DNA of 19,752 bases from Elusimicrobiota bacterium (GTDB taxonomy: Bacteria > Elusimicrobiota > Elusimicrobia > UBA1565 > JACRDR01): positions 1 through 19,752 of the forward strand of contig JBGFSC010000044.1 in the NCBI GenBank assembly GCA_041694815.1, in the 5' to 3' direction. Shown one piece after another: positions 1-19,752 of this stretch (positions are counted from its first letter, which is position 1; every line of letters begins with the position of its first letter). The notes below the pieces were generated by a model. That model searched no databases and had not been told where the DNA came from. It saw only the letters and a list, made by a program, of their open reading frames with translations. The position numbers and the translations under genes were made by a program.

Positions 1-31
1 GTTGATGCAGGACTGTGTTATAATGAGGCAT
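1..31 (-). CDS. IS4-family (DUF4372-type) transposase, N-terminal 10 aa only
   Basis: Minus strand reads GGAGG-acgcct-ATG CCT CAT TAT AAC ACA GTC CTG CAT CAA (MPHYNTVLHQ), just inside the terminal IR. Confidence 0.7.
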   Translation of the reverse strand, partial: MPHYNTVLHQ

Positions 32-119
32 AGGCGTCCTCCGTCGGTAGATTGCTTCCTCGCAGAAACATTCTACCAATGACGAAGGGCGCCTACGCTA
101 TTTTAACCGGACAGGAGTG
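1..119 (-). mobile_element. Left (transposase 5') end of an IS4-family insertion sequence, cut by the window edge
   Basis: 102-119 TTTAACCGGACAGGAGTG is the exact reverse complement of 19634-19651. On the minus strand GGAGG precedes an ATG at 31 that opens MPHYNTVLHQ, resembling DUF4372/IS4 transposase N-termini. Confidence 0.8.
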
Positions 120-399
120 AGGAAAAATAGTCATTTACCGCTTTCATGACGGCATCCGTCTCCTTCCAGTCCGCGAAAGTTTGGGCGACCAGGAATACGG
201 TTCCGTTAGAATCGCGCAGCGGGAGTTGCGTGGGTTCGGGCGATTCCAAAACGCGCAACCTAAGGCCATCGCGTTCGAGCTCGCGGCCGGCCCAACCCCA
301 TGGATCTTCCTGAGCAAAATCAGGAGAGGCGGCTCTTAGACTTGAAGAAGAGAAAAGAAAGAGCCAAGCAGCGAATGGAAATATCCAGCGTCGTTGCAT
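103..399 (-). pseudogene. Secreted protein probably truncated by IS insertion
   Basis: MQRRWIFPFAAWLFLFSSSSLRAA looks like a signal peptide. The ORF runs into the IS end at 119 and stops at a TAA inside the terminal IR. Confidence 0.6.
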
Positions 400-524
400 G
401 CCTATAGCATAACGCGGAATCCCGAAGCATTCCAGGAAAGCTCGATTCATTTAAAAAATACAGCTTTTTACTTGCTTTTTTATTTATTGTGTCGATAGCT
501 TGATGGCGAACTGAAGCGTCCCCT

Positions 525-552
525 TTGTTCGACACCGTCAAATTGCTAAAAT
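525..552 (+). promoter_or_regulatory. Sigma70-like promoter of the tRNA
   Basis: TTGTTC-N16-TAAAAT with extended -10 (TGcTAAAAT), 9 nt upstream of the tRNA. Confidence 0.55.
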
Positions 553-561
553 ACCGCGCAT

Positions 562-633
562 TCCGGCGTAGCTCAATGGTGGAGCGGCCCGCTGTTAACG
601 GGAAGGTTGTAGGTTCGAGTCCTACCGCCGGAG
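562..633 (+). tRNA. tRNA-Asn (anticodon GTT)
   Basis: Acceptor stem TCCGGCG/CGCCGGA, D arm GCTC..GAGC, anticodon loop CTGTTAA (592-598), T arm GTAGG-TTCGAGT-CCTAC, discriminator G633. CCA is not encoded. Confidence 0.97.
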
Positions 634-658
634 CACCCTTTCTTCGGCTCAACGTTTT

Positions 659-925
659 TCACTCTGCCTCAACCACCCTTAACGACTCGATCACGGACGG
701 GTTTTTCGTCGGAAGGCAAACGACCCGATCGCGCCCGTAATCGCGCCGCAAAGCGCCCAGGACTTCGTCAAGCCACGAGGGGCCGACCGAGAGCACGCCG
801 TCAAAATCAAGCTCGATGCGCTCGCCGGCAGCCGGCCTGAGCCGCGCTTTCATCGCAAGCGCCGCCTCCCTTCCGGCGGGCCGCGAGGTGAGGATGCGGC
901 CGTACTGTTTTAATTTTATTCTCAT
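659..925 (-). CDS. STAS-like domain protein (DUF4325-like)
   Basis: 88 aa with LTSRPAGR..IELDFDGVLSVGPSWLDEVLG, the DUF4325/STAS-like pattern. Its ATG overlaps the upstream TGA (ATGA). Confidence 0.8.
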   Translation of the reverse strand: MRIKLKQYGRILTSRPAGREAALAMKARLRPAAGERIELDFDGVLSVGPSWLDEVLGALRRDYGRDRVVCLPTKNPSVIESLRVVEAE

Positions 926-1701
926 TTCAGCCTCCAAAGGAGCAAGGTGATCGTTCCCCCGGGCCGGGAGGGAAAGGGCTCAAGCAACGTCCGACAATCC
1001 GCGCCAAGGCGCCCGTATTCCACTAGGCCGGCGCCCGAACGGCAGGCCAGCCCGCGTCCTTGCCCTGCGAGGATGATATTTCTAACGAATTTCAGTCCAT
1101 TGCCCCTGTTCTCCGGAGCGCGTCCGGATAGTATCCTCTCGAAAGCTGTGACAAGGGCCGTTTGCTCGTCGGCAAGCGTGGGATCGGCCCTCCTCAACGA
1201 GCGCAATACCCCCTGCCCCCTATCCGCGATGCAAATCCATAATCTCCCTCCGGTGAACTGGGTCTCGAACCAACACCCGGGAATATCCCGCCAATTTCCA
1301 AGATTATGATCGAAGCTGTTATTCCCAACCTCCCCGGCCACTGCTATCGCAAGCGCTAGCTCGCTTCCCCTGAGCCCGACCTTGGAAAACGAGCCTAGAT
1401 GATTTAGCCGAGCCATGAACACGTCGCGCGTTTCGCATAAGAATTCGGCGTCGCCGACCGCGGGCTTGCCGGCGGAGCCCAACCAGCGCCGCACCCGCTC
1501 GAGTCGGGGAATGCCCGCGACGAAGTAACGGGTTTGCGGCCCTCGGCCGCGGCGCTCTAGATGTCCGGCTGCCAAAAGGGCTCTCAAGTGCCGATGGATC
1601 GCCTGAGGAGAAATACCGAGCTTTTTGACGAGCTCGATCGGCCGTGCGCCTTCTTCTTCGGTTATATGCCGCACTATCCGGGATCGAGTCTGTGTCCTCA
1701 T
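922..1701 (-). CDS. Winged-HTH fused to a GHKL/HATPase (RsbW-like) domain
   Basis: N-terminal ELVKKLGISPQAIHRHLRALLAAGHLERRGRGPQTRY (wHTH). N box EVGNNSFDH, G1 IADRGQGV, G2 RGNGLKFV. Confidence 0.8.
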   Translation of the reverse strand: MRTQTRSRIVRHITEEEGARPIELVKKLGISPQAIHRHLRALLAAGHLERRGRGPQTRYFVAGIPRLERVRRWLGSAGKPAVGDAEFLCETRDVFMARLNHLGSFSKVGLRGSELALAIAVAGEVGNNSFDHNLGNWRDIPGCWFETQFTGGRLWICIADRGQGVLRSLRRADPTLADEQTALVTAFERILSGRAPENRGNGLKFVRNIILAGQGRGLACRSGAGLVEYGRLGADCRTLLEPFPSRPGGTITLLLWRLK

Positions 1702-1737
1702 AGTTTATAGTTTACTGTACACTATAAACTATATCAA
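1700..1737 (-). promoter_or_regulatory. Promoter with palindromic operator overlapping the start of the wHTH-HATPase gene
   Basis: Perfect 12-bp IR ATAGTTTATAGT (1700-1711) / ACTATAAACTAT (1721-1732). Minus strand reads TTGATA-N17-TAAACT-N7-ATG. Confidence 0.75.
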
Positions 1738-1749
1738 TAGCTTTCGCTA

Positions 1750-1778
1750 TTGCCCTAACCGTCAGCGGGGGTTATAAT
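1750..1778 (+). promoter_or_regulatory. Sigma70-like promoter of the leader-cusCBA operon
   Basis: TTGCCC-N17-TATAAT, 5 nt before ATG 1784. Confidence 0.7.
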
Positions 1779-1783
1779 CAGGT

Positions 1784-2131
1784 ATGCGGTTTCAGGGCCT
1801 GGCAGGTCTATTATTGGCGTTCGCTATCGCCAGCTGCCCGATATTCGCCCCCTGGCTGAACTCCGCAGGAGGGCAGGGTCACTCCTGCTGCCCGGGTCAA
1901 ACGCAAGATGCGCCTTCCGACGGCGTTTCCTGCTGCCCCGCGGGTTCCTTGCCTAGCGTCGTCGCGGCCCCGGCCGTCTCCTTCGAGCCGGCCATCGGCG
2001 CTCCTCACGCTGCGCCTTCGATTTCATCCGCCCGCCGGGCCTTTGTCCACGAGAACTCCGGGCTTTCGCCTCCCGGATCGGCGCCGCCCGCAGCCGCTTC
2101 CTCCCCCCGCGCCCCGCCCATCCTCGCCTAG
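1784..2131 (+). CDS. Cys-rich leader protein with C-terminal RAPP motif (DUF2946/CruR-like)
   Basis: Hydrophobic N-terminus, HSCC and SCC motifs, Pro/Ala/Ser linker, ends SPRAPPILA. Directly upstream of a metal efflux operon. Confidence 0.75.
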   Translation: MRFQGLAGLLLAFAIASCPIFAPWLNSAGGQGHSCCPGQTQDAPSDGVSCCPAGSLPSVVAAPAVSFEPAIGAPHAAPSISSARRAFVHENSGLSPPGSAPPAAASSPRAPPILA

Positions 2132-2176
2132 CCGCGCCCCGCGGCTGCCGTAGCCGTTCCATCGCGAGGAGGTCTT

Positions 2177-3451
2177 ATGAACGCATTCAGTCTTGTCCTG
2201 TCGTTTTACTGCGCTTTTTTCCCGCCGGCGTCGGGCGCCGCCGAGCCTACTCTTTCCTTGGCCGCCGTGCTCGAGGAGGCCCGCCGGAGCAATCCCGAAA
2301 TCCAGGCCGCACGGAGCCAATGGCTGGGGGCCCGGGCGGCCGTGCTGCCGGCCAAAACCTGGGAGCCTCCCCAGATCGGATACGAATCCTGGGGGTTCAC
2401 GGGCACGAGGGTCACGTCCGCGCCGGAGAAATGGTACGACATCAGCCAGGAAATCCCATTCCCAGGCAAACTGCATTATAAAGGAAAGGCTGCCGATCAC
2501 GAGTCGCGCCGGCTTGAGGAACTCTACCGCGCCACGGAGCTCGACGTGCTAGCCAAGGTCCGCGCGGCCTACTACCAGCTGATGCTCTCGCAGAGGGCGG
2601 CGCGTCTCATCCAGGAAAACGTGGAGGTCATGCGCCGCTTCGCCAAGACGGCGGAGGCCAAGTATTCGGTGGGCAAGGCCTCCCAGGCCGACGCCCTGAG
2701 GGCCCAGGTCGAGCTCGGCAAGATGCTGAGCATGCTCGTCGCGGTGCAGCAGGAGGGAGAGAGCGACCGGGCCCTACTCAATGCCCTGCTCGACAGGGAG
2801 GCCGAGTCACCGCTGGAAACGGCGGAGGAGCCTCCCGTCGCTCCGCTCGCCTACGCCTACAAGGAGCTCGAGGAGATCGCCCTCGCCGAGCGCCCGGAGG
2901 TGCACGCGGCCTCGCATCATGTCTCCCATATGCGGGCGAACCTTGCCGCCTCCCGCAGCGAGGCCCTCCCCGACTTTTCCCTCCAGTACACACGCAGGAC
3001 CCGGCAGGGCCTGCCCGCCGACTCCGTGGGAGTGGTCAAGATGAGCCTGCCCTTCCTCTACTTCTGGAGGCAGGGGGCGCGAGTCAAATCCGCGCGCTTC
3101 GAGCTCGAGCACGCCCGCGCGATGCGCCGCCAAGCCCAGGCCCTCACCCGGGCCGAGATCAAACGGTATTACTCCAAGGTCGAGGCCGGCCGCCGGCTCA
3201 TCGAGCTATACAAGACCAGCGTGCTGCCGCAATCCGAGCAGGCGGTCAAGGTGTCTGAATCCGCCTACCAGACCGACCGGATCGACTTTCTAAATTTGCT
3301 CGACAGCCAGCGCGCCCTGCTCGATTTCCGGCTTGAATACTACCAGACCGTAGCCCGATACGGGGAGAACCTGGCGGAACTTGAGAGGCGCGTGGGCCGG
3401 GATCTTTCCGGGCCGAAGAGGCCTATTCGGACGGAGGAACAACATGATTAA
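2177..3451 (+). CDS. TolC-family outer membrane efflux protein (CusC/CzcC-like)
   Basis: SD GAGGAGG, signal peptide, OEP repeats (ARRSNPEIQAAR, RPEVHAA, DFLNLLDSQR). First gene of a tripartite RND operon. Confidence 0.9.
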   Translation: MNAFSLVLSFYCAFFPPASGAAEPTLSLAAVLEEARRSNPEIQAARSQWLGARAAVLPAKTWEPPQIGYESWGFTGTRVTSAPEKWYDISQEIPFPGKLHYKGKAADHESRRLEELYRATELDVLAKVRAAYYQLMLSQRAARLIQENVEVMRRFAKTAEAKYSVGKASQADALRAQVELGKMLSMLVAVQQEGESDRALLNALLDREAESPLETAEEPPVAPLAYAYKELEEIALAERPEVHAASHHVSHMRANLAASRSEALPDFSLQYTRRTRQGLPADSVGVVKMSLPFLYFWRQGARVKSARFELEHARAMRRQAQALTRAEIKRYYSKVEAGRRLIELYKTSVLPQSEQAVKVSESAYQTDRIDFLNLLDSQRALLDFRLEYYQTVARYGENLAELERRVGRDLSGPKRPIRTEEQHD

Positions 3452-4583
3452 CCGCCGCTGGATCGTCTTTGCCTTGGGGTTGATCGCCGGTCTCGCCGCG
3501 GCGCTCGTGCTCGCCAGGCTCGGTAGCCATCGCCATGACGCCGAAACACAGGTTCCTCGGGCCGCCAGCAAGGAAACTCTCTATTTCTGCCCGATGCACC
3601 CCTCCGTCGTCTCCAGCAAGCCCGAGAATTGCCCGGTCTGCGGCATGCGCCTGCAAAGGATGGACGATGCGCCGGAGGAAGGGGGCGGGCGCGAGGCCGA
3701 AGAGAAGGCGGAAATGCCGGTCTCCGGGCACGCCGTCGTCAAGCTGCCGAAGTGGCGGCGGCAGCTCATCGGCGTCACGACCACCCAGGCCGCCCGCCGG
3801 CCGCTTAAGGCTTCGATCCGCACCGTAGGCAAGATCGCCTACGACCCCGAACTTTATACGGCGCAGACGGAATACCGGGAAGCGTTGATTTCCCGGGAGA
3901 AGGTCAAGGACAGCCCTTGGCCGGACGTGCACGAGCGCGCCAACGCCTTGGTCAACGCCTCCAGGCTCAAGCTTAAGCTGATGGGGTTGAGCGAGGATCA
4001 GATCAACGCCCTCGAGACTGAAAAGTCCTCGACCAATCTCATCATCGGGCAGGCGGGCGGGACCCTGTGGGTCTATGCCGATATCTACGAGTACGACCTG
4101 GGCCTGGTGGCGGCCGGCCAGCGCGTGGAGGCGACGCTGCCAGCCTTCCCGGGACGCGCGTTCCATGGCGTGATCAAGGCTATCGACCCCGTCCTCAACC
4201 CGAATACCCGGACGGTGCGCGTACGGGCGGAGATCCCGAACGAAAAGGGGCTGCTCAAGCCAGAGATGTTCGTAAATGTGTTGATCCGGGTCCCGCTCGG
4301 GCGTGAACTCAGCGTTCCCGTAGACGCCGTCTTTGATACGGGGCAGCGCCAGCTGGTGTTCGTCGAAGTCGCCGACGGAGAGTTCGAGCCGCGCGAGGTG
4401 AAGGTCGGCCGAACGGCCGAGGGGCACACCGAGGTCCTTTCCGGCCTTAAGGACGGGGAGAAGGTCGTGACCCAGGCGAACTTCCTCATGGATTCCGAGT
4501 CCAAGCTGCGGGCGACCGGGGCCGCCGCCAGCCAGGCCGGGCACAAAGGGATGAGCGGCACGGCGGAAAGGGAGAAGCCGTGA
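3444..4583 (+). CDS. cusB: RND periplasmic adaptor with heavy-metal-binding domain (CusB-like)
   Basis: SD GGAGG before ATG 3444. N-terminal TM, YFCPMHP..CPVCGMRL metal-binding domain, MFP motifs TRTVRVR, LKPEMF, GLKDGEKVV. Confidence 0.9.
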   Translation: MINRRWIVFALGLIAGLAAALVLARLGSHRHDAETQVPRAASKETLYFCPMHPSVVSSKPENCPVCGMRLQRMDDAPEEGGGREAEEKAEMPVSGHAVVKLPKWRRQLIGVTTTQAARRPLKASIRTVGKIAYDPELYTAQTEYREALISREKVKDSPWPDVHERANALVNASRLKLKLMGLSEDQINALETEKSSTNLIIGQAGGTLWVYADIYEYDLGLVAAGQRVEATLPAFPGRAFHGVIKAIDPVLNPNTRTVRVRAEIPNEKGLLKPEMFVNVLIRVPLGRELSVPVDAVFDTGQRQLVFVEVADGEFEPREVKVGRTAEGHTEVLSGLKDGEKVVTQANFLMDSESKLRATGAAASQAGHKGMSGTAEREKP

Positions 4584-7500
4584 TCGAGAAGATCATCGAG
4601 TTTTCCGCCCGCCATAAGTTCCTGGTCTTGCTCCTGAGCTTGGTCGCGGTATCGGCCGCCTTATGGACCGCCAAGAACGTTCCCCTCGACGCCATCCCCG
4701 ACCTCTCCGATACGCAGGTCATCATCTATTCCAAGTGGGACCGCAGCCCCGACATCATCGAGGATCAGGTCACGTACCCGATCGTCACGGCCATGCTGGG
4801 GGCTCCCGGCATCAAGCTCATCCGCGGCTTCTCGGACTTCGGCTATTCCTACGTCTACGTGATCTTCAAAGACGGCACGGATATCTATTGGGCGCGCAGC
4901 CGCACGCTCGAGTACTTAAGCAAGATACAGGGGCAGCTTCCCGAAGGCGTCAAGACCGAGATGGGCCCCGACGCGACGAGCGTCGGCTGGGTCTACCAGT
5001 ACGCGGTCACCGACGAATCGGGCCGCCACAACCTGGCCCAATTGCGCAGCCTGCAGGATTGGTACTTGCGTTATCAGCTCCAAGCCGTGCCCGGCGTCGC
5101 CGAGGTGGCATCGGTGGGCGGCTTCGTCAAGCAGTACCAGGTGAACGTCGATCCCAACCTCCTGCGCGCCTATAACGTGCCTTTAAGCCGGGTGACCCAA
5201 GCCGTGCGCGAGGGCAACCAAGAGACCGGCGGCCGTGTGTTGGAGTTCGCCAACGCCGAGTACATGGTGCGCGGCCGGGGCTACGCCAAATCCGTGGAGG
5301 ACTTCGAGAAAATCGTCGTGGGCGTGGACCACAAGTCAGGCACGCCGATCCTCCTCAAGCATGTCGCCAAGGTACAGCTCGGCCCCGACATGCGCCGCGG
5401 CGTCGCCGACCTTAACGGACAAGGCGACGTGGTCGGCGGCGTCGTCATCATGCGGCAGGGCGAGAATGCCCTTAACGTCATCAAGGCCGTCAAGGCCAAG
5501 CTGGCGGAGATCGCGCCCAGTATCCCGGAGGGCGTCAAGATCGTCCCCGTCTACGACCGCTCCGAGCTCATCACACGCGCGATCGAGACCCTGCAACGCA
5601 CCCTCAAAGAGGAAATCATCATCGTCAGCATCGTCATCCTGGTCTTCCTGTGGCATATCCCCTCGGCCCTGGTCCCGATACTGACGATTCCCGTCTCGGT
5701 GCTCTTGGCCTTCATCCCCTTCTATTTCCTCGGCTTTACGGCGAACATCATGTCGCTGGCCGGCATCGCCATCTCGATCGGCGTGCTGGTGGACGGGGCC
5801 ATCATCGAGGTGGAAAACGCCTACAAAAAGCTCCAACTCTGGGACGAGCAGGGGCGCAAGGACGATTTCCACAAGGTCCGGCTGTCGGCGCTCAAGGAAG
5901 TCGGCCCTTCCGTCTTTTTCTCGCTGCTCGTCGTCGCGGTCTCCTTCATGCCGGTGTTTACCCTCATCGACCAGGAAGGCCGGCTGTTTAAGCCTCTCGC
6001 CTACTCGAAGACTCTGGCCCTGGCCATCGCCTCCGTGCTGGCCATCACGCTGGACCCGGCCATGCGCATGCTTTTCACCCGCATGGACTATGTCCATTTC
6101 AAGCCCGCCTGGGCGTCTTGGCTAGTCAACACCGTCGCCGTCGGGAAGTACTACCCGGAGGAGCGGCACCCGATCAGCCGGGCGCTTTTTGAGGCCTACG
6201 AACCGGCGTGCCGATGGGCCCTGGAGCATCGAAAGACGGTACTCGCCGCCGCCCTCGCGCTCATGGCGTCCACCGTGCCGGTCTACCTGCGCCTGGGATC
6301 GGAATTCATGCCCACGCTCAACGAAGGCAGCATCCTGTACATGCCAACGACGCTGCCCGGAATGTCGGTGAGCGAGGCTCAGCGCATCCTCCAGATCCAG
6401 GACAAGGTCCTCAAGGAGTTCCCCGAGGTGGAAAGCGTTTTCGGCAAAGCCGGGCGAGCTGAGACTTCCACGGACCCGGCCCCTTTTTCGATGATCGAGA
6501 CCACCATCATACTCAAACCCCCCTCCCAGTGGCCCAGGAAGAAATCCATGGAGCAACTCATCGAGGAGATGGACGCCAAGCTCCGTTTCCCCGGCATCCC
6601 GAACATCTGGACCATGCCGATCAAAAATCGCATCGACATGCTCTCCACCGGCGTGCGCACGCCGATCGGCATCAAGGTGTTCGGCCCCGACATCAAGCGG
6701 ATCGAAGAGATCGGCTCTCGGATCGAGCAAGCGATCCGGGGCGTGCGGGGCACCAGGAACGTATACGCGGAACGGGTCGCCGGCGGCTATTTCGTCGACT
6801 TCGCGCTCAAGCGCGAGGGGCTCGCGCGCTACGGCCTGAGCATCCAGGACGCCCAGAGTATCGTCTCCTCGGCGATCGGCGGGGAGAACGTCACGACGAC
6901 CGTGGAGGGGCGCGAGCGCTATCCCGTGAACGTCCGCTATGCCCGCGAGTTCCGAGACAATCTCGAGGCGCTCAAGCGCGTCATCGTCCCCACGGCCGCG
7001 GGCTCGCACATACCGCTCGCCGATCTCGCCGACATTAAGATAGTGGAAGGGCCCGCGATGGTGCGCAATGAGAACGGGCAGCTCGTGGGCTATGTCTACG
7101 TCGACGTCGGGGGTCGCGACGTCGGCAGCTACGTCGAGGAGGCCAAAAGGTTGATCGACGGGAAGATCAAGCTTCCCCCCGGCTATACCCTCGCCTGGAG
7201 CGGCCAATACGAGAACATGGCGCGGGTCCAAGATAGGCTCAAGCTCGTCATCCCCCTGACGATCTTCCTGATCGTGGCCCTGCTCTACATGAACACCGGC
7301 TCGCTCGTAAAGACGGGCATCGTCATGCTGGCCGTGCCGTTCTCGCTCATCGGAGCCGTTTGGCTGCTCTACGCGCTCGGCTACAACCTCTCCATCGCGG
7401 TCTGGGTGGGGATGATCGCCTTGATGGGCCTCGACGCCGAGACCGGGATCTTCATGCTGTTATTCTTGGACCTCGCCTACGAGGAGCGCGTCAAGGCCGG

Positions 7501-7816
7501 CAGGATGAGGACCTATCAGGACTTAGAGGAGGCCATCCTGCACGGCGCGGTCCGGCGCATACGCCCGAAGATGATGACGGTGACGGCGATGTTCATGGGC
7601 CTTTTGCCGGCCATGTGGTCTACCGGCGCGGGAGCCGACGTCATGAAGCGGATCGCGGCTCCCATGGTGGGCGGGATCTTTACGTCCTTCTTGCTCGAGC
7701 TGCTGGTTTATCCCGTGCTCTATTCGATTTGGAAGTGGCGCTTCGAGATGAAGGGCGGGACGGTCGTGCCTCAGCACCATGAGGTCGTCCGTGCGGGGCG
7801 CGCGGTCAAAGATTGA
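4580..7816 (+). CDS. cusA: CusA/CzcA-family heavy-metal RND permease, Cu(I)/Ag(I) type
   Basis: 1078 aa with LDAIPDLSDTQVII and GPDATSVGWVYQY. Met residues in ILYMPTT, PAPFSMIET and NRIDMLSTG correspond to the CusA Cu-binding Met triad. GTG start overlaps the cusB stop. Confidence 0.95.
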   Translation: MIEKIIEFSARHKFLVLLLSLVAVSAALWTAKNVPLDAIPDLSDTQVIIYSKWDRSPDIIEDQVTYPIVTAMLGAPGIKLIRGFSDFGYSYVYVIFKDGTDIYWARSRTLEYLSKIQGQLPEGVKTEMGPDATSVGWVYQYAVTDESGRHNLAQLRSLQDWYLRYQLQAVPGVAEVASVGGFVKQYQVNVDPNLLRAYNVPLSRVTQAVREGNQETGGRVLEFANAEYMVRGRGYAKSVEDFEKIVVGVDHKSGTPILLKHVAKVQLGPDMRRGVADLNGQGDVVGGVVIMRQGENALNVIKAVKAKLAEIAPSIPEGVKIVPVYDRSELITRAIETLQRTLKEEIIIVSIVILVFLWHIPSALVPILTIPVSVLLAFIPFYFLGFTANIMSLAGIAISIGVLVDGAIIEVENAYKKLQLWDEQGRKDDFHKVRLSALKEVGPSVFFSLLVVAVSFMPVFTLIDQEGRLFKPLAYSKTLALAIASVLAITLDPAMRMLFTRMDYVHFKPAWASWLVNTVAVGKYYPEERHPISRALFEAYEPACRWALEHRKTVLAAALALMASTVPVYLRLGSEFMPTLNEGSILYMPTTLPGMSVSEAQRILQIQDKVLKEFPEVESVFGKAGRAETSTDPAPFSMIETTIILKPPSQWPRKKSMEQLIEEMDAKLRFPGIPNIWTMPIKNRIDMLSTGVRTPIGIKVFGPDIKRIEEIGSRIEQAIRGVRGTRNVYAERVAGGYFVDFALKREGLARYGLSIQDAQSIVSSAIGGENVTTTVEGRERYPVNVRYAREFRDNLEALKRVIVPTAAGSHIPLADLADIKIVEGPAMVRNENGQLVGYVYVDVGGRDVGSYVEEAKRLIDGKIKLPPGYTLAWSGQYENMARVQDRLKLVIPLTIFLIVALLYMNTGSLVKTGIVMLAVPFSLIGAVWLLYALGYNLSIAVWVGMIALMGLDAETGIFMLLFLDLAYEERVKAGRMRTYQDLEEAILHGAVRRIRPKMMTVTAMFMGLLPAMWSTGAGADVMKRIAAPMVGGIFTSFLLELLVYPVLYSIWKWRFEMKGGTVVPQHHEVVRAGRAVKD

Positions 7817-7861
7817 GAGGAGATCACGAGGCCTGCCAAGATTTTTTGTATAACGTTCCCA

Positions 7862-8755
7862 GTGACCTGGGCCTCGACGTTGATCTTGCTGGTCGTCGCC
7901 GCCCGAGCGGCTACCCCTCCACGCCCTGCCCCCCCAGAGGCCGCCCGGGAGATACTCGCCGAACGGGCGAGGACCGAAGCATGGCTTAAGAGCGCCCCCG
8001 ATTCTTATCTCGCCGCGGTCGCACGCAAGGATTTCGGGGGCAAAAAGACCCTCACCGTCGGCCGAGCCCCGGACAACGACATCCGCCTCGAGGACGAGGG
8101 GATCGAGTCCCATCATCTGCGAGTTTCGGTCCAAGGGGATCGATTCCTCGTGGAGTCCGCGGGCGGCCAGGCCCGCTTCCTGATCCAGGGCCGCTCCGAG
8201 CGTCGCGCCCTGCTGGAGCCCGGAAAGATTTCCGTGTCGCGCTTCATCCTGCGCTTGTCGCATCAGAATTTTCCCGCGATCATCGTCTTCGACCCGAAGA
8301 GCCCGCGGTTTAAGCGCTACAAGGGCCTGCGCTATTTCCCGGTCGACTTGTCGTACCGCTACGTCCTCCCTCTCCTGCCGCCCCCCTCCCGCGAGGAGGC
8401 CGTGATCCTCTCCATCCGAGGCCATCAGCGCCGGGCGATCAAGGCGGGCCGCTTCGAATTCGAGGTCGCCGGGCGGCCCTGCCGCCTGGAAGCCTACCGG
8501 CTGCTGGAGCCCGGGGTGGGAGAGAACGACCTGAGCCTGCTCTTTCGCGACGCCACCACGGGCCGGGAGACCTACAAGCTGGGGCGATACCTCGACCCCA
8601 AGCGCCTGCCGGACGGGAAATTCCTGCTGGACTTCAACGAGGCTTACAATCCAGCCTGCGCCTTCAGCCCGCATTACAATTGCCCGATCCCGCCCACCGA
8701 GAACACGCTCTCGGTCGCCATCCGCGCCGGGGAGAAGGACCCGCGATACCACTGA
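7862..8755 (+). CDS. DUF1684-family protein, long secreted form with FHA-like N-terminal segment
   Basis: C-terminal LDFNEAYNPACAFSPHYNCPIPPTENTL..IRAGEK signature. LTVGRAPDNDIRL..HHLRV resembles FHA. Signal peptide-like start. Confidence 0.88.
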   Translation: MTWASTLILLVVAARAATPPRPAPPEAAREILAERARTEAWLKSAPDSYLAAVARKDFGGKKTLTVGRAPDNDIRLEDEGIESHHLRVSVQGDRFLVESAGGQARFLIQGRSERRALLEPGKISVSRFILRLSHQNFPAIIVFDPKSPRFKRYKGLRYFPVDLSYRYVLPLLPPPSREEAVILSIRGHQRRAIKAGRFEFEVAGRPCRLEAYRLLEPGVGENDLSLLFRDATTGRETYKLGRYLDPKRLPDGKFLLDFNEAYNPACAFSPHYNCPIPPTENTLSVAIRAGEKDPRYH

Positions 8756-8756
8756 G

Positions 8757-10133
8757 ATGAGCGGCTCCTCGCTGGCGAAGATAGGGGTCCGAGTCTCGGA
8801 TTGGTTCGAGCATTGGTTCCCGGACGCCTTCGTGTTCGCCGTGCTCGCCGTCGCGGCGGTCTTCGCGGCGAGCCTCGCGGCCGGCCACTCGGCGGCCGAG
8901 ACGGCCTTGTGGTTCGGCTCCGGCTTCTGGGAGTTGGTCCGATTCACCATGCAGATGACTCTCATCGTGGTCAGCGGCTATGCCGTCGCCACGGCCCCGC
9001 CCGTCTACCGTTCGATCGAATGGCTTTCCGGGAGGGCGCGCCACCCTCGAGAGGCGGTGGTATTGGTCGCCCTGTTTTCCATGCTCACCTCCCTGCTTTC
9101 CTGGAGCTTCAGCCTGATTTTCAGCGGACTGCTGGCCCGCGAGGTGGCCCACCGGGTCAAGGGCTGCGATTACCGCGCCGTGGGCGCGGCCGCCTACCTG
9201 GGCTTAAGCAGCGTCTCCATGATGGGCCTTTCCTCCTCGGCCGCCTTGATCATGGCCAACCCCGGTTCCATGCCCGCCGGGCTACTCAAGGTCAGCGGGG
9301 TCATCCCCCTAGAGGAGACGATCTTCTTGTGGCAGGGCGGGGTGATCGTGTTCTCGCTGATCGCCGCCTCCTTGATCGTCGCCTATTGGGTGACCCCCGC
9401 CGCCGAGGACGCGCGGGGCATGGAGGAATTGGGCGTCTCCTACGCCCCGCTTATCGGGAAGCCCGAGAGACCGAAGCGGCCCGGGGAATGGCTGGAATAC
9501 CAGCCCTGGCTCAGCCTGATGCTCGTCTCCATCGGAGGCCTTTACCTATGGCAGGTTTTGGGCCGCGGCGGGGCGAGGGAGCTGCTCGAGCTTAACAATT
9601 ACATCTTTGCTTTCCTCATGATGGCGCTTCTGCTGCATTGGAGGCCCCGTTCCTTCATGACGGCCATCGCCCAGTCGGTCCCCGCCGCCGCGGGGATACT
9701 GATCCAGTACCCCCTCTACGGCGGGATACTCAAGATCATGACCGAATCCGATCTGGCCGAGCGGCTCGCCCATTTCTTCGTGTCGGTCTCCACGCGCGAG
9801 AGCTACCCCGTCTGGGTCGGGCTCTATTCGGGGCTGCTCGGCTTCTTCATCCCCTCGGCGGGAGGCAAGTGGCTCATCGAGGCCCCCTACCTCATGCAGG
9901 CGGCCAACGAGCTCCAGGTGCATCGGGGCTGGGTGGTCCAGGTCTACAACGCGGCCGAGGCCCTTCCCTGCATGATCCATCCCTTCTGGATGCTTCCTTT
10001 ATTGGGGATACTCCGCCTGCGCGCCCGGGACATCGTGGGCTACAGCGCGATCCAGCTCCTGGTCCACGCCCCGCTCGTCTTGTTCCTCTGCTGGGCCCTC
10101 AATGCTACCCTCCCGTACCGTCCTTTGCCCTAG
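8757..10133 (+). CDS. atoE: Short-chain fatty acid transporter (AtoE family)
   Basis: WFPDAFVFA, GFWELVRFTMQM, DYRAVGAAAYLG, GILIQYPLYGGI, IPSAGGKW, PFWMLPLLG; many TM segments. Confidence 0.88.
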   Translation: MSGSSLAKIGVRVSDWFEHWFPDAFVFAVLAVAAVFAASLAAGHSAAETALWFGSGFWELVRFTMQMTLIVVSGYAVATAPPVYRSIEWLSGRARHPREAVVLVALFSMLTSLLSWSFSLIFSGLLAREVAHRVKGCDYRAVGAAAYLGLSSVSMMGLSSSAALIMANPGSMPAGLLKVSGVIPLEETIFLWQGGVIVFSLIAASLIVAYWVTPAAEDARGMEELGVSYAPLIGKPERPKRPGEWLEYQPWLSLMLVSIGGLYLWQVLGRGGARELLELNNYIFAFLMMALLLHWRPRSFMTAIAQSVPAAAGILIQYPLYGGILKIMTESDLAERLAHFFVSVSTRESYPVWVGLYSGLLGFFIPSAGGKWLIEAPYLMQAANELQVHRGWVVQVYNAAEALPCMIHPFWMLPLLGILRLRARDIVGYSAIQLLVHAPLVLFLCWALNATLPYRPLP

Positions 10134-10171
10134 ACTGGCGGCTTTACGACTTTCTGTTATACTAATCCGAC

Positions 10172-11611
10172 ATGAGACTGCGGGTCAACCGGCTCGGCCT
10201 CAAACTCTCGCTGTTGGCGTCGCTCTTCATCCTCTCGATCGTCGGCGCCATGACCTGGATATTGCTGCGCCAGATCGAGCGCGCCATGATCTCCGAGATG
10301 CAGATCCGGGCCAATTTCTTCGCGCGCTCCTGCGCCGAGGCCATCTTCCCCCGCCTCGACAGCTTTACCCTCCATTTCAACACGCAGGAGATGCTCAAGG
10401 AAAAGGCGGTGGTCTACGTCTCGGTCTTGGACGCCGAGGGCAAGGTCCTCTCCCACTCCGACCCCCACCGCATCGGGGAGACGCTCTCAAGCCCCACCGA
10501 TAAGGTCGCCATCGCCTCCTCCCAATCCATCGTCCAGGAGTACACCGAAAACGGCGTCGGCTATTTCGACATCGCCTCGCCCGTGCTCGCCGGCAGCCGG
10601 AGGGCCGGGACCGTGCGCCTAGGATTTACCCGCGCCTCCATCGCGAACGCCATCCAGGACGCCCGCGACCAGATACTCTGGATCGCCTTCGCCGCGGTAC
10701 TGCTGGCGGTGTTCGGAACCATCTTCCTGGTGGAGTGGATGACCCACCCGCTGCCCCAGCTGGCCCAGGCGGCCGAGGAGGTGGGCGCCGGACATCTGGA
10801 CGTGCGCATCGACGTCGAGAGCCGCGACGAGGTGGGTCAGCTCGCCTCGGCCTTCAACAAGATGGTCGCGGGCCTGCGCGAGAAGAACAAGATCCGCAAT
10901 ACCTTCGGGCGCTACATCTCCAAGGAGGTCGTAGACGGTTTTTTGAGCGGGAAGCTCTCCCTCGAGCTCGGAGGGGAGCGCAAGGAGATGTCGGTGCTCA
11001 TGTCCGACATCCGCGACTTCACCGAGCTCTCCGAGAAGCTGCCTCCCGAGGAGGTCGTGCGCCTGCTCAACCGCTACCTCACCGAGATGGTGCACGTCAT
11101 CACCACGCACGGAGGGACGGTGGACAAGTTCATCGGCGATGCCATACTGGCCGTCTTCGGCTGGCCTCTCTACCGCCAGGACCATGTCGCCATGGCCGTC
11201 GACGCCGGGTTGAGCATGCAGGAGAAGCTCGCCGAGCTCAACGCCTCCTTCGCGCGCGAGGGAAAGCCCCCCTTGAAGATGGGCATCGCCATCCACACGG
11301 GGGTGGCCGTGGCGGGCAATATCGGCAGCCAGGAGAAAATGCAGTACACGGTCATCGGGGATTCCGTGAACCTGGCCTCGCGAATGGAGGGGGCCAACAA
11401 GCGGCTTGGCACCGATTTCATCGTGAGCGAGGCGGTGTACAAGGCGGTCGAAGACCGCTTCGAATTTAAGGACGTCGGCGTCAATGCCGTGCGCGGACGC
11501 AAGGAGCCCGTGCATATCTATTCGGTGCTGGGCCGGCGGGCCTCGGCGCTGGCCGCCCTTAAAACAGCCGGGGGAGCCCCCGAGCAAGCCCGGAAAGCCC
11601 CCCCAGCCTAA
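10172..11611 (+). CDS. Membrane-bound class III adenylate cyclase (2TM, periplasmic sensor, HAMP)
   Basis: HAMP SRDEVGQLASAFNKM. Catalytic SDIRDFT, DKFIGDA and YTVIGDSVNLASRME, with the Lys/Thr pair typical of ATP specificity. Confidence 0.93.
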   Translation: MRLRVNRLGLKLSLLASLFILSIVGAMTWILLRQIERAMISEMQIRANFFARSCAEAIFPRLDSFTLHFNTQEMLKEKAVVYVSVLDAEGKVLSHSDPHRIGETLSSPTDKVAIASSQSIVQEYTENGVGYFDIASPVLAGSRRAGTVRLGFTRASIANAIQDARDQILWIAFAAVLLAVFGTIFLVEWMTHPLPQLAQAAEEVGAGHLDVRIDVESRDEVGQLASAFNKMVAGLREKNKIRNTFGRYISKEVVDGFLSGKLSLELGGERKEMSVLMSDIRDFTELSEKLPPEEVVRLLNRYLTEMVHVITTHGGTVDKFIGDAILAVFGWPLYRQDHVAMAVDAGLSMQEKLAELNASFAREGKPPLKMGIAIHTGVAVAGNIGSQEKMQYTVIGDSVNLASRMEGANKRLGTDFIVSEAVYKAVEDRFEFKDVGVNAVRGRKEPVHIYSVLGRRASALAALKTAGGAPEQARKAPPA

Positions 11612-11626
11612 AACGTCCCGCGCCGC

Positions 11627-11965
11627 TTAGGCCGTCGCGCCTTCCATCACCTGTCGGCAGCACGAGGCGCACTGGCGGCAGGCTTGGGCGCATTGCTTCA
11701 TCTCCGGCTCCGAGAAAGACTCGCACAACCTGGAGCACTCCTGGCAGACCTGGGCGCAGGCGTCGCAGACCGGGCCGCAGTGTCCGGAACCGTGGATGCA
11801 GGAATTCGCGCAAGCCTGGCATAGCTGCGCGCACTCGATCATCTTGAGCAGCAAGGACGACTCCGCGTACTTGCCGCCCTTTTGAAGGCAGAACTTCACC
11901 GCCCGCATGCACGCCTTGTAACACTCCATACATGAATCGCTACATTGAGCCAGGGTCATGTCCAT
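11627..11965 (-). CDS. Four-helix-bundle copper storage protein (Csp3/DUF326-like)
   Basis: 112 aa of repeated CxxxCxxCxxxC motifs, no signal peptide, SD AAGGAGG. Confidence 0.88.
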   Translation of the reverse strand: MDMTLAQCSDSCMECYKACMRAVKFCLQKGGKYAESSLLLKMIECAQLCQACANSCIHGSGHCGPVCDACAQVCQECSRLCESFSEPEMKQCAQACRQCASCCRQVMEGATA

Positions 11966-12000
11966 ATTTTCCTCCTTTCGGTTTTATACGGCGTCCAAAG

Positions 12001-12066
12001 ATTGTAGCCGCGCGACGACGGCTTTCCCATGGAGAACCCGTAACTTCCAAGCGACGCCTTCGCGAC
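12001..12066 (-). promoter_or_regulatory. Promoter of the csp gene with an 11-bp-phased direct repeat array
   Basis: Minus strand GTCGC-N6-GTCGC-N6-GTTAC-N6-TCCAT-N22-TACAAT. Confidence 0.65.
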
Positions 12067-12083
12067 GCCCGCCATACGCTCCC

Positions 12084-12138
12084 GACAACAAAGCTTTACC
12101 TCCCCGCTATGGAGGACGGCGGCGGAATAGGCCAAAAT
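12084..12138 (+). promoter_or_regulatory. Promoter of the 47-aa ORF, same architecture
   Basis: GACAA-N6-TTTAC-N6-GCTAT-N22-CAAAAT. Confidence 0.5.
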
Positions 12139-12174
12139 GCCTCGCCGCAAATAACTAACCAGGAGGGCATCCGG

Positions 12175-12318
12175 ATGTTTCGCGAGAAGAAGGATCGGAT
12201 AAAGTGGGAAACGCGACGGGCCAAGATGCCTCGCCGCCTTCAGGAAAAAGTCTCCAGCCGCCAGATCAAGCTGCAGCGCCTGCTCGAAGAGGAGGAATTC
12301 GCGGAATTGGAGTACTAG
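12175..12318 (+). CDS. Small protein, 47 aa, basic N-terminus and acidic tail
   Basis: SD AGGAGG 8 nt before ATG 12175. MFREKKDRIKWETRRAKMPRRLQEKVSSRQIKLQRLLEEEEFAELEY. A promoter of the shared architecture lies upstream. Confidence 0.6.
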   Translation: MFREKKDRIKWETRRAKMPRRLQEKVSSRQIKLQRLLEEEEFAELEY

Positions 12319-13396
12319 CGGCGACGGCTTTAGCCTCCCGGGGGCGCGTCGCCGCCGCGCCCCCGGCCTGGCCGCCGATGGCCACCGGGCGGCCCTCGCG
12401 GATGGCGCGCTGCAGCGCGCATGCGACCCTGAGATTCGCCACCCCTTCCACGCCCGATGGCTCCGGTGGGTGGTTTTGCAGGATGCAGTCCGAAAAATAG
12501 CGCAGCTCCCTTTCAAAAATTCCGCGACGCTCGAAACTACGCTCCTTGCGCTTTCCTTGGAGCACGACGGCGTGCCGCTGCTCCCCCACGTGCTCGAAGG
12601 CCGGTTCGCAGCGCAGCTCTCCCTTGCTGCCGAAAATATGGAAAAGAGACAACTCCGAGGCGCCCGAGCCAAGCATGAAGCTCGCCACGCGTCCGCCGTC
12701 GAAGCGCAGCAGGGCCGCGGTAAATTCCACTTTTCCGCGGGAGTGTTCGCCGGGCCCCTGGACCGAATAGGCGAACGCCTCCTCCGGTTCGCAGCCGAAG
12801 AGGCGTCTAGCCGTCTCGATGCAATGTATCCCGGATACGAGCAGGGCTCCGCCCGGTTCGACAAGGAAGGCCTCCGATAAGGCGGCGGGGGCCGACGCGA
12901 CTACGGCGTGGAAGGAGCGTAGCTCCCCTAGCTTGCCAGCGCGCGCGAATTCCAGCGCCTTGGCATGGGACTCGTCGAAACGCAGGCCGTCGGAGGCCAT
13001 GAGCCGGGCTTGGCGCCTGCCGGCCGCCCGAAGTACCGCCTCTGCCTCCTCCGGTGTGCGGCCCATCGGCTGGCGGCAGAAAACGTGGATGCCGGCCTCC
13101 GCCGCGCGCAGCGCGAAAGGGTGTCGCAGCGGGCTGGGCACCGTCAGGCAGACCGCGTCGATCTCGCCGCTCTTGAGGCAGGAGGCATAATCCTCATAAG
13201 TATAGGCGAGGCCGACCCGATACTTCTTACCCAACTTCTTGTGCTTAACCGGATCATCCGAAACGAAGGCCGCCAACTCGGAATTATCGGAGCAGCGCTC
13301 GAAAGCCGGCAGAACCTCCGCTTGGGCCGCGTGCCCTAATCCAACGACGGCGTAACGCACCTTCTGGCCGGGCTTCGCCTCGCGATCTTCGCTCAT
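12266..13396 (-). CDS. Gfo/Idh/MocA-family oxidoreductase-like protein with degenerate motifs
   Basis: VRYAVVGLGHAAQAEVLPAF Rossmann start and IDAVCLTVPSPLRH. Canonical EKP appears as RQP. Start chosen by SD AGGAG spacing. Confidence 0.82.
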   Translation of the reverse strand: MSEDREAKPGQKVRYAVVGLGHAAQAEVLPAFERCSDNSELAAFVSDDPVKHKKLGKKYRVGLAYTYEDYASCLKSGEIDAVCLTVPSPLRHPFALRAAEAGIHVFCRQPMGRTPEEAEAVLRAAGRRQARLMASDGLRFDESHAKALEFARAGKLGELRSFHAVVASAPAALSEAFLVEPGGALLVSGIHCIETARRLFGCEPEEAFAYSVQGPGEHSRGKVEFTAALLRFDGGRVASFMLGSGASELSLFHIFGSKGELRCEPAFEHVGEQRHAVVLQGKRKERSFERRGIFERELRYFSDCILQNHPPEPSGVEGVANLRVACALQRAIREGRPVAIGGQAGGAAATRPREAKAVAASTPIPRIPPLRAGAAA

Positions 13397-13408
13397 GAGC
13401 GTCATCTC

Positions 13409-13606
13409 CTATCGCGCCTTCGGACGCCGCCGGGCCCGGACATCGACGGCCTGGTTGGCGCAGGAGCAGCCCTTGTCCTCGGCGCAGCCGACGCAACAGT
13501 ATTTCTCCCCTTCCTTCTCGAAGGCCTCCGAGGCGCGCGGGATTGCGCTGCCGCATTTGGGACAGGACAGGCCGGCCCCCTTTCCACCATTTTTTTGAAT
13601 GGGCAT
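13409..13606 (-). CDS. Metallothionein-like small Cys-rich protein
   Basis: CPKC..AFEKEGEKYCCVGCAEDKGCSC resembles the YCxxxC core of bacterial metallothioneins and TRASH domains. SD AAGGAGG. Confidence 0.7.
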   Translation of the reverse strand: MPIQKNGGKGAGLSCPKCGSAIPRASEAFEKEGEKYCCVGCAEDKGCSCANQAVDVRARRRPKAR

Positions 13607-13652
13607 AGCTGCCTCCTTAAATGATCGCCCCGCCGCTTGGGACGGAGCCGCT

Positions 13653-14030
13653 TTAATCCGGGCGCGGTCCGAACCCGTTGTGATTGGGCATGGTGGGATC
13701 CCGTTCCTCGAATCTCACCTGGAACTGCCTCGGGGGGGTCGACACCCACTTGCCCTCGGGGGTGATTCCCCGCGCAACCGCCTGATGATCGCCAGGGGCG
13801 TAGCCCGCCCAATCGTACCACCAGTAGCCGACCGCTTGCCGGCAGGGTTCCCAAGGCCCCTCGTCGACGGATATCTCCACTCCCTTAAGTTGAGCCTGGG
13901 CCCCCAAACGGAAAGTGTATTCCTTCGATAGGATAACGTCGCGCCGCTGCGGGTAGTCGAAGTCGAGCCGGCGCGCCACCTTTTCCGATTTTTCCGTCGA
14001 CTTCGCCCTTCTGCGGCCCTTCGACTCCAT
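13653..14030 (-). CDS. Hypothetical protein with an Ig-like beta-sandwich domain
   Basis: VEISVDEGPWEPC..GYWWYDW..GDHQAVARG resembles bacterial Ig-like/Mo-co dimerisation-type folds. Basic N-terminal tail, G-rich SD. Confidence 0.7.
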   Translation of the reverse strand: MESKGRRRAKSTEKSEKVARRLDFDYPQRRDVILSKEYTFRLGAQAQLKGVEISVDEGPWEPCRQAVGYWWYDWAGYAPGDHQAVARGITPEGKWVSTPPRQFQVRFEERDPTMPNHNGFGPRPD

Positions 14031-14055
14031 ACGTTTTCCCCCCAATTCGCCAAGC

Positions 14056-14121
14056 ATTATAGACGCGCGCAAGAGAGCCGCCCATAGACGAGGCGTAATT
14101 TATATTTCTCCCGCGCTTGAC
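14056..14121 (-). promoter_or_regulatory. Promoter of the Ig-like/MT/Gfo operon with phased repeats
   Basis: Minus strand GTCAA-N17-ATTAC-N6-TCTAT-N22-TATAAT. Confidence 0.62.
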
Positions 14122-14127
14122 GTAGGA

Positions 14128-14574
14128 TTACTGCAGGCAGCGCGGCGGCAGGCGTACGATGTTGAACCAGAACTCCTCGATCGCGTTCATGGTGCGCACG
14201 AACTGCTCGTAGCTCCGCGGCTTATTAACGTAACAGTTGCCCCCAGAGCCGTAGGTCATGAGCACGTCCGAGTCCTCCAGGGAGGAGGTCATGATCACCA
14301 CCACGATCTGTTTTAGGAAAGGGTCGCTCTTGATCTCGCGCAGCAGCTCGTGGCCGTTTTTGCCGGGAAGGTGCAGGTCCATGAGGATAAGGTCGGGACG
14401 CGCCGCTCCCACGTAGCGGCCTTCGCGCCGCAGATAGGCCATCGCCTCGGCGGCGCTCGAAACGACGCTGCAGCGGACCGACTCGCAGCGTTGGCGGAAT
14501 CCCTCGGCCATCAGCTCCACGTGCTCGGGATCGTCTTCGACCAACAGGACCTCGTGCCGGATCATCTCGCGCAT
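14128..14574 (-). CDS. Single-domain response regulator (Rcp1-like receiver)
   Basis: VLLVEDD, RPDLILMDLHLPGKNG, IMTSS..DV..TY..GGNCYVNKP, IEEFWFNIVRLP. SD GGAGG before ATG 14574. Confidence 0.9.
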   Translation of the reverse strand: MREMIRHEVLLVEDDPEHVELMAEGFRQRCESVRCSVVSSAAEAMAYLRREGRYVGAARPDLILMDLHLPGKNGHELLREIKSDPFLKQIVVVIMTSSLEDSDVLMTYGSGGNCYVNKPRSYEQFVRTMNAIEEFWFNIVRLPPRCLQ

Positions 14575-14608
14575 ACCCCCTCCAGGCGGCTCTCGCCTAA
14601 CTGCGTCC

Positions 14609-14663
14609 ATTATAGGGAGCGCGGAGGCCCTCCCACATAGAAGGGGTGTCAAAGAATGGTTGA
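14609..14663 (-). promoter_or_regulatory. Promoter of the receiver gene with phased repeats
   Basis: Minus strand TCAAC-N6-TTGAC-N6-TCTAT-N22-TATAAT. Confidence 0.62.
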
Positions 14664-14675
14664 GGGATTTGGTAA

Positions 14676-14720
14676 GCGGCGGCATACGGCTCTCCCCTTA
14701 GGGATACCGTATGCCGCCGC
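14676..14720. repeat. Strong intergenic inverted repeat (terminator or REP-like hairpin)
   Basis: GCGGCGGCATACGG (14676-14689) / CCGTATGCCGCCGC (14707-14720), 14 nt past the regulator stop codon. No clear U tract. Confidence 0.7.
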
Positions 14721-14734
14721 CTTGACGCGGCGCT

Positions 14735-15445
14735 TTACGCCATTTTGATCTGGTAGCCGAACGACGCGACGGTGACGATACGGTCCGCCTCGGCCTTGAG
14801 CTTCTTACGCAGCCGGGCGATATGCTGGTCCACCGTGCGGGTGTCGATGTCGATGGACTTCTTGTAGCCCCAGATATGCTCGAGCAGGTAGTCCCTGGAG
14901 AGCACCTTGCCACGGGCCTTCATGAGCAGCAGCAGGAACTCGAACTCCTTGGGGGTCAGATCGGTGAGCTTGCCGCGCACGCGCACCTCGTGCCGCTCGG
15001 GGTCGACCTCGATGCCTCCGACGGTCGTCACCGCCTTGTCGTCCTGGCCGTTGGCGGCGGCCGCCGAGCGCCGGAAGATGGCCTGCACGCGCGCGACGAG
15101 CTCGCCGACGGAGAAGGGCTTGGTGATGTAATCGTCGGCACCGAGCTTAAGGCCCAGGATCCGGTCCATCTCGCTTTTCTTGGCGGTCAGGAATATGATC
15201 GGGACCTGGGATTCCTGCCGCAGCACCCGGCAGAACTCCAGGCCGTCCATCTTGGGCAGCATGATGTCCAAAACGATGAGGTCCAGTTTGTTCTTGCGGG
15301 CCACGGCGAGGCCGGTCTCGGCGTCCGAGGCGCGGAAGACCTTGAAGCCCTCGTTTTCCAGATTGTATTGGAGCAATCGGACCAAATCCTTTTCGTCCTC
15401 GACGATCAATATTTTTCCTTTGTTACCATTTCCATTCGTTTCCAT
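14735..15445 (-). CDS. OmpR/PhoB-family response regulator (copy 2)
   Basis: ILIVEDE, IVLDIMLPKMDG, FLTAK, DDYITKPFS, LTPKEFE, TRTVDQHIARLRKKL. Confidence 0.95.
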   Translation of the reverse strand: METNGNGNKGKILIVEDEKDLVRLLQYNLENEGFKVFRASDAETGLAVARKNKLDLIVLDIMLPKMDGLEFCRVLRQESQVPIIFLTAKKSEMDRILGLKLGADDYITKPFSVGELVARVQAIFRRSAAAANGQDDKAVTTVGGIEVDPERHEVRVRGKLTDLTPKEFEFLLLLMKARGKVLSRDYLLEHIWGYKKSIDIDTRTVDQHIARLRKKLKAEADRIVTVASFGYQIKMA

Positions 15446-15497
15446 TTGCCCTCCGGCGTTCCTGATGAACTATGACGCGTCAAAAAGCGCGGGGCGC

Positions 15498-15564
15498 ATA
15501 ATACCATCTTGAATTTAAAAACGCCAATGGAGGGGATGTGAAGAATTTGTGACGGCTTGATGAC
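15498..15564 (-). promoter_or_regulatory. Promoter of regulator copy 2 with a Pho-box-like array
   Basis: Minus strand GTCAT-N6-GTCAC-N6-TTCAC-N6-TCCAT-N23-TATTAT; TTGGCG-N18-TATTAT. Confidence 0.75.
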
Positions 15565-15574
15565 GGGAAAGGGG

Positions 15575-16264
15575 TCAATCCATCTTTATCTCGTAGCCGA
15601 AATTAGTGACGGTTACGATGCGCCGCCCCTCGCCGCGGAGCTTCCGCCGCAGGTGCGCGATATGCTGGTCGACGGTGCGCGTGTCGATGTCCATGGATTT
15701 CTCGTAGCCCCAGACGCATTCAAGCAGGTGGTCGCGCGAGAGCACCTTGCCCTTGGCCTCGATGAGCAGCTTGAGGAACTCGAACTCCTTCGGGGTCAGG
15801 CCGACCGGCTTTCCCTTAACCTTGACCTCGTGCCGCTCGAAATCGACCTCCAGGTCCCCGATCTTCTGCGGGGCGCCGTTCTCCTCGACCAAGTCGGGGC
15901 GCACGCGGCGCAGGATGGCCTCGATGCGCGCCATGAGCTCGCGCACGGAGAACGGCTTGGTGACGTAATCGTCCCCGCCGAGCTTCAGGCCCAGGATGCG
16001 GTCTACTTCCCCCGTCTTGCCGGTCAGAAACAGCGCCGGGATTTGGAACTCCAGCCGCAGCTGGCGGCAGAACTCCAGGCCATCCATCTTGGGCAGCATC
16101 ACGTCGATGATCGCCATATCGGGCCGCTCTCGGCGCGCCAACTCCAGTCCGCTCTCACCGTCCTGGGCATAGATCGGGCGGTATCCCTCTTTCCGGAAAT
16201 TGGGTTTGATGACTTCCAGCAGGTCTTTTTCGTCGTCCACCACTAAAATCTTGGCTCTTGCCAT
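15575..16264 (-). CDS. OmpR/PhoB-family response regulator (copy 1)
   Basis: ILVVDDE, IIDVMLPKMDG, FLTGK, DDYVTKPFS, LTPKEFE, TRTVDQHIAHLRRKL. Confidence 0.95.
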   Translation of the reverse strand: MARAKILVVDDEKDLLEVIKPNFRKEGYRPIYAQDGESGLELARRERPDMAIIDVMLPKMDGLEFCRQLRLEFQIPALFLTGKTGEVDRILGLKLGGDDYVTKPFSVRELMARIEAILRRVRPDLVEENGAPQKIGDLEVDFERHEVKVKGKPVGLTPKEFEFLKLLIEAKGKVLSRDHLLECVWGYEKSMDIDTRTVDQHIAHLRRKLRGEGRRIVTVTNFGYEIKMD

Positions 16265-16299
16265 AGGCGCCCCCTTTCGTTGAACGGACAACGGTGCCC

Positions 16300-16365
16300 A
16301 TTGTACGCCGCGCGAACGCCGTCCACCATATAGTCGGGGTCAAACTACTCTGACGCCCCCATGAC
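16300..16365 (-). promoter_or_regulatory. Promoter of regulator copy 1 with a Pho-box-like array
   Basis: Minus strand GTCAT-N6-GTCAG-N6-TTGAC-N6-TATAT-N22-TACAAT. Confidence 0.72.
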
Positions 16366-16417
16366 GCGGGCCTGGAATTTCCAGGATCGCGGGGGTATAC
16401 TTTCCATCGGACCCGGC

Positions 16418-17518
16418 ATGCTATCTTCGCGCGACCTCAACGCCCTGCGTTGGCTCAAATCCGAAGAAGCGGATATACTCACCCTCTACCTTGAAATAGA
16501 AGGCAGCTCCTTCGGCGCCGCCTACCGCGCCGCGCTCCAGGCTGGCTTGGCCCGGCAGGCGTCGCTGCGGGAACGCGGCAAAGACCTCGAGAAAATCGAG
16601 CGATTCGTCCAGGAATTCAAGGCCGAGGCTCATCGCGGCCTGGCGGTGTTCGCCTCCGACGCGCAGCGGCTGTGGCGGGCCTACCCCCTCCCCCAGCCCG
16701 TCAAGAGCGCGCTGCTGCTCGGCGCCCGCCCTTACCTGACTCCGCTGTTATCCATCGTAGACCAGTACCAGCGCTACGGCGTCGCGCTCATCGGCCCCGC
16801 GCAGGCGCGTTTTCTGGAGGTATTTCTCGGGGAAATAGAGGAATGCGAGGACGAGGATGCCCCGGTTTTCCGCAGGCCATCGGCACGCGGCGAGGAGTCG
16901 CCTCCCTTAAGCGCATGGGGGAGGCGGGCGGCGCATTTGGCCGGCCTTCGGAATTGGGATCGGCTGATCGTCGGCGCCCCGCGCGAGATGGAAGGCGCCT
17001 TCCTCAGCCACTTGCCCATGAAGCTCAAGGACAACCTGATCCTCGATCCGTTGCTTGTGGCGCAGACCGGCAAGGGGCAAGTGCTCGAAAGGGTTCTCGA
17101 GAACGAGTGCCAAGCCCGCAAGCTCCGCGAAAGCGTGCTCATCCACCGGCTCATCGACTCCTTCAACGGCCGCGGCCCAGCGGTCTTGGGGCTCGAACGG
17201 ACGCTGGAGGCTCTCGGCCGAGGGAGGGTCCGCACGATCTTCGTGCGCGACGGATTCGCCAAATTGGGCCGCATCTGCCCGGACTGCTACTGCCTTTCAT
17301 TGACGGATAAGAAATGCGAGCGCTGCGCCCGCCCGACCGACCCCGCTTTTAATTTGATCGCCGAGATGGCCCAAGAGGCCTTGGATCAAGGCTGCGAGGT
17401 ATTCCGCATCCTTTACGACACTCGGCTCGATTCCTTCGGGCATATCGGCGCCGAGCTCAACGATGGCTCGCGCTCTTGCGCGCCCAAGTCCTCGCCGAAG
17501 CTCCTCTCGAGCGCCTGA
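16418..17518 (+). CDS. Bacterial aeRF1/Pelota-superfamily (baeRF-like) protein with Zn ribbon
   Basis: ILTLYLEI, HRGLAVFA, PYLTPLLSIVDQYQRYGVALI..ARFLEVFLGEIEE, LIVGAP, AVLGLERTLEALGRGRV, CPDC..CERC, GHIGAEL. Start at ATG 16418 is inferred. Confidence 0.85.
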   Translation: MLSSRDLNALRWLKSEEADILTLYLEIEGSSFGAAYRAALQAGLARQASLRERGKDLEKIERFVQEFKAEAHRGLAVFASDAQRLWRAYPLPQPVKSALLLGARPYLTPLLSIVDQYQRYGVALIGPAQARFLEVFLGEIEECEDEDAPVFRRPSARGEESPPLSAWGRRAAHLAGLRNWDRLIVGAPREMEGAFLSHLPMKLKDNLILDPLLVAQTGKGQVLERVLENECQARKLRESVLIHRLIDSFNGRGPAVLGLERTLEALGRGRVRTIFVRDGFAKLGRICPDCYCLSLTDKKCERCARPTDPAFNLIAEMAQEALDQGCEVFRILYDTRLDSFGHIGAELNDGSRSCAPKSSPKLLSSA

Positions 17519-18507
17519 GCTTCCTTCTCGAAGGATCGGAAGTAGCCGTAGATAAGCCCGCGCATCTCGGCTGAGCTCTGCGCCCGGCATGCGCGCGAGC
17601 GGAATTCGGCCCCCCCGGGGAGCCCCGAGGCGTACCAACAGGCCGCGCGGCGCATGCGCAGCACCGCGAGGCGCTCCCCTGCGTGCTCGATCTCCAGATC
17701 GAGATGCTCAAGCAGCGCGTCCCGCCGCTGGGCCACGGAGGGGCAAAACGCGGGAAGGAGGGGGTCGCGGAGCCCGCCCTCGATGTTGCGGTAAATCCAG
17801 GGATTGCCGAGCCCGCCGCGGCCGATCATGACGCCGTCGCAGCCGCTAATCTCCAAAAGCCGCCGGGCGTCCCGGGCCGAGAGCACGTCCCCGTTGCCGA
17901 TGACCGGGATCCGGACCGCGGCCTTGACCCTCCCGATGGCGTGGTAATCGGCGCGTCCGCAATAGCGCTGCTGCCGTGTGCGGCCGTGCACCGTGACCGC
18001 GCTGATCCCCTCGACCTCGGCCCGTCTGGCGATCTCGACGGCCTCGGCGCCGCTTTCGTCGGCGTAGCCCTTGCGCATCTTGACCGTCACCGGGATGCGG
18101 CGCACGGCCCGGACCACCCTGCGGAAGATTTCGCTCGCCTTCTCGGGTTGTCGCAGCATGGCCGAGCCGGCCCCGTCGCCCCCGCCGGTGATCTTGGGGA
18201 CGGGGCAGCCCATGTTGATGTCGAGCAAGTCGAAGCCCATCCCCTCGATGACGGCGGCCGCCTCTCCCATGCGCGCCGGGTCGCAGCCGACGAGCTGCGC
18301 GCCCAGGGGACGGTCCTCGGGAGCGGTCTTGAGCATCTCCAATGTCTTGGGGTTGCGCTCCAGTAGGGCGTGGGCCGAGACCATCTCCAGGAAAGCGAAT
18401 TCCATGCCGCGGCGGCGGGCGACCAGGCGGAAGGCCAGGTCGGTGCAGGCGGCCAGAGGGGACTGGATGACCCCGCTCGCAAGCGTAAGGCCCTTAAGGA
18501 GAAGCAT
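17413..18507 (-). CDS. dusB: tRNA-dihydrouridine synthase DusB
   Basis: SPLA..TD..FR, DINMGCPVPKI, PVTVKMRKG, VTVHGRTRQQ, IPVIGNGDV, DGVMIGRGGLGNPW. Confidence 0.93.
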   Translation of the reverse strand: MLLLKGLTLASGVIQSPLAACTDLAFRLVARRRGMEFAFLEMVSAHALLERNPKTLEMLKTAPEDRPLGAQLVGCDPARMGEAAAVIEGMGFDLLDINMGCPVPKITGGGDGAGSAMLRQPEKASEIFRRVVRAVRRIPVTVKMRKGYADESGAEAVEIARRAEVEGISAVTVHGRTRQQRYCGRADYHAIGRVKAAVRIPVIGNGDVLSARDARRLLEISGCDGVMIGRGGLGNPWIYRNIEGGLRDPLLPAFCPSVAQRRDALLEHLDLEIEHAGERLAVLRMRRAACWYASGLPGGAEFRSRACRAQSSAEMRGLIYGYFRSFEKEAQALERSFGEDLGAQEREPSLSSAPICPKESSRVS

Positions 18508-18806
18508 CAATCAAAATCGAAGGGCCGCGGGGGAGGAGTGTTGTCGCCCTCCTCCGCGATGCGCCGGCGCTCCTTCTCGAACTTCTCCATGGCCTCGCGC
18601 TTTCGGGCCTCCAGGGCCTGCTTGGCGTTTGAGAAAAAATTCTCGCGCTTCTTCTTGTCCGCCTCCAGCTTCTCCATGGCGGCCTTAAGCGGGTCGCCCG
18701 GGACGGCGGCCTCTCTCTTCGCCCAATGCTGCAGCACCTTGCCGCTTTCCCGGTCCGCCTCGATGCGCGCGCCGCAGCAGGGGCAGTCGACGTACAGGGT
18801 GGCCAT
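18507..18806 (-). CDS. Hypothetical Zn-ribbon-like (CPCC) and coiled-coil protein
   Basis: VDCPCCGARIEAD, charged helical body, PPPRPFDFD tail. Its stop overlaps the dusB start (TGATG). Confidence 0.75.
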   Translation of the reverse strand: MATLYVDCPCCGARIEADRESGKVLQHWAKREAAVPGDPLKAAMEKLEADKKKRENFFSNAKQALEARKREAMEKFEKERRRIAEEGDNTPPPRPFDFD

Positions 18807-19034
18807 CGCAGCTAGTTTAGCAAACGTGGATGCGAAAATGGCTTTAGAACCCGCCGGCGACGCGGCGCCTCTCCGCTACTTTGGCCGCGAAGCCAAATTT
18901 TGCGGCGCCATTTTGGCGGCGCAAAAAAACGCCTTCATGCGATATAGGCCGAGCTGGCTATAGGTCCTTTGGACCATTAATCTTCCCTTCTGGCCCATGC
19001 AAATCGGATCAAGATGGCGCCATAATCATCGCAC

Positions 19035-19619
19035 ATGAAATCCGCACACCCATCGGTCTTATTGCTGGCAAGCTGCATTTTAAGCGTAGTCCACCCTGTT
19101 ATATTTGCGCAGAATTCCCTTACGCGTGAACGACGAATAGAAATAGAGTCCCTACTGCCACAATGGCAGGAGGCCAAATCTAAGGCTGCACTTACCAGGG
19201 ACGTATTTTTATCTGGAATTGCCCAAGATTCACGGTTGAATTATGAGTCCTTCCGAAGTCATATTGAGAAGGCATGGTCCTTCTGCGAGGGTATTGAACG
19301 CATGGAAGACAGCCGCCAACAGTATTTATCAAAATTACTCCACGATGAGTTTTCTAAAGGGAGCATCTCAGCTGATGAGTGGCTTCGTCGAACGGACTTA
19401 GTATCGAAGATCTTTCAAATTAGAATGCTCTTTACTTACGGCAATCTGATGCCGCGGATTTTAGACGAGGCGACAGAGCAGACCGGAAAACAAGGCCGAT
19501 TCTACGCCGGTCCTGGATGGGGGATCCTCCTCAACCAAGAGGAAATGAGAAACCTCCATAAAGAATATAAGGAACTCGTGGGTTTTCCTCCCCAAGTACT
19601 CGATGGCAAGAATCTTTAA
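19035..19619 (+). CDS. Hypothetical exported protein, visibly lower GC than the window core
   Basis: 194-aa ORF with signal-peptide-like N-terminus. No family recognised. Confidence 0.6.
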   Translation: MKSAHPSVLLLASCILSVVHPVIFAQNSLTRERRIEIESLLPQWQEAKSKAALTRDVFLSGIAQDSRLNYESFRSHIEKAWSFCEGIERMEDSRQQYLSKLLHDEFSKGSISADEWLRRTDLVSKIFQIRMLFTYGNLMPRILDEATEQTGKQGRFYAGPGWGILLNQEEMRNLHKEYKELVGFPPQVLDGKNL

Positions 19620-19633
19620 CGATCATTTCTTAA

Positions 19634-19752
19634 CACTCCTGTCCGGTTAAAGTTGGAGGCATAGCTGGAGGTCTTGACGCCTGAGGCGGTCGAGCCTTTT
19701 GGGGTTGAGGTGGAGCAGATCGAAAAGCGAGGCTCGCTCAAGCAAGGTTTCT
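19634..19752 (-). mobile_element. Right (transposase 3') end of the IS4-family element, cut by the window edge
   Basis: Terminal IR CACTCCTGTCCGGTTAAA (19634-19651). A minus-strand frame ETLLERASLFDLLHLNPKRLDRLRRQDLQLCLQL stops at a TAA inside the IR, like IS4 transposase C-termini. Confidence 0.8.

Follow-up and report, generated by a model that had tools for sequence, protein, structure and literature searches.

What regulon do two neighbouring orphan response regulators of an Elusimicrobiota bacterium from an uncultured lineage belong to, and through which promoter element is it read? The question arises from a stretch of 19,752 nucleotides (the window), in which the first-pass annotation had described six promoters sharing a box at a fixed distance from the -10. 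We searched the window with the pattern NT[G/T/C]AC-N6-NNYAT-N22/23-(-10) and found exactly six matches in 19.7 kb, at 12044(-), 12095(+), 14099(-), 14652(-), 15542(-, N23) and 16343(-). All six promoters were recovered with the sequences originally quoted.

Two of these promoters precede the twin regulators, both orphans of the OmpR/PhoB family. The RR1 promoter (16300..16365, minus strand) reads GTCAT-N6-GTCAG-N6-TTGAC-N6-TATATGG-N20-TACAAT (score 27.2) and is followed by RR1 (15575..16264, minus strand, 229 aa). The RR2 promoter (15498..15564, minus strand) reads GTCAT-N6-GTCAC-N6-TTCAC-N6-TCCATTG-N21-TATTAT (score 21.1) and is followed by RR2 (14735..15445, minus strand, 236 aa). The RR1 site is retained before the orthologues in G001 (23.0) and G005 (22.9), and the RR2 orthologue in G001 has a weaker site (15.0); the proposal that both regulators carry sites therefore holds in the window and in orthologous loci. 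The third promoter (14609..14674, minus strand; TCAAC-N6-TTGAC-N6-TCTATGT-N20-TATAAT, score 28.4) is located upstream of a single-domain receiver of 148 aa (14128..14574, minus strand), whose orthologue in G001 is also preceded by a site (17.6). This receiver is 42% identical to one located 3' of a multi-HAMP kinase operon on contig C30.

The fourth promoter (14056..14121, minus strand) reads GTCAA-N17-ATTAC-N6-TCTATGG-N20-TATAAT (score 29.7) and serves an operon of three genes on the same strand. The first (13653..14030) encodes an uncharacterised 125-aa protein, named "Ig-like" in the first-pass annotation, for which no Pfam or NCBIfam match was found; its homologues adjoin stress-type PhoB paralogues in G004, G017, G027, G034 and G036, and three of these homologues are preceded by a site. 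The second (13409..13606) encodes a 65-aa Cys-rich protein. Its description as a metallothionein agrees with the cysteine pattern only and found no Pfam or NCBIfam match; the homologue in G001 has its own site. The third (12266..13396) encodes a Gfo/Idh/MocA-family oxidoreductase. The last two promoters stand back to back. The plus-strand one (12073..12138; GACAA-N6-TTTAC-N6-GCTATGG-N20-CAAAAT, score 23.2) precedes a small ORF (12175..12318, plus strand) with a strong RBS, encoding a basic protein of 47 aa that has no relative in the relatives' loci examined and only sub-threshold matches in the protein atlas. The other (12001..12066, minus strand; GTCGC-N6-GTCGC-N6-GTTAC-N6-TCCATGG-N20-TACAAT, score 25.8) precedes the gene of a cytosolic copper storage protein (11627..11965, minus strand), whose assignment to the Csp3 family is borne out by matches to RkCsp3 (6zif, E 7e-15) and Csp3 (5fig). 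Elsewhere in the window, no site accompanies the cus-like efflux operon or the adenylate cyclase and baeRF10 genes, where scores reach 4.8 at most. A baeRF10 orthologue in G005 does have one (16.2).

To define the element, we aligned its copies. The full form has four half-sites with an 11-bp pitch (GTCAY, GTCAY, TTTAC and NNYAT-gG), located at -72, -61, -50 and -39, and the array ends at the -35 of a TATAAT-type promoter. An A is invariant at -69, -58, -47 and -36, which marks direct repeats with an 11-nt period, and two conserved G residues at -34/-33 were missing from the earlier pattern. The -10 is near-consensus, a canonical -35 is absent, and nothing is conserved between -32 and -13. A sigma70 consensus scan missed five of the six window promoters because those lack a -35. 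A palindrome of the CRP/FNR type was ruled out, since the motif is a direct-repeat array.

The spacing is sharply defined. Genome-wide, the box followed by TANNNT occurs 28 times at N22 and 1-9 times at every other spacing from 10 to 35; likewise, the N6 gap between half-sites occurs 28 times and other gaps from 2 to 11 occur 1-7 times. With a matrix built from the six window sites only (score at least 18), the other 53 contigs gave 24 matches with the correct gap, 8 with a gap one longer, and 0-6 with the other 26 gaps. Further half-sites, which lie outside the matrix used to find the sites, are enriched exactly 22 nt (22/49) and 11 nt (10/49) upstream, with at most 4/49 at other offsets, as the idea of a phased array had it. 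Among 456 promoters with a strong -10, the box is present at gap 20/21 in 32 and at eight other gaps in none; a canonical -35 occurs in 0/32 box promoters, partly by construction, as the positions overlap. Furthermore, 47 of 49 sites are intergenic, although non-coding DNA makes up 14.5% of the genome by our gene calls. Chance, or a small motif confined to local autoregulation, could be suspected, since the earlier pattern is degenerate (648 box-only matches) and its two-mismatch form is noisy in AT-richer genomes. The spacing and gap controls, the intergenic location and the conservation across the class refute this explanation, to which we give next to no credence.

We found the full array before porin-pst operons in 15 of the 19 Elusimicrobia genomes fetched from other orders, and also before pst in nine relatives within the order. 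Because of its place before porin-pst operons in the other orders, the element is the Pho box of the class. The phasing and the fixed -10 distance noted earlier stand; the term "Pho-box-like" falls short, as the window array is the class-wide Pho promoter element itself. The four other-order genomes checked among those with the array have one PhoB-like copy each. In the AT-rich small genomes G111 and G129, the pattern matches away from phosphate genes, without distal half-sites. For the loci of relatives, a matrix trained on the source genome alone gave 61 matches against 0 in 565 kb, and 23 against 0 in 212 kb. These sites precede orthologues of the same targets, including Ku in three of the five other Ku-bearing genomes.

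One could argue that PhoB recognises no more than the distal GTCAY pair and that the proximal TTTAC-N6-NNYATGG is read by another factor, of winged-helix or non-OmpR type. The proximal pair is asymmetric, unlike GTCAY, and resembles the a/b boxes of GlnR (PMC10235972) and the TTACA repeats of BfmR (PMC11806355) as given there; the genome encodes 20 Trans_reg_C proteins. However, the four half-sites share a single 11-bp phase and an invariant A, and pst operons of different orders are preceded by all four together. The remaining regulators are at most ~41% identical to RR2, and the distribution of sites is explained without them. We therefore regard a second factor as improbable.

To determine how far the element extends, we ran the matrix seeded on the six window sites across the genome, a scan that the first-pass annotation had proposed. 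It gave 48 sites, nearly all immediately 5' of genes; each control gave 2. The regulon had been called local, but its ~45 promoters are spread over more than 20 contigs. The targets include Ku-LigD, TreZ, GlgX, a ferritin-like protein, two hemerythrins, PfpI (third gene of its operon), CBS, DUF1328, YihY, DUF2267, DUF6496 and DUF4331 proteins, a pyruvate-oxidase-like TPP enzyme and EPS genes. Two further targets are a cytosolic kinase of the PhoR clade (C4:13594) and a stressosome operon (RsbR-S-T-X-kinase), whose last gene encodes an RsbU_N-HisKA kinase (C29:21448). In alphaproteobacteria, ku/ligD are reported as general-stress targets (PMC6379672). The suggested stress character is upheld by this target set. 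Trehalose/glycogen genes, ferritin-like proteins, PfpI and small membrane proteins are also markers of general stress elsewhere. The 48 matches also include tRNA-Leu, a cold-shock protein, malate synthase and an AAA ATPase. The regulon had been said to contain no phosphate-uptake gene; in fact the DUF47-PiT-porin-pstSCAB operon carries a full array (site C25:46110). Phosphate promoters have nearly perfect distal half-sites, whereas stress promoters keep them only partly.

Which regulators read these sites? RR1 is 60% identical to the pst-linked PhoB of the same genome (C25:47064-47738); RR2 is 57% identical to this PhoB, 60% to RR1 and 70% to a PhoR-linked copy in G013. Both twins have REC and Trans_reg_C domains, keep the phosphoacceptor Asp, the switch Thr and the Lys, and have no linked PhoR or pst. 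In the recognition helix, RR1 has His where RR2, PhoB and GlnR have Arg. None of these three regulators, the twins and the linked PhoB, reaches the TIGR02154 cut-off (scores of 225, 206 and 218 against 296), so the name PhoB rests on synteny and the tree. A rooted tree places 17 stress-type regulators on a single branch (87/87, not starred) within the pst/PhoR-linked PhoBs (97/93); 33 of the 74 rows were left out, including long-branch stress-type copies. A first, quick tree, in which long-branch outgroups scattered, was used only for grouping. The kinases adjoining stress-type regulators group with PhoR (99, FastTree).

We next compared site numbers with paralogues across genomes. Six of the seven genomes with at least 10 strict sites carry extra PhoB paralogues, as do all six Ku genomes and all four DUF1328 genomes. 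The median is 5 sites with a paralogue (17 genomes) and 2 without (24); the genomes are related, and p-values overstate this difference because kin are not independent. In a prospective check, five of five new site-rich genomes have 3-4 copies, and five site-free genomes have 1, 1, 1, 1 and 2. Six of the 17 paralogue-bearing genomes (G017, G020, G027, G034, G036 and G039) have only 0-2 strict sites; a paralogue therefore does not guarantee a large regulon.

These data bear on another possibility, that the pst-linked PhoB drives all promoters as an enlarged phosphate-starvation regulon, with the twins as targets, amplifiers or competitors. The element is a Pho box and the pst operon is a member. 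Key helix residues are common to the twins and PhoB, and the docking helix is common to PhoR-type kinases; PhoB may therefore also be active at these promoters. In G040, 12 strict sites go with PhoB as the only copy found (92% complete, 300 contigs), and a link between phosphate starvation and general stress is known elsewhere (PMC4415409, as described there). Against this, PhoB-only genomes mostly have 0-5 strict sites, which in the examined ones lie at phosphate genes; G058, a single contig, has one copy and three sites around the pho locus. Moreover, G004 has 18 sites and three paralogues, and neither pstS nor a pst-linked PhoB was found in it. The partial loss of distal half-sites at stress promoters also argues against this explanation, which we consider unlikely.

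Selectivity could also come from a stress sigma factor acting with the activator. The genome encodes an RpoS-like group-2 sigma on C23 (253, RpoS cut-off 379) and a second RpoD on C36, besides the RpoD on C52; regions 2.4 and 4.2 are RpoD-like in each of these three group 1/2 sigmas, which could read TATAAT-type boxes, and G029 has a sigma gene fragment near its paralogues. However, the C23 sigma is found in 39 of 41 genomes (67-95% identity) with or without the regulon, a distribution unrelated to the motif that speaks against it as the determinant; it or the second RpoD may still be required at these promoters. Neither the C23 nor the C36 gene has a site among the genome-wide matches, positions -13/-14 show no strong base preference (40 aligned sites), and pst promoters use the same architecture throughout the class. 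We judge this possibility slightly less likely again than control by PhoB alone. A SigB-type promoter was ruled out, as the -10 is TATAAT-type and no SigB-family sigma exceeds the cut-off (TIGR02980).

The reading we prefer, and hold to be rather probable, is that PhoB duplicates, when phosphorylated, bind the Pho-element copies at ~45 mostly stress-survival promoters and thereby induce a general stress response, using a TATAAT-reading sigma and no dedicated stress sigma. Direct binding and co-activation by RR1 and RR2 are predicted from sequence. One or two head-to-tail regulator dimers would occupy the array, the proximal protomer recruiting sigma region 4; activation would depend strictly on the proximal pair, with the distal pair adding affinity. 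Where the distal pair is partial, as at stress promoters, ordinary phosphorylated PhoB may be kept from most of them. Positive feedback would arise because both regulators, the kinase and the stressosome operon have sites of their own. Input would come through PhoR-type kinases in which the membrane sensor has given way to GAF-PAS, REC-PAS or CheB-CheR modules, and a multi-HAMP-GAF hybrid kinase may feed them in some genomes.

More tentatively, with slightly less than an even chance in our view, the Elusimicrobia general stress response arose from a duplicated PhoBR. The Pho box would have been kept, the membrane phosphate sensor given up in favour of stress inputs from the cytosol (a multi-HAMP hybrid kinase, CheB-CheR, GAF-PAS and perhaps the stressosome), and a gene set of the SigB/RpoS/EcfG type taken over with the housekeeping sigma. 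Phosphate and stress would be separated mainly by half-site number, and the Arg/His pair of RR2 and RR1 may heterodimerise on the unequal proximal sites.

General stress responses are classically sigma-factor circuits (RpoS, SigB, EcfG), to which BfmR is a partial exception. If PhoB duplicates do control a stress regulon through an unmodified Pho box, this would be another solution and a case of regulon capture after gene duplication, with the ancestral (phosphate only) and derived (stress) states in one class. It would offer a testable case of paralogous regulators sharing one DNA code and, in bacteria that lack SigB, a possible output for stressosomes and for multi-HAMP kinases. It would also define the Pho promoter in a phylum that has hardly been studied, and give many uncharacterised genes a probable stress role. 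A literature search of titles and abstracts, with most subscription journals outside its reach, returned nothing on this system.

The closest known system is the Pho regulon of E. coli PhoB-PhoR and actinobacterial PhoP, described with 11-nt direct repeats, one or two tandem dimers, an array at the -35 region without a canonical -35, and pstSCAB as a target (PMC4415409, PMC11825685, PMC3973317); the regulators and kinases studied here fall in the PhoB and PhoR clades. Unlike in that regulon, the twins are orphans, their predicted partner kinases are cytosolic and the targets are mostly stress genes. A review among these sources describes several PhoR-PhoP pairs and an orphan PhoP4 in Myxococcus xanthus, for phosphate control. 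BfmRS of Acinetobacter baumannii shares an OmpR-family regulator, TTAC-core direct repeats and autoregulation, and a role in coordinating general stress responses has been proposed for BfmR where RpoS is absent (PMC6181384, PMC11806355). In these accounts, however, its kinase lies in the membrane, two TTACA repeats make up its 15-bp motif, and it has mainly envelope targets and no Pho-box link, whereas our element has four unequal half-sites with an 11-bp pitch at a fixed position, and our regulators nest among PhoB copies (in a tree without BfmR).

SigB (stressosome or RsbK-RsbY), EcfG/RpoE2 and RpoS systems resemble ours in target repertoire (NHEJ link, PMC6379672), and sigma-type systems also in the RsbRSTX operon and in a hybrid kinase that is large and contains GAF, as far as described (PMC7522486, PMC10950880, PMC6379672). 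Our system differs in that no SigB-family sigma exceeds the cut-off, the promoters combine a TATAAT-type -10 with an activator array, and an RsbU_N-HisKA kinase closes the stressosome operon; the hybrid kinase carries some ten HAMP repeats and gave no CHASE3 match. Actinobacterial GlnR is likewise an orphan OmpR-family regulator with four half-sites, unequal a/b sites and a similar helix (TRTVD.H..R), and is described with gTnAc/GaAAC boxes spanning -35 at nitrogen genes (PMC10235972). Unlike GlnR, the twins keep the phosphorylatable Asp, with Thr and Lys; and while the PhoP and GlnR boxes, as described, overlap or pass the -35, the proximal TTTAC/NNYATgG pair of Elusimicrobia ends at it.

The first-pass annotation had described one box at a fixed distance from the -10 element at six promoters, including those of the twin orphan OmpR/PhoB-family regulators RR1 (15575..16264, minus strand) and RR2 (14735..15445, minus strand). 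We found exactly six matches in the window, at those promoters and with the sequences quoted. However, the proposal of a local regulon did not hold, because the box and its -10 recur across the genome (G000; 2.77 Mb, 63% GC), of which the window is one entire contig (C13). Genome-wide, TANNNT stands 22 nt after the box in 28 cases, with 1-9 cases at each other spacing between 10 and 35. The gap between half-sites shows its peak at 6 (28 versus 1-7 at other gaps). The observation thus holds, for an element that is not confined to the window.

A matrix seeded on the six window sites and then iterated gave the consensus TTTAC-N6-tcYAT-gG-N20/21-TAtAaT. At a score of at least 20 it matched 48 sites (49 after rounding), whereas the reversed genome and a wrong gap yielded 2 each. 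A stress-type promoter motif at C29:33114 scored 20.6. Of the 49 sites, 47 are intergenic in a genome that is 14.5% non-coding by our own gene caller. The six-site matrix found 24 matches at gap 20 and 8 at gap 21 on the other contigs, and 0-6 at the remaining 26 gaps. Among 456 strong -10 promoters, the box occurs at gap 20/21 in 32 (in none at eight other gaps) and a canonical -35 in 53; no promoter has both. The ATG lies 6-8 nt past the -10 at 14/49 sites, a leaderless layout about equally common elsewhere (94/456 strong -10 promoters genome-wide).

With 40 gap-20 sites aligned so that the -10 hexamer occupies -12 to -7, information content peaks at -50 to -46 and -39 to -33 and, outside the matrix, at -71 to -69 and -58. 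A GTCAY-like 5-mer (at least 4/5) precedes the core by exactly 22 nt at 22/49 sites and by exactly 11 nt at 10/49, with at most 4 at any other offset. These peaks and enrichments establish a full array of four half-sites at 11-bp pitch, with A at -69, -58, -47 and -36. Within the array, positions -56 to -52 are A-rich; conservation is absent from -32 to -16.

Sequence and position identify this array as the Pho box of Elusimicrobia as a class. The matrix trained on G000 gave 61 matches in 565 kb of relatives' loci and 0 in reversed controls. Arrays of the GTCAY-GTCAY-TTTAC-YATGG type stand at phosphate promoters of nine relatives, including G014 and G038, each with one PhoB-like copy among the matches listed. 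A class scan found a strict match in 61/201 genomes; from genomes with matches we retrieved 20 stretches, covering 19 genomes of other orders. In 15/19 the site lies upstream of a porin or porin-pst operon, and its distal half-sites are nearly perfect. A full array sits at a contig end in G096, sites in G047 precede other genes (one a DUF4331 orthologue), and the matches in G111 and G129 are non-phosphate and lack distal half-sites. G058, G063, G055 and G082 have one PhoB-like copy each; G047 has an extra one.

In G000, one target is the DUF47-PiT-porin-pstSCAB-phoU operon (C25), directly behind a third paralogue and a PhoR-like kinase. Another is an OMP-Ku-LigD-nitroreductase operon; ku and ligD are reported to be controlled by a general-stress sigma in Sinorhizobium, and probably in most alphaproteobacteria (PMC6379672). 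Further targets are TreZ with a debranching enzyme, GlgX, an operon containing DUF2203 and PfpI, a ferritin-like protein with CutA, two hemerythrins, a CBS protein, DUF1328, YihY/BrkB, DUF2267, DUF6496, DUF4331, an AI-2E transporter, a pyruvate-oxidase-like TPP enzyme, an ACT protein, a glutamine-synthetase-like gene, and the window's Csp3, Gfo, Cys-rich and Ig-like genes. Sites also precede UDP-glucose dehydrogenase, nucleotidyltransferase-GlmS, a glycosyltransferase cluster and Omp85. We take the remaining targets to be a typical SigB/RpoS/EcfG set; tRNA-Leu, a cold-shock protein, malate synthase and an AAA ATPase fit poorly.

Both RR1 and RR2 have an intact REC-winged-helix architecture. 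They share 60% identity with each other and 57-60% with the pst-linked copy (PhoB), compared with at most about 41% for other G000 OmpR proteins. RR2's closest relatives among titled records are from Elusimicrobiota. None of the three reached the NCBIfam PhoB cut-off; we therefore assign them to PhoB by synteny and tree position. The tree (41 rows; 33/74 were removed for being long, partial or redundant) was rooted with homologues from Omnitrophota and Dehalococcoidia. It places 17 regulators that lie in stress-gene neighbourhoods on a single branch (87/87, not starred) inside the PhoR/pst-linked copies (97/93). G001 retains the sites upstream of RR1, RR2, the receiver and the Cys-rich gene. 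Mannose-1-phosphate-guanylyltransferase-like and ACT-pair genes recurrently travel with PhoB-family regulators and bear the site, in phosphate and stress contexts alike (G000 C12:76793-77803; loci of G004, G011, G015, G019, G024, G029 and G038).

These regulators all share the recognition-helix T-x-D-Q-H. The position aligned with GlnR Arg194, presumably equivalent to PhoB Arg201, is Arg in RR2 and PhoB and His in RR1 and its G001/G005 orthologues. GlnR Arg194 is described as contacting guanine (PMC10235972), and the PhoB residue concerned as Arg201 (PMC3973317).

The median number of strict sites is 5 in the 17 genomes that carry an extra non-pst paralogue and 2 in the 24 that do not, and 6/7 genomes with at least 10 are carriers, kin not being independent in either count. 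Every genome with Ku (6) or DUF1328 (4) is a carrier; a site precedes Ku in G000, G008, G024 and G037, and none scoring at least 15 was found in G001 and G015. G004 (88% complete) has 18 sites and three paralogues, no pstS or pst-linked PhoB being found. In a prospective check, five new site-rich genomes had 3-4 copies each, and five site-free genomes picked by us within the same order had 1, 1, 1, 1 and 2. The counter-cases are G040, with 12 sites and only PhoB found (assembly of 300 contigs), and six carriers with 0-2 strict sites. That PhoB alone drives the stress promoters is unlikely in our view.

An obligatory stress sigma seems quite unlikely. G000 encodes RpoD, a second RpoD, an RpoS-like group-2 factor and two ECF factors, and no SigB-family match exceeded the cut-off. 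The group-2 factor (C23:37251-38288, L198), which has a long basic C-terminal tail, occurs in 39/41 genomes at 67-95% identity, irrespective of the motif. The second RpoD-like factor (C36:3731-5113, L199; 460 aa) has the same non-conserved region type as primary RpoD, and about half of the relatives have a similar second copy.

Signalling targets comprise three receivers, the cytosolic kinase C4:13594 and a stressosome-like RsbR-RsbS-RsbT-RsbX operon (C29:19156-22461, L036:4156-7461; site score 25.8) ending in an RsbU_N-HisKA-HATPase kinase in place of a phosphatase. Among 26 G000 kinases compared, only PhoR and C4:13594 fall in the PhoR clade (99, FastTree); C4:13594 has no membrane sensor, and its own promoter has the full array. 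PhoR-clade kinases adjoin stress-type regulators in G004 (GAF-PAS and REC-PAS), G037 (REC-PAS) and L070 (PAS), as do CheB-CheR-PAS-HisKA fusions in G017 and G034 (L164, L160), whose cores group with PhoR. A multi-HAMP-GAF hybrid kinase precedes the REC-PAS kinase and regulator in G004 and G037 and adjoins a regulator in G015; it is patchy (9/41 genomes, 7 of the 9 being paralogue carriers). In G000, C30:40517-47539 (L195) encodes a 1806-aa multi-HAMP-GAF-HisKA-3xREC kinase, 77-86% identical across families over long stretches, a REC-HisKA kinase and a single receiver. SigB is reportedly activated by a GAF-bearing hybrid kinase in Bacillus cereus and by stressosomes in B. subtilis (PMC10950880, PMC7522486). 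We infer that hybrid-kinase and stressosome-type modules feed RR1/RR2.

Taken together, we favor, as the probable mechanism, a general stress state driven by phosphorylated PhoB duplicates. A head-to-tail dimer would bind the proximal pair, a second dimer on the distal pair would add affinity, and the proximal protomer would recruit polymerase at -35. Sites before both regulators and their kinase would provide feedback locking in that state. That another factor occupies the proximal pair is very improbable.

The window's CusCBA-like heavy-metal efflux operon (2177-7816, plus strand), near the Csp3 gene, had no site and thus lies outside the regulon. Divergent from RR1, a baeRF10 protein (16418-17518, plus strand) weakly matches the MSMEG_1130 ribosome hibernation factor family; the layout is the same in G001 and G005, the G005 copy having a site (16.2) and the G000 copy none in register. 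The Gfo-family protein (12266-13396, minus strand) reads FCRQP at the family-motif position, usually EKP, and may be catalytically altered; the 3' end of its gene and the convergent small ORF have 53 nt in common. The same short sequence lies ~110 nt from several of the contig ends C18, C20, C37, C41, C44, C47 and C51, and probably marks the end of an insertion sequence at which the assembly broke.

Judged by titles and abstracts in an incomplete collection, we found no literature on this system. Pho boxes are by definition 11-nt direct repeats (PMC4415409), and PhoP and GlnR structures are described as activating by tandem dimers on one to three boxes at -35 (PMC11825685, PMC10235972). The boxes in those accounts overlap or pass -35, whereas the Elusimicrobia array ends at -35. 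In function, the closest counterpart is BfmR, the proposed coordinator of general stress in RpoS-less Acinetobacter (PMC6181384, PMC11806355), which, unlike the Elusimicrobia system, is unrelated to the Pho box.
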